DNA from: Acidobacteriota bacterium
GTDB taxonomy: Bacteria > Acidobacteriota > Terriglobia > Acidiferrales > 2-02-FULL-67-57
Direction of reading: 5' to 3'
NCBI GenBank assembly: GCA_016210855.1
Contig: JACQTJ010000021.1
Coordinates: forward strand, 1 to 55,714
Length of the DNA stretch: 55,714 nt
Below, piece after piece: positions 1 to 55,714 of this stretch. The translations under genes were made by a program, and so were the position numbers. The notes below the pieces were generated by a model that worked only from the letters and a program-made list of their open reading frames with translations, was not told where the DNA came from and did no database searches. Numbering within the stretch: position 1 is the first letter of the stretch; each line of letters begins with the position of its first letter.

Positions 1-121
1 CACTCTACCTCACTTGGTGGACGAATCCCTCGGCCAACCGCGCTGCGAGCCACCTGGCCCGCAAGCGGGCAATCAGTTATTCTACACCCGGCCGTTTCCC
101 CCCGCCAACCCCTGCTTCCTC

Positions 122-285
122 TGTCATCCTGAGCGAAGTCCCTCGTCTGTCGCTCGGGACGGTGAGCGAAAGTCGAACCGCGAAGGATCTCAGCGGTGCC
201 AGCGGCTCGGCTGAGATTCCTCGACTCTGCCCGCCTGGTTGTTGCTGAACGGCTTCGCGGAGAACGGGCTTCGCTCGGAATGACA
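122..285. repeat. TGTCA-tagged palindromic repeat doublet with nested hairpin inserts
   Basis: TGTCATCCTGAGCG...GAAGGATCTC and inverted partner GAGATTCCTCG...GCTCGGAATGACA. Confidence 0.85.
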
Positions 286-294
286 GAAGGGGAA

Positions 295-330
295 CTACTC
301 GTAGGCGAGGGCGATGATGGCGTCCTCGAT
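295..330 (-). pseudogene. Orphan second copy of the 3' end of the ABC permease gene
   Basis: Encodes IEDAIIALAYE* versus RQDAIVALAYE* at 378-413. Confidence 0.7.
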
Positions 331-377
331 GCGCAGCCAATCGAAGGGAGCCGAGCCGAAGGGTGCGCAGGCGGCTC

Positions 378-1484
378 TTATTCGTAGGCCAGGGCCACAA
401 TCGCATCCTGTCTTGCCGCCAGCCAGGCCGGGTACACCGCCCCCAGCACCCCGCCCACGGCCGCCAGCAGGCCCGCCTTCGCCAGCCAGCCGACGGTGAT
501 GAGGATGGTGAGGGTGGGGAACATTTCTTTGAGCAGGGCGCGGCTGCCGTAGCTGAAGCCCACCCCAATCGCCACTCCCGCCGCGCACAGCAGCAGCGAC
601 TCCCGCAGCACCAGACCGATGATGTCCGCCTTCGACGCCCCGAGCGACTTCAAGATCCCGATCTCGCGCGTCCGCTCGAGTATGGTGGTGTACATGGAGA
701 GGAAAATCACCAGGAAACCCACCACCACGGCCAGGGCGATCATCGAGTCCACGAACGCATCCAGCCCCGGCAGCTGCGACGACGTCATCATCGTCAAGTA
801 TTCCTTGAGCGGCCGCAGCTGGTGGCGCGGGAAGAGCTGGCGGATCTCTTCGGCCACCGCTTCGGTGTTCTTGGGGTCGTCGCAGCGGATGTAGAAGATG
901 GAGGCCTTGTCGTGGGCGGCCGAGAGCTCTTGGAGCTTCTCAATGGGCACGAACAGCCGGGCCCCTTTGCCGTGCTCGACGATACCCCGCACCGTGAAGT
1001 CGTTTTCGAACAGCCGCAATCTCTCCCCCACTTTCAGGTTCTTCGCGGCCGCGTACCAGTCGTCCACCAGGATGTCGGCCGGCTCTGCGAAGGGCCCCCC
1101 GGCGTGGTAGGCGAAGCCCTTGCTGACCGCCTCGAAGCTTTCGAGCTCAATCCCATACACCATGTCGAGCCCGCCCGAGGTGTTGAACTGCAAGAGCACC
1201 GGGGCCACGGCCGCCACGTGCGGCACCTGCTCAAGCTTCTCTTTGATCTTGATGGACATCGGGGCCCCGCTGAAGGCCATCAGGAAGCTGGCCGCCGGCG
1301 GCTGGAGCATCAGGTCGGCGCCTACGCCTTCGATGCGCTTGGCGGTCTCGTGCAGCAGGCCCGTGGTCAGCCCCACGATGATCACCACCAGGCAGACCTC
1401 CACCCCCACCGCCACCACCGTGATCAGGGTGCGCAGCGGCCGGTGCAGCAGGTTCCCCACCAGCATGGCCCGCAGGGCGTTCAT
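378..1484 (-). CDS. ABC transporter permease, MacB/FtsX family
   Basis: N-terminal TM, periplasmic domain, ERTREIGILKSLGA motif, C-terminal TMs, PAWLAA. Confidence 0.9.
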   Translation of the reverse strand: MNALRAMLVGNLLHRPLRTLITVVAVGVEVCLVVIIVGLTTGLLHETAKRIEGVGADLMLQPPAASFLMAFSGAPMSIKIKEKLEQVPHVAAVAPVLLQFNTSGGLDMVYGIELESFEAVSKGFAYHAGGPFAEPADILVDDWYAAAKNLKVGERLRLFENDFTVRGIVEHGKGARLFVPIEKLQELSAAHDKASIFYIRCDDPKNTEAVAEEIRQLFPRHQLRPLKEYLTMMTSSQLPGLDAFVDSMIALAVVVGFLVIFLSMYTTILERTREIGILKSLGASKADIIGLVLRESLLLCAAGVAIGVGFSYGSRALLKEMFPTLTILITVGWLAKAGLLAAVGGVLGAVYPAWLAARQDAIVALAYE

Positions 1485-2416
1485 TCCGTTTTCCTGGCTG
1501 CGGCCGCGTCGTCGTTGAGCTCCACCAGCTCCACTCCGGCTGGCCTCTCGAGCTCGAACCGCTCCGCCGGCAGGGGCTGGTTGAGCTTGAGCTCCTTCAC
1601 CAGCAGCTTCAGTCGGTAGTCTTCCTGCGGCCGCACCAGCTCGATTTCGCGCGGGTAGCTCACCCCGTCAGTCTTGCCCCAGCCGTGGTAGTGGACGTCG
1701 GCCAGGAGTCGCCCCTCGGCGTCAAAGCGCTGCGCCCGCACCAGGCTGAGGTCGGTGCGGTCGAACCACCATTTGCGGCTGAGCTGCCAGATGGGGTAGC
1801 GCGCCTCCGGGGAATCCTCCGGCTGGGCCATCTCCGTCACCGCGTAGTACCGCCGGCCGGCGAACTCGTTTTCTTCCAGAAACAGCAGGGCCAGCGGTTG
1901 CCGCTGGGGCGCGGAGAGAAACAGGGCCTCGAGCAGGTGCTGCGGGCGCAGGTTCTCAATGGGCTTCTCGCTCCGCCGCGCCAGGCGTGTCGGCCCCACG
2001 ATGAACTTGTTCTTGGTGGGGAGAAAGATGCGGAACTCGCGATCGTCGGCCGCCATGTCGAAGATGTTCTTGCGGACGAGAGGCGCCTGCCCGATCACGC
2101 GGATGTGATGGCGGTTGGCCGCTCCCTCCGGCCGGCGCTCGGCCAGCACGAAGGCGCGCACGTCGTGGTACTCCTCGATGACGCCGCTATAGGCCGAGCC
2201 GGTCGAGGGCACAAGCTCCGTCTGGGCGTTGATGAAGGTCACGGCCTCGGCTTGCTGCCGGAGCCGCCCCACCAGCTCTTCGAGCGTGGCGGTCCGGAGC
2301 GTCAGAACTTTCTCGGCCGGCAGCCGTTCGGTCTTCTTCACCCCGCAGCCCCCCAGCCCGAGCAGGGGGAGACTGCACAGCGCCAGCGTGGCCAGCTTGA
2401 GGCTCTTTCCCGGCAC
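1481..2416 (-). CDS. Lipoprotein, probable LolA/LolB-like fold
   Basis: Lipobox-like LGLGGC; C-terminal YPREIELVRP...LNQPLPAERFEL; 4-nt overlap with permease. Confidence 0.6.
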   Translation of the reverse strand: MPGKSLKLATLALCSLPLLGLGGCGVKKTERLPAEKVLTLRTATLEELVGRLRQQAEAVTFINAQTELVPSTGSAYSGVIEEYHDVRAFVLAERRPEGAANRHHIRVIGQAPLVRKNIFDMAADDREFRIFLPTKNKFIVGPTRLARRSEKPIENLRPQHLLEALFLSAPQRQPLALLFLEENEFAGRRYYAVTEMAQPEDSPEARYPIWQLSRKWWFDRTDLSLVRAQRFDAEGRLLADVHYHGWGKTDGVSYPREIELVRPQEDYRLKLLVKELKLNQPLPAERFELERPAGVELVELNDDAAAARKTE

Positions 2417-2531
2417 CGGTCCCTTCAGTCAATTCATCGCGCTGCGGCCAATCCTTCACTCTACCCGACCGCTTCGAAAACGGTCAATCGGATTCGCTGC
2501 GCACGCCGGATCAGCAGACTCGGCGGCGCCC

Positions 2532-4340
2532 CTACAAGGGTCGGACGGCCAGCAGGACGTCGAGGGCCAGCAATCCAGCGGCGCGCAGCCAGGCCCAGCG
2601 GGGCTTTGAGGCTTCGCAGAGGAGGTGGCCCAGGGGGCGTGGCTCGGCAGAGCCCCTCTCGGCTTTGGCCGCCCGCCACCGTACCGGCACCGCCAGCCCG
2701 TCACCGGCTCCGGGGTCGGTCGCGAGCGCCCCGAGGAGGCGGTGGCGTGCCTGGGTGAGCCCGTAGCTGGTGAGCATCCCCTGCCAGCCGAGCTGCGGGG
2801 CCACCAGGAAGCCCGACTGCCAGCGCTGCCCGGGCAGGTAGCTCCGTTCCAGGCCTACCAGCGGCAGCCAGCTCCGCCGCGGGGCGAGCGACAACGCTCG
2901 CAGGGCCGGCTGGGAGAAGACGAGCAGGCTGAACGTGGCGGTGTAGGTTGAAAGCTCGAGTGGCCCGCGGCCCCAGGCGGGCAGCCGCGACCCGATCGAG
3001 AACTGCAAGGGGCCGGCCAGGCTGAGCGGCCCGAGCGGGCCGGCGAGCGTCCAGCGGCCGCGCGGCTTCTCCCGCAACCAAAGGGTCAGGTGCACGAGAC
3101 GCTTCTCCGGGTCGAGCCCGGCCACGACGTCGCCCTCAGTCAGGGGCTCGAACAGCCCGGTCTCATTCAACCGGGCTAGGCCGCGTCGCAGGGCGGCGCG
3201 GTCGAACCACTCGCCTTCCTCGAGGGGCAGGGCGCGCCGCAGGGTGAGGTCGCTGACGGCGTGGTGGCCGCGGAACTCGATTCGTCCCAGCGTGTAAGGC
3301 GGGCCCGCCTCGGCGGCTGAGGTCAAGTTGACCCAATGGTCGCCCGACGGCAGACTCTCAGCCGGGCTGGCTGGCTGAGAGGGTTCGACCTCCACGCGGG
3401 CCGCGAAGTTCAGGGCGCCCTGGTGCTCTGAGCTTTCCTGGGCTTCGAGCAGGGAGCGGCACAGCGCCTGGGCCGGATAGTTGCCTTCGACGTCGGGGGC
3501 GAGCTCCTCGGTCGGGCTCGCTCCGGCCACCTCGACGCCGCTGACTCGGTAGCGCGGCCCCGCCTCTACGGCATACGTAATCGTCGCTTTGTCCTCTGCG
3601 AAGTCCACGCCGGCAAGAGACACCCGGGCGTCGAAGTACCCTCGGGAGAGATAGAAGGATTGCAGTCGTACCAGGTCGGCCTCGACGCCTTGCTGGCTGA
3701 ACGCCGGGTGCAACCGCCAGCCGCCCCACAGCCCGGGCACCCCGGGCAGCAGCCGCCTGATCCGCGTCGCCAGGAGCGTCCCCTGCAACTCGCCGGACTT
3801 CATCTCCGGGCTGCCGGAAAACCGCACTTCCTCGACGCGGTAGGCCGGGCCGGGCTCCACGCGCAGGCGCAAGTCGGCTGCTTGGAAGCCAACCGGAATC
3901 AGCTCGGCCGCCACCGCGGCGTCGCGATGGCCTTCTTCGACGAGTTGTCGCCGCAGGGCCGCGGCCACTTGTCGGGCCCACACCGCGTCCACCGGCGCCC
4001 CGGGCTTGAGGCCGAGTGGGCGCCGCTCGCGGGCTGGCTCGAACTCGACCCGCCGCAGGTAGAGCCGAGGCCGCTCGGCCAGGGTGAAGACCAGCTGGAG
4101 TCCCTCCGGGCTTTCTGTGCTCTCGACGTGGATGTCTTCGAACTGGCCGGTGGCCCACAGGCGCCGCAGGTCGCGCTCGAGCCCGGCGCGGTCGAGCCCC
4201 TGCCCGGCGTGGGTTTCAAGCTCGACACCCCGGGTGTGGCCGCGCACCTGAAGGGTTTGAATGAAGGGTTCCTCCCCGCGGCAGGGGAGCAAGGAAAGAA
4301 GCCCGAAGAGCAAAGTCGCGCTGCCGATTGTGGTTCGCAT
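2532..4340 (-). CDS. POTRA-repeat protein (BamA-like N-terminus, short atypical C-terminus)
   Basis: Signal peptide; POTRA motifs DLRRLWATGQFEDI, FYLSRGYFDARV, LARLNETGLFE; start placed at ATG 4340. Confidence 0.75.
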   Translation of the reverse strand: MRTTIGSATLLFGLLSLLPCRGEEPFIQTLQVRGHTRGVELETHAGQGLDRAGLERDLRRLWATGQFEDIHVESTESPEGLQLVFTLAERPRLYLRRVEFEPARERRPLGLKPGAPVDAVWARQVAAALRRQLVEEGHRDAAVAAELIPVGFQAADLRLRVEPGPAYRVEEVRFSGSPEMKSGELQGTLLATRIRRLLPGVPGLWGGWRLHPAFSQQGVEADLVRLQSFYLSRGYFDARVSLAGVDFAEDKATITYAVEAGPRYRVSGVEVAGASPTEELAPDVEGNYPAQALCRSLLEAQESSEHQGALNFAARVEVEPSQPASPAESLPSGDHWVNLTSAAEAGPPYTLGRIEFRGHHAVSDLTLRRALPLEEGEWFDRAALRRGLARLNETGLFEPLTEGDVVAGLDPEKRLVHLTLWLREKPRGRWTLAGPLGPLSLAGPLQFSIGSRLPAWGRGPLELSTYTATFSLLVFSQPALRALSLAPRRSWLPLVGLERSYLPGQRWQSGFLVAPQLGWQGMLTSYGLTQARHRLLGALATDPGAGDGLAVPVRWRAAKAERGSAEPRPLGHLLCEASKPRWAWLRAAGLLALDVLLAVRPL

Positions 4341-4368
4341 GGCCGGTTCTTGGAAAGATGCTCCGGTC

Positions 4369-5445
4369 CTACCTCGGGTTGCCGTTCGACCCGGCTTTGC
4401 GCTCCTGCCGGGCGCGGAGCCGGCGGTAGCGGGCCACGTTGCGCTCGTGCTCGGCGCCGGTGCGGGCGAAGTCGTGCCCGCCGCGGGTGTTGCTGACAAA
4501 GTAGAGGAAGTCGGACCGGGGCGGATTCAGGACGGCTTCGAGCGCCGCCCGCCCGGGATTGGCGATGGGGCCGGGGGGCAGGCCCGCATAGAGATACGTG
4601 TTGTAGGGTGATTTACGCTCGAGGTCGGAGACGTTGATGACGCCGTCGAACTGCCCGCGGGCCGCCAGCCGGGCGGCGTAGATGACGGTGGGGTCGCATT
4701 GCAGTGGCAGCCGCCGCTCCAGGCGGTTGTAAAACACCGCTGCAATCAGGCCGCGCTCCTGCGGCACACCCGTCTCCTTCTCGACCAGCGAGGCCAGGGT
4801 CACGAGTCGGTGCGTGGTCAGGGTCCCCCCCGGCCCGGCTGGCAGGCGGGAGTCGGCGCCGCGCTCCCGCAGCGCCCCGTATACCTGCCGGAAGTGCTCA
4901 ACCATGCTGCGGGCCATGGCCGCTGGGTCCGCGGGCCGGGCGAAGTGGTAAGTGTCCGGGAAAAGATAGCCTTCGAGAGTCGTCGCCTCCGGGGCTAGGT
5001 CGCGGATGAGATCGGGCTTCTCCGCCGCGTGGAGGAAAGCCTGGCGCGAGGCCAGCTGCAGGCGCTCCACCTCGGCGGCGATGTCCCAGCGGGTGTAGCC
5101 CTCGGGTATGGTGAGGGGGTAGAGATGCACCTCGCCCCGGGCGAGCTTCGCGAATACCCCGGCGGCGCTGACCGGGCGGTCAAAGACGTACTCGCCGGCC
5201 TTGAGGGTCCGGTGTGGCTGGGCGTAGGCGTACAGCAGGAACGGCCAGCGGGAGGGGAGCACGCCCTGGGCCGCGAGCCGGTCGGCGATGGCGCGGCGGC
5301 CAAGCCCCTGCTCGATTACCACCACCGCCTGGCCGCTGTAGCCCTGGTAGGGCCAGAGCAGCAGCGCCGCCACCCCGGCCACCGCCGCCAGCAGGGCCAG
5401 CCCGATGCGGCGTCCGAGCGACGGTCTGGAAAAGCGGTCTGGCAT
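4369..5445 (-). CDS. mltG: Endolytic transglycosylase MltG
   Basis: LEGYLFPDTY, ASLVEKET, SPYNTY, GLPPGPIANPG. Confidence 0.95.
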   Translation of the reverse strand: MPDRFSRPSLGRRIGLALLAAVAGVAALLLWPYQGYSGQAVVVIEQGLGRRAIADRLAAQGVLPSRWPFLLYAYAQPHRTLKAGEYVFDRPVSAAGVFAKLARGEVHLYPLTIPEGYTRWDIAAEVERLQLASRQAFLHAAEKPDLIRDLAPEATTLEGYLFPDTYHFARPADPAAMARSMVEHFRQVYGALRERGADSRLPAGPGGTLTTHRLVTLASLVEKETGVPQERGLIAAVFYNRLERRLPLQCDPTVIYAARLAARGQFDGVINVSDLERKSPYNTYLYAGLPPGPIANPGRAALEAVLNPPRSDFLYFVSNTRGGHDFARTGAEHERNVARYRRLRARQERKAGSNGNPR

Positions 5446-5921
5446 CAGGACTCAGCCGGCGCAGGGTTTTTTTCGCGAGCCGCGCGGGCAGTCTGGTGCT
5501 CGAGGTAGCTTTCGAGGATGAGCGTGGCGGCCAGGCGGTCCACGGCGTCTTTGCGCTGGGCGCGCGTCCCGAACCGTCGGGACCCGGCGGCGCGCAGCCG
5601 CTGTTCGGCCTCCCAGGAGGTGAGGCGCTCGTCGAAGAGCTCAACCGGCAGGCGCAGCTCGCGTCGCAGCCAGTCGGCGAAGCGGGCCGCTTGCTGCGCC
5701 CGGGCCCCGGCATAGCCCTTGAGGTGCAAGGGGTGGCCCACCACGATGCGCTCGACCTCGATCGCTTCCACCAGTTCCCGGAGACGCTTGAGGTCGGCGC
5801 GCCGGTTCGTGCGCCGCAGCGTCGGCAAGCCCTGCGCGCCGAGCCCCAACGCGTCGGTCACCGCCAGGCCGATGTTCTTGCTCCCCAGGTCAATCGCCAG
5901 GATGCGTCCGCTGCTCTTCAC
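5445..5921 (-). CDS. ruvX: YqgF/RuvX family nuclease
   Basis: ILAIDLGSKNIGLAVTD, DERLTS, VDRLAATLILESYL; GTG start at 5921. Confidence 0.92.
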   Translation of the reverse strand: MKSSGRILAIDLGSKNIGLAVTDALGLGAQGLPTLRRTNRRADLKRLRELVEAIEVERIVVGHPLHLKGYAGARAQQAARFADWLRRELRLPVELFDERLTSWEAEQRLRAAGSRRFGTRAQRKDAVDRLAATLILESYLEHQTARAAREKNPAPAES

Positions 5922-6198
5922 CCGCCCATTATAGGGAGCGCTCTCGCGGGGTGTCCAGCCACGCTGAGGAAGGGTTCCCGTCCGTTCCCTGGATGGCCTT
6001 CCCATGCGTTCGAATGTCTTCTGAACGCAGAACGCATGGCGGGCCAGGAGGGAATGCCTTCCCCCCACAGCCCGGCGCTGAACGCCAGGGCGGTCTGCGG
6101 TGTCTCAACAGGTGAACCCGCCGGGCCCTGCAACTTTTCCCGGCCAGCCGGGTTTGACCCCAGCAGCGGGGGAGTCGAGGTTCAAGGAGGAGAAGCCA

Positions 6199-6756
6199 AT
6201 GAAACCAGGACGAGTGCTTATCAGCCTGCTCGTGGCCGCCGTGGTGTTCGCCGGGGTGGCGACGCTCCCGGCCGCTGCGGCCGAGAAGAGAGGGCAGGGG
6301 TCGGTGCCGCAGGTCCCCGAGATTCCGACCAGCGACTTGCCGCCGTCTCTCGAGATTCCATTCGTGGCCCAGGCCCTGGCGACCGAGGAGGGCCCGGAGT
6401 ACGCCTTGCGCGTGGTGGCGGCCTTTCTGGAGTTGACCGACGAGCAGGTGGCTTCCCTGACCACGCTGCTCGAGCAGCGGAACGAGGCCATCGCGCCCCT
6501 GAGCGAGGAGATCCGGGAGCGCCAGCAGCAAATCGCCGAGCAATTCGACTCCGGAGCCCCCGACCCCGCCACCATCGGCCAGCTGGTGATTGAGGTCCAC
6601 CAGTTCAGGCAGCTCATCCACCAGGCCCAGCAGAGTTTCCTCGAAAGCTTCACCAGCCTGCTCAACGAGGAGCAGCAGCGCCGCTACCAGGCCATCCGCA
6701 TGGCCGAGCGCTTGCAGCGCTTCCTGCCGGCCTTTGCGAGGCTGCGCCTGATTTAG
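6199..6756 (+). CDS. Periplasmic Spy/CpxP-like helical protein
   Basis: AGGAGG SD; signal peptide; LELTDEQ...LLNEEQQ repeats. Confidence 0.7.
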   Translation: MKPGRVLISLLVAAVVFAGVATLPAAAAEKRGQGSVPQVPEIPTSDLPPSLEIPFVAQALATEEGPEYALRVVAAFLELTDEQVASLTTLLEQRNEAIAPLSEEIRERQQQIAEQFDSGAPDPATIGQLVIEVHQFRQLIHQAQQSFLESFTSLLNEEQQRRYQAIRMAERLQRFLPAFARLRLI

Positions 6757-6876
6757 CCCAGAACCCCCCGAAGCGCAGCCGACGGGCGCCCCTACGGGCG
6801 CCTGTCTCCTTTCCTCGCCTCTGGGGTGTATACTGGCACCCACGTCAGTTTCAATCACTGCTTCCCGGAGGGCACG

Positions 6877-8214
6877 ATGAGGCCTTCACGGACTCTCCTG
6901 CGGCTCGCGGCTTTGTTGAGCCTGTTTTTGATGGCGGGTTTGGTCGCGGCGGCGCAGCAGCCGTCGCCGCCCGCTCCTGCCCAGCCGGCTCAGCCGCCGG
7001 CCGCGGAAAAACAGGTGAAGGAGTACACTCTGACCCCGGAGAAGTACGAGCAGGCCATCGCCTACTCGCGGGCGCAATACCAGCTCTACTTCATCGGCTT
7101 CGTCTACGGCCTCGCCATCCTGCTCGTAGTTTTGCTCGCCCGGCTGGCGCCGAGGTTCCGCGACTGGGCCGAGCGCGCCTCCCAGCGCCGCGTTATCCAG
7201 GTGATTATTTTCGCCCCTCTCCTCCAGTTGGCCCTGGGCGTGTTGGGCCTGCCTACCGACATCTACGGCCATTGGCTTTCTCTCCGCTACGACCAGTCGG
7301 TGCAAGGCTGGGGCTCCTGGTTTTGGGACTACACCAAAGCCGGACTGATTGGGTTGGTCATTGGGACGTTTCTCATCTGGATTCTTTATGGGGTCGTTCG
7401 CCGCAGCCCGCGTCGCTGGTGGTTCTACTTCTGGCTGGCCTCGCTGCCCATCCTGGTGTTTCTGCTCTTCATCGCCCCGGTGGTCATCCATCCGTTGTTC
7501 TTCAAGTTCGAGCCGCTGGAGAAGACGCAGCCGGCGCTGGTGACGGAGATTGAAAAGGTCGTCGAGCGCGGCGGGCTCACCATCCCGCGCGACCGCATGT
7601 TCGAGATGAAAGCGAGCGAGAAGCTCAAGTCCGTGAGCGCCTACCTCACCGGCTTCGGAGCCTCGAAGCGCGTCGTGGTCTGGGACACGACCATCGGCAA
7701 GATGACCGTGCCCCAGACGCTTTTCGTCTTCGGGCACGAGATGGGCCACTACGTCCTCGGCCACATCCCCAAGCGCATCGCCTTCATCGCCGTGGTCCTG
7801 CTGGTATGCCTCTTCCTGGGCTACCGGGGGATGCACTGGGCCCTGGGACGCTGGGGGGAGCGCTGGGGCGTCCGCGGGGTGGACGACTGGGCCTCGCTGC
7901 CGGTGCTGATGCTTCTCCTGTCCCTGTTCGGCTTTTTGTTCTCTCCCGCCGGCAGCAGCTACAGTCGCTGGCAGGAGCACCAGGCCGACGTCTACGGGTT
8001 GGAGGTGATTCACGGGCTCGTGCCCGAGTCGGGCCGGGTGGCGGGCGAAGCCTTCCAGATTCTGGGCGAGATCAACCTGGCCGACCCCGAGCCAAGCACG
8101 TTCATCAAGGTCTGGCTCTACAGCCACCCGCCGCTCAACGAGCGCATTGTCTTCGCCCAGGCCTACGACCCCTGGGGGAAAGGCGAGAAGCCCCAGTTCG
8201 TCCCGGCGCAGTAA
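6877..8214 (+). CDS. M48 (Ste24-like) membrane zinc metalloprotease
   Basis: HEMGH, EHQAD, SHPPLNERI; multiple TMs. Confidence 0.92.
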   Translation: MRPSRTLLRLAALLSLFLMAGLVAAAQQPSPPAPAQPAQPPAAEKQVKEYTLTPEKYEQAIAYSRAQYQLYFIGFVYGLAILLVVLLARLAPRFRDWAERASQRRVIQVIIFAPLLQLALGVLGLPTDIYGHWLSLRYDQSVQGWGSWFWDYTKAGLIGLVIGTFLIWILYGVVRRSPRRWWFYFWLASLPILVFLLFIAPVVIHPLFFKFEPLEKTQPALVTEIEKVVERGGLTIPRDRMFEMKASEKLKSVSAYLTGFGASKRVVVWDTTIGKMTVPQTLFVFGHEMGHYVLGHIPKRIAFIAVVLLVCLFLGYRGMHWALGRWGERWGVRGVDDWASLPVLMLLLSLFGFLFSPAGSSYSRWQEHQADVYGLEVIHGLVPESGRVAGEAFQILGEINLADPEPSTFIKVWLYSHPPLNERIVFAQAYDPWGKGEKPQFVPAQ

Positions 8215-8230
8215 AGGCGGGGCGGCCGAC

Positions 8231-8590
8231 CTAGATAAGGCGGCGGTGCCAGTATTCCCGGAAGGAGGCCACCTGCTCGCCCTCGAATTCGGCCAGTAGG
8301 ATGCCGCGCAGTTCCCGCCGCTCTCCGCTCGGGACGTGCGCATAGCGGGCGCCCCACTCGGCGATTACGGTGTTGCCGACCAGGTGGGGCTCGCGCATCA
8401 GCACATCAATGTCCTTCTGCTGGGCGGTGGCCCCCTGCCAGTAGGTGCGGATGCCCTGGCGGCCGACGATGGGCTCGTCGAAGGGGTCTTCGTGGTAGAG
8501 GGCCTGGTCGGTGAAGAGGCTGGCGGCCAAGTCGGGGTCGCGGCTCTCCCAGGCCCGGGCGTAGGTTTCCAAGAACTTCTTGGCGTTCAT
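8231..8590 (-). CDS. NTF2/SnoaL-like protein
   Basis: YARAWESRD, LFTDQALY, GRQGIRTYW, FREYW. Confidence 0.85.
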   Translation of the reverse strand: MNAKKFLETYARAWESRDPDLAASLFTDQALYHEDPFDEPIVGRQGIRTYWQGATAQQKDIDVLMREPHLVGNTVIAEWGARYAHVPSGERRELRGILLAEFEGEQVASFREYWHRRLI

Positions 8591-9231
8591 TTCCTCCTTG
8601 CCTCCTCTTTTTGTCCGGCGCGCAGTTGCCGAACGGTTTCCGCAAGGTCGGAACTGGTTTGAAACAGGGAGATGGCGGCCAGGCCGGCGGCCCCAGTCTG
8701 GAGGCAGGCGGCGGCGTTGGCGAGCGTGATGCCGCCCAGAGCCAGCACCGGAATCCCGACGGCCCGGACCGCTTCGGCAAGTTTCTCGAGCCCGAGCGGC
8801 GGCCCGTAGGCTCGCTTGGAGGCGGTTTCATAGACGGGGCCAAAGACGGCGAAGTCGGCCCCGCCCTCTTCGGTGCGGCGCAGCTCCTTCAAGTTGTGGC
8901 AGGACGCGCCCAGGAGCAAATCCGGGTAGTGCTGGCGCAGCTCGGCCACGGGAAAACCCTGGGTGGGCAGATGCACGCCCGCCTGGGCGGCCAGGGCCAC
9001 GTCCAGGCGGTCGTTGACGAGGATCCGAGAGGGGCGGCCGCGGGCGCGCCCCACGGCGCTCTCCACCAGGCCCAGCAGGGCGCGGGTGTCGAGGTCGCGC
9101 TCGCGAATCTGGATGAGCTCAACCTCGGCGGCAATGGCCCGCCCGATGATCGGCAGAACATCCTCGGCAGGCGCAGTCCGGCGGTCGGTGATGTAGTAGA
9201 GCAGGGGGCGGGTCTCAGGCAGTCTGGCCAC
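8587..9231 (-). CDS. thiE: Thiamine phosphate synthase family (ThiE/TenI)
   Basis: LYYITD, QIRERD, LVNDRLDVA, GASCH, VLALGGIT; start approximate. Confidence 0.82.
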   Translation of the reverse strand: MARLPETRPLLYYITDRRTAPAEDVLPIIGRAIAAEVELIQIRERDLDTRALLGLVESAVGRARGRPSRILVNDRLDVALAAQAGVHLPTQGFPVAELRQHYPDLLLGASCHNLKELRRTEEGGADFAVFGPVYETASKRAYGPPLGLEKLAEAVRAVGIPVLALGGITLANAAACLQTGAAGLAAISLFQTSSDLAETVRQLRAGQKEEARRK

Positions 9232-9538
9232 GGCGAACCGAGCCCCGGTCGCCCTCAATTCCGGCCCCCGCTGCGGGGCCGGACGGGGAAGCGGCGAGCA
9301 AGACATCGAGCACTTCCCGGAAGTGGGCGACGTACCAGGCCCCCAGGCCGATGTCGACCAGACCCAACCCCGAGAGGGCACCGCGCAGGTAGTGGTTCAG
9401 CAGCCAGGGCGACAGGCCGGGGAAGCGCAGCAGGAAGTAGTTGTGTTCCCAGAGCGACGTCCAGGGGAGCACCACCAGGAAAACGCCCAACTCCAGGCAA
9501 AACAATATCAGCGACAGGAGAAAAAGGCGGGAAATCAT
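9215..9538 (-). CDS. Small hypothetical membrane protein
   Basis: Two hydrophobic segments; operonic position. Confidence 0.7.
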   Translation of the reverse strand: MISRLFLLSLILFCLELGVFLVVLPWTSLWEHNYFLLRFPGLSPWLLNHYLRGALSGLGLVDIGLGAWYVAHFREVLDVLLAASPSGPAAGAGIEGDRGSVRRGQTA

Positions 9539-9565
9539 CTCACCCGCCGGCTGTTGGGAACGGCA

Positions 9566-12082
9566 CTAGGAACCTTGCAGCTCGCGAATCCGTTCGCCCA
9601 CGTTGCGATAGTCCACGTTGGCTCCGTAGACCTCCATGAAGCAATCCAGGGCCGCCTTGCGGTTGCCGGCCTGCTCGTGGGCCACGCCCATGTCGTAGCG
9701 CAACGCCAGGGCTCCTTCTTCGTCGAGCCCCGGGGCCTTGAGCGCCCGCTCGTACCAGCGCACGGCGATGTTGGGAAGGCCTTTCTCCATGAAGCAAACC
9801 CCCAGCAGGGTGCAGACCCGGAACAGGTGGGTGGCGTCGGCGGTCTTCTCGGCTGCCTTCACCACCTTCTGGAACTCGCTGATGGCTTCCTCCATTAAGC
9901 CCATCTCTTTGTAGGCAATCCCTAGGTTGTAATGGGTTTCGACGTCTTCGACCTCTTCGACCGTCCCCAGCTCTTCTTTGAATTCCTCGAACACTTCGGC
10001 CAGGGCACCGGCAGGCGGTTCGGCGCCTGCCGCCACCGGGGCTTTGGCGGCGGGGCCTTTGGCTCGCGGTGGGGCGGCGCCAGCCAACGCCTGATCGAGG
10101 TCGCTGGCCAGGTCGGCGAAAAAGTCGCCGGCCGACATGGGGCCAGCCGCAGCCGGAGCCGCCGGTTGTGCCGGCGGCTCCGGCTCGAGCGCAATCTCGT
10201 AGGTTTCGCCTTCTCTGGCCACAGCCGCCTCTGCCGGTGCCGCTTCGACTGGAGCGGCGGCCCCTTCTACCCGGGCGCGGAGCTCGGCCAGGGCGGGCTC
10301 GCCGGGGAAGTCCCGCTCGTAGCGGGCCACTGTTTCGCGGGCTTGGTCAGCGAGTCCCTGGGCGAGGTAGAAATCGATCTCCTGCGCGGCTTCGGCGGCG
10401 TTGAAGGCGGCGGCAGGGATTTCGACGGCTGCCGCGGGGCCTTCTTCCGGCCCGGTGGCACTGGCCCACTCGGCGGAGAGGTCCACCTCGTGCAGGACGG
10501 GCTCGGGGACCGCGGCCGCCGGGGCCTCGACCCCGGCCGCCGCCGGCACTTCCTTGCCGAGTTTCTCGGCGTAGCCGCGGGCCAGTTCGCCCACCTCTTC
10601 GGCGCGGCCGTGGGTGCCCGCCTGGCGGTAGAGAGCCTGCAGCTTGGGGGCGAGCTCTACCACGCCCTGGTCGTTTCCGGTGCCAACGTAAAAGTCGAGC
10701 AGCTTCTCGTGGGCCGGGAGGTGGCTAGGGACGCGCCCGATGACCTGGCGGGCCAGCTCGATGGCCTTGTCGGTCATCCCGTAGCTGGAGAAGAGGTCAA
10801 TGTCGGTCATGGAGGCATTGATATAGGCCAGGGTGTCTTCGTCCAGCGCCGCCTCGGGCGCCGCCGCCGCGGCCGGGACAGGCGGGGTGGACGCCTCGAC
10901 CACCCCCGCTGGCTCGCCCAGCTTCTCCCGGATGCGGTTCAGCTGCTGAGTGAATTCGGGGTTCTCCGGCTGCAAGCTGACCAGCTGGTGGTAGAGCTGC
11001 TTGGCCAAGCTGTGGTCTTCGGCGCGAGCGGCTAGGCCGGCCCGGCGACTCAGAGCTTCGAGCAGCGCGCTCGAGTCGCCGGCCTTGCGTGCTGCCTGGA
11101 TGAGCAAGTCAGCCGCACTCCCTGAGCCCTGAAGCAAGGCAGACACCGAACGCGCCACCGGCAGAAAGTGGAAGGGGTCGTGCGCCAGGGCCGGTTTGGC
11201 GATGCGCTCGAGCAGCCCCAGGGCTTTCTGCCCGTCCTGCTCCTGGGCGGCGTGCTGGGCGAGCTGGAGGAGGCTTGAGAAGTTCTTGGGGTCGGCGGCA
11301 AAGAGCTGTTCCGCCATTTCTTCGGCCGACCCGGCCTCGCCCGCGCCCAGCCGGGCCTTCATCAGCAGCTCCTGGGCCTCGGGGTGCTGGTCGAGGTTGG
11401 GGATTCTCTCCAGGATAGCGAGGGCTTCTTCGCCCTTCCCCTGGCGCTCGAGCAGCTTTGCCTTGAAGAGGAGGACTTCGGGGTCCTGCGGGGCCAGGGC
11501 CGTGGCCTTCTGCAGCCACTTCTGGCTCTCATCAATCTGCTCGGAGTGCAGCAGCCGCTCGGCGAGCCGACGGTAGACGTGGGCGGCTTCGGCCTTCTGC
11601 CCGTGGCGCTCGTAGAGGTCGGCCAGCCGCTGCTGGATCTTGACGTTCTCGGGATCGAGGTCGAGGACTTTGTTCATGACCTCGATGGCTTTCTGGGCGT
11701 TGTTCGCCTTGAGCAGAACCTCGGCGAGTTGCAAGTACTGCTGCCGCGCCTCGGTCATCAACCCCTGCATGGTGTAGAGGTCGGCCAGGCGCTCCAGGGC
11801 GTTGGTGTTCGAGAGGTCGAGCTTGGAAATCTTCTTGTACATGGCGATGCCCCGCACCAGGAAGCCATCGCCCACGTACAGGTCGGCCAACTTGCCGTAA
11901 TAATTGAGCGCTTCGGGATTGTTATTCAGGCGGGCGTAAAGGTCGCCCAGGGTGTTCAGGACGTTCTGATCCTTCGGTTCTTGCTTGTGGATCTTGAGGT
12001 ACTCAGCGACAGCTTCCTTCAGCTTTCCCTGGTTGAAGAGCTGCTGCGCCGCCTCGATAGCTTTCGCCTTGTTGAATGCCAC
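9566..12082 (-). CDS. Large tetratricopeptide repeat protein
   Basis: Many TPRs, Ala/Pro-rich linkers, C-terminal ETHYNLGIAYKEMGL TPR block. Confidence 0.88.
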   Translation of the reverse strand: MAFNKAKAIEAAQQLFNQGKLKEAVAEYLKIHKQEPKDQNVLNTLGDLYARLNNNPEALNYYGKLADLYVGDGFLVRGIAMYKKISKLDLSNTNALERLADLYTMQGLMTEARQQYLQLAEVLLKANNAQKAIEVMNKVLDLDPENVKIQQRLADLYERHGQKAEAAHVYRRLAERLLHSEQIDESQKWLQKATALAPQDPEVLLFKAKLLERQGKGEEALAILERIPNLDQHPEAQELLMKARLGAGEAGSAEEMAEQLFAADPKNFSSLLQLAQHAAQEQDGQKALGLLERIAKPALAHDPFHFLPVARSVSALLQGSGSAADLLIQAARKAGDSSALLEALSRRAGLAARAEDHSLAKQLYHQLVSLQPENPEFTQQLNRIREKLGEPAGVVEASTPPVPAAAAAPEAALDEDTLAYINASMTDIDLFSSYGMTDKAIELARQVIGRVPSHLPAHEKLLDFYVGTGNDQGVVELAPKLQALYRQAGTHGRAEEVGELARGYAEKLGKEVPAAAGVEAPAAAVPEPVLHEVDLSAEWASATGPEEGPAAAVEIPAAAFNAAEAAQEIDFYLAQGLADQARETVARYERDFPGEPALAELRARVEGAAAPVEAAPAEAAVAREGETYEIALEPEPPAQPAAPAAAGPMSAGDFFADLASDLDQALAGAAPPRAKGPAAKAPVAAGAEPPAGALAEVFEEFKEELGTVEEVEDVETHYNLGIAYKEMGLMEEAISEFQKVVKAAEKTADATHLFRVCTLLGVCFMEKGLPNIAVRWYERALKAPGLDEEGALALRYDMGVAHEQAGNRKAALDCFMEVYGANVDYRNVGERIRELQGS

Positions 12083-12184
12083 CGGGAACGTGCTCCCCCT
12101 CTGTGGTTGGGCAGCAAACCGCCTTCCCCGCGGAAAACTAGCACGACCCGGAGCGGAGTGTCAACGCTCGGCTCGCCCAAATCC

Positions 12185-12832
12185 CTAGAAAGGCAGCGGG
12201 TTTTGCTCGGCGGCGTGCAGGATGGCCAGGCACTCGCGCACGGGCGCAAACGACCGGCGGTGCAGCGGCGTCGGCCCGTGTTCGCGCAACCGCTCCAGGT
12301 GCTCGCGAGTGGCGTAGCCCTTGTGGCGGGCCAGCCCGTAGCCGGGGAACTCCCGGTCCAGGGCCTCGAGCAGCAGGTCGCGGTGGACCTTGGCCAGAAT
12401 GGAGGCGGCGGCGATCGAGACCGAGCGGGCGTCGCCGTGCACGAGGCTCCGGCAGGGAACCGGCAGGGCCAGCGGCAGGGCGTCGCTCAACACATAGTCG
12501 GGCCCGGGGTCGAGTTGGGCGAGCGCCTGCTCCATCGCCTGGCGGGACGCCTGGTAGATGTTCCAGGCGTCAATCCGCTCCGGGACGATTTCCCCGACCG
12601 CCCAGGTGAGGGCCCGGTCGCGAATTCTTTCGGCCAGCAGCCGGCGCTTGGCGGCCGTCAATTTTTTGGAATCGTCGAGGCCGGGGATGCGTCGGGCGGG
12701 ATTCAGAATGACGGCGGCGGCCACCACCGGCCCGAACAGCGCCCCCCGGCCCACTTCATCGACACCTGCCACCCGCCGGAAGCCGTTCTGCCAGGCCTGC
12801 CGCTCGTAGCGGCGTGTGCAGCGTCCCGCCAC
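12185..12832 (-). CDS. rnhB: Ribonuclease HII
   Basis: AGVDEVGRG, DDSKKL, SIAAASILAKV, HKGY, HRRSF. Confidence 0.95.
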   Translation of the reverse strand: MAGRCTRRYERQAWQNGFRRVAGVDEVGRGALFGPVVAAAVILNPARRIPGLDDSKKLTAAKRRLLAERIRDRALTWAVGEIVPERIDAWNIYQASRQAMEQALAQLDPGPDYVLSDALPLALPVPCRSLVHGDARSVSIAAASILAKVHRDLLLEALDREFPGYGLARHKGYATREHLERLREHGPTPLHRRSFAPVRECLAILHAAEQNPLPF

Positions 12833-12928
12833 GCCCGCGGAGTGTATCACAGCCCCGCAAGACGCCCCCGGGGAGACACCGGCGGCCCGAAGTGCTATCA
12901 TCCGCATCTGGGCGCTTGGGTCCTGCCG

Positions 12929-14323
12929 ATGAACGTCGTTCTCATCTCCACCTATGAGCTCGGCCGCCAGCCCTTCGGGCTGGCCTCACCGGCCGCCTGG
13001 CTGCGCCGAGTCGGCGCTCGGGTCACCTGCCTCGACCTCGCCAAGCAGGAGCTTCGAGAAGAGCCCATCCGCTCGGCCGACCTGGTGGCCTTCTATCTCC
13101 CCATGCACACCGCCACCCGCATCGCCGCCCGGGCCATCCCCAAAGTCCGGCGGCTCAACCCCCGCGCCCACCTCTGCGGTTACGGCCTCTACGCCCCGGT
13201 GAACGAAGGCTACCTGCGCGGCCTGGGCGTCCAGACCCTGCTTGGCGGAGAGTTTGAAGAGGGGCTGGTGCAGCTCGCGGGACGGCTCGAACAGGGCCAC
13301 AGCCAGGGTCCGCAACCGGAGCCGCTCATCTCGCTGGCCCGGGAGCAATTCCTGGTCCCGGACCGCTCGGACTTGGTGCCGCTCGCCCGCTATGCCCGCC
13401 TGCGGGTGAACGGCGAGAGCCGCACCGTCGGCTACACGGAGGCGAGCCGGGGCTGCAAGCACCTCTGCCGCCATTGCCCCATCGTTCCCGTCTACAACGG
13501 TGTCTTCCGCATCGTGCAGCCCGACGTGGTGCTCGAAGACATCCGCCGGCAGGTAGCCGCCGGTGCCGAGCACATCACCTTCGGCGACCCCGACTTCTTC
13601 AACGGCATCGGCCACGCCCTGCCGCTCATCGAGGCCCTGCACCGCCAGCACCCCCGTCTCACCTATGACGTCACCATCAAGATCGAGCATCTCTTGAAGC
13701 ACTCCGAGCGCCTGTCCGCGCTGCGCGACACCGGGTGCCTGTTCGTTACCAGCGCGGTGGAGTGCGTGGACGACCGCATCCTGGCCCGGCTCGACAAAGG
13801 CCACACCCGCGAGGATTTCATCCGAGTGGTCCGCCGCTTCCGGGAAATCGGTCTGACCCTGGCCCCCACCTTCGTGCCCTTCACCCCCTGGACGTCGCTC
13901 GAAGGGTACCTGGACCTGCTGGCGACCCTCGCCGGGCTCGACCTCATTGAGAACGTGGCCCCGATTCAGCTCGCGATTCGCCTCCTGATTCCCGCCGGCT
14001 CACGGCTCCTGGAGCTGCCCGAAGTGCAGGCCCTCGTGGGCCCGTTTGACGACGCTGCCTTGAGCTACCGCTGGCAGCACCCCGACCCGCGCGTGGATGA
14101 GCTCCGCCGAGAGGTCCAGGACGAGGTGAAGCGCGGCGAAGCCCGCGGCGAAACCCGCCGGCAGATCTTCGCCCGCCTCTGGGAGCTTGCCCACCAGGCC
14201 GCGGACCGACCCTCGCGCCAGTTGCCCGATACGGCCCTGCTCGCCCGGGCGGCCATCCCGTACCTGACCGAGCCCTGGTACTGTTGAGCCGAGCCCACCG
14301 AAGAGCAGGTCGCTCTTTTCTAG
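12929..14323 (+). CDS. CUAEP-tail radical SAM selenoprotein (B12-binding-like N-terminus; Sec at UGA 14285-14287)
   Basis: CKHLCRHC motif; reading through TGA gives EPWYC-U-AEPTEEQVALF*, ending 4 nt before the next ATG. Confidence 0.88.
14288..14320 (+). promoter_or_regulatory. Candidate bacterial SECIS element
   Basis: Stem AAGAGC/GCTCTT (14301-14317), loop AGGTC beginning 19 nt after the UGA. Confidence 0.6.
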
Positions 14324-14327
14324 TCCC

Positions 14328-15590
14328 ATGAAGAACGCGGACGCCAAGCTGCTGCTGCTTTCGACCACCTCGAGCTACGAGACCAGGCTGTTTGTGGAGG
14401 CCGCCGAAAGACTCAGCATCCCGCTGCTCTTCGGCACCGACCGCTGCCACCGGCTCGACGACCCCTGGCAGGACGGGGCCCTGCCCCTGCGGTTCGAAGA
14501 GCCGGAAGCCTCGGCGGGGGTGATTGTCGAGCAGTCGCGCACCCAGTCCATTCAGGCGATCGTTCCGCTGGGTGACCGGGCTGTGCGCACCGCCGCGCTG
14601 GCTTGCCAGGCGCTGGGCCTCTCCCACAACCCCCCCAGCGCCGCCGAGGCCTGCCGGAACAAGTTCATCGCCCGCCAGCGCCTCCAGGCTGCCGGCCTCT
14701 GGGTCCCGCCCTTCGCGCGCTTCTCCATCTACGAGGACCCGCGGCCGCGCTTGGACGAGATGCCGTTCCCGTGCGTGCTCAAGCCGCTCTCGCTGTCGGC
14801 GAGCCAGGGAGTCATCCGGGCCAATGGCCCCGAGGAGTTCCTGGCTGCCTTCGAGCGCATCGCCCGCCTGCTGCGCCAGCCCGACATCCAGGTGCTCCGG
14901 GAAGAGACCCTGGGCGAGCTCTTGGTGGAAGGGTTCATTCCCGGGCCGGAGTTTGCCCTGGAAGGATTGCTCGACCACGGCCGCCTGCGCGTGCTCGTCC
15001 TCTTTGACAAGCCCGACCCGCTCGAGGGCCCCTACTTCGAAGAGACCCTCTACGTCACGCCCTCCCGCCTGCCGGAGGCGAAACAACGGGAGATCATCGG
15101 CGCCGTGGAAGCGGCTGCGAAGGCGCTCACGCTCTGCCACGGGCCGATCCACGCTGAAGTCCGCCTGCCGGCGGACGGCCCGCGCGTGCTGGAAGTGGCG
15201 GCGCGGGCCATCGGCGGCCTGTGCTCGCGAGCGGTCCGCTTCCAGACGGGGATCTCACTGCCGGAATTGATTCTCCGCCACGCCTGGGGGCTGCCCATCG
15301 AGCCGGTGGTGCGCGAAGACGCCGCCGCGGGCGTGATGATGATTCCCATCCCGCAGGCCGGGATCTTTCACGGGGTCGAGGGCCTGGAGGAAGCCCGGCA
15401 GGTCCCCGGCATTGAGGACATCGCCATCACCGCCAAGCCAGCTCATCCCATCGTCCCGCTGCCGGAGGGCGCGAGCTACCTGGGCTTCATCTTCGCCCGC
15501 GACTCTTCCTCGGAGGCGGTGGAGCGGGCTTTGCGGGAAGCCCACGGGCGGCTGCGCTTCCGGATTGGGCCCGAGTTGCCGGTCGTCTAA
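14328..15590 (+). CDS. ATP-grasp domain ligase
   Basis: CRNKF, FPCVLKPLSLSASQGVIR, LVEGFIPGPEFALEG, HAEVR, LEVAARAIGG. Confidence 0.9.
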   Translation: MKNADAKLLLLSTTSSYETRLFVEAAERLSIPLLFGTDRCHRLDDPWQDGALPLRFEEPEASAGVIVEQSRTQSIQAIVPLGDRAVRTAALACQALGLSHNPPSAAEACRNKFIARQRLQAAGLWVPPFARFSIYEDPRPRLDEMPFPCVLKPLSLSASQGVIRANGPEEFLAAFERIARLLRQPDIQVLREETLGELLVEGFIPGPEFALEGLLDHGRLRVLVLFDKPDPLEGPYFEETLYVTPSRLPEAKQREIIGAVEAAAKALTLCHGPIHAEVRLPADGPRVLEVAARAIGGLCSRAVRFQTGISLPELILRHAWGLPIEPVVREDAAAGVMMIPIPQAGIFHGVEGLEEARQVPGIEDIAITAKPAHPIVPLPEGASYLGFIFARDSSSEAVERALREAHGRLRFRIGPELPVV

Positions 15591-15624
15591 CCCGGCAGTG
15601 GCACCTGCCGCTCGAGGCCTTCTC

Positions 15625-15730
15625 GGGTAGGGCAGGGGCTTGTCCCCTGCCGGATGCGGGCGGGAGCAAGGCCCGCCCCTACCCAAACAAGCCACCTTCT
15701 TGGGTAGGGCAAGGATATTGTCCCTTGCCG
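15625..15730. repeat. GTAG-tagged REP cluster (inverted doublet plus third copy)
   Basis: GTAG-GGCAGGGG cttgt CCCCTGCC; GGGCGGG agcaagg CCCGCCC-CTAC; GTAG-GGCAAGG...CCTTGCC between convergent genes. Confidence 0.8.
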
Positions 15731-15746
15731 CCCGACACGGACTAGG

Positions 15747-16028
15747 TTACTGCTTCTGCTGCGGGGGGACGTAGCCGGGCGGGAGCTTGGCATCCTTGCT
15801 GAAAAAGAACTTCTCGGCTTCGGTGGAGATGATCTCCCAGGCCTCGGGGGTGGCGGGGTTGAGTTGGTACTCGTTGATGACCATCTTCACGTGCTCTTTC
15901 CACATCTCCCAGGCCTTCCGGGAGACGCTTTCGTAGATGCGCTGGCCGAGTTCGCCGTTGTAGGGAGACTCGTCCAGCCCGGGGAGCATCTCCCCGAATT
16001 TCACGCATTTGACCAGCCGCTCGCCCAT
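15747..16028 (-). CDS. yggX: Fe(II)-trafficking/oxidative damage protection protein
   Basis: VKCVK, GELGQRIYESVS, MVINEYQL, PPGYVP. Confidence 0.9.
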   Translation of the reverse strand: MGERLVKCVKFGEMLPGLDESPYNGELGQRIYESVSRKAWEMWKEHVKMVINEYQLNPATPEAWEIISTEAEKFFFSKDAKLPPGYVPPQQKQ

Positions 16029-16206
16029 AAGGAATCCTCTCTTTCCCTCAAAGCCATGATTTCAGAGGATACTGCAACCTCACCCGCTTGGCCAGCCCCG
16101 CCGCCGTTCGGCAGGGGCCCCGAAAAGACTGGTGCCCGCGGGCCGGGGGCGTAGAATAGTGGTGTCCCGAAAAAATCCGACAAGTGTTTCCCCAGGAGGT
16201 GTTGCT

Positions 16207-17061
16207 ATGGCCCGCTTTGGTTATGACCCCGAGAGTCGGGAAATCTATATCAAGAAAATGCAGGCGAAGGTGGCGCGGCTGGCCCGGTGGCTGCCGGTGT
16301 GGATTGTGGTGGTGATCGCGCTGGTGCTTTCGCTGGCCTACGTGCCCGCCGGGCACGTAGGGGTGCTGGTGCAGTTCGGCCGGGTCACCGACCGGGTTCT
16401 GCCCGAAGGCACCCACCTGGTTTGGCCCTGGCTGTCGAACAACCGCCTGTCGGTGCGCACCATGGAGCTGAAGGAGAAGGCCAGCGTGCCGTCGAACGAG
16501 GGCCTGATCGTCACGCTGGATACGTCCCTGCTCTTTCGCTTGAACTCCGAGAAGGCGGCCGACGTCTTCCGGCAGATCGGCCCGAACTACCTGCAAGTGG
16601 TGGTGGAGCCGATGCTGCGCGCCGCCATCCGCTCGGCGACCGGCACCCACAACGCCATCGCGCTCTACACCGGCGAACGGGAGAAAATCGCCAAGCAGAT
16701 TGCTGACGAGTTGCGGGTCGACCTCGGCAAGCGCGGCATCCAGTTGGAGAACATCCTGCTGCGCGACGTCCAGCTGCCCCCGCTGCTCGCCCGCGCCATC
16801 GAGGCCAAGCAGCAGGCCGAGCAGGACGCCCTGCGGATGAGCTTCATCCTGCAGAAGGAGAAGCAGGAGGCCGAGCGCAAGCGCATCGAAGCCGCCGGCA
16901 TCCGCGACTTCCAGCAGATCGTCGCCCAGGGCATCAGCCAGCAGCTGCTCACCTGGAAGGGCATCGAGGCCACCGAGAAGCTGGCCCAGAGCCCCAACGC
17001 CAAGGTGGTGGTCATCGGCAGCGGCAAGGGCGGCCTGCCCATCATCCTGGGTGCGCAGTAG
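16207..17061 (+). CDS. SPFH/prohibitin family protein
   Basis: VPAGHVGV, AIEAKQQAEQ, EAERKRIEA; AGGAGG SD before ATG 16207. Confidence 0.9.
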   Translation: MARFGYDPESREIYIKKMQAKVARLARWLPVWIVVVIALVLSLAYVPAGHVGVLVQFGRVTDRVLPEGTHLVWPWLSNNRLSVRTMELKEKASVPSNEGLIVTLDTSLLFRLNSEKAADVFRQIGPNYLQVVVEPMLRAAIRSATGTHNAIALYTGEREKIAKQIADELRVDLGKRGIQLENILLRDVQLPPLLARAIEAKQQAEQDALRMSFILQKEKQEAERKRIEAAGIRDFQQIVAQGISQQLLTWKGIEATEKLAQSPNAKVVVIGSGKGGLPIILGAQ

Positions 17062-17085
17062 ACCCACCCGGGGCAGTCGGGCCGC

Positions 17086-17784
17086 TCAGCGGTAGCCCAC
17101 GCCCGGATGCAGCAGGTTCAGGGCCAGGGTGTAGAGCGGCTCGAAGAGCCGCCCGAAGAGGTACCAGGCGAGCAGCAGCCCTGCGAGCCCGTAGGCGCGG
17201 CTGAAGTCGCGGAAGCGGCGCGCCGTTGGCTCGCTCATGAGCAAGGTGACCGCGGTGTTTCCGTCCAGCGGCGGCACCGGAATCAGGTTGAAGAGAAAGA
17301 GCAGCAGGTTGAGTACGAACAGCACGCTCAGCAGCGTAGCCGCGGCCTCGAGCCAGCCCGGCTGGGTGGCGGCGACGATGTGCGTGAACGTGGCCCGGGC
17401 CGGAGCGCTGAAGGCACCAGCCAGAACCGCCAGCCGGATGGCCGCCGCTGCCAGCAGCAGCAGAGCCAGATTGGCGGCCGGCCCCGCCAACGCCATCCAG
17501 GCCGCCCGCCGCGGATGGCGCTCCGCCCACAGGGGATCGTACGGGGCGCTGGCCCAGCCGATCATCCAGCCACCGAGGAAGTAGGAGGCCAGCGGCACCA
17601 CCACCGCTCCGAGCGGCTCCCGGCGGATGTGCGGGAGGGGATTGAGCGAGGCCTGCCCGCCGAGCGCCGCCGTCGGGTCGCCGGCCCATTGCGCCGCCCA
17701 GGCGTGCGCAGCCTCGTGGCAGGTGGTCGAGAGCAGGAACACCACGTACCAAACCGCCCCCAGGATCAGGGTTTCTGTGGCCAA
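17086..17784 (-). CDS. Site-2 protease (M50)
   Basis: HEAAH, GDPTA, AGPAAN, NLIPVPPLDG. Confidence 0.92.
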   Translation of the reverse strand: MATETLILGAVWYVVFLLSTTCHEAAHAWAAQWAGDPTAALGGQASLNPLPHIRREPLGAVVVPLASYFLGGWMIGWASAPYDPLWAERHPRRAAWMALAGPAANLALLLLAAAAIRLAVLAGAFSAPARATFTHIVAATQPGWLEAAATLLSVLFVLNLLLFLFNLIPVPPLDGNTAVTLLMSEPTARRFRDFSRAYGLAGLLLAWYLFGRLFEPLYTLALNLLHPGVGYR

Positions 17785-17838
17785 CTTTTCCCCTTCCGCG
17801 CGAATCCAATCGCGATACTATCACGGGGAGGGGAGACG

Positions 17839-18627
17839 ATGAGGCCGGGTCCCGCTCTTCTTCTGGCGGCTCTGCTGCTCGCCGTGCGGCCCGCTCCGGG
17901 CCACTCCCAGCTGTGGATCAGCGAAGCCGCCGCTCCAGCCCGCATTGAAGTCAGCTACACCGAGCCCTCCGACGCGGGGCAGGCCGAGCGGCTGCGCGAT
18001 CTGGCGGCGCGGCTGAAGCCCGTGGCCGACCAGCTTGAGCCGCTCGACCTCGTTGAGATTGTCATCGTTCACTCCCCGGCCGAAATGAGCCGCCGCCTGG
18101 GCGCAGAGGATGCCCTGAGCGGCGTCAGCTACCTCCACGGCATCCTCTTCCTTTCGCCTGTCTCCTGGCAGCGCAACCCTACCCAGGAAGCCCTCGAGCA
18201 CGAGATGGAGGGGGCCCTGGTGCGCTACACCGCGAGTCGCCTGGCCGGCGGCCAGCGCCTGCCCGACTGGCTCGAGCAAGGATTGGTGAGCGCGCTCACC
18301 CGGCAGCCGTTTGCGCCCGCCACGGCCGAGCTCATCGCCGCTCGCGGCCCGCTTCTGCTCAGCCGCTTTGAGGCGGACGACGCCGCGGTCGGCTACTGGG
18401 CGGTTCGTTATCTTGTCGAGGCCCGCGGCGGCTTGGGTCCGGTGCGCCAGCTGCTCCGCTTGGTGGCGCAGCGGCCCGATACTTTCGTCGAGAATCTGCA
18501 ACTGGTCTACGGGGTTTCTGCCGGGGAGCTTGAGCGCGCCTGGCGGCAGTGGCTGTTGGAGCAGGCCGAAGCCGGTCGGCGGGAAAGGGGCGGCGAAGGT
18601 CCCCTTATCCGCGACCGCAACCCGTAA
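17839..18627 (+). CDS. Secreted peptidase MA-like protein with degenerate zinc motif
   Basis: Signal peptide; LEHEMEG and PDWLEQGL resemble HExxH / PxWxxEG. Confidence 0.55.
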   Translation: MRPGPALLLAALLLAVRPAPGHSQLWISEAAAPARIEVSYTEPSDAGQAERLRDLAARLKPVADQLEPLDLVEIVIVHSPAEMSRRLGAEDALSGVSYLHGILFLSPVSWQRNPTQEALEHEMEGALVRYTASRLAGGQRLPDWLEQGLVSALTRQPFAPATAELIAARGPLLLSRFEADDAAVGYWAVRYLVEARGGLGPVRQLLRLVAQRPDTFVENLQLVYGVSAGELERAWRQWLLEQAEAGRRERGGEGPLIRDRNP

Positions 18628-18636
18628 GTTCTTCCC

Positions 18637-18729
18637 TCATTCTCGGAAGGTTCGGGGCCAAGAATCTCAGCTGTGCCAGGAAGGGGGCGCCGAGATTCTT
18701 CGTCGCCCTGCGGGCTCCTCAGAATGACA
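18637..18729. repeat. TGTCA-tagged palindromic repeat doublet (left arm degenerate)
   Basis: TCATTCT...AGAATCTC / GAGATTCTTCG...CCTCAGAATGACA. Confidence 0.8.
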
Positions 18730-18759
18730 GGAGACTGTACGTTTGAAGCCAGGGTGGGG

Positions 18760-19146
18760 CTACTGGCCGGCGGGGGTCTCGACTTCCGGGGCGGCGGTCT
18801 CGGCGAAGGCTTCCTTGATGCGGGTGGCCTTCTTGCCCTTCTTGCCCCGCAAGTAATAGAGCTTGGCCCGGCGCACCCGACCCGAGCGCAGCACCTCGAT
18901 AGACTCGATGATGGGGGAGTGCAGGGGGAAGATGCGCTCCACCCCGATGCCGAACGAGACCTTGCGCACCGTGAAGGTCTCTTGCACAGCGCGCCCGCGG
19001 CGGGCAATCACCACCCCTTCAAAGGGCTGCACACGGGTCTTGTCGCCCTCCTTGATCTTCACGTGCACCCGCACGCTGTCCCCCGGCCGGAACCCCGGCA
19101 CGGGAGCGCGCAATTGGGCCCGCGTGACCTTTTCGATGGCTGACAT
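18760..19146 (-). CDS. rplS: 50S ribosomal protein L19
   Basis: [27 protein letters not shown]. Confidence 0.98.
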
Positions 19147-19292
19147 CGGTACTCCCCGGAGCTGAACGAAGCTTTTACTTTAGCACAGATGCGCCCGGCT
19201 GCCTAGCCCTGCCCTTCGGGCCCGTCTTGACGCCTCTCGGCAGGCTGACCGACAATGGTGGCTGCTTCATTCAAACGCTGAGGTTCTTCTTT

Positions 19293-19604
19293 ATGGGATT
19301 GCTGGGCCTGTTTCGGCGGATTGACCGGCGCTCCTGGCACATTTGCTACGAGTGCCTGCGCAACCAGGACAACGTCGCCGAGGAGGCCATCTTCTACTAC
19401 GACGGGCCGCCAGAAGAGCATCTGGGGCGGCCGGTGGTCCGCTGCCCGCGCTGCAGCGCGGTCAACACCCGCTCCTTCCAGTTTCTGAAGGACACGGCGG
19501 AAGACGCAGCGCTCTTCGGGCTGGAGCGCATCGTCAAGAAAAACCCCCGGGAGCGCTTTGCGGTGAAGCCGCCCCCGGCGTCCGGGCCGGCCGCGCCCGC
19601 CTAG
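19293..19604 (+). CDS. Hypothetical zinc-binding protein
   Basis: CYEC...CPRC pairs; host-like codon usage. Confidence 0.7.
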   Translation: MGLLGLFRRIDRRSWHICYECLRNQDNVAEEAIFYYDGPPEEHLGRPVVRCPRCSAVNTRSFQFLKDTAEDAALFGLERIVKKNPRERFAVKPPPASGPAAPA

Positions 19605-20371
19605 CCGCGTTCTTTCTCTTCGAGCCGGCGGCGGTCATCTTCGCTCAACTCGGCCCCCTCGAGCAGGTCGGGCCGGTTCCGCTTGGTCTTGAGCAGCGCC
19701 TGCCGGCGGCGCCAACGGCGCACCTCTTCATGATTCCCGCCCACCAGCACCTCGGGGACTTTGTAGCCGCGGAAGTCGGCCGGGCGGGTGTAGTGCGGGC
19801 AGTCGAGGATGCCGCCGGCCGAGATGCGCGCCTCGGGGTGGGGGGTGAAGGATTCTTCGACCACGGAGCGCTCATCGCCGAGGGCCCGGGGCAGCAGCCG
19901 CGTCACCACATCCACCACCACCGCGGCCGCCAGCTCCCCGCCCGTCAGCACATAGTCGCCAATCGAGAGCTCTAGCGTGGCCACGTGCTCGGCCACCCGC
20001 TCGTCCACGCCTTCGTAGCGGCCGCAAAGCAGCACGATACGCTGCTGCGCGGCCAGCGCCTGCGCCACCGGCTGGGTCAGCAGCTTGCCCTGCGCCGACA
20101 GCAGGACGATGGCGGTCTGGGCGCGCTTCTCGAGCGTCTGGTCGCTCAGCAGACTTTCGACCGCGGCAAACAGCGGCTCGGGCTTGAGCACCATCCCTTC
20201 GCCGCCCCCGAAGGGCCGATCGTCCACCGTGTGGTGCTTATCGAGGGTGTAGTGGCGCAGGTCGTGAATGCGGAGGTCGATCAGCCGCTCGTCGCGGGCC
20301 CGGCGGATGATGCCGTGCTCGAACGGCCCCCGGAAAAATTCCGGAAAGATGGTGACGATGTCGTAAATCAC
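19601..20371 (-). CDS. trmD: tRNA (guanine37-N1)-methyltransferase
   Basis: [33 protein letters not shown]; GTG start overlaps msrB stop. Confidence 0.97.
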
Positions 20372-20775
20372 GGCTCCTCCGCCTTTGGGGCCAGCTTGAG
20401 GGCGGCGGAGTTGATGCAGTAGCGCCGGCCGGTGGGCGGCGGGCCGTCGGGGAAGACGTGGCCCAGGTGGGCGTCGCAGCCGGCGCAGAGCACCTCGGTG
20501 CGGCGCACGAAGTGGCTGCGGTCTTCCTCCGTGGCGATGTTTTCCTCCGCGATGGGTGCCCAAAAGCTGGGCCAGCCGGTGCCGGAATCGAACTTGGCCA
20601 TGGAGCTAAAGAGCGGTGCCCCACAGCAGACGCACTCGTACACCCCTTCCTCGTGGCAGTCGGCGTACTCCCCCGAGAAGGGCGGCTCGGTGCCCTGGCG
20701 CCGGGTGACCCAGTACTGCTCTGGCGTGAGTTGCCGCTTCCACTCCTCGTCGTCCTTGACCACCTTCGCCCTCAT
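20368..20775 (-). CDS. msrB: Peptide-methionine (R)-S-oxide reductase
   Basis: [33 protein letters not shown]. Confidence 0.96.
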
Positions 20776-20825
20776 CCGCGCTCCTCTTCGGGCAAGAAAG
20801 AATCTCTGTCCTGCCGCTCTTCGCT

Positions 20826-20949
20826 TGTCATTCTGAGGCCGGAGGCCGAAGAATCTCAAACTTAGCTGGTGGCTACATTGAGATTCTTCGCTCCGCCCTG
20901 CAACTCCAGCCTGAGCCGCTCCCCGCGAAGGGCTCCGCTCAGAATGACA
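20826..20949. repeat. TGTCA-tagged palindromic repeat doublet
   Basis: TGTCATTCTGAGG...GAAGAATCTC / GAGATTCTTCG...GCTCAGAATGACA. Confidence 0.88.
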
Positions 20950-21009
20950 GGATAAAGAAAGCGTCGCTGTCCCCGACAGTGGGGCGGACATTCCTGTCGG
21001 CTGCTTTTC

Positions 21010-21537
21010 CTACTCATTCAGGTCGCGCAGGCCGTCGGGCAGCACGACTTCGATGAGCTTTTCGCCCGGGGCGATGCGCGGGCAGAATTCTTCGGCGAAA
21101 GGAATCAGGATTTCCTTTCCGCCGGCTGCCTCCACAGCCAGCAAGGGGGTGCCGCCGGTCGAGATCAGCTCCCGCACGCGGCCGAGTTCGGCGCCGCTGG
21201 AGCGCTCCACCACCCGGCAGCCTTCCAGCTCGTCCAGGTAGAAGGCCGAGTGGCCGAGTGGTGTCGCCTCCGCCCGCGGGATTTGAATCTCGAGTCCCAC
21301 CAGCGCCTTCGCTTGCGCGAGTGACTCGAAGCCTGTGAGCTCGAACACCAGGAAGTTCTTGTGCGGCCAGATGCGCTCGACCCGGACGGCCCGCGGCTCG
21401 CTCCGGCCATCCCACAGCCAGACGGCGCGGCGCTCGAGGAGCCGGTCGGGGAAATCGGTCAGGATTTCGGCCGCTACCTCGCCCCGCCGCCCCTGGGTCT
21501 TCACGATGCGGGCAACCGTCAACCACCGTGCGGGCAA
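21010..21537 (-). CDS. rimM: Ribosome maturation factor RimM
   Basis: KTQGRRGEV, TDFPDR, FYLDELEGCRV, ILIPF. Confidence 0.95.
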   Translation of the reverse strand: MPARWLTVARIVKTQGRRGEVAAEILTDFPDRLLERRAVWLWDGRSEPRAVRVERIWPHKNFLVFELTGFESLAQAKALVGLEIQIPRAEATPLGHSAFYLDELEGCRVVERSSGAELGRVRELISTGGTPLLAVEAAGGKEILIPFAEEFCPRIAPGEKLIEVVLPDGLRDLNE

Positions 21538-21543
21538 GCCGGC

Positions 21544-21774
21544 CTACTCCAGGATTTCCAGGGTGAAGCGCTTCCGGAGCTTCATCCCGGCGGCGCCCAG
21601 GATGGTGCGGATGGAGCGGGCGGTGCGCCCTTGCTTGCCGATCACCTTGCCCAGGTCGGAGGGGTCCACGCGCAGCTCCAGCACCGTTACCTGCTCGCCC
21701 TCCACCGCTCGCACCGTGACCTTTTCGGGATGATCCACCAGGGACTTGGCGATCTGCTCGACCAACTCTCGCAT
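21544..21774 (-). CDS. khpA: KH-domain RNA-binding protein
   Basis: [18 protein letters not shown]. Confidence 0.95.
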
Positions 21775-21843
21775 CCGCGCCCCCTCTCTCCTGCTCCCCG
21801 AGGGGCCTATGAACCACTTGGGCTAGAACTGCTAAAGGAGATT

Positions 21844-22083
21844 CTATACCAACTTGTGGCGCCGCAAGAAGCTGCGCACCGTCTCCGAGGGTTGAGCCCC
21901 TTTGCTCAGCCAGTACTGGATGCGCCCGGCCTTCAAGTTGATCGCCGCCGGCTGCCGCAGGGGGTCGTAGTGGCCCACCACTTCCACGTAGCTGCTGTTC
22001 CGCGCCTTGCGTTGGTCAATCACCACCACCCGATAGGCGGGCTGCTTCTTCTTCCCCACACGGCTCAGGCGGATTCTCAGCAA
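21844..22083 (-). CDS. rpsP: 30S ribosomal protein S16
   Basis: RIRLSRVGKKKQPAYRVVV, WLSKGAQPSETV; TTG start after GGAGGT. Confidence 0.97.
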   Translation of the reverse strand: MLRIRLSRVGKKKQPAYRVVVIDQRKARNSSYVEVVGHYDPLRQPAAINLKAGRIQYWLSKGAQPSETVRSFLRRHKLV

Positions 22084-22153
22084 GTTCGTCACCTCCAAAA
22101 GATTCAACCATTATACCTGCTCCGTCTGCTGCCGGAAAGGGGTCAGCCGCGGC

Positions 22154-23137
22154 CTACTTCAGGTAGCCGTGCTTCCTGTACCAGCGGTAGGTTTTCTCGA
22201 GCGAGGCTCGGAGCGGGGTCTGCGGGTAGCCAAGCTCGCGGATGGCCTTCTCGGAAGTGTAGGTGCGAGCGAAGCGCCCCATCCGCAGCAGCTCCGGGGT
22301 CAGCGCCGGCTCCCGGCGGGTGAGGAGCGAGAGCCCGTAGTTGGCGTAGGCCACCGCCTGCGCCAGCCAGTAGGGGATGACCTTCACCTCGACCTTCTTG
22401 CTCATCACCTCGCCCACCGCGCGGAACAAATCGGCGTAGCGGATGTGCTCGCCGCCCAGGATATAGCGCTGGCCGCTGCGGCCGCGCTCCATGGCGGCGA
22501 GGTGGCCCTGGCAGACGTCGTCCACGTCGCAGGTGGTGGTCGAGCCGGCGGGACTAAAGACGGTGGCTTTCTCCTGTACCAGCTTGAACATCCGCCCGGC
22601 GTTCCAACTTGTGTCCCGCGGGCCGAATATCAGGGCCGGGTTCACCACCACCACCTCGAGCCCCCGCGCCGCGGCCTTCAGGGCCTCCTGCTCGCCCAGA
22701 TGCTTGGTGGTGGCGTAGTGGATGTCCTGCGGTCCCCAGTTCCAAGAGGTCTCTTCATCGCAGGGCTTGCCGTCAGTGCGAAAACCGATGGCGGCGATAG
22801 AGCTGGTGTGCACGACGCGGCGGACGCCGTTCGAGAGCGCCGCCTCGACCACGTTGTGCGCCCCTACGACGTTGACGCGATACTGCCACGCCCGCCGCGG
22901 CGGCCAGTAGCTCACCAGCCCCGCCAGGTGGTAGATGCCTTCGACCCCGCGGCTCGCCCCGAGCAGCGAGTCGAAGTCGGTGACGTCGCCTTCGGTGAAT
23001 TCGACCGGCAGACCGGTGAGGATGTCGGGGGGCGTCCGCCGACGCTTCAGCACCCGCACCGTGTCGCCGCGGCCGACCAGGTGGTGGACGAGGTTCGCCC
23101 CCAGGAACCCCGTGCCACCGGTGACCAGAACCTTCAT
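22154..23137 (-). CDS. NAD-dependent epimerase/dehydratase (extended SDR, HpnA-like)
   Basis: VLVTGGTGFLG, HTSS, YATTK, GQRYILGG. Confidence 0.92.
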   Translation of the reverse strand: MKVLVTGGTGFLGANLVHHLVGRGDTVRVLKRRRTPPDILTGLPVEFTEGDVTDFDSLLGASRGVEGIYHLAGLVSYWPPRRAWQYRVNVVGAHNVVEAALSNGVRRVVHTSSIAAIGFRTDGKPCDEETSWNWGPQDIHYATTKHLGEQEALKAAARGLEVVVVNPALIFGPRDTSWNAGRMFKLVQEKATVFSPAGSTTTCDVDDVCQGHLAAMERGRSGQRYILGGEHIRYADLFRAVGEVMSKKVEVKVIPYWLAQAVAYANYGLSLLTRREPALTPELLRMGRFARTYTSEKAIRELGYPQTPLRASLEKTYRWYRKHGYLK

Positions 23138-23180
23138 GGAGGCCAACGCCTCCCACTGCAAGCTCGCGCCTCAAGCAGTT

Positions 23181-23266
23181 TGTCATCCTGAGCGAAGCGA
23201 AGGATCTCAATCTTGCCAGTAGCTACGATTGAGATTCTTCGTCGCCGTGGGCTCCTCAGAATGACA
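23181..23266. repeat. TGTCA-tagged palindromic repeat doublet
   Basis: TGTCATCCTGAGCGAAGCGAAGGATCTC / GAGATTCTTCG...CCTCAGAATGACA. Confidence 0.9.
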
Positions 23267-23277
23267 GTGTAAGTATG

Positions 23278-24624
23278 TTACATGGGCAGTTTCGTCCGGC
23301 CCCCGAAGCGCGCCGCCAGCTTCCGCAGAGCGTCGCCCTGGCCGCCCTTCATAGCCTTCATCATCCGGCGCATCTCGGCGAACTGGCGCAGGAGCTGGTT
23401 GACTTCCTGGACGGTGGTGCCGCTGCCGCGGGCGATGCGCTTGCGGCGCCGGCCGTCGAGAATGTCTGGGCGGCGGCGCTCCTTCGGGGTCATCGAATTG
23501 ATGATGGCCTCGAGCTGCACCAGCCGCCCCTCGTTCACCGGCTGCCCGCGCACCTCGGGGGCGACACCCGGAATCATCTCGAGCACCTGCTCGAGCGGGC
23601 CCATTTTCTTGAGCTGGCGCAGCTGGTCGCGGAAGTCTTCGAGGGTGAACTCGGCCCGGCGCAGCTTTTCTTCGAGCTCTTCGGCCTGGGCGCGGTCAAC
23701 GGTTTCTTCCGCCTTCTCGATGAGCGAGAGCACGTCGCCCATCCCCAGGATGCGGCTGACGATGCGGTCGGGGTGGAAAGGCTCGAGGGCGTCGTACTTT
23801 TCTCCCGTGCCGATGAACTTGATGGGCCGGCCAGTCACCCAACGGATCGAAAGCGCCGCGCCCCCGCGGGCGTCGCCGTCCATCTTGGTGAGGATGACCC
23901 CCGTCAGGCCCAGCCGCTCGTGGAAGGTGCCGGCGCTCTTGACGGCGTCCTGGCCGGTCATGGCGTCGGCGACGAACAGGGTTTCGACCGGCTGAAAAGC
24001 CTTTTTCATGGCCTCGAGCTCGCCCATCAGCTCGTCGTCAATGTGCAGCCGGCCCTGCGTGTCCACCAGCACCACGTCGTAGGCCAAAAGCTCGGCCTCC
24101 CGGCGGGCGGCCTTGAGCAGCTCCAGCGGATCGTCCGAGGCTTTTTCCACCACCGGCAGGCCGACAGCGCGGGCAATCTGGGCGAGCTGCTCGCGAGCCG
24201 CCGGGCGGCGCACATCGGTCGAGACCCCCACCGGACGGTGCCCGCTCTTGGCGAGCCACTTGCCGAGCTTGCCCGTCGTCGTGGTCTTGCCCGAGCCTTG
24301 CAGCCCGGTGAGGAAGATGAGGGTCGGCGGCTTCTTCGAGAATTGAAGCGGCGCCACGCGCCCGCCGAGCAGCCCTACCAGCTCGTCACGGACAATCTTG
24401 AGCACCTGCTGGTCGGGGGAGAGCGAGAGCAGCACCTCCTGCCCCAGGGCCCGGCCGCGGATGTTCTCGGTCAGTTGCTGGACGACCTTGAAGTGGACAT
24501 CGCCTTCGAGCAGCGCCAGGCGGATTTGGCTTAGGGCCTGGTTGACGTGCTCCTCGGAGAGCTTGCCCTCGCCCCGTAGGCTCTTGAAGGTCCGTTGCAG
24601 CTTTTCGGTCAGGGCTTCGAACAT
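23278..24624 (-). CDS. ffh: Signal recognition particle protein
   Basis: GLQGSGKTTT, DTQGR, TKMDGDARGG, INSMTPKER. Confidence 0.98.
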   Translation of the reverse strand: MFEALTEKLQRTFKSLRGEGKLSEEHVNQALSQIRLALLEGDVHFKVVQQLTENIRGRALGQEVLLSLSPDQQVLKIVRDELVGLLGGRVAPLQFSKKPPTLIFLTGLQGSGKTTTTGKLGKWLAKSGHRPVGVSTDVRRPAAREQLAQIARAVGLPVVEKASDDPLELLKAARREAELLAYDVVLVDTQGRLHIDDELMGELEAMKKAFQPVETLFVADAMTGQDAVKSAGTFHERLGLTGVILTKMDGDARGGAALSIRWVTGRPIKFIGTGEKYDALEPFHPDRIVSRILGMGDVLSLIEKAEETVDRAQAEELEEKLRRAEFTLEDFRDQLRQLKKMGPLEQVLEMIPGVAPEVRGQPVNEGRLVQLEAIINSMTPKERRRPDILDGRRRKRIARGSGTTVQEVNQLLRQFAEMRRMMKAMKGGQGDALRKLAARFGGRTKLPM

Positions 24625-24630
24625 CGGATT

Positions 24631-25428
24631 CTATCTGCGGTTTTCGTCCAGGGCGAGGCGTTGGATGGAGCGGGCGCGGCCGGTGGTTTCGTCAATGTCG
24701 AGCACGGTCCCGCACAGCCGCACGTCGCCCTTGGCGACGTCGAGGCGGGCAGGGAGGCCGGTCAAGAAGCGGCGCAGGACGTCTTCTTTGGCGTTCCCGA
24801 TCACCGACTCGTATGGCCCGGTCATCCCCACGTCGGTGATGTAGGCCGTTCCGCCGGGCAGAATCTTCTCGTCGGCGGTGGGCACGTGGGTGTGCGTGCC
24901 CAAGACGGCGGAGACCCGCCCATCGAGATGCCAGCCTAGGGCCTGCTTCTCGGAGGTAGTCTCGGCGTGGGCGTCCACCAGAATGACCTTGATTCGGGCG
25001 GGAAGCCCTTCGAGCAGCCGGTCCACAGTGCGAAAGGGGCAGTCAATCGAAGGCATGAAGACGCGGCCCTGGATGTTCATCACCGCGTAGGGCGTGCCCC
25101 GGCGGGTCTGGCCCGAGTAGAGGCCGGTGCCGGGGGCCGGGGCGGGGTAGTTCGCCGGGCGAAGCAGGCGGCCGTCGCCTGCGCCCTGCTCGAAGAAGGG
25201 CAGGATCTCCTTACGGTCGAAGATGTGGTTGCCGCTGGTGAGGACATCGATGCCAACTTCGAGCAGCTCTTCGACCAGCGCCGGGGTGATGCCAAAGCCG
25301 GCGGCGGCGTTTTCGCAGTTGGCCACCACCAGCTCGGCCCCGTGCTCCTCCGCTAGCTCGCGCACGGACTCGGCCACGATGCGCCGGCCGGGGCTGCCCA
25401 CAATGTCGCCGATGAAAAGGGCTTTCAT
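24631..25428 (-). CDS. ymdB: YmdB-like metallophosphoesterase
   Basis: FIGDIVG, ENAAAGFG, TSGNH, HAETTSEK, GTHTHV, TDVGMTG. Confidence 0.93.
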   Translation of the reverse strand: MKALFIGDIVGSPGRRIVAESVRELAEEHGAELVVANCENAAAGFGITPALVEELLEVGIDVLTSGNHIFDRKEILPFFEQGAGDGRLLRPANYPAPAPGTGLYSGQTRRGTPYAVMNIQGRVFMPSIDCPFRTVDRLLEGLPARIKVILVDAHAETTSEKQALGWHLDGRVSAVLGTHTHVPTADEKILPGGTAYITDVGMTGPYESVIGNAKEDVLRRFLTGLPARLDVAKGDVRLCGTVLDIDETTGRARSIQRLALDENRR

Positions 25429-25496
25429 CAGGAAAGAGCGAGTGTAGCAGAGGTGCCGGGGGCTGGATAGCGGGCCGGTAGGTGGGCCCACAAAAA

Positions 25497-25682
25497 AGAA
25501 CTACGTCCGCCGGCACCGTGGGGCACTCGATATGCCTGAACCCTAGGTCCAGGTGGGTGTTCTGCGCTCGCCTTCAGGCTTCCCTTGCGGGCATGCGCAC
25601 CAGCGAGCGACTTGAACTCCCCTTCTCCGAGTGTTGGCTCAGTTTATCCTTGTGCCCTCACCTGCGTCGCAGGCGTAGTCCA
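25497..25682 (-). ncRNA. ssrS: 6S RNA
   Basis: About 185 nt between zapA and ymdB (typical synteny); terminal stem GACTACG/CGTAGTT, upstream TAGAAT at 25689-25694, downstream T-run; boundaries approximate. Confidence 0.8.
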
Positions 25683-25780
25683 ATAGGGATTCTAGTCCTC
25701 CGACGGACGTGCAGGTCAAGCGAAAATTTAGCGAGAAAAGAGGGCAGGAATCCTACCGCCGGGTTTGGCACGCGGATTGC

Positions 25781-26077
25781 CTAGCCGCGGCTTAGGGCGG
25801 ACTCGAGCATGCGGTGGCAAGCTTGGAGGCGGGCAGCGAGCTGGGGCAGCGAGTCCGGTTCTGGTGCGGGCTTCTCTTTGAGTTGTAGGAGCTCGTCGGC
25901 GAGGTTGAGTGCGGCAAGCACGGCCAGCCGGCGGGTGTCGAGACTGTCCGTCTGCCGGGCCAGGGCGCGCATCTTGGCGTCCACGGTGCGGGCCAGCTGC
26001 TCGAGGTAGGCGGGGTCGAGCTCGCCGGCGACGCTGTAGGTCTGCCCGTAAATCTCGAGGGGGATTTCTTTCTTCAT
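25781..26077 (-). CDS. zapA: Cell division protein ZapA
   Basis: EIYGQTY, VDAKM, RLAVLAALNLADEL. Confidence 0.92.
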   Translation of the reverse strand: MKKEIPLEIYGQTYSVAGELDPAYLEQLARTVDAKMRALARQTDSLDTRRLAVLAALNLADELLQLKEKPAPEPDSLPQLAARLQACHRMLESALSRG

Positions 26078-26087
26078 GGTTGCTCCT

Positions 26088-26369
26088 TTACCCTGAGTTC
26101 GTCGAAGGGTCAGTCAGGGAATCAATGCGGGCCACGAGCTGCTCGATGCGGTTGCGCACCTGCTCGCGCTCGGTCTGGACGTCCATGAGCTGGGCCTCCA
26201 GCCGCCGCAGGGTCGCGCCGCGCTCCTTGAGTGCGGTGCGGAGCTTTTCGACTTCGGCCTGGGCGGCGTCGCGCTGAGCGCGCAGTGCTTTGAGTTCCTC
26301 GGCCGCTCGCCGCACCGTTTCTTCCAGTTGCTCGAGCCGCTGGAGGGCGTCGCGAGTGGGTTCATCCAT
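26088..26369 (-). CDS. zapB: ZapB-like coiled-coil protein
   Basis: All-coiled-coil 93 aa between pheT and zapA; EREQVRNRIEQL. Confidence 0.7.
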   Translation of the reverse strand: MDEPTRDALQRLEQLEETVRRAAEELKALRAQRDAAQAEVEKLRTALKERGATLRRLEAQLMDVQTEREQVRNRIEQLVARIDSLTDPSTNSG

Positions 26370-26377
26370 CGCCGTGC

Positions 26378-28423
26378 TTAGGCGCGCAAGGTGGCGCCGA
26401 GCTCCTTCTCGAGCGCCCGCACGATGCGCTCCGAGAGGGAGCGAATCTGCTCGTCGGTCAGCGTCTGCTCGGGGCTCTGGAGCGTTACTCGGACCAGCAG
26501 GCTGTAGCGACCGGTCGGGATCGAGCCGCCGCGGAAGCGGTCCACCGCCTCCACTGCGACCAGCTCGGGGATCTTCAGCTTTTCGATGACGCCGCGCACT
26601 GCCGCGAAGCTGGTCCGTTCATCGAGCAGCAGGGAGAAGTCGCGCCCGACCGCCGGATAGCGGGAGATGGCCTGGTAGCGGCGCGCCCGCAGCCCGGCGG
26701 CGTAGAGGGCTTCCAGGTCGAGCTCGGCGAGAAAGGCCTCCTGGCGCAGCTTGAAGTGGGCGGCGAGCCCCGGGCTCAACTGCCCGAGCAGTCCGAACTG
26801 CTTCGCGCCCGCCTGGAGCGCAGCCCGCTGCCCGGGATGAAAGTAGGCGGCGTCGCACGGCCGGAACTCGACCCTGTCCAACCGGAAAGCTTCGAGCACT
26901 GCTTCCAGCGCCCCCTTCAGGGCGAAGAAGTCGAAGGGCTGCTCGGCCGCGTGGACACCCTTCTCGCGCAACAGCCCCGTGCCCCCCAGGGTCAGCACCC
27001 GCCGCTCGCGGAACTGGCCGCTGGGCACCGTGTAGGCTTTGCCGATCTCATAGAGGCGCACGTGCCGCTGGCCACGGTTCACGTTCCAGGCCAGCGCCTC
27101 GACCAGGCTCGGCAGGCCCGAGGGACGCAGGATGGAGAGTTCTTCCGAGAGCGGGTTGCGCAGCCGGGCCAGCTCCTCACCCGGGGCGAGAAACTTTTGA
27201 GCGTCGACGGGATCGACTAGGGAAAAGCTGACCGCCTCGTCGAACCCCTGGGCCTCGAGCCTCTCCCGCACAGCCGCCTCTGCTCGAGCGTGCGGCAGCG
27301 ACTCCACCGGCCGGCGCGCGGCTGGCAGGCGCGAGGGAAACTTGTCGTAGCCGTAGAGGCGGGCCAGCTCTTCGATCAAATCGATTTCCCGGCTGACGTC
27401 GCGCCGCCAGGACGGCGCCCTCGCCTGCCAGGCATCCTTGCCGGCGCGGGTGATGGCAAAGCCCAGGGCAGTCAGGATGCGTTCGATTTCAGGGGCGGGC
27501 AGGGCCTCGCCCAGGACGCGCACGATTTCGCTCTGGCGGAGGTGGATTTCGGCGGCTTTCCACGGGCGCGGGTAAACGTCCAAGGCGCCGGCAAGCAGCT
27601 CTCCGCCGGCCAGTTCCAGGAACAGCTCCGCGCAGCGCTGCGCCGCCCGGAGCGGCGCCTCCGGGTCCATCCCGCGCTCGAAGCGGTAGCTGGCTTCCGT
27701 GCGCAGGCCGAGCTCCTTGGCGGCCCGGCGGGTGGCGATGGGATCGAACCAGGCGGATTCGAGCAGCACGTTCTTCGTCCGCAAGCTGATTTCGGTGTCG
27801 GCGCCGCCCATGATGCCGGCCAGGGCCACCGGGCGGCGGGCGTCGGCGATCACCAGGTGATGCGGCTTGAGTTCGCGTGCCACCCCGTCGAGCGTGGTGA
27901 GTTTTTCGCCCGCTTTGGCCCGGCGCACGATGAGGGCTTTGTCCGTCAGGGTGTCGAGGTCGAAGGCGTGAGTGGGGTGGCCGAGCTCGAGCAGCACGTA
28001 GTTGGTGACGTCGACGATGTTATTGATGGAGGCGATGCCGCAGGCCTCCAGGCGCTTCCGCAGCCAATCGGGTGAGGGCTGCACCCTGAGGTTGCGCACC
28101 ACCAGGGCCACGTAGCGGTGGCAGAGGTCCGGGTCGGCGATTTCAACCCGGGCGGCGCGGCTCGCCGGCTCGGCAGCTTCCGCCGGCTTCGGGGTGACGG
28201 GCTTGAGCGGCTGGGCGTAGAGGGCGCTGACGTCCCGCGCCACCCCGTAGTGGCTGAGCAGGTCCGGCCGGTTGGTGGTGATTTCGAGCTCCCACAACGG
28301 CCCCCCCGGAGTCTCGCTCGTTCCCTCGATCCCCAAGCCAGCCAGGGTCAGGTCCTGGGCGAGCTTCGCCGGCGCCACCGCGACGCTCACGTACTCTTTC
28401 AGCCACTCGAGCAGGATCTTCAT
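26378..28423 (-). CDS. pheT: Phenylalanine-tRNA ligase beta subunit (681 aa, lacks B2 OB-fold)
   Basis: MKILLEWLKEYV, TTNRPDL, YRFERG, DLIEELAR, C-terminal FDX-ACB. Confidence 0.97.
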   Translation of the reverse strand: MKILLEWLKEYVSVAVAPAKLAQDLTLAGLGIEGTSETPGGPLWELEITTNRPDLLSHYGVARDVSALYAQPLKPVTPKPAEAAEPASRAARVEIADPDLCHRYVALVVRNLRVQPSPDWLRKRLEACGIASINNIVDVTNYVLLELGHPTHAFDLDTLTDKALIVRRAKAGEKLTTLDGVARELKPHHLVIADARRPVALAGIMGGADTEISLRTKNVLLESAWFDPIATRRAAKELGLRTEASYRFERGMDPEAPLRAAQRCAELFLELAGGELLAGALDVYPRPWKAAEIHLRQSEIVRVLGEALPAPEIERILTALGFAITRAGKDAWQARAPSWRRDVSREIDLIEELARLYGYDKFPSRLPAARRPVESLPHARAEAAVRERLEAQGFDEAVSFSLVDPVDAQKFLAPGEELARLRNPLSEELSILRPSGLPSLVEALAWNVNRGQRHVRLYEIGKAYTVPSGQFRERRVLTLGGTGLLREKGVHAAEQPFDFFALKGALEAVLEAFRLDRVEFRPCDAAYFHPGQRAALQAGAKQFGLLGQLSPGLAAHFKLRQEAFLAELDLEALYAAGLRARRYQAISRYPAVGRDFSLLLDERTSFAAVRGVIEKLKIPELVAVEAVDRFRGGSIPTGRYSLLVRVTLQSPEQTLTDEQIRSLSERIVRALEKELGATLRA

Positions 28424-28424
28424 T

Positions 28425-30035
28425 CTACGTGTCGCTGAGAAGGCGGTTGAGTTCTGAGAGGGCCACGTTAACCCGGGAGGCGATTGCTTGGAAAACTTCA
28501 CCAGTCGTTGCGCTGCCGTATAACCCTAGCTGGTTCATTACGCGTTGTAATTCTTGCGGGTCTATTCGGTGGACTGCTCCACCTGATGACCGAAGCTGCT
28601 GCAGGAGGCGGAGCGGTTTGACAATTGCTGTAGAGTCATGCTTGCCAGCAAACTGTTCGCCAAGGAACAGGTCAAGGACACTAAGAGGCGGCACGGGCTG
28701 ACCTTTCTCGTCGCAGAGGGTAGACCGGTCTTTGACAAGCTGCGTCAGCTTCTTCACAGCAATTGAGTCTTGGAGGAGTTTGCACAGGTTGAGGAGTTGA
28801 TCGTTGAGTTCCTGTTGTTCGTTCGTAACAGGTTGATGCAGGGTCTTGAGGATATCCACCTGTCTCGGGTCCAGGTCAAGGAAAAGAGGGAAGCCGTGCT
28901 TCGCTTTGAACTGTTCGTTGATATCTGAACGCAGCCTAGTGATCTTGTGCTCTATCCGTTCCAAGTCCACGAACTGGGCTTGCATCTGCGTGGCCCAGAA
29001 CTCGCCGCTCAGCTTACCCACGGGGGCGGCGTTATGTGCCTTCCAGTGGAGCTGTTCTTCGTGTGGGAGATGTCCTAAGTCGCCTAGCCATACATGAACA
29101 TACCCTTCATTGTTGATGCCATAGGATATCCCCCAGAAATGAAGGTCTCGAATGTAGCCAGGCTCTACTGTATAGCGCCTAGGGTTGTCATAGTATTTCT
29201 TCAAGACTCGTAGCTCGAAGAAGACAGGCGTCAAGAACTCCTGCCCACTGCACGGCAGTAGTTTGGGGTCGCCGCTTTGTGGGTCGCGACCAACTACGAA
29301 CTCGGCGTACTCACGTTTCTCGTCGTTTGAACTCCGACTATCGGGATGTGCAGGTTTCGAGTAGCCATGAAGAAGATCCTTTCCAAGTATCCTCCCCACA
29401 GTTCTTGGCCCCTGAAGGCCCGGCACGGTGGAGACGGACACCAAGAAGTTGCTTTCGTCGATCTTGGGCTTCCACTGACCGGAAAGTGCTTCGTGCTTCC
29501 CCACGATTTGGCGGCGGTGGTCATGAAATCTGACCAGAACGGCCTTACGTGCAGCCAGAAAATCCTTCAGTTGATGAGCACGCACAAGGACTCTGTTTGG
29601 TGACAACCGAATAACCACCTCTTCGGTCACAGGATCGATAAGCTCCTGTTCCCGTTCGTAAAGATTGTGGTACAAGAGAAACTCCTGCAACACATCGAAC
29701 CTGGCCGGGTATATGCCGTGGAAGTTTCTCCGGATTATGAAGGCCTTTACTGGATAGTCCGGCGTGCTGCCGTCGGGCGAGTACACTGGACGGCCTCCGT
29801 AGAGGCCCAGGAAGGCAGGATATCCACTCGGGTGAATTGGTCCCCATTCGGGACTCTTCAGGACTGATGTCAGGTTTTTCTTTGTGCGCCGCAGAATTCC
29901 GCTACCCATGTGGAAATCGCCGTGACTGGAGTCATCGCTTTGAGCCACTGTTATCCAATCTCCCATCTCCCGGCCGCTAGCTAGCCAATCGCGGAAGCGA
30001 AGATAATCGAGTGGTTGTTGCTCCGTCACGTTCAT
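28425..30035 (-). CDS. Low-GC hypothetical protein, 536 aa, with C-terminal HEPN-like RxxxxxxH
   Basis: Long ORF with visibly lower GC than flanks; LRSSGGAVHR near C-terminus. Confidence 0.75.
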   Translation of the reverse strand: MNVTEQQPLDYLRFRDWLASGREMGDWITVAQSDDSSHGDFHMGSGILRRTKKNLTSVLKSPEWGPIHPSGYPAFLGLYGGRPVYSPDGSTPDYPVKAFIIRRNFHGIYPARFDVLQEFLLYHNLYEREQELIDPVTEEVVIRLSPNRVLVRAHQLKDFLAARKAVLVRFHDHRRQIVGKHEALSGQWKPKIDESNFLVSVSTVPGLQGPRTVGRILGKDLLHGYSKPAHPDSRSSNDEKREYAEFVVGRDPQSGDPKLLPCSGQEFLTPVFFELRVLKKYYDNPRRYTVEPGYIRDLHFWGISYGINNEGYVHVWLGDLGHLPHEEQLHWKAHNAAPVGKLSGEFWATQMQAQFVDLERIEHKITRLRSDINEQFKAKHGFPLFLDLDPRQVDILKTLHQPVTNEQQELNDQLLNLCKLLQDSIAVKKLTQLVKDRSTLCDEKGQPVPPLSVLDLFLGEQFAGKHDSTAIVKPLRLLQQLRSSGGAVHRIDPQELQRVMNQLGLYGSATTGEVFQAIASRVNVALSELNRLLSDT

Positions 30036-30085
30036 AAATACTGGCTTGAAAACACAAACGTGTCACACACTACCGGTTGCAGCCT

Positions 30086-30343
30086 TCATTTCTTCCGTCC
30101 GAGCGTGAAGATAAGCGGGATGCCCACCAGCAGGCCGGGGACGGCGAGCAGCAGGAAAGTGCTGCCGTCGCGGGCCCAGACGAACTGGTAGGTAACCATT
30201 GGCGCGGGGAGTTCCTCCCGGGCCACCTTGGCCTTGGTGCGATCCCACAGGCCGGGCTCCTCGACGTGGCGAGCAGCGTAGGCGAAAGCAAAGGCCAGCC
30301 AGGCGGCCAGGAGCCACACCACAATCAGTTGCTTCTTGTTCAT
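30086..30343 (-). CDS. Small two-TM hypothetical protein
   Basis: MNKKQLIVVW; two hydrophobic segments. Confidence 0.65.
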   Translation of the reverse strand: MNKKQLIVVWLLAAWLAFAFAYAARHVEEPGLWDRTKAKVAREELPAPMVTYQFVWARDGSTFLLLAVPGLLVGIPLIFTLGRKK

Positions 30344-30408
30344 GCCGTTTTCTTCCCTGACGGCGAGGGGCAAGCCTTTGCCTTGCCCAAGCGGCCGTCG
30401 GACTTATT

Positions 30409-30513
30409 TGTCATTCTGAGCGGAGCCCCTGCGCCGAGAAACGGTTCAGGTTCAAGTTCGCGGGGGGAGCGAAGAATCTCAGTCTGAGATGCTTCGCTTC
30501 GCTCAGCATGACA
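30409..30513. repeat. TGTCA-tagged palindromic repeat doublet
   Basis: TGTCATTCTGAGCG...GAAGAATCTC / GAGATGCTTCGCTTCGCTCAGCATGACA. Confidence 0.9.
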
Positions 30514-30540
30514 GATTGTCCGATTGGGCATGGCAACTCC

Positions 30541-31683
30541 TTAGCGCCGGAACTGGTTCAGGAAGCGGACGTCGTTCTGGAAGAAGAGCTGCAAGTCGTC
30601 CACGCCGTGCTTCACCATGGCGAAGCGCTCCACCCCCATGCCGAAGGCGAAGCCCGAGAGTTGGCCCGGGTCGTAGCCCACAAAACCATAGACGGCCGGG
30701 TCCACCATGCCGGCGCCGAAGAGCTCGATCCAACCCGTGTGCTTGCAGACCCGGCAGCCCGAGCCTTTGCAGATCGAGCAGCTGGCGGCCAGGTCGGCCG
30801 AGGGCTCGGTGAAGGGGAAGTAGCTGGCCGCGAAGCGGGTCTTCGTCTCCGGCCCGAAGAACTCCCGCAAGAAGTACTCCATCGTCCCCTTGAACTCACA
30901 GAAGGTGATGTCGCGGTCCACGGCCAGCCCCTCGACCTGGTGGAACATAAAGGAGTGGGTGGCGTCGGGATTGTCGCGCCGGTAGGTCTTGCCGGGCACG
31001 ACCACGCGCACCGGCGGCTTCTGCTTCTCCATGGTGCGGATCTGGACCGGCGAGGTGTGCGTGCGCAGCAGCAGGAACTGCTTCGGGTCGCTCCGCTGTC
31101 CGCGGAGCTCCGCGGGCAGGGCGCTGGCGGGGGCGTCCAGGTAGAAGGTGTCCATCGTGTCCCGGGCCGGGTGGTGTTCGGGGAGGTTGAGGGCTTCGAA
31201 GTTGTAATAGTCGGTCTCTACCTCCGGCCCTTCCACCACGGAAAAACCGATGCGGGCGAAGATGTCGCAGATCTCCTCGATGGTTTGGGTGATTAAATGG
31301 CGCGCCCCCCGGCGAACGGCCAGTCCGGGGAGGCTGAAGTCGAGCGCTTCGGCGGTCGTGGCCGGCGCTGCCTCAAGCTGCCGCTTGCGCTCCGCCAGGG
31401 CCTGCTCGACATGCGCCCGCAGCGCGTTCAGTTGTTTGCCGACTTCAGGCTTGAGGTCGGCCCCGGCCGGGAGCAGCCAGTTGTTCTTGACCTGGGTGAG
31501 GACGCCTTTCTTGCGGCCCAGCCAATGGTCGCGCATGCCCTGCCAGGATTCGGGGCTGTCGGTGCGGGCGAGTCCCCACTCGAAGGCCGCCCGCAAGCCA
31601 GCGAAGAGTGCCTCCAGGCTCGCGGGGGAAGAGACACCCAGCTCGCGCAATGTCTTACTGCTCTTGCCAACGAGGTCAGTCAT
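30541..31683 (-). CDS. pheS: Phenylalanine-tRNA ligase alpha subunit
   Basis: HHPARD, LRTHTSPVQ, FHQVEG, YFPFTEPS, GFAFGMGVER. Confidence 0.98.
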   Translation of the reverse strand: MTDLVGKSSKTLRELGVSSPASLEALFAGLRAAFEWGLARTDSPESWQGMRDHWLGRKKGVLTQVKNNWLLPAGADLKPEVGKQLNALRAHVEQALAERKRQLEAAPATTAEALDFSLPGLAVRRGARHLITQTIEEICDIFARIGFSVVEGPEVETDYYNFEALNLPEHHPARDTMDTFYLDAPASALPAELRGQRSDPKQFLLLRTHTSPVQIRTMEKQKPPVRVVVPGKTYRRDNPDATHSFMFHQVEGLAVDRDITFCEFKGTMEYFLREFFGPETKTRFAASYFPFTEPSADLAASCSICKGSGCRVCKHTGWIELFGAGMVDPAVYGFVGYDPGQLSGFAFGMGVERFAMVKHGVDDLQLFFQNDVRFLNQFRR

Positions 31684-31812
31684 AGGAGTGTGCTGAGCCC
31701 CGAGGCCCCTGCCGCGGGGCGTTGGATTCGGCAGTTTACACGAGAGAATCCAAAGCTCAAAGACACCCCGAGCCCTGAGGTCAACTGGAGATTGGGGGTC
31801 AGGGGGCTCCGG

Positions 31813-32175
31813 TTAGACCGGAGCGGAGGCCTGCTTGGCAGTGGCCGCCAGGGCCGCAAAACCCTGGGGGTCGCGCACGGCGATATCGGCCAGCACCTTG
31901 CGGTCGAGTTCGATGCCGGCCTGGCGCAGGCCGTCCATCAGGCGCGCATAGTTCAGGTCGTGCTCGCGGGCGGCGGCGTTCAGCCGCACGATCCAGAGGC
32001 TGCGGAACTCGCGCTTCTTCCGGCGCCGGTGGCGGAAGGCGAACTCCATCGCCCGCCGCACCGCCAGCCGGGCCTGCCGGTGCAGCTTCGATTTGGTCAG
32101 GAAGTAGCCCTTGGCCTGCCGGAGAATCTTCTTCCGGCGGCGGGCGCGCTTGAAACCTCGTTTGACTCGGGCCAT
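31813..32175 (-). CDS. rplT: 50S ribosomal protein L20
   Basis: [30 protein letters not shown]. Confidence 0.98.
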
Positions 32176-32194
32176 GAGTGCGGTCCGGTCCTTT

Positions 32195-32401
32195 CTACAT
32201 CTTCTTCCAGTAGGGCAGCAGGCGCTTGACCTGAGCCTGATCGGCCTCGCTCACCCCCACCGTCCGGCCCAGGGCCCGCTTGCGCTTGCGCCCCTTGCCG
32301 GTCAGCAGGTGTCTCACGTAGGCCTGGCCCCGCAGGAACTTTCCTCGCCCGGTCTTGCGGACTCGCTTGGCCGTGCCCCGGTGGGTCTTCAGCTTAGGCA
32401 T
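32195..32401 (-). CDS. rpmI: 50S ribosomal protein L35
   Basis: [17 protein letters not shown]. Confidence 0.97.
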
Positions 32402-32981
32402 TGGCGGCTTCGCTCGAAGCGGCGGGCTTGCCCGACTCCGGCTTCGACGGCCGCTTGCCGGATTGCGCCTTGGGGGCCAGCACGGTGATCATCGCCCGGC
32501 CTTCCATGTAAGGCCGAATCTCCGGAGCGCCGTACTCGGCGACTTCGCCGATCAGCTTCTCCAGCTTCTGCCGCCCCAGGTTGGCGTGGGCGATCTCCCG
32601 GCCCCGGAACATCATCACCAGCTTCACCTTGTCGCCCTCCTCCAGGAACCGCACCACGTGGTTCTTCTTGAACTCGTAGTCGTGCTGGTCGGTGCGGGGA
32701 CGCAGCTTGACCTCTTTGATGCGGATGCCCTTCTGGTGCTTGCGCTGCTCATGGAGCTTTTTGTTGAGCTCGTAGAGGTACTTGCCGTAGTCCATGATTT
32801 TGCAAACCGGCGGCACGGCGGTGGGGGAGATTTCCACCAGGTCGAGTCCCCGGTCGCGGGCCAACTTCACGGCTTCGTGCGGGGGCAGGACGCCGATTTG
32901 CTGGCCGGTTTCGTCAATCAAGCGGACTTCGCGAGTGCGAATCCGCTCATTCACCCGCAGGCTTCGGTTCGATACGCTCGT
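32394..32981 (-). CDS. infC: Translation initiation factor IF-3 (probable ACG start)
   Basis: NERIR, GLDLVEI, PPVCKIMDYGK, FRGRE; AGGAGG 7 nt before in-frame ACG. Confidence 0.95.
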   Translation of the reverse strand, partial: TSVSNRSLRVNERIRTREVRLIDETGQQIGVLPPHEAVKLARDRGLDLVEISPTAVPPVCKIMDYGKYLYELNKKLHEQRKHQKGIRIKEVKLRPRTDQHDYEFKKNHVVRFLEEGDKVKLVMMFRGREIAHANLGRQKLEKLIGEVAEYGAPEIRPYMEGRAMITVLAPKAQSGKRPSKPESGKPAASSEAANA

Positions 32982-33198
32982 AGCTCAGCCTCCTAAAAAA
33001 AGAGTCACCCGCGCCGCACGCCCCCTCGCCGCCAGACTCAGACGGCTGGGGGCAAGTCCGCGAGCTTGCCAGAGACGGCAGGCGCGGCTTCGGTCGGCCC
33101 GGGTGTCATCAATTCTCCCCCGCGCGGCGCTTCACCTCCCCGCTCCGCGCGGGCGCAGAAAGGCGGACAGTATAGCACATTCGGGCAGGGAGCAAGGG

Positions 33199-35139
33199 CT
33201 AGGTCTCGACCGCCCGGGTCTCGACCCGGCGGGCGAGCTCTCGCTGGAACTCGGCCAACGGCTGCGGCCCCAGGTCGCCCCGGCTGCGGGAGCGGACGCT
33301 GACGGTTCCGGCTTCCTTTTCCTTCTGGCCGCAGATGAGCATGTAGGGAATCTTTTGCAGCTGGGCGTCGCGGATCTTGGCCTGGAGCTTTTCGTTGCGG
33401 GCGTCGAGCTCAACCCGGAAGCCGTCGGCGCGCAACTGGTCGGCCACCTGGCCGCCGTAGTCGGCCGCTTTCTCGCTCACCGGCAGCACCACCACCTGCA
33501 CCGGGGCCAGCCACACCGGGAAGGCGCCCGCGTAATGCTCGATCAGGACGCCAAAGAAGCGCTCCACCGACCCCCACAGGGCCCGGTGCACCATCACCGG
33601 ACGATGGAAGGCGCCGTCGGCGGCGGTGTACTTCAGATCGAAGCGCTCCGGGAGGTTGAAGTCGAACTGGATGGTCGAAAGTTGCCAGGGACGCCCAATG
33701 GCATCCACCAGCTTGACGTCAATCTTCGGGCCGTAGAAGACGGCCTCGCCTTGCATGCGCTTGAAGAGGAGGCCCATGTGGTTCAGGGTCGAGAGCAGCG
33801 CCCCCTCGGCCCGCTCCCAGTCTTCCACTTTGCCGGCGTAGTGCTCCGGACGAGCGGGGTCGCGGACGGAAAGCTCCACTTCGAAGCGCTCGAAGCCGAA
33901 GGTCTTCAGGGCGTCCAGGGCGAACTGGACGCAGCCGCGGATTTCGCCTTCCACCTGGTCCGGGGTGCAGAAGATGTGGGCGTCGTCCACGGTAAAGCCG
34001 CGCACCCGCAGCAGCCCGTGCACCACGCCCGAGCGCTCGTAGCGATAGACGGTGCCGAGCTCGGCCAGCCGCAGCGGCAGTTCCCGGTAGCTGCGCCGGC
34101 GGTCGCGGTAGATGAGGATGTGGCCCGGACAGTTCATGGGCTTGAGCTGGTAAGGGGCCTTTTCGACCTCCATCCCCGGGAACATATTCTCCTGGTACCA
34201 GTTCAGGTGCCCGCTGGTCTTCCACAACTCCTGCCGCATCACGTGCGGGGTGAAAACCAGCTGGTAGCCACGGCGCCGGTACTCGGCCCGCAGCCAGTCC
34301 TCCATCAAGGTACGCACCAGGCCGCCCTTGGGGTGCCAGAAGATCAGACCCGGCCCGGCTTCTGGCTGCAGGCTGAAGAGGTCGAGCTCCGGCCCGAGCT
34401 TGCGGTGGTCGCGGCGCCGGGCTTCTTCGAGCCGGTGCAGGAAGTCGTCGAGCTCGGCCTGGGAGGGGAAGCTGGTGCCGTAGATGCGCTGCATCTGCGG
34501 ATTGCCCTCGACGCCTTTCCAATAGGCGCCCGCCACGGAAAGCAGCTTGAATGCCTTGATCCGCCCGGCGGAGGGGATGTGCGGGCCGCGGCAAAAGTCA
34601 ACAAACTTGCCGGTGACGTAGACGCTGACTTCGTTGCCCACGCCCTTCTCCCGGATGAACTCGCACTTGAAGTCTTGCTGCTGCTCGGCGTAAAAGCGCA
34701 GGCACTCTTCCCGCGGCATCATGCGGCGCTCGAAGGGCAGGTCGCGGTCACGCAGCTCCGCCATCTTCCGCTCGATTTTCTCCAGGTCCTCCGGGGTAAA
34801 GGGCTGCTCGCGGTAGAACTCGTAGAAGAAGCCCTGGTCGGTGGGCGGACCCACGCCCAGCTTCACCTCCGGGAAGAGCTCGAGCACCGCTGCAGCCAGC
34901 AAGTGCGCGGAGCTGTGGCGGAAAACGAACATCCCCTCGGGGTCGTCCGGGGTCAGGAAGTTCAAGGGGGTATCGCGCTCGAGCGGCTGGTTGAGGTCAA
35001 TCAGCTCGCCGTTCGCCCGGGCCACGATGGCCTGCTCGGCCAGGCGGGTGTTCAGCTTCTTCAACACCTCAAGCGGCGTCGTGCGCTTGCGGACCTGCTC
35101 GACCTGCCCGTCCGGCAGCGTGATTTTGATGGTATCCAT
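33199..35139 (-). CDS. thrS: Threonine-tRNA ligase
   Basis: TGS domain, HSSAHLLA, RDHRKLG, KPMNCPGH, FYGPKID, HRALWGS. Confidence 0.98.
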   Translation of the reverse strand: MDTIKITLPDGQVEQVRKRTTPLEVLKKLNTRLAEQAIVARANGELIDLNQPLERDTPLNFLTPDDPEGMFVFRHSSAHLLAAAVLELFPEVKLGVGPPTDQGFFYEFYREQPFTPEDLEKIERKMAELRDRDLPFERRMMPREECLRFYAEQQQDFKCEFIREKGVGNEVSVYVTGKFVDFCRGPHIPSAGRIKAFKLLSVAGAYWKGVEGNPQMQRIYGTSFPSQAELDDFLHRLEEARRRDHRKLGPELDLFSLQPEAGPGLIFWHPKGGLVRTLMEDWLRAEYRRRGYQLVFTPHVMRQELWKTSGHLNWYQENMFPGMEVEKAPYQLKPMNCPGHILIYRDRRRSYRELPLRLAELGTVYRYERSGVVHGLLRVRGFTVDDAHIFCTPDQVEGEIRGCVQFALDALKTFGFERFEVELSVRDPARPEHYAGKVEDWERAEGALLSTLNHMGLLFKRMQGEAVFYGPKIDVKLVDAIGRPWQLSTIQFDFNLPERFDLKYTAADGAFHRPVMVHRALWGSVERFFGVLIEHYAGAFPVWLAPVQVVVLPVSEKAADYGGQVADQLRADGFRVELDARNEKLQAKIRDAQLQKIPYMLICGQKEKEAGTVSVRSRSRGDLGPQPLAEFQRELARRVETRAVET

Positions 35140-35344
35140 GGCCGCTCAGTCTCGCCCCACCAGGCGCAGAAACCATAAAACTAACAGACGCCCGCCCGCA
35201 GCGTCAAATCGAGCTGCCCGGCAGAGGAGCCCTACGCCGCGACCGAGATGCGTCCGGAGACGCGTCCGGACGCATGAGAAAGCCTTTCCAGGAGAAGCGG
35301 GCGAGGCCCCAGGGCAACGCCTGGACCCTAGCCAGCGCCTTGTT

Positions 35345-35388
35345 TGTCATTCCGAGCGCAGCCCGCAGCGCAGGCGAGGAATCTGCTT
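35345..35388. repeat. TGTCA-tagged repeat, single arm
   Basis: TGTCATTCCGAGCG...GAGGAATCTGCTT. Confidence 0.75.
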
Positions 35389-35467
35389 GTCACGGTGCTA
35401 GTTGCAGTGGGCTCGACATTAACGGTTTGCCTGGGGGGCAAACCGGCCGTGCTAGAATCCGCCCCCC

Positions 35468-36385
35468 ATGAGGTTGGGCACCTGCTCGCTGGCGTTGCTC
35501 CTGGCAGCCTGCCTGGTCACGGCAGCCGCAGAAGAGCCGAAGCCGCCGATGCAGGTCATCCTGCTTGGCACCGGTTACCCGCGGCCCGACCCGGAGCGCG
35601 CCGGCCCCGCTACCGCGCTTGTGGTCGGCGAGAAGCTCTTCATTGTGGATGCCGGCCGCGGCGTCGTCCTGCGCTTGGCCGCTGCCGAGCTGCCCGCCGC
35701 CTGCGGCGTGGCCGGGAGCAAGTGCTTGCGCGCCGTCTTCCTCACTCACCTGCACTCCGATCACACCAGCGGCCTGCCCGACCTGTTCACCACGAGTTGG
35801 ATCTTCGGCCGGCACCAGCCCCTTGAGCTTTACGGCCCGAAGGGCACAAAGGAGATGGCCGCGGCGCTGGAGAAGTTTTTCGCCGCCGACATCCGCATTC
35901 GCCGCGACCTCACCGAAATGCATCCCGGCGCCGGCACCACCCTCAACGCGCACACCCTCAAGGAAGGCGTGGTCTACGAGGACTCGGACGTCCGCATCAC
36001 CGCCTTCGCCGTGGACCACCGGCCCGTCGTGCCGGTCTTCGGCTACCGCTTCGATAGCGGAGGGAAAAGCGTCGTGATCTCCGGCGATACTCGCCCCAGT
36101 GAGAATCTAATCAAGCACGCCAAAGGCGCCGACATCCTCATCCACGAGGCTTACTTACCGGAGCACTTTGACCGCGTGGACACGCCCGAAGTGGCCGCGC
36201 GCCTCAAGGCTTACCACTCGAGCGCCGAAGAAGCCGGCCAGGTGGCTGCCCAGGCCGGCGTGAAGCTCCTGGTGCTCACGCACTTGGTTCCCGGCGAGAC
36301 CGAAAGCGAGCGAGTCTTCCTCGAGCGCGCCGGCAAACACTTTAAGGGCAAGATCGTCGTCGGCCGCGACCTGCTGCGGTTCTGA
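35468..36385 (+). CDS. Secreted MBL-fold hydrolase (RNase Z/AtsA-like)
   Basis: Signal peptide; LLGTG, THLHSDH, ISGDT, LTHL. Confidence 0.9.
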   Translation: MRLGTCSLALLLAACLVTAAAEEPKPPMQVILLGTGYPRPDPERAGPATALVVGEKLFIVDAGRGVVLRLAAAELPAACGVAGSKCLRAVFLTHLHSDHTSGLPDLFTTSWIFGRHQPLELYGPKGTKEMAAALEKFFAADIRIRRDLTEMHPGAGTTLNAHTLKEGVVYEDSDVRITAFAVDHRPVVPVFGYRFDSGGKSVVISGDTRPSENLIKHAKGADILIHEAYLPEHFDRVDTPEVAARLKAYHSSAEEAGQVAAQAGVKLLVLTHLVPGETESERVFLERAGKHFKGKIVVGRDLLRF

Positions 36386-36403
36386 GCCTTCCCTTTCTTG
36401 GCC

Positions 36404-36511
36404 TGTCATCCCGAGCGCAGCGAGGGATCTGCTTTTCCGGGCAAGCAGATTCCTCGCCGCCCCTTCGACTTCGCTCAGGGCAAGCAAGGCAGGCAAGGGC
36501 TCGGAATGACA
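36404..36511. repeat. TGTCA-tagged palindromic repeat doublet with nested CCCTTCGAC element
   Basis: TGTCATCCCGAGCGCAGCGAGGGATCTGC / GCAGATTCCTCG...GCTCGGAATGACA. Confidence 0.9.
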
Positions 36512-36541
36512 AACAGAGACGAAGGGATAGCCGTAGAGCGG

Positions 36542-36817
36542 TTATGAAGGTGGAAGCAAGCCTTTCTGTCTGAGGATCTCAATGTATCCTTGCCGATCGA
36601 GAGGGCACGCCACAAGCTGCCGAAATTGTTCTTCATTAAGCCGAAGTTGCTGTCGTATTAAGTGAGGTGTCTTTCCCTTAAGCTCGCCTTTCCCGTGGGA
36701 GCGCTTGGTCATGAGAATGCGCCTGCCTTCATGCACGAACCAAGCAAGTTTGTCCCTTGCTTCTCGGATTTCCATTCCGAGCTTCCCGAATGCGCGATCT
36801 ATGTCGGCGGCCTTCAC
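36542..36817 (-). CDS. HicA-like putative toxin
   Basis: 91 aa basic; FGKLGM...TKRSHG...IRQQLRL. Confidence 0.55.
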   Translation of the reverse strand: MKAADIDRAFGKLGMEIREARDKLAWFVHEGRRILMTKRSHGKGELKGKTPHLIRQQLRLNEEQFRQLVACPLDRQGYIEILRQKGLLPPS

Positions 36818-36820
36818 GGA

Positions 36821-37366
36821 CTAGTTCTCGCAAACGAGGTTGGATAGTATGCGGAGGTGCTTTGCTGGAAGCGGGCCAAGCGTTTCGGCTGACTGGCGCA
36901 GTTGCAGATAATACTCTACAAACGTTTGCTTGAGGTCAGCGAGCGCCTCGAATTCGGTTTCTCCTTCTCCAAAAACTTCACATTCATAGTATGTGGCGGT
37001 AACGATTCCTTCGCTGTGCTCGATGACGACGAGAATCGGCCGGTTTAACACGAAAGCTTCGTCCAGAGTCTCAACCGGAACAATCTTTGCTGGAGTCCGT
37101 TGCCCCTTGCTAAGGCCAAGCTCATTTTTGATCGCAGTGCACGTTTCAGCAACAGCTTCGATTCTTGAAACGGCTTCCTTGAGTAATGCTCGTTCTTCTC
37201 CGCCCCAAAGCCGGACAGTCTCTAGGACGCTGACGATCATTTGCGCGCGCTCATCATCAAGGGGCTCGTGCTCAGGGTCCACAAAAGTTCGTGTGCGTCG
37301 CTCACGCGCGTACAGGAAGCGATCCACAACAAAGGGCGGAATGGGTTGCATTTGCCTAGTTCTCAC
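36821..37366 (-). CDS. Protein with C-terminal HicB-like antitoxin domain
   Basis: VVIEH...VFGEGETEFEALADLK resembles the HicB partial RNase H fold. Confidence 0.55.
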   Translation of the reverse strand: MRTRQMQPIPPFVVDRFLYARERRTRTFVDPEHEPLDDERAQMIVSVLETVRLWGGEERALLKEAVSRIEAVAETCTAIKNELGLSKGQRTPAKIVPVETLDEAFVLNRPILVVIEHSEGIVTATYYECEVFGEGETEFEALADLKQTFVEYYLQLRQSAETLGPLPAKHLRILSNLVCEN

Positions 37367-38022
37367 GCCTTCGCCTCCGTTGCGTCCCGGGCGAACTTTT
37401 GAGAGATGACCGTGGCTAGGTCTAGCACGTTCGTCAAGAACTTCTCCGCGTCAGACACTTTATAACTGAAGCTCACGTTGTGAAAGATGCGGTCGCCAGG
37501 TGCCAACTCCATGATAACACTGAATTCGGGTTTTTTCGCTGATGGTCTTTCTTTGACGTTCACCCTAACGCCAGCTATTTCTGAGTGCTCGAAACCAGCC
37601 TGCGGGTACGCTATTGGCAGTTTGGGCACCGATTCATACTTGTCACGAGTATAGAAGTACCTTGCGTGTACATCGGCAACTTGGCCTCGGATGAGTTCTG
37701 GATGGGAAGAAAGAAAGTCAAAGGCCGGCGGTAATTTGGACTTCAGGCGAGCAAAGCGTGGCCGATCTCCCACGCCAAACGAAATATGCACGTGTAATTG
37801 CGCCTTCCTCTTGCTAGGTCGTCTCTTCCGAGAATGAGCCAAAAGGGAACAATAGTACTTTTCCTTTTCACCAATATATTCCTGGTACGCAAGGTAGCTC
37901 CAGTCTTGCGTAGGTGAAAACTCTTTTCCAAATATGCGCGATGCATCTGATGGTGACAAGTCGGGCGAAAAATCTATATCCAACCCACTGCAGTGCCAGC
38001 TTGCCAACTCAGGCTTTGTCAT
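37363..38022 (-). CDS. Low-GC hypothetical protein, 219 aa
   Basis: Long ORF in AT-richer island; GTGA overlap with next gene. Confidence 0.65.
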   Translation of the reverse strand: MTKPELASWHCSGLDIDFSPDLSPSDASRIFGKEFSPTQDWSYLAYQEYIGEKEKYYCSLLAHSRKRRPSKRKAQLHVHISFGVGDRPRFARLKSKLPPAFDFLSSHPELIRGQVADVHARYFYTRDKYESVPKLPIAYPQAGFEHSEIAGVRVNVKERPSAKKPEFSVIMELAPGDRIFHNVSFSYKVSDAEKFLTNVLDLATVISQKFARDATEAKA

Positions 38023-38088
38023 GACGAGGTCATTAGAGCATAGTCTCGTGGGGCACGCAATTTACAGCTACCAAACAAGTTACATATC

Positions 38089-39789
38089 TTAGTGTCTGAA
38101 ATGCCGGACACCCGTTAAGACCATGGCGAGGCCGAGGCGGTCGGCGGCGGCCATGACTTCCGGGTCGCGCACGGAGCCGCCCGGCTGGATGATGGCGGTG
38201 ACGCCGGCCTTGGCGGCTTCCTCGACGCCGTCGGGAAAAGGGAAGAAAGCGTCCGAAGCCAGCACTGAACCCTTGAGCCTTTCGGCGTGGCCGAGCTCAC
38301 GGGCCTTCTGGGCACCGAGCTTCACCGCGTCCACGCGGCTCATCTGCCCGGCACCGATCCCGACCGTCTGCCCGTCGCGGGCATAGACCACGGCGTTCGA
38401 CTTCACGTGTTTCGCCACCACCCAGGCAAAGAGTAGCGACTGCATTTCGGCTGCTGTCGGGACGCGCTTTGTGACCGTGCGCAACTGTTCGTAGTTCAGT
38501 TGGGCACAGTCTTTATCCTGGATGAGCAGGCCGCCGGAAATGGAGCGAACCCGCCACTCGCCGCGAAAAGCAGATCCCTCGACCCTTCGACTCCGCTCAG
38601 GGCAAGCTTCGCTCGGGATGACAGAGCCGAGTGGGGCACTGCGTGTCACCTCCAAGAGGCGAAGGTTTTTCTTCTTGGCCAGTAACTCCAGTGCTCCCGG
38701 CTGGTAGCCGGGGGCGGCGACGGCTTCGACGAAGAGCTTGCTCATCGCCTCGGCGGTTCCGGCCGTAACCGCCTGGTTGAAGCCGAGCACGGAGCCAAAC
38801 GCGGAGACCGGGTCGCAGGCGAGCGCCTTCTCGTAAGCCTCGGCCTGGGTGGCGCTGACGGCCACGCCGCAGGGGTTGGTGTGCTTGATAATGACGGCCA
38901 CGGGCTCTTGGTTCGACTGTCGCTCACCACGCCGAGCAAAAGTCGAGGCGTCGAATTCGCTGGCCAGGTCCCAGGCGGCATCGAGGTCGAGCAGGTTGTT
39001 GTAGCTCAGTTCTTTGCCTTGAAGCTGGCGGGCCCCGCCTACGCCAGAGGCTTCGGCGGGGTAAACCCCCGCGAGCCGATAGAGTGCGGCTCGTTGATGC
39101 GGGTTCTCGCCGTAGCGCAGGTCCATCACTTTGGGACCGCGGAGCGATAGCACTGCCGGAAACCCGCTCGCCCCGGCGCGCTTCAAGCCGTCGGCTTCGG
39201 CCTGGAGCTCTTCGAGCCGGGGGGCGATGGTGGAGTCGTAGCCGGCGGTCAGCGCGAAAGCCTTCCGGGCCAGCTCGAGCCGGGTCTGGAGTGAGAGCGC
39301 CCCACCGGCCTTCAGCTCTTCGATCACCCGCGGATAGTCATCCGGGGAAACCACCACGGCGACGCCCATGAAGTTCTTGGCGGCGGCGCGGATGAGCGTG
39401 GGTCCGCCGATGTCAATCTCTTCGATGAGCTCGGCGGGCGTGGCCTCCGGCCGGGCGGCAGTCTCGGCGAAGGGGTAGAGATTGACGACCACGAGGTCAA
39501 TGGGCGCGAAGCCTTGCCGCTCGAGCTCCTCCAGGTGCCTTGGGTCGTCGCGCCGGGCGAGAATGCCGGCGTGGATGGCCGGGTGCAGGGTCTTGACCCG
39601 ACCGTCGAGCATTTCCGGCAAGCCCGTGACTTGGCTGACTTCGCGCAGCGGGATCCCGTTCTCCCGGAGCCGGCGGGCCGTGCCGCCGGTGGAAAGAATC
39701 TCGATGCTCATCTCGGCGAGCGCCCGGGCCAGCTCCACCAAGCCGCGCTTGTCGGAAACACTCAGCAAGGCGCGCGTGCAACGCTTCAC
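38089..39789 (-). CDS. purH: AICAR transformylase/IMP cyclohydrolase
   Basis: [44 protein letters not shown]. Confidence 0.98.
38567..38623. repeat. TGTCA-tagged repeat arm with nested element, in-frame inside purH
   Basis: AAGCAGATCCCTCGA-CCCTTCGACTCCGCTCAGGGCAAG-CTTCGCTCGGGATGACA. Confidence 0.88.
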
Positions 39790-39910
39790 GGGGCTTCTCC
39801 TTTCCTGCCGCTGGAGAGGAGTGGGAGATTAGTTTCTGAGGCTTGTGCCGTTCCAACTCGCGTGCCCGGCGGCTGTCACCGCAGCGAACGGCAAGCGAGT
39901 TGAAATGGCA

Positions 39911-40519
39911 CTAGGCGCCCTTGGCCTTGAGCTTCACCTGGCCGCCTTCGAGCGAGACCGTGTACTCCACCTGCTTGACGCCCAGCTGCTGCTTGAGCTG
40001 GTCCGTTTTCTCGCGGACGAATTTGTGGAACTGCTCGAAGTTGATGTCCGCCTTCTCGCCTGCCTTCTTCTTGGCTTCGATCATGGTGCGGTAGAGTTCC
40101 TGCACCTTTTCGGCCTCGCGCAAGGGGTCGCTGACGGCCACCCGGGCTCCGCCCTCCTGCAGGTGTCCGTGGATGCGGGCTTCGTGCTCGCGGGCGGCTT
40201 CGGCCAGGCGCTTCTCCTCCAGTTCGCGGCCCGTCTTGCTGTAGCCGTAGGCGATGTGGCCTTCCTCGACCCGCTTGGCCCGTTGCCGCCAGACTTCACT
40301 GAACTTGGCGTAGCGGGCTGCCAGGTTGTTGAACCGGAAGCTCTGGGCGTATTTGAGCTTTCCGCCCATCTCCGAGAACTTGTTGATCAGGGTTTTCACC
40401 CGCCACTCGGTGTCCGCGGGGGGGCGCTTGCGGCCCCCCTGGAAGTAGGTCTCGTATTCGATTTGCAGCTGGCGGATGTCTTTCTCGAGCTGGGTCAGTT
40501 CTTCGTCAATCGTGGGCAC
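39911..40519 (-). CDS. Conserved helical hypothetical protein (resembles MXAN_5187 C-terminal domain)
   Basis: LQIEYETYFQG, FRFNNL, VSLEGGQVKLKAK. Confidence 0.7.
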   Translation of the reverse strand: MPTIDEELTQLEKDIRQLQIEYETYFQGGRKRPPADTEWRVKTLINKFSEMGGKLKYAQSFRFNNLAARYAKFSEVWRQRAKRVEEGHIAYGYSKTGRELEEKRLAEAAREHEARIHGHLQEGGARVAVSDPLREAEKVQELYRTMIEAKKKAGEKADINFEQFHKFVREKTDQLKQQLGVKQVEYTVSLEGGQVKLKAKGA

Positions 40520-40658
40520 GGAGGAGCTCCCGACAAAGGTGGAGCGGCTTGCCCCTGCTACTCTAGTCGCGGGAACGGGAAGCGTCAACCCCTGCCTGCG
40601 GCTGGCCGGCGGCAAGTTGACCCCTCGGGGCAGCTATGATGCAATGCAGGGCGCGCGT

Positions 40659-42086
40659 ATGCCCACCAAGCCGCAGACTGGAAAACGAACCGTCTGGCGG
40701 GGACCCCGGCTCCGCGACCTGCCCTCGGTGGACGAGCTGCTGCGGAGCGAGCGTCTTCGCCGCCTAGCCGAAGAAGTCGGCCGGCCGCTCGTACTGGCGG
40801 CGGCCCGCCAGGTGCTTGCCGGCTTGCGCGAGCAGATCCGCCGCGGCCGGTCGGGCCCCGAGTTCGAGTCCGTCCTGGCCCACCTGCCGGAGGAAGTGAC
40901 CGGGGAGGTGCGCGAGCTGCTGGGGTTATCCCTGCAACCGGTGATCAACGCCACTGGCGTGGTTCTGCACACGAACCTCGGCCGCGCCCCGCTCGGGAGG
41001 GAAGCCGCGCGGGGCGTGTTCGAGGTCGCTACCCAGTATTCGAACCTGGAGTTCGATCTCGGCAAGGGAGCCCGGGGCCGGCGCGATGTCCACGCCGGCA
41101 AGTTCCTCGACCGGCTGCTTGGCGCCGAGGCCAGCTTGGTGGTCAACAACAACGCCGCCGCCGTCCTGCTGGCGCTCAACACGCTGGCCGAAGGCGGCGA
41201 GGTGGTGGTCTCGCGGGGGGAGCTCATTGAAATCGGCGAAAGCTTCCGCATCCCAGACATCATGGCCCGCAGCGGGGCCGTGCTGCGCGAGGTGGGCACC
41301 ACGAACCGCACCCGCATCGGCGACTACGCCCGTGCCCTCAACAAACAGACGCGCCTGCTGCTGCGCGTGCACCCGAGCAATTTCCGCCTGGAAGGCTTCA
41401 CGGCGCGGCCCGCGCTGGAGGAGCTTGTAGCCCTGGGCCGCCGGCGCCGGCTGCCTCTGGTCGAAGACCTCGGGAGCGGCCTGCTCGTGGACCTGAGCGG
41501 GCAGGGACTCGCCCAAGAGCCCTTGGCGGCGGCCAGCCTCGGCGCCGGCGTGGACCTGGTCACGTTCAGCGGCGACAAGCTGCTCGGCGGCCCGCAGGCG
41601 GGCATCATCGCCGGGAAGAAAAAGCTGGTGGAGCGCTGCCGGCGCAACCCGCTCTTCCGCGCCCTGCGCGTGGATAAGATGACTTACGCCGCGCTCGAAG
41701 CCACCTTGCGGAGCTACCTGCGCGGGGGGCTGGAGGACGTCCCGGCCTTGCGACTCATCCGGCTGACGGCGGCCGAAATCGGCGAGCGGGCGGAGGCATT
41801 GCGGGCGTCACTCGAAAAAGACCTGGCGGGGGGCGCGGCGCTGAGCGTTCGGGCGGGGCAGTCGGTCGTGGGCGGCGGCTCGACCCCGGGTTACTCGCTG
41901 CCGACGAAGCTGCTCGTAATCGCTGCGCAGGGGATGAGCCCGGCGGAGCTGGCGGCGCGCCTGCGCCGGGCCCACCCGCCCGTAGTGGTGCGTGTCGAAG
42001 CCGACCGCGTGCTCGTGGACCTGCGCACCGTCTTCGAGGACCAGCAGACGGCGCTCGCCGCAGCCCTGCGGCAGGCCCTCAGCTAG
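40659..42086 (+). CDS. selA: L-seryl-tRNA(Sec) selenium transferase
   Basis: VINATGVVLHTNLGRA, SRGELIEIG, EVGTTN, FSGDKLLGGPQAG. Confidence 0.97.
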   Translation: MPTKPQTGKRTVWRGPRLRDLPSVDELLRSERLRRLAEEVGRPLVLAAARQVLAGLREQIRRGRSGPEFESVLAHLPEEVTGEVRELLGLSLQPVINATGVVLHTNLGRAPLGREAARGVFEVATQYSNLEFDLGKGARGRRDVHAGKFLDRLLGAEASLVVNNNAAAVLLALNTLAEGGEVVVSRGELIEIGESFRIPDIMARSGAVLREVGTTNRTRIGDYARALNKQTRLLLRVHPSNFRLEGFTARPALEELVALGRRRRLPLVEDLGSGLLVDLSGQGLAQEPLAAASLGAGVDLVTFSGDKLLGGPQAGIIAGKKKLVERCRRNPLFRALRVDKMTYAALEATLRSYLRGGLEDVPALRLIRLTAAEIGERAEALRASLEKDLAGGAALSVRAGQSVVGGGSTPGYSLPTKLLVIAAQGMSPAELAARLRRAHPPVVVRVEADRVLVDLRTVFEDQQTALAAALRQALS

Positions 42087-42448
42087 CCCTGCCCCCGTGG
42101 TTTCGACCGCTGGGCGTGGTAGCGGATGGACTCCTCTAGACCGAAGCGCTCGTGCGGCGCCAGTTGAATGAATTCCACCCCAACCTGGTCTCCGTCGTGG
42201 CGCGTGACCACGGCGTCGGTTTCGAGCTGTTTGCCCCCAAGCATGAAACTGACCCGGGTCTTCGCCCCGAGCGTCAGGGGCGGGTCGGGCGACTCCAGCC
42301 CCAGTCCGCCCAGGCTGAGGTCCCTGAGGCGGGCCTTGCCTTTCATCTGACCGACCAGGAACTCGAGCTGCTGATCGAGTGTCACTCGTGAATGTTTGCG
42401 GCGTTCTTCGGCCACGATAAGCCCCGAAGGATGTGCTTTGGCATCCAT
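42083..42448 (-). CDS. PilZ domain protein
   Basis: ERRKHSR and DLSLGG motifs. Confidence 0.9.
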   Translation of the reverse strand: MDAKAHPSGLIVAEERRKHSRVTLDQQLEFLVGQMKGKARLRDLSLGGLGLESPDPPLTLGAKTRVSFMLGGKQLETDAVVTRHDGDQVGVEFIQLAPHERFGLEESIRYHAQRSKPRGQG

Positions 42449-42515
42449 AGATACCGCAGGGGCAGCGGGATGGCAAAAAGAATTTGCTACCCGGCGGGGC
42501 CTTCGGCGCGAAGCG

Positions 42516-43082
42516 CTAGCGGGCCCGCTCGAGGTAGGTGCCGTCGGCCGTGTCCACGCGGATGACTTCGCCTTCGCTGATAAAGGGCGGCACCTGGACG
42601 GTGATGCCGGTTTCGAGCTTGGCGGGCTTCATGACGTTGGTGGCCGACGCCCCCTTGATCCCGGGCTCGGTCTCGACGACTTTCAGTTCCACCGCGGGCG
42701 GCAGCTCGAGGCCAATCGGCCTGCCCTCGAAGAACTCCACCTTGAGCTGGCAGTTGGGGGTGAGGTAGCCAACCGTATCTCCCAGCACCTCGCGGCTCAG
42801 GCTGTACTGCTCGTAGGTGGAGGTGTCCATGAAGGTGAAGACGTCGTCCTCGTGGTAGAGGAACTCCACCTCCTTTTCGTCCAGGAAGGCCCGCTCGACG
42901 AACTCTTCCGAGCTGAAGCGGTGCTCGATCATCGCCCCGCTGCGCAAATCGCGGAGCTTGGTCTGGACGAAGCCGCGCTTGTTCCCCGGGGTGCGGTGGG
43001 TGAGGCTGAAGACGGAGTAGAGGCTGCCCTGGTGCTGGATCACCATTCCCGGGCGCAGGCGAGTGGCTTGAACCGTCTCCAT
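42516..43082 (-). CDS. efp: Elongation factor P
   Basis: KPAKLETG, VQVPPFI, YLER; loop reads PGNKR. Confidence 0.97.
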   Translation of the reverse strand: METVQATRLRPGMVIQHQGSLYSVFSLTHRTPGNKRGFVQTKLRDLRSGAMIEHRFSSEEFVERAFLDEKEVEFLYHEDDVFTFMDTSTYEQYSLSREVLGDTVGYLTPNCQLKVEFFEGRPIGLELPPAVELKVVETEPGIKGASATNVMKPAKLETGITVQVPPFISEGEVIRVDTADGTYLERAR

Positions 43083-43148
43083 GGGTGGCTCACGCTCGGC
43101 GAACCTGATGCCTTCACTTTCAATTATACCGGCCCTGCGCGCTAGCCG

Positions 43149-43868
43149 TCAAATTCGTCCACCGGTGCCAATGAAGTTCCGCACGGCCCGCAGGACCCGG
43201 TTGAACATCGCCCGGGTCAGCCGTCCCGTCTGGGTGTTCTGCTGGCTGGGGTGGAAGGCGTCGAATAGCTGAATCCCGCGGTTGAAATAGGGGTGGAGCA
43301 GCTCGTGCTCTGCGCCGTGGGCGAAGGGGAAGTCGGCAAGGCGCTTGACCCGCCCCTGGTCTTTGAGCAGCTTGAGGAAGGTGTCGTGCGCAATGCGCCC
43401 CAGCGCCAGCACCGCCCGCACGTTCTGGAGCAGCCGGAATTCTTCTTCTAGGTACGGCCGGCAGTTCGCCTGCTCTTCGGGGGTGGGCTTGTTCTGGGGC
43501 GGGCAGCAGCGCACGCTGGCGGTGATGTAGCAGTTCCTGAGCCTGAGTCCGTCATCGCGGCTCACGGAAGTGGGCCGGTTGGCGAAGCCCGCCGCGTAGA
43601 GGGCGCGGAAGAGGAAGTCGCCGGAGCGGTCGCCGGTAAAGACCCGCCCGGTGCGGTTGCCGCCATGGGCGGCGGGGGCCAGGCCCAGCACCAGCAGTTC
43701 CGCCTGCGGGTCGCCGAAGCCCGGCACGGGCCGGCCCCAGTAGTCCCAGTCGCGGTAGGCCCGGCGCTTCTCCCGCGCCACCTGCTCCCGGTAGCGCGTA
43801 AGGCGCGGACACTTCCGGCAAGCGATGATGAGTCGGTTGAGCGCCGCGAGCTGCCTCGTTGCATCCAT
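43149..43868 (-). CDS. Uracil-DNA glycosylase (family 5, UdgB-like)
   Basis: CRKCPRL, GLAPAAHGGNRTG, CCPPQNKP, HPSQQN. Confidence 0.9.
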   Translation of the reverse strand: MDATRQLAALNRLIIACRKCPRLTRYREQVAREKRRAYRDWDYWGRPVPGFGDPQAELLVLGLAPAAHGGNRTGRVFTGDRSGDFLFRALYAAGFANRPTSVSRDDGLRLRNCYITASVRCCPPQNKPTPEEQANCRPYLEEEFRLLQNVRAVLALGRIAHDTFLKLLKDQGRVKRLADFPFAHGAEHELLHPYFNRGIQLFDAFHPSQQNTQTGRLTRAMFNRVLRAVRNFIGTGGRI

Positions 43869-43896
43869 GAGATTCTTCGCTTCGCTCAGAATGACA
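43869..43896. repeat. TGTCA-tagged repeat, single arm abutting the UDG ATG
   Basis: GAGATTCTTCGCTTCGCTCAGAATGACA. Confidence 0.85.
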
Positions 43897-44021
43897 GCAG
43901 AGAGCTCAGCCCGGCGGTCCCTCCCCTGGGGAACATGGAGGTAGAACAATCTTCTACCACAGAGGTGCAGAGAGGACAGCAACGGCTGATTTGTTCGATG
44001 AGGACCGCCAGGAACTGCGCC

Positions 44022-45380
44022 CTACTTCTTTCCGGCTCGCGCTTCGGCCATGAAACGCTCCACCTCTTCGACGGTGCGGGGCAGCGAGGCAGTCAGGAGG
44101 ACAGCCCCGGTCTCGGTGACGAGCACGATATCTTCCAGGCGCACGCCGAGGTTCTCCTCCGGGATGTAGATGCCCGGTTCGATGGTCAGGATCATGCCGG
44201 GCTGGAGCGGGCGGCTGCCATCGCCGGCGTCGTGCACTTCCAGGCCGATGTGGTGGCCCAGTCCGTGGATGAAGTACTTGCCGAGCGGCTCGCCCTGCTT
44301 GTCCTTGCCGTGGGTGTTGATGTAGTCGTAGGCGATGCGGTAGAGCGAGTTCTCTCCGGTGCGTCCCATCGTCATCCCCGGTTTGACCGCGGCGATGGCG
44401 GCGTTCTGGGCCGCGAGCACGATCTCGTAGATTTCTTTCTGCCGGGCGGTGAACTTCCCGCTCACGGGCAGGGTGCGGGTGATGTCGGCCGAATAGCCGT
44501 TGCACTCGGCCCCCACGTCAATCACCACCACATCGCCCGCCGGCATCTGGCGGCGGTTCGAGTCGTAGTGGAGGACCGTGGAGTTGAACCCCGAGCCCAC
44601 GATCTGCCCGTAGCCGGGCCGCTCGCAGCCCGCCCGCGCGAAGCTGTACTCCATCAGGGCGGCGATTTCATACTCGTGCAGTCCCGGCCGCAGGGCCCGC
44701 ATGGCTTCCCGGTGGGCTTCCAGGGAGCGTTCGATCGCCACCCGCAGCAGCTCCTGCTCGCTCTTCGACTTCACCTGCCGCAACGCCCCCAGGCTCCCCC
44801 GCACGTCCTGAAAATCGGCCAGTGGGGTGGCTTGGCGCAGCCACGCCAGCCAACGTCCGGCGTGGCTCGCCTCGCCTTCCGGCCCGTACTCGGGCTTGGC
44901 CAACGGAAAGAGCGTGTAAAGGCGGGGGAACACTTCGAGAGCGCGCTCCAGCTCGCTGCGCAGCAGGGAGACGGGCTTGACTTCTTCGAAGCCCGTCTGG
45001 GGGCGCGCCTCCGCCTCCTCCGGGCCCGCCCGCGGGCCGTCCCAGCGCTCGCGTTGCAGGTCGCGCGGCGGCAGGAACAGGATTTCCTTGGGCAGCCCGG
45101 CCGTCTGGGCGGCTTCGGTCTGCGGAATCAGCAGCAGCGCCGCGCCCGGCTCGTCGTGCCCGGTCAGGTAGTAGAAGTTGGGTTCCTGCCAGAAGGTCGC
45201 TTCTGGAAAGACGTTCTCCTGGCCGCCATAAGCGAAGAGCACGACGGGGCCGGCCACTCGCTCGAGCAGCCGGGCACGCCGGCTGGCGTACTCGTCTCGT
45301 GCCTCCTTCTCGCGCGCCGCCATGGACAAAGCCGCCGCCAGGCCGAGCAAGGCCACCAAGGCGAGGTTTTTCCTTTTCAT
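44022..45380 (-). CDS. Xaa-Pro aminopeptidase (M24B), signal peptide
   Basis: FYYLTG, YSADITRT, HGLGHHIGLEVHD, TIEPGIY, GVRLED. Confidence 0.93.
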   Translation of the reverse strand: MKRKNLALVALLGLAAALSMAAREKEARDEYASRRARLLERVAGPVVLFAYGGQENVFPEATFWQEPNFYYLTGHDEPGAALLLIPQTEAAQTAGLPKEILFLPPRDLQRERWDGPRAGPEEAEARPQTGFEEVKPVSLLRSELERALEVFPRLYTLFPLAKPEYGPEGEASHAGRWLAWLRQATPLADFQDVRGSLGALRQVKSKSEQELLRVAIERSLEAHREAMRALRPGLHEYEIAALMEYSFARAGCERPGYGQIVGSGFNSTVLHYDSNRRQMPAGDVVVIDVGAECNGYSADITRTLPVSGKFTARQKEIYEIVLAAQNAAIAAVKPGMTMGRTGENSLYRIAYDYINTHGKDKQGEPLGKYFIHGLGHHIGLEVHDAGDGSRPLQPGMILTIEPGIYIPEENLGVRLEDIVLVTETGAVLLTASLPRTVEEVERFMAEARAGKK

Positions 45381-45394
45381 GCTTCCTCTCTTTT

Positions 45395-45480
45395 TTCCTC
45401 TGTGCTCTCTGTGCCTCCCGTGGTGAGCGTTAGTGCCGTTGTTCTAGGATCACCACAGAGGCACAGAGTACGGAGAGAAA
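45395..45480. repeat. ACCACAGAGG-type short repeats (inverted pair; further copy at 43956)
   Basis: CTCTGTGCTCTCTGTGCCTCCCGTGGT and ACCACAGAGGCACAGAG; ACCACAGAGGTGCAGAG at 43956. Confidence 0.6.
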
Positions 45481-45507
45481 GGGGAAACCCTATACCGGTT
45501 CCGGCTG

Positions 45508-47136
45508 CTACTGCAAGGCCCGTCCCGAATCCCGAAGCATGGGGAGGGGATTCGGCGGCAGGTGCAGCCAATGGAAGCGGTTCCAGAAGGGCTGGGTGAG
45601 CGAGAGGAACCCGGTGTAGAGGTAGCCGGAGACGAACAGGCAAAGGAAGGGCACGGTGGCGTAGTTTTCGTTCAGGAAGGCGTAGAGCGCGGCCCAGAGG
45701 AAGTAGCCGCCGAGCCCGAGCTCCACCCAGGGCAGCCAGTTGCGCTCCGCGGAGCGGTACACCTTCGCGTACCAGGGCTCCCGCGGGGCTTCAATGCGGT
45801 ACTTGGGGGTGCGCACGAAAGGTGACTCGATGCCCCAGAGAGCTTCCACCACGGCGCGGGCGTTGCGCAGGGCTACGCCGATCCCCACGGCCATCAGCAG
45901 GGGCAGGAAGAAGAAGGTGCGCTTCCAGTGGCGCGGGTCGCGTTGCTTCTGCGCCAGCAGGTAGAAGCTCGAGACCGAGCCGGTGGCCGCCAGGAAGAGC
46001 GGCAGGTCGATCCACAGCACCTGCCACCAGCCCCCATAGAGGCGCACGATCATGGCCGGCAGCAGCAGCACCGAGAGGGCCACCATCAGCGGGTAGCTCA
46101 GGCAGCCGGTCAAATGGTAGAAGGCTTCGAGCTTCACCTGCCCAGGGACCGGCGCCCCCGCGATGCGGGGCAGGATCTTCTTCGCCGTCTGCATCAGGCC
46201 CTTCGCCCAACGGGCCTGCTGGGCCTTGAAGGCGTTGATGTCCACGGGCAGCTCCGAGGGGCATTCAACCTCGGGCAGGTAGAGGAACTTCCAGCCGCGA
46301 AGTTGTGCCCGGTAGCTCAGGTCGGTGTCTTCGGTCAGGGTGTCGTGCTGCCAGCCGCCAGCGTCTTCGATGGCGGCGCGCCGCCACACCCCGGCCGTGC
46401 CGTTGAAGTTGAAGAACAACCCGGCGCGCCAGCGGGCCGCGTGCTCGAGGATGAAGTGGCCGTCGAGCAGGATGGCCTGCACTTCGGTGAGCAGGGAGTA
46501 GTGGCGGTTGATGTAGCTCCAGCGGGTCTGCACCATGGCCAGCTGCCGATCGGCGAAGTAGGGGAGGGTTCGGCGCAGGAAGTCCGCCGGGGGCAAGAAG
46601 TCGGCATCAAACACGGCGATGAATTCGCCCCGTGCCTGCCGCAATCCCTCGGCCAGCGCCCCGGCCTTGTAACCGGTGCGGTGGCTGCGGTGGAGGTAAT
46701 GGATGTTGAGGCCCGTAGCCGCATAGCGCTCGACGCCGTCGCGGGCTACTCGGACGGTGTCGTCGGTCGAGTCGTCGAGCACCTGGATTTCCAGGGACTC
46801 GCGGGGGTAGTCCAGGGGTGCCACCGCGTCGAGCAGGCGCTCCGTCACGTACTTCTCGTTGTAGAGCGGAAGCTGTATGGTAACCTGCGGCCACTCGTGG
46901 AGCGGCTCCGGGTGGGGCAGGGGGCGATTCCGGTAGCGCCGGTAGAGGTAGATCATCCGGTAGCGGTGCAGGCCGTAGAAGCTGAGCGTGCCCAGGATGG
47001 CGAAGTAAGGGATGAGCACCAGCAAATCAAACGCGTTCAGGTTGTAGAGCCCGCGGAAAGGGTCGTCGGCCAGGAGGAAGGGCAAGGAGCGCTCCAGGGG
47101 GCCGGCTGCGGCTTCCACTATTAAGGCAAACGTCAT
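45508..47136 (-). CDS. GT2 processive glycosyltransferase (cellulose/mannan synthase-like)
   Basis: LDDSTD, KAGAL, FDADF, TEDTD, QQARW; TMs. Confidence 0.92.
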   Translation of the reverse strand: MTFALIVEAAAGPLERSLPFLLADDPFRGLYNLNAFDLLVLIPYFAILGTLSFYGLHRYRMIYLYRRYRNRPLPHPEPLHEWPQVTIQLPLYNEKYVTERLLDAVAPLDYPRESLEIQVLDDSTDDTVRVARDGVERYAATGLNIHYLHRSHRTGYKAGALAEGLRQARGEFIAVFDADFLPPADFLRRTLPYFADRQLAMVQTRWSYINRHYSLLTEVQAILLDGHFILEHAARWRAGLFFNFNGTAGVWRRAAIEDAGGWQHDTLTEDTDLSYRAQLRGWKFLYLPEVECPSELPVDINAFKAQQARWAKGLMQTAKKILPRIAGAPVPGQVKLEAFYHLTGCLSYPLMVALSVLLLPAMIVRLYGGWWQVLWIDLPLFLAATGSVSSFYLLAQKQRDPRHWKRTFFFLPLLMAVGIGVALRNARAVVEALWGIESPFVRTPKYRIEAPREPWYAKVYRSAERNWLPWVELGLGGYFLWAALYAFLNENYATVPFLCLFVSGYLYTGFLSLTQPFWNRFHWLHLPPNPLPMLRDSGRALQ

Positions 47137-47161
47137 CTAGCGGTTGAGTCCTTCACCCCTC

Positions 47162-48460
47162 ATGAGGCTGCCTGGGATCCCTCGGCTTTCGCAACCCTTG
47201 ATGCTGGCCCTGCTGGCCGGGTTGCTGGAAGCCGCCTTCCTGGCCGTGCGCGGGCTCCACCCTCTGGATGAAAACGTCCCCGAAGTGATTGCCGTCACCT
47301 TGGCAGTCGGCCTGGTCTATTTGACAGCTGCCCATTTGGTCCTCTCCTGGAATCAATGCACGCGGTCGGCTCTCTTTGTCGTCCTGCTGGCCAGCCTGGC
47401 CTTCCGCCTTACGCTGTTTTCCCTCCCCCCAACCCTCTCCTATGACCTCTATCGCTACCAGTGGGAGGGCAAGGTCCAGCTGGCCGGTCGGAACCCCTAT
47501 CTTTCCGCTCCCGCCGACCCCGAGCTGGCACACCTTCGTCCCACTGAATTCAACCGGCTCCCGGGAGCGGAGTACACGGCCGCCTACGGGCCCCTGACTG
47601 AGCTGCTCTTCCGGCTCGCCGCCCGGCTCGACGGGCAGGCGGGCCTGAAGCTCCTAAGCGTCGCCTTCGACCTGGCAACGCTCGTGGTGCTGCTGGGCCT
47701 GCTGCGCACGCGGCGGGAGCCCCCGGTACGAGCCCTCCTCTATGCCTGGTGCCCGCTGGTGGTTGTAGAGTTTGCCGGCAGCGGGCACAACGATTCCGTT
47801 GCCCTCTTCGGTTTTCTGCTCGCCAACTTTTTGATTATACGGCAGCGGCCCGTGGTGTCAAACGCCGCCCTGGCCGCCGCCGCCCTTTCGAAGTGGTTTG
47901 CGGCCGTAGCCGCGCCGGTGTTTCTCTGGCGCAGCGGCTGGCGCGGGCTTCTCGCATTTCTTGCTGTGGGGCTGGCGGCGGCGCTGCCTTACCGGGACGC
48001 CGGTTGGAACCTGTTCGGCGGTCTCCTCTCCTATGCTGGCGAGTGGCGCAACAACGAAAGCCTTTACGCACTCTTGCTGGCCGCCACCGGGCAGGAGACC
48101 GTGGCCACGGGCGTGGCCCTCGGCGTGGGGGCCGGCCTGGCGGTCCACGCTGCTGCCCGCGGCACCGACCCGCTGCGGGCAAGCTACCTCTTGGTGGCCG
48201 CTGTGCTCCTGCTCTCTCCGAGCGTCTTTCCCTGGTACGTTACCTGGCTGGTGCCGTTTCTCTGTTTTTTCCCCAACCCCGGCTTCCTGGTTTTCACCAC
48301 CACCGTCCTGCTCAGCTACCACGTGCTGATTGACTACACTTCCCTGGGCGTCTGGCGCTACACCCCGTGGCTCGTCTGGCTGGAGTATGTCCCCGTCTAC
48401 ACGCTCTTACTGTGGAGGTGGGGGCGGACCGGCCGGTTTGCGGCGCAACTCAAGAACTGA
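47162..48460 (+). CDS. GT-C membrane glycosyltransferase (GT87-like)
   Basis: SYDLYRYQWEG, NPY, GHND, PWY; many TMs. Confidence 0.8.
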   Translation: MRLPGIPRLSQPLMLALLAGLLEAAFLAVRGLHPLDENVPEVIAVTLAVGLVYLTAAHLVLSWNQCTRSALFVVLLASLAFRLTLFSLPPTLSYDLYRYQWEGKVQLAGRNPYLSAPADPELAHLRPTEFNRLPGAEYTAAYGPLTELLFRLAARLDGQAGLKLLSVAFDLATLVVLLGLLRTRREPPVRALLYAWCPLVVVEFAGSGHNDSVALFGFLLANFLIIRQRPVVSNAALAAAALSKWFAAVAAPVFLWRSGWRGLLAFLAVGLAAALPYRDAGWNLFGGLLSYAGEWRNNESLYALLLAATGQETVATGVALGVGAGLAVHAAARGTDPLRASYLLVAAVLLLSPSVFPWYVTWLVPFLCFFPNPGFLVFTTTVLLSYHVLIDYTSLGVWRYTPWLVWLEYVPVYTLLLWRWGRTGRFAAQLKN

Positions 48461-48471
48461 ATTGGTTTGCT

Positions 48472-48558
48472 TGTCATTCTGAGCGCAGCGAAGAATCTCA
48501 GCCGAAGGCGCGGGCAACGGTGAGATTCTTCGTCCCCGTACGGGTCCTCAGAATGACA
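48472..48558. repeat. TGTCA-tagged palindromic repeat doublet
   Basis: TGTCATTCTGAGCGCAGCGAAGAATCTC / GAGATTCTTCG...CCTCAGAATGACA. Confidence 0.9.
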
Positions 48559-48569
48559 GAGGGGAAAAG

Positions 48570-49736
48570 CTAGACGTTGACGGCGAGGGTGGTGTCAACG
48601 CGGGGCTGGCCGTCGGCGGTGCGGGTTACCGGGCGGTAGAGCGTATCGCGCTCCACCGGGTCGCGTCCGGCCTCGTGGATCAGCCGCAGCAGTTCGGAAC
48701 GGCGCAGGGCCTGGGCGGTTTTGGCCCCGGCGTCGTGGTAAATCTTTTCTTCGATCACCGTGCCGTCAATGTCGTCGGCGCCGAAGCGCAGCCCCACCTG
48801 GGCGATGGGCGGGGTGAGCATGATCCAGTAGGCCTTGATGTGGGGGAAGTTGTCGAGCAGCAGGCGGCTGATGGCGATGTTCTTGAGGTCGAGGAAGCCG
48901 GTGGTCTTGGGCAGGTGGCTCAGGGCGGTGTTGTCGGGGTGGAAGGCGAGCGGGATGAAGCAGACAAAGCCGCGGGTCTCGTCCTGGAGGGCCCGCAACT
49001 GGAGCAGGTGGTCCACCCGTTCCTCCGCGGTCTCAATGTGGCCGTAGAGCATGGTGGCGTTCGAGTGCAGGCCGAGCTCATGCGCGTTGCGCGCCACCTG
49101 GAGCCACATCTGCCCGGAGGTCTTGTGGTCGCAGATGACCTTTCGCACTCGGGGGTGGAAAATCTCCGCCCCGCCGCCCGGCAGCGACCCGAGGCCCGCC
49201 TCCTTGAGCTTCAGGAGCACGTCGCGCACCGGCAGCTTCGAGATCCGCGACAGGTAGTGGATTTCCACCATGGTGAAGGCTTTCAGGTGGACGTGCGGGA
49301 AGCGCTCCTTCAGGCCGCGGAGCAGGTCGAGGTAGTACTCGAAGGGCAGGTCGGGGTGCAGCCCGCCGACGATATGGAACTCGGTGACGGCTTCATCGTA
49401 GCCGGTGGCGGCCGTCCGCAAGACCTCTTCGAGCGCCATGGTGTAGGCGCCAGGGGCGTTGGCGTCACGCCCGAAAGCGCACAGGCGGCAGTGGGCCACG
49501 CAGGTGTTCGTGGGGTTGATGTGGCGGTTGATGTTGTAATAGCAGAGGTTGCCGTGCTTCTGCTCGCGGACATGGTTGGCGAGCCAGCCGAGGGCGAGCA
49601 AATCGTTCGAATGGTAGAGGGCCACGCCGTCTTCAAACGAGAGCCGCTCGCCTGCCTGTACCTTCTCGGCGACGGGTTCGAGCCGCTTGTCTTCGAGAGT
49701 CAGTTGCCGGCTTATCATTTCGGTTGCATGAATCAC
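48570..49736 (-). CDS. mqnE: Aminofutalosine synthase (radical SAM)
   Basis: CVAHCRLC, HIVGGLHP, PGGGAEI, HIKAYW; next to ubiA/ubiX. Confidence 0.88.
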   Translation of the reverse strand: MIHATEMISRQLTLEDKRLEPVAEKVQAGERLSFEDGVALYHSNDLLALGWLANHVREQKHGNLCYYNINRHINPTNTCVAHCRLCAFGRDANAPGAYTMALEEVLRTAATGYDEAVTEFHIVGGLHPDLPFEYYLDLLRGLKERFPHVHLKAFTMVEIHYLSRISKLPVRDVLLKLKEAGLGSLPGGGAEIFHPRVRKVICDHKTSGQMWLQVARNAHELGLHSNATMLYGHIETAEERVDHLLQLRALQDETRGFVCFIPLAFHPDNTALSHLPKTTGFLDLKNIAISRLLLDNFPHIKAYWIMLTPPIAQVGLRFGADDIDGTVIEEKIYHDAGAKTAQALRRSELLRLIHEAGRDPVERDTLYRPVTRTADGQPRVDTTLAVNV

Positions 49737-50011
49737 AGAGTCGAGAAAATTCGGTCAACGAACCGCCAGTATCTGGCAAGATTCTGACCGTGATTTCTCA
49801 GATGATTCAACAAAACTTTGCGAGCTGTTGGACTTGCTTTTGACACAATTGGATTTCCTCTGAGTCGGGCGACAATACCTCCTGGGGTGTCAAGCCATCT
49901 ACTTTCAAACTTCCTCAGGTCTGTTTCGCTTCGCACTTTGAGCCAGTCTTTGTCTGCGCGTGTCACGGACTTTTGTAACAGGCCCCAAAAGTCCCCGCGG
50001 CTGGGCATCAC
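49733..50011 (-). CDS. Small low-GC orphan ORF, 92 aa
   Basis: Fills the ubiA-mqnE gap; stop overlaps mqnE start; possibly a fragment. Confidence 0.45.
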   Translation of the reverse strand: MMPSRGDFWGLLQKSVTRADKDWLKVRSETDLRKFESRWLDTPGGIVARLRGNPIVSKASPTARKVLLNHLRNHGQNLARYWRFVDRIFSTL

Positions 50012-50041
50012 AATCTCCCAGAATTCGACTTGTGCCTAGTT

Positions 50042-50123
50042 TGTCATTCCGAGCGGAGCCCAGAGGGCGAAGTCGAGGAACCTGCTTTTGAAAAGCAGAT
50101 CCCTCGACAAGCTCGGGATGACA
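50042..50123. repeat. TGTCA-tagged palindromic repeat doublet
   Basis: TGTCATTCCGAGCG...GAGGAACCTGCTTT / AAAGCAGATCCCTCG...GCTCGGGATGACA. Confidence 0.88.
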
Positions 50124-50125
50124 CC

Positions 50126-51007
50126 CTAAAACAAAATATCCACGCCCCAGAACAAGAGCAGCAGCACGCTAATATACCCATTCACCGTGAAAAATGCAGC
50201 ATTCACCTGGCTCAAGTCGTGCGGCTTGACGAGCGAGTGCTCGTAGGCCAGCAGCCCTGCCACCACCGCCAGTCCCCCGTAGGCCACCGCCCCCAGCCCG
50301 GCCAGATGCGCCAGCCACACCAGCAGCCCGAGCATGGTGACGTGCAGCAGCCGGGACACCCACAGCGCTCCTGCTATCCCTATACGCCGGGGAAGGGAGA
50401 AAAGTCCCACCTGGCGGTCGAAGTCCACGTCCTGGCAGGCGTAGATGATATCGAAGCCGGCCACCCAGAAGAGCACGGCCAGGCTGAGGGGCAGAATCTC
50501 CCAGTCGAGCCGGCCGCGCACGGCAATCCAGGCCCCGGCGGGGGCCATCCCCAGGCACAGGCCCAGCACCCAGTGGGTGAGGAGGGTGAAGCGCTTGGTG
50601 AAGGAGTAGAGGAACAGGATGGCCAGCACCAGAGGGGAGAGCTTCAGCGCCAGGGGATTCAACTGCCCGGCGGCCAGCACCAGGACCGCCGCCGAGACCA
50701 GCGTGAAGGTCCAGGCAAACCCGAGCGAGAGCTTGCCGGTGGGCAGCTCGCGGTTGGCGGTGCGGGGGTTCCGGGCGTCGTAGCGGAGGTCGGCGATGCG
50801 GTTGAAGGCCATGGCGGCGCTGCGCCCGCCGACCATAGCCACGACAATCCAAAAAATCTGGTGCGCGGTCGGCCAGCCGCCTGCCCCGCCGCCGGCGGGG
50901 CGCGCCGCTAACAGCGCCCCCAGCAGGGCAAAGGGGAGCGCGAACACCGCGTGCTCGAACTTGATCATCCGCAGCGTGGTCAGCAGCGGACGGAACACGG
51001 CGCTCAT
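50126..51007 (-). CDS. ubiA: UbiA-like polyprenyltransferase (MqnP type)
   Basis: IKFEHAVFALPF, FNRIAD, NPRTANRELP, FDIIYACQD. Confidence 0.92.
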   Translation of the reverse strand: MSAVFRPLLTTLRMIKFEHAVFALPFALLGALLAARPAGGGAGGWPTAHQIFWIVVAMVGGRSAAMAFNRIADLRYDARNPRTANRELPTGKLSLGFAWTFTLVSAAVLVLAAGQLNPLALKLSPLVLAILFLYSFTKRFTLLTHWVLGLCLGMAPAGAWIAVRGRLDWEILPLSLAVLFWVAGFDIIYACQDVDFDRQVGLFSLPRRIGIAGALWVSRLLHVTMLGLLVWLAHLAGLGAVAYGGLAVVAGLLAYEHSLVKPHDLSQVNAAFFTVNGYISVLLLLFWGVDILF

Positions 51008-51615
51008 CCTCCGGCGCCTTTCCACTGGCGCTGCCTTTCTTGCGGCAGGCCGAGGCGGGCCAGCACCCGGCAGCAGAACTGCGTCACCAGCTCGTCCAGG
51101 TTCCTGGCGCCAAAGTAGTAACCCGGCGAAATCGGGAAGTTGACCCCGCCGGCGCGGGCCACCCGCAGGGCGTTCGCCAGGTGGATGGTGTTGAGCGGGG
51201 TGTCGCGCCAGCAGACGAGCAGCGGCCGGCCTTCCTTCAGGTGGACGTCCGCGGCCCGGCGCATCAGGTTGTCGCTCAGGCCGTTGGCGATGGCCCCGAG
51301 CGTCCCCATCGAGCAGGGGATGATGACCATGCCGTCGGTCGGGTAGCTGCCGCTGGCGAGCGAGGCGCCGATGTCGGCGTTGTGCAGGTGCTCGAACTTT
51401 TTCGCCGCTGCCCGGCCCACCAGCGCCGCTGGCAGCTGGGCCAGGTCTTTGGGAGCGATGTGGAGCTCTTCCTTGAGCAGGCGCATCCCGCCACTGGATA
51501 CGACCAGAGGCACGCCGGCGACGCGCTTGTCCGCCGCCAGGAGTTCCAACAGCCGGCGGGCATAGAGGGCGCCCGAGGCCCCGCTGATGCCCACGACGAT
51601 GGTCTTGCCGCCCAT
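51004..51615 (-). CDS. ubiX: Flavin prenyltransferase
   Basis: VGISGASGA, ASGS, PCSMGT, RAADV. Confidence 0.93.
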   Translation of the reverse strand: MGGKTIVVGISGASGALYARRLLELLAADKRVAGVPLVVSSGGMRLLKEELHIAPKDLAQLPAALVGRAAAKKFEHLHNADIGASLASGSYPTDGMVIIPCSMGTLGAIANGLSDNLMRRAADVHLKEGRPLLVCWRDTPLNTIHLANALRVARAGGVNFPISPGYYFGARNLDELVTQFCCRVLARLGLPQERQRQWKGAGG

Positions 51616-51712
51616 GGGGGAATGCGCTCGGCCTCCGGAGCCTTGCGCATAGGCGGGAGTCTAGGACGCGCCTGCGTCCCAGTCAAGAAAACCCCGGCCG
51701 CACCCTTTTGGC

Positions 51713-51785
51713 TGTCACCCCGAGCGAAGCGAGGGGTCTGCTGGTGAGGCTGGAAGCGATGCGAAAAGCAGATTCCTCGGAATGA
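51713..51785. repeat. TGTCA-tagged repeat doublet (right arm collapsed)
   Basis: TGTCACCCCGAGCGAAGCGAGGGGTCTGC / GCAGATTCCTCGGAATGA. Confidence 0.8.
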
Positions 51786-51843
51786 GGGTCGTGCGCGGTT
51801 GCGGTGGCCTCGTGTAGAATGCTCTTGCCCTCAAGGTACGCCA

Positions 51844-52590
<747 letters not shown>

Positions 52591-52604
52591 CCGTGTTTAT
52601 GGCC

Positions 52605-52691
52605 GGTTATTCCGAGCGAAGCGAGGAATCTGCTTGCCGCCGGCGCAGTCAGACAACACAAACAGACCTCTCGACTGCGCTCGGGGTGACA
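52605..52691. repeat. TGTCA-tagged palindromic repeat doublet
   Basis: GTTATTCCGAGCGAAGCGAGGAATCTG / CAGACCTCTCGACTGCGCTCGGGGTGACA. Confidence 0.82.
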
Positions 52692-52716
52692 TCTCCGAAC
52701 AAGGAGCTGGGACACG

Positions 52717-53031
52717 ATGCCTAGAGTCTTCCGCAAGCAGGTGTTCGTCTGCACCACCGAAGGCGAAGGGAAGTGCGCGACCAAGGGGTCGCTGGAGGTT
52801 TTCCAGAAGTTTCGCGACGAGGTGAAGGCGCGCAACCTGACCGACATCATCGTCACCCGCGTGGGCTGCACCGGGCAGCACGCCACCGGCCCCACAGTCA
52901 TCGTCCACCCAGACGGGCTTTGGTACCAGCGGGTCACTCCGACCGACGTCGCAGAAATCATCGAGCAGCACCTGGTGGGCGGCAGGCCGGTCGCGCGGCT
53001 CATCAACCCCGAAATGCAGGTGAAGGGATAG
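52717..53031 (+). CDS. Thioredoxin-like [2Fe-2S] ferredoxin
   Basis: VFVCT...KC...GCTGQH, GPTVIVHPDGLWY, HLVGG. Confidence 0.88.
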   Translation: MPRVFRKQVFVCTTEGEGKCATKGSLEVFQKFRDEVKARNLTDIIVTRVGCTGQHATGPTVIVHPDGLWYQRVTPTDVAEIIEQHLVGGRPVARLINPEMQVKG

Positions 53032-53066
53032 GCTGCTCCCAGTGGAGCTACGGCGTTAGACCAGGG

Positions 53067-54581
53067 CTAGGTGCCCGGCGGGCCGCTGACCGGCTGGCAG
53101 CGGATCAAGCGGCGGTTGGGTCCGGCTTCGAGAGTCCCCTTCTCGACGTGGACGTTGAAGGTCCGGGTCTGCACTTCCAGGGGAAAGCTCGAATCGGGCC
53201 CGGGCAGCTGCTCCGCCGGGAGGGACAGCAGGTAAGTCGTGCGGGCGGGGTCGTACAGGGTGGCTCCATTCACCACCCGCAAAGCGCACTCTTCGGCCAC
53301 GCCGAAATCAATCACCAGGAAGCGGGCCAGCACCCGCCCGTCCGGCAACTGCAGCAAGCTGACGGGATTGACCCCGTGGAGGTGGAAGCCCCGCGGTCGC
53401 ACTGCACTGATGTCCACTTCCAGTTCTCCGGTGCCCGGCGGAAAAAGCCCCTCCAGGAGCGCTTTCCGGGCCGCAGTGCGGGCAGCCATTTCCTTTCGCA
53501 CCAACTCTTGAATCCGGTCCCAGTTGATGCCCAGAGCCTGGAGCGACCGCTGGTAGTAAGCCTGGATGGAAACGTTGTCGGCGGGGAAGCTGACGGCCTC
53601 GGCGAGCAGCTCGTCGAGGAACTTCGGGGTGCGCTCGAACTCTTCTTTCCAGCGGGGACGCAGGCGGTCGAGGAGGACCGCTTGGGCCATCCCCAAGGGG
53701 TAGAGCCGTTGGCGGAGGGTGTCGCCGGCTGCTGCCAGGTCGGTGAGGGGGTTGAGCCGGCGGCGGAGCAGCTGCCGGTTGCGACGGAAGCCCGAAAAGT
53801 TCGGGTCGAGCCGCACGAGCGCCGGCAGCCCGTGGTAGCCCTTGAGCGGCCGGCTCAGGAAGCGGTACTCGATGTACTGGGAGAGGCCTTCGTTGACCTC
53901 CTCGCCGCGCTCGAAACGGATCTGCTCGGGGTTGAGCAGCCGGCGGCGCACCGCCCGCACGGCCAGGAAGCGCAGCAGGAAAGCCCGCGCCTTGCGCAGT
54001 TCTCTGACCTCCAGGGCTTGGTCCAGCAGGGCGGCTTCGAGGGAGAGCCAGGCGTTGTTGTCGAAGGAGAACTCCGGGTAGCGCCCGAACAGCACCACCA
54101 GGATGTCGCCGAATTTCTCCGGGGCCACCCGCTGCCGGTAGGCGTGGAAGAGCTCGTGCAGGCAAACGGCCAGGGCGTCCTCGGCGGGCGTGGCCATCAA
54201 GGTCTGGTAGGTGACCATGGAGGTGACGACGCCGTTCAAGGGCAGAGCGGTGTTTGCCATCAGCCCCGCGGTGTTCGTCGAGACGTAGACCGGGGTCGAG
54301 ACCAGCGGGGTCTGGACACGCACGAAGTGCGCCGGAGGATCCGGGTGCTGGATGAGGACGGCCAGGCGCCCCTGGTCGTGCACCGCAATCGGCGTGGAGA
54401 GCAGGTCCCAGCCCGGCCAGAAGTCTTTCCCGTAGAGACGTCCGATTTCGCGCAACTGTTCGAGCCGCGCCAGAAGCACTGACTCGCGCCCGATGAGTTC
54501 TGCGGGTGTCTCAGCCGCGGCCCCGAGCGGCGGCAGCAGGCTCAGAGCCGCCGCCAGCAGGAAAGGACGGAGCCGGGACAC
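53067..54581 (-). CDS. Secreted putative zinc metallopeptidase
   Basis: Signal peptide; HELFH and downstream NEG. Confidence 0.6.
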   Translation of the reverse strand: MSRLRPFLLAAALSLLPPLGAAAETPAELIGRESVLLARLEQLREIGRLYGKDFWPGWDLLSTPIAVHDQGRLAVLIQHPDPPAHFVRVQTPLVSTPVYVSTNTAGLMANTALPLNGVVTSMVTYQTLMATPAEDALAVCLHELFHAYRQRVAPEKFGDILVVLFGRYPEFSFDNNAWLSLEAALLDQALEVRELRKARAFLLRFLAVRAVRRRLLNPEQIRFERGEEVNEGLSQYIEYRFLSRPLKGYHGLPALVRLDPNFSGFRRNRQLLRRRLNPLTDLAAAGDTLRQRLYPLGMAQAVLLDRLRPRWKEEFERTPKFLDELLAEAVSFPADNVSIQAYYQRSLQALGINWDRIQELVRKEMAARTAARKALLEGLFPPGTGELEVDISAVRPRGFHLHGVNPVSLLQLPDGRVLARFLVIDFGVAEECALRVVNGATLYDPARTTYLLSLPAEQLPGPDSSFPLEVQTRTFNVHVEKGTLEAGPNRRLIRCQPVSGPPGT

Positions 54582-54587
54582 GGACGC

Positions 54588-55714
54588 TCAGGCAAACACC
54601 CGCCGGAAGATTTCGTCCACGTGGCGGAGGGCGTGGCCCAGATCGAAAGCGGCCTCGATTTCCTGCGGGGAGAGTTTGGCCGTAATGCGCGGCTCGGCGA
54701 GCACTGCCTGCTTGAAGTTTTGGTTCGACTCCCAGACCTGAGCGGCGGCCTCCTGCACCCAGGCGTAGGCTTCCTCGCGGGGGGCACCTTTCTTCACCAG
54801 CTCGAGCAGCAGCGCCTCGGAGAAGACCAGCCCCCGGGTCAGCTCCAGGTTCTGCCGCATGCGCTCGGGGTAGACGCGGAGCTGTTCGATGAGGGTGGCG
54901 GTTTTGTCGAGGAGGTAGTCCGCCAGGATGGTCGAATCCGGCAGGATGACGCGCTCGACGGAGCTGTGGGAGATGTCGCGCTCGTGCCAGAGGGGCACGT
55001 TTTCCAGCCCCGCCTGGGCGTTCGCCCGCACCAGGCGGGCCAGCCCGCAAATCTGCTCGGCGACGATGGGGTTGCGCTTGTGGGGCATGGCGGAGCTGCC
55101 GCGCTGCCCGGCCCCGAAGTGCTCCTCCGCTTCGCGCACCTCGGTGCGCTGCAGATGGCGAATCTCCAGGGCCATCTTCTCGAGCGAGGTGGCGATGACC
55201 GCCAGCGTCGCCAGGTAGTACGCGTAGCGATCGCGCTGGATGATCTGCGAGCTGATGGCCGCCGGCACGAGTCCCAGCTGTCCGCAGATGCGCTGTTCGA
55301 TTGGCGGGGCCAAGTGCGCGAAGGTGCCCACGGCGCCTGAGATCTTCCCCACCCGCAGCTCCTCGGCCGCCCGCCCGAAGCGCTCCCGGTTGCGCTGGTT
55401 CTCGCTGTACCAGGTGGCGAGCTTCAACCCGAAGGTGGTGGGCTCGGCGTGGACGCCATGAGTCCGGCCCACCATGGGCGTGTCCTTGAACTCGTAGGCG
55501 CGCTTCTTGAGGACGCCGGCCAGTCGCTCGAGCCCGTCGCGCAGCAGGGCGTTCGCCTCCACGAGCAGCAGGGCCTGGGCGGTGTCGAGCACGTCGGAGC
55601 TCGTGAGCCCGTAATGGAAGTAGCGCCCCGCCCCGGCGGCCTCCGGGCCCAGGTTTTCCACCACGGCCAGGGTGAAGGCGATCACGTCGTGGCGGACCTT
55701 CTGCTCGAGTTCCA
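54588..55714 (-). CDS. purB: Adenylosuccinate lyase (5' end outside window)
   Basis: HYGLTSSD, GRTHGVHAEP, GSSAMPHKRNP, WHERDISHSS. Confidence 0.97.
   Translation of the reverse strand, partial: ELEQKVRHDVIAFTLAVVENLGPEAAGAGRYFHYGLTSSDVLDTAQALLLVEANALLRDGLERLAGVLKKRAYEFKDTPMVGRTHGVHAEPTTFGLKLATWYSENQRNRERFGRAAEELRVGKISGAVGTFAHLAPPIEQRICGQLGLVPAAISSQIIQRDRYAYYLATLAVIATSLEKMALEIRHLQRTEVREAEEHFGAGQRGSSAMPHKRNPIVAEQICGLARLVRANAQAGLENVPLWHERDISHSSVERVILPDSTILADYLLDKTATLIEQLRVYPERMRQNLELTRGLVFSEALLLELVKKGAPREEAYAWVQEAAAQVWESNQNFKQAVLAEPRITAKLSPQEIEAAFDLGHALRHVDEIFRRVFA

Follow-up and report, generated by a model that had tools for sequence, protein, structure and literature searches.

Does the TGA codon at positions 14285-14287 of an acidobacterial contig end the protein in whose frame it lies, or is it read as selenocysteine (Sec), and what chemistry might the resulting enzyme perform? 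The codon lies in the window analysed here, the 55,714 nucleotides of contig JACQTJ010000021.1 (assembly GCA_016210855.1, Acidobacteriota bacterium), and shares its frame with an ATG at 12929 on the plus strand. An initial annotation, made from the letters of the window, had proposed a hidden selenoprotein: a radical SAM enzyme with a Cys-Sec tail. Here we find this interpretation supported, and as a whole we consider a selenoprotein of the curated family NF040546 to be the best explanation of the locus (probability about 0.88), its mechanism being graded separately. The family and its selenoprotein nature are already known and already curated, and "hidden" was therefore an overstatement; what is new here is the context, namely the relationship to ArsL, the co-occurrence with an ATP-grasp ligase gene, and the recurrence of YggX and NifU-domain genes as neighbours.

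Reading frame and family assignment

The table-11 ORF list closes the frame of ATG 12929 at 14287, as initially described. Reading through the TGA yields ...EPWYC-U-AEPTEEQVALF, followed by TAG (Table 1), for a product of 464 aa including Sec453; the ATG of the next ORF follows this stop after a gap of 4 nt, again as first reported. The product comprises an N-terminal Rossmann-like domain, similar to those by which class B enzymes bind cobalamin, a radical SAM barrel bearing the CxxxCxxC motif (Pfam PF04055, residues 173-310, 50.4 bits), a C-terminal helical domain and, finally, the tail, with the strongly conserved motif P-x-L-x-E-x-W-[YF]-C-U-A-E-P. Both C176, C180 and C183 and the C-[U/C]-A-E-P motif (WYC-U-AEP, residues 450-456) are invariant in 29 of 29 aligned sequences. 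The genome contains one copy of the gene, carrying one internal TGA, and a weak promoter match with 9 of 12 hexamer matches plus a TG extension precedes it (1 site found versus 0.2 expected from shuffles).

Table 1. Coordinates, strand and supporting evidence of features at the locus and of selA.
Feature	Position	Strand	Evidence
Weak, pattern-based match to a sigma-70-like promoter, ahead of the radical SAM gene	12873..12901	+	hexamers
CUAEP-tail radical SAM selenoprotein, full CDS with TAG stop	12929..14323	+	NF040546 match
CxxxCxxC codons (C176, C180, C183), radical SAM [4Fe-4S] cluster motif	13454..13477	+	sequence motif
Cys452-Sec453 codons TGT TGA; UGA 14285-14287 recoded	14282..14287	+	homologues have TGA or TGC/TGT here
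SECIS hairpin, 7-bp stem 14300-14306 / 14312-14318, loop AGGUC 14307-14311	14300..14318	+	covariation
True stop codon TAG	14321..14323	+	reading frame
ATP-grasp ligase, L-amino-acid-ligase type; likely same operon	14328..15590	+	PF13535, LAL_C2, 3vot
YggX-type Fe(2+)-trafficking / oxidative-damage protection protein, convergent with ATP-grasp gene	15747..16028	-	NF003817, PF04362
selA (selenocysteine synthase)	40659..42086	+	TIGR00474, ATG 40659 in frame

The read-through product scores 647.5 bits (cut-off 500) against NF040546, the NCBIfam equivalog model "CUAEP/CCAEP-tail radical SAM (seleno)protein", with residues 3-462 aligned to profile positions 1-467 of 468, that is, over the full length and through the tail; a six-frame search of the genome with the same profile gives 640.8 bits. 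The initial annotation had named this family, and the assignment holds. The studied gene shares the CxxxCxxC motif, the C-[U/C]-A-E-P tail and the Sec/Cys alternation with the family, of which it is an ordinary member with nothing material to set it apart, and the nearest relative found is 74% identical with an identical tail. A literature search for "CUAEP" and "CCAEP" returned a relevant mention solely in bioRxiv 10.1101/2022.07.06.499078, the accessible text of which names the family and terms it uncharacterized, in keeping with the initial remark that its reaction was not known to be established; in their accessible main texts, a 2026 selenoproteome review and BSepDB mention neither NF040546 nor CUAEP.

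Truncation by standard gene callers had been anticipated, and it is what we found. For the same contig, the public protein collection holds an exact 452-aa truncated form, and truncation at the TGA affects many homologues, including a RefSeq-derived CDS of Thermomicrobium roseum that already bears the family name. The correction is routine: the deposited protein needs 12 additional residues, with Sec at position 453.

Sec/Cys recoding across homologues

Among 104 distinct homologue sequences, the position of the UGA is occupied by Sec in 60 and by Cys in 44, supplying the cysteine that had been sought opposite the UGA. The tree of these sequences requires at least 14 Sec/Cys switches, of which supported branches force 11; after shuffling the mean is 33.6. 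Exactly one in-frame TGA is present in 61 of the 70 family matches from 401 genomes of the phylum; the codon is TGA in 26 and TGC in 3 of the 29 readable phylum loci, and TGA in 37, TGC in 31 and TGT in 10 of 80 further loci. Homologues thus do not end at WYC, but continue past Cys or TGA into an A-E-P sequence that is invariant in its residues and variable in its third codon positions.

SECIS hairpin

A hairpin begins 12 nt after the UGA and lies wholly within the last 8 codons, with 19 nt separating the UGA from the first loop base. The stem-loop of the initial annotation stands in its location and in this distance; its loop was one base off, being 5 rather than 4 nt long. The hairpin is beyond chance once homologues are compared, and weak on the single sequence. 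A 27-nt segment adopts it with an energy of -8.1 kcal/mol (z -2.28), which 6 of 200 shuffles match, but in 39-nt and 66-nt contexts the single sequence folds no more stably than its shuffles (z -0.35 and +1.06), and another fold competes with the hairpin; because of these longer folds, we take support for the hairpin from the comparison of homologues. In an alignment of 26 Sec-type homologues, 87.4% of cells are paired, compensatory changes occur in 5 of the 7 pairs, and the covariation score is 0.561 as compared with 0.236 in shuffles, none of 500 of which reach 0.561; slid registers score 0.24 or less, and RNAalifold recovers 6 of the same pairs. Sec forms retain a mean of 5.16 of 6 pairs (32 of 57 fully paired) versus 3.02 of 6 in Cys forms (1 of 44 fully paired).

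An alternative long helix between the A-E-P codons and the 3' arm, seen in some minimum free energy folds, was rejected because homologues of the GGGUC/GACCC type cannot form it, whereas the small hairpin is general. Homologue hairpins have 6-7 bp and an AGKUN loop. In its short length, its position about 12 nt past the UGA and the conserved G and U of its apical loop, the element resembles bacterial SECIS elements of the Escherichia coli fdhF type, from which it differs in its stem of 6-7 bp, the absence of an evident bulged U and the lack of an Rfam match. The fdhF SECIS has a spacing of 11 nt and makes its loop contacts via G and U. SelB carrying Sec-tRNA(Sec) would bind the hairpin according to the established bacterial mechanism. 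Scanning 14150-14450 against Rfam gave no match even with E values up to 10 allowed, and Rfam apparently holds no bacterial SECIS model.

Selenocysteine machinery

The selA gene that had been placed at 40659 is present there: its ATG is in frame with a match to SelA profile TIGR00474 at 40710-42074 (566.1 bits, cut-off 267.9). A search for selB, selC and selD had also been proposed, a genome lacking selB or selC being regarded as contrary evidence. Both are present, selC as a tRNA-Sec of 67.7 bits with anticodon TCA, and selB as two fragments, which lie at the ends of contigs C40 and C41 (169.6 and 215.3 bits, profile positions 1-116 and 87-577). A profile search for selD across the whole assembly (87.4% complete, 130 contigs) did not find it, the best match being ThiL; all 5 complete relatives examined carry selD, in each case with a single in-frame TGA.

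That TGA 14285 is an ordinary stop, with the protein ending at ...WYC (452 aa) and the downstream conservation reflecting, for example, a translation-coupling signal for the ATP-grasp gene, would agree with the deposited 452-aa form and with the selD result, but is very improbable given the in-frame continuation of AEP in the 44 Cys-type homologues, the coding-like third-position variation past the TGA, the retention of the tail even where no ATP-grasp gene follows, and the alignment of NF040546 through the tail. Membership of the gene in NF040546, with its UGA read as selenocysteine, is strongly supported.

Relationship to ArsL and predicted structure

By sequence, ArsL is the closest characterised family. 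Its model, NF040542 (ArsL, RCCLKC-tail radical SAM protein), is the second-best family match at 273.3 bits (cut-off 450), the next family scoring 47.7 bits, and the product is 34% identical over 418 residues to an RCCLKC-tail protein (E 2e-82). According to the accessible parts of the ArsL preprints, As(III) is bound by the cysteines of the tail, cleavage of SAM gives MTA and an ACP species, and Fe/S content is unchanged by deletion of the tail; among radical SAM enzymes with a CxxxCxxC motif, ArsL alone is reported there to cleave SAM on the "wrong" side. ArsL, which forms a C-As bond in arsinothricin biosynthesis by attaching the 3-amino-3-carboxypropyl group of SAM to arsenic, shares with the studied protein its three-part architecture and a Cys-rich extreme C-terminus. 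The two differ in the tail, where R-C-C-L-K-C offers three thiols and C-U-A-E-P two ligands, one of them selenium, and the CCxxC arsenite-binding motif of the ArsL C-terminus does not occur in the studied tail. They differ also in C270 (invariant) and C83 (near-invariant) of the CUAEP family, which are missing from ArsL in a pairwise alignment, and in their surroundings, those of the studied gene being housekeeping-like, with YggX or NifU. No ars genes (arsM, arsN or arsenic transporter) lie near it within the window, and no arsenic-related genes were found among 32 neighbour proteins scanned from related loci. An isofunctional ArsL of the arsinothricin pathway with a variant tail, which the identity across the whole core and the second rank of the ArsL family would favour, is scarcely credible in view of the 273-bit score, the missing three-Cys motif, the lack of arsM, arsN and arsenic transporter genes nearby, and a score above the cut-off of a different equivalog model, NF040546.

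The best structural matches of the AF2 model, with TM 0.57-0.68 and E values as low as 2e-19, are class B-like radical SAM enzymes that have an N-terminal Rossmann domain, namely AprD4 (6fd2), TsrM (6wte), MgmA (9ccb) and OxsB (5ul3), which are 12-19% identical and none of which has a Cys-Sec tail; sequence profile matches are to 9ccb, 6fd2 and 5ul2. Although the fold resembles class B enzymes and AprD4, the product has no match to the Pfam B12-binding domain. The C-terminal tail is modelled at low confidence (pLDDT about 38-63), and searches of the PDB by sequence and by fold returned no ArsL or CUAEP structure.

Gene neighbourhood

The neighbours in the window are genes for RNase HII, the ATP-grasp ligase, YggX and an SPFH protein. 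With their 4-nt gap, the radical SAM and ATP-grasp genes likely share an operon. The ATP-grasp product matches PF13535 (ATP-grasp_4, 106.1 bits) and PF18603 (LAL_C2, 58.7 bits), the two domains of L-amino acid ligases such as BacD and BL00235, and aligns near full length (residues 22-409, E 3.4e-46) with BL00235 (PDB 3vot), its best solved relative, which makes Met-Gly and Met-Met. Its link is to a radical SAM selenoprotein, not to a known dipeptide-antibiotic cluster, and in this it differs from these ligases. A RiPP-type system of ATP-grasp and radical SAM enzymes was considered and put aside, the ligase being of the LAL type and the 4-nt gap leaving no room for a precursor gene in the operon; clustering of neighbour ORFs took in those of at least 90 aa.

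Across the 401 genomes of the phylum, 68 have both genes, 2 the radical SAM gene alone, 13 the ATP-grasp gene alone (including unpublished genome G024) and 318 neither, such that the ATP-grasp gene accompanies the radical SAM gene in 68 of 70 genomes. Among the 13 are 4 of 4 genomes of one family, which carry an ATP-grasp orthologue but lack the radical SAM gene. No ATP-grasp gene is found within 7 kb of the T. roseum homologue. The radical SAM and ATP-grasp genes are no more than 2.5 kb apart in 51 of 80 loci. Of 80 related loci, 45 have a YggX gene next to the radical SAM gene, with various arrangements and across several phyla, and NifU-domain genes adjoin the radical SAM gene in 11 of 21 and 8 of 80 loci. 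These counts are inflated by shared ancestry because most loci come from one phylum. Recurrent neighbours also include one Mrp/NUBPL-type gene. The YggX product of the window itself scores 114.6 bits against NF003817 and matches PF04362. ATP-grasp genes are held by 3 of 3 ArsL-type clusters inspected in Bacillota, with just 29% identity over 229 residues to the studied ATP-grasp gene, and the characterised arsQML cluster is without one according to its abstract (PMC8552651).

Proposed chemistry and alternatives

The relationship to ArsL, together with the co-occurrence of ATP-grasp, YggX and NifU genes, suggests, rather than shows, an ArsL-like reaction with a tail-delivered substrate and an amino-acid product. 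The Cys-Sec pair would hold a soft, thiophilic substrate atom and carry it to the SAM/[4Fe-4S] site, where a carbon fragment of SAM would be attached to it; the product would be a methionine-shaped amino acid, which the L-amino-acid-ligase-type enzyme would join to a second amino acid, and the neighbouring YggX or NifU proteins would deliver iron and Fe-S clusters or protect them. Arsenic is probably not the substrate. That the enzyme works like its nearest characterised relative is a tentative proposal, with the odds somewhat against it. Observations that weigh against it are the two chalcogen ligands of the tail as opposed to three ArsL cysteines, the NF040542 score below cut-off and the window free of ars genes, the arsQML cluster without an ATP-grasp gene (by its abstract) and the 29% identity of ATP-grasp genes in ArsL clusters, and the 13 genomes with the ATP-grasp gene alone together with T. 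roseum, in which none is nearby.

The tail could instead be a mobile redox arm, the enzyme performing canonical 5'-deoxyadenosyl radical chemistry with the selenol/thiol donating an H atom or electrons and cycling through a selenenylsulfide. Mammalian thioredoxin reductase, with its C-terminal Cys-Sec, is the model for such an arm. The vicinal C-U pair on a flexible, low-pLDDT C-terminal segment and the repeated swapping of Sec and Cys, as at redox-active sites, are consistent with this, as is the presence of AprD4, a non-methylating enzyme of the same two-domain layout, among the best structural matches. A redox role would, however, leave the tight co-occurrence with an amino-acid ligase unexplained, no conserved reductase partner is found near the loci surveyed, and ArsL uses its tail for substrate binding, not redox, according to the accessible preprint text; we regard such an arm as doubtful.

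Somewhat less probable still, and in our judgement unlikely, is that C452 and U453 act with C83, C270 and possibly H60 as ligands of an auxiliary Fe-S cluster or metal site, which would be consumed or damaged in turnover, as in sulfur-inserting radical SAM enzymes, and rebuilt or protected by NifU or YggX. Four Cys/Sec residues beyond CxxxCxxC are conserved (C270, C452 and U453 invariant, C83 at least 90%), and C83 and C270, which are replaced in the ArsL-type protein in a pairwise alignment, fit such a site rather than an ArsL-like mechanism. The recurrence of NifU-domain, YggX and one Mrp/NUBPL-type gene, and weak profile and fold matches to MiaB/RimO, point the same way. However, selenocysteine would be unusual as an Fe-S ligand, the three-Cys motif that goes with MiaB-type auxiliary clusters is absent from the N-terminal domain, and tail deletion left the Fe/S content of ArsL unchanged in the preprint data accessible.

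Implications

Within the NF040546 selenoprotein assignment, the ArsL-like reading can be extended to a more specific and more speculative proposal, which we hold to be doubtful: that, alongside ArsL, the CUAEP enzyme represents a second non-canonical radical SAM enzyme of the ArsL type, whose two-ligand Cys-Sec or Cys-Cys arm presents a soft atom other than arsenic (for example selenium or sulfur as a (seleno)trisulfide, or antimony or tellurium) to receive the aminocarboxypropyl group of SAM, and which forms a widespread pathway with the ligase. The CUAEP family is a large sister family of ArsL in which the substrate-holding tail is swapped for a Cys-Sec pair, and its partnership with a ligase and an iron or Fe-S carrier offers a concrete hypothesis that the natural Cys-Cys homologues could test. 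If true, the radical SAM enzyme and its dedicated ligase would constitute a widespread, undescribed pathway to a heteroatom-containing methionine analogue and its dipeptide, and at least 591 of the scanned species genomes, mostly those of soil Acidobacteriota, would have it.

Reading frame and annotation state

The frame that opens at ATG 12929 reaches an in-frame TGA, at which the table-11 ORF list closes it. When this codon is read as selenocysteine (Sec), the product comprises 464 residues with the C-terminus ...EPWYC-U-AEPTEEQVALF, and the next ORF opens 4 nt past its TAG, in line with the initial annotation. The 464-residue protein scores 647.5 bits (cut-off 500 bits) over positions 1-467 of 468 of the NCBIfam profile NF040546, "CUAEP/CCAEP-tail radical SAM (seleno)protein", in agreement with the family assignment made there, while Pfam recognizes the radical SAM core only. 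The gene is single-copy in the source assembly (1.88 Mb, 130 contigs, 87.4% complete). That gene callers would truncate it had been anticipated: the public collection entry for this contig is exactly the 452-aa truncated protein, and the protein cluster to which it belongs contains another member, from an independent assembly, that is also 452 aa long. On a Thermomicrobium roseum megaplasmid (locus L152, 6935-8371), a CDS named CUAEP/CCAEP-tail likewise ends at a TGA whose read-through gives U-AEP, in a PLSDB-distributed gene table that may leave out translation exceptions.

This kind of gene is already curated, hence known, and its recognition here is of modest new value. The preprint bioRxiv 10.1101/2022.07.06.499078 lists the family as an uncharacterized CU-motif selenoprotein, consistent with the earlier remark that its reaction is not established. 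A literature search for the family by CUAEP or CCAEP returned nothing relevant beyond this preprint, and the family is absent from the main texts of a 2026 selenoproteome review and BSepDB.

Coordinates of the radical SAM gene, its neighbours, and selenocysteine genes (C40 and C41 are other contigs of the source assembly)
Feature	Coordinates	Strand	Remarks
Radical SAM gene	12929-14323	+	NF040546
In-frame TGA	14285-14287	+	read as Sec
Stop TAG	14321-14323	+	
Hairpin	14300-14306 / 14312-14318	+	folding; 7 bp, 5-nt loop AGGUC
ATP-grasp gene	14328-15590	+	L-amino-acid-ligase type (PF13535, LAL_C2)
YggX	15747-16028	-	profile match
TPR protein, 838 aa	9566-12082	-	N-terminus like type IV pili protein SgmX, 227 bits, far under cut-off
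ORF	8611-9639	+	
ORF	17107-18627	+	found again, at least partly, in 5 of 21 related loci
ORF	19227-19604	+	
SelA profile match	40710-42074		566 bits; ATG 40659 in frame
selB, first piece (L003)	C40:17-367	-	169.6 bits; N-terminal 116 residues, at contig end
selB, second piece (L001)	C41:1-1623	+	215.3 bits; profile positions 87-577, at contig start

Selenocysteine machinery

The in-frame ATG and strong SelA profile match within the window uphold the reported selA. The genome also encodes a tRNA-Sec (selC; 67.7 bits), called SeC with anticodon TCA by ARAGORN, and a selB that is divided between two contigs by an assembly break, the two contigs probably being adjacent. The search for Sec genes proposed in the initial annotation was therefore successful for selC and selB; a selD profile search of the whole 87.4%-complete assembly found none, the best match being ThiL. 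Five complete relatives of the same family, order, or class (G014, G075, G229, G384, and G400 of our phylum sample) all encode selA as well as an above-cut-off selD, and the gap is thus most simply explained by missing assembly. Each of the five selD genes contains one in-frame TGA, suggesting that SelD is probably itself a selenoprotein in these organisms.

Codon usage at the UGA position across homologues

Family matches (E <=1e-100) were found in 70 of the 401 genomes of the phylum sample, with exactly one in-frame TGA in 61 and none in 9, two of which end before the tail. The tail is visible in 29 of 30 fetched loci (26 TGA, 3 TGC), the remaining one ending at a contig edge. Scanning a single genome for each species gave at least 599 stretches, and a relative is encoded in 591 of the stretches listed; the best 80 of these at least 591 relatives carry TGA (37), TGC (31), TGT (10), or no motif (2), a ratio skewed to Cys because one of the two scan patterns demanded CC. 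The closest among the relatives listed, from a Terriglobia genome, is 74% identical with the same tail. Most of the named relatives listed belong to Acidobacteriota (Terriglobia, Acidiferrales, Bryobacterales), and the rest to Methylomirabilota, Chloroflexota, Actinomycetota, Pseudomonadota, Verrucomicrobiota, and other phyla.

As the proposed alignment was expected to reveal, homologues have TGA or a Cys codon (TGC/TGT) opposite the UGA, with AEP codons continuing after it. In these codons for Ala, Glu, and Pro, only position 3 varies and positions 1 and 2 do not, a pattern characteristic of coding sequence; that the UGA is a plain stop can be practically dismissed. A FastTree tree was built from 104 distinct sequences (60 Sec, 44 Cys) after removal of identical rows and of rows shorter than 380 residues; on it, Sec/Cys labels switch at least 14 times, 11 of these forced by supported branches, versus a shuffled mean of 33.6.

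The candidate SECIS element

The loop of the hairpin starts 19 nt downstream of the UGA, as claimed, but comprises five bases, not four; the stem starts at a distance of 12 nt. Among 26 Sec-type sequences, 87.4% of cells in the helix columns (19-25 / 31-37) are paired, and both sides change in 5 of 7 pairs. The covariation score is 0.561 (shuffled mean 0.236; attained in 0 of 500 shuffles), registers shifted by 1 to 3 columns reach 0.24 or less, and RNAalifold independently yields the inner six pairs. The loop reads A-G-[U/G]-[U/C]-N in consensus, its A and G being invariant. Pairing tracks codon type, with a mean of 5.16 of 6 pairs in Sec-type sequences (32 of 57 fully paired) versus 3.02 in Cys-type (1 of 44), a comparison in which kinship among sequences would inflate any p-value. 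Taken in isolation, the window's hairpin is marginal (-8.1 kcal/mol, z -2.28), longer contexts are no better than shuffles, and an Rfam scan around it gave no match. Overall, the initial observation is confirmed and its selenoprotein interpretation supported; we place the probability that the UGA is read as Sec at 0.93-0.95.

Gene neighbourhood

The ATP-grasp protein resembles BL00235 (3vot) over nearly its full length (E 3.4e-46), for which a review table gives Met-Gly and Met-Met as products (PMC6920838). Of 30 loci, 13 have an orthologue no more than 1.5 kb from the radical SAM gene; the corresponding figures are 12 of 21 for 8 kb and 51 of the best 80 for 2.5 kb. Across the 401 phylum genomes, 68 have both genes, 2 the radical SAM gene alone, 318 neither, and 13 the ligase alone, the last including the unpublished G024 and five assemblies that fall short of 90% completeness. 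In several genomes the two genes are far from each other, which means that synteny is not all that links them. All four genomes of family f26 (G024, G286, G357, G389; 97-100% complete) have the ATP-grasp orthologue but lack the CUAEP radical SAM gene, so a genome can carry the ligase without its partner. Beside the T. roseum gene lie genes for an aminotransferase and for an MFS transporter instead of an ATP-grasp gene.

YggX adjoins the radical SAM gene in 45 of the best 80 loci; in those of Methylomirabilota and Gammaproteobacteria, and in some from Terriglobia, it is also seen upstream of that gene in the same orientation. NifU-domain genes are adjacent in 11 of 21 loci and 8 of the best 80, with Pfam confirming all ten proteins submitted. 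DUF169 (PF02596) occurs in 8 of the best 80; it is often directly downstream (L052, L056, L099, L106, L113, L122, L132, L136, L144, L150), and in some loci (e.g. L106, L132, L136) stands between the radical SAM and ATP-grasp genes. For the three tabulated ORFs, neither NCBIfam nor Pfam gave a match at the thresholds applied.

Comparison with ArsL and proposed function

The runner-up family, at 273 bits (third, 47.7 bits), is ArsL (NF040542), which forms the C-As bond in arsinothricin biosynthesis; an RCCLKC-tail protein encoded on a plasmid shares 34% identity over 418 residues (E 2e-82). According to two ArsL preprints, ArsL, though of the CxxxCxxC type, splits SAM so as to yield MTA and an aminocarboxypropyl species and binds As(III) by its three C-terminal cysteines, and its tail-less form makes no product, although its SAM cleavage and Fe/S content are unchanged. 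If the parallel with ArsL is valid, the CU tail would likewise serve as an arm that holds the substrate. A role specific to arsenic is unlikely because the tail differs, the ArsL score is below cut-off, and no ars genes are near.

ATP-grasp genes, only 29% identical to that of the window, occur in all three ArsL-type clusters inspected on Bacillota plasmids (Priestia, Bacillus cereus, Alicyclobacillus; L153, L154, L155), which hints at an arsinothricin-derived peptide; the characterised arsQML cluster, according to the abstract of PMC8552651, is without one. These plasmid clusters also hold AhpD-like and 'GTP-binding protein' genes beside ArsR, and variously aquaporin/MIP, phosphate or MFS transporter, ArsM, and ArsN1 genes.

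In the 29-sequence alignment, the CxxxCxxC cysteines (C176, C180, C183), C270, and tail residues P444, L446, E448, W450, C452, U453, A454, E455, and P456 are invariant, and C83 is at least 90% conserved. An AlphaFold2 model from this alignment (pLDDT 91.8, pTM 0.91; low confidence for residues ~430 to 464) matched AprD4, TsrM, MgmA, and OxsB best, all two-domain radical SAM enzymes with a Rossmann-like N-terminal domain, followed by MiaB. Fold and sequence-profile searches of the PDB returned no structure for the NF040546 family or ArsL.

All this would be compatible with a small pathway, which we propose tentatively and rate below even odds: the radical SAM enzyme would build an amino acid onto, or out of, an atom that its tail holds, the ligase would join this product to another amino acid, and iron carriers would service the cluster. 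The invariant Cys-Sec pair might instead serve as a thioredoxin-reductase-like redox arm, which we rate as only slightly less likely, or C83, C270, C452, and U453 might form an auxiliary metal or Fe-S site, which seems a little less likely again; both are live rivals. What this gene still offers is the family's unsolved chemistry, together with a hypothesis, drawn from its genomic context and open to test, of a tail-held substrate and ligation partner.
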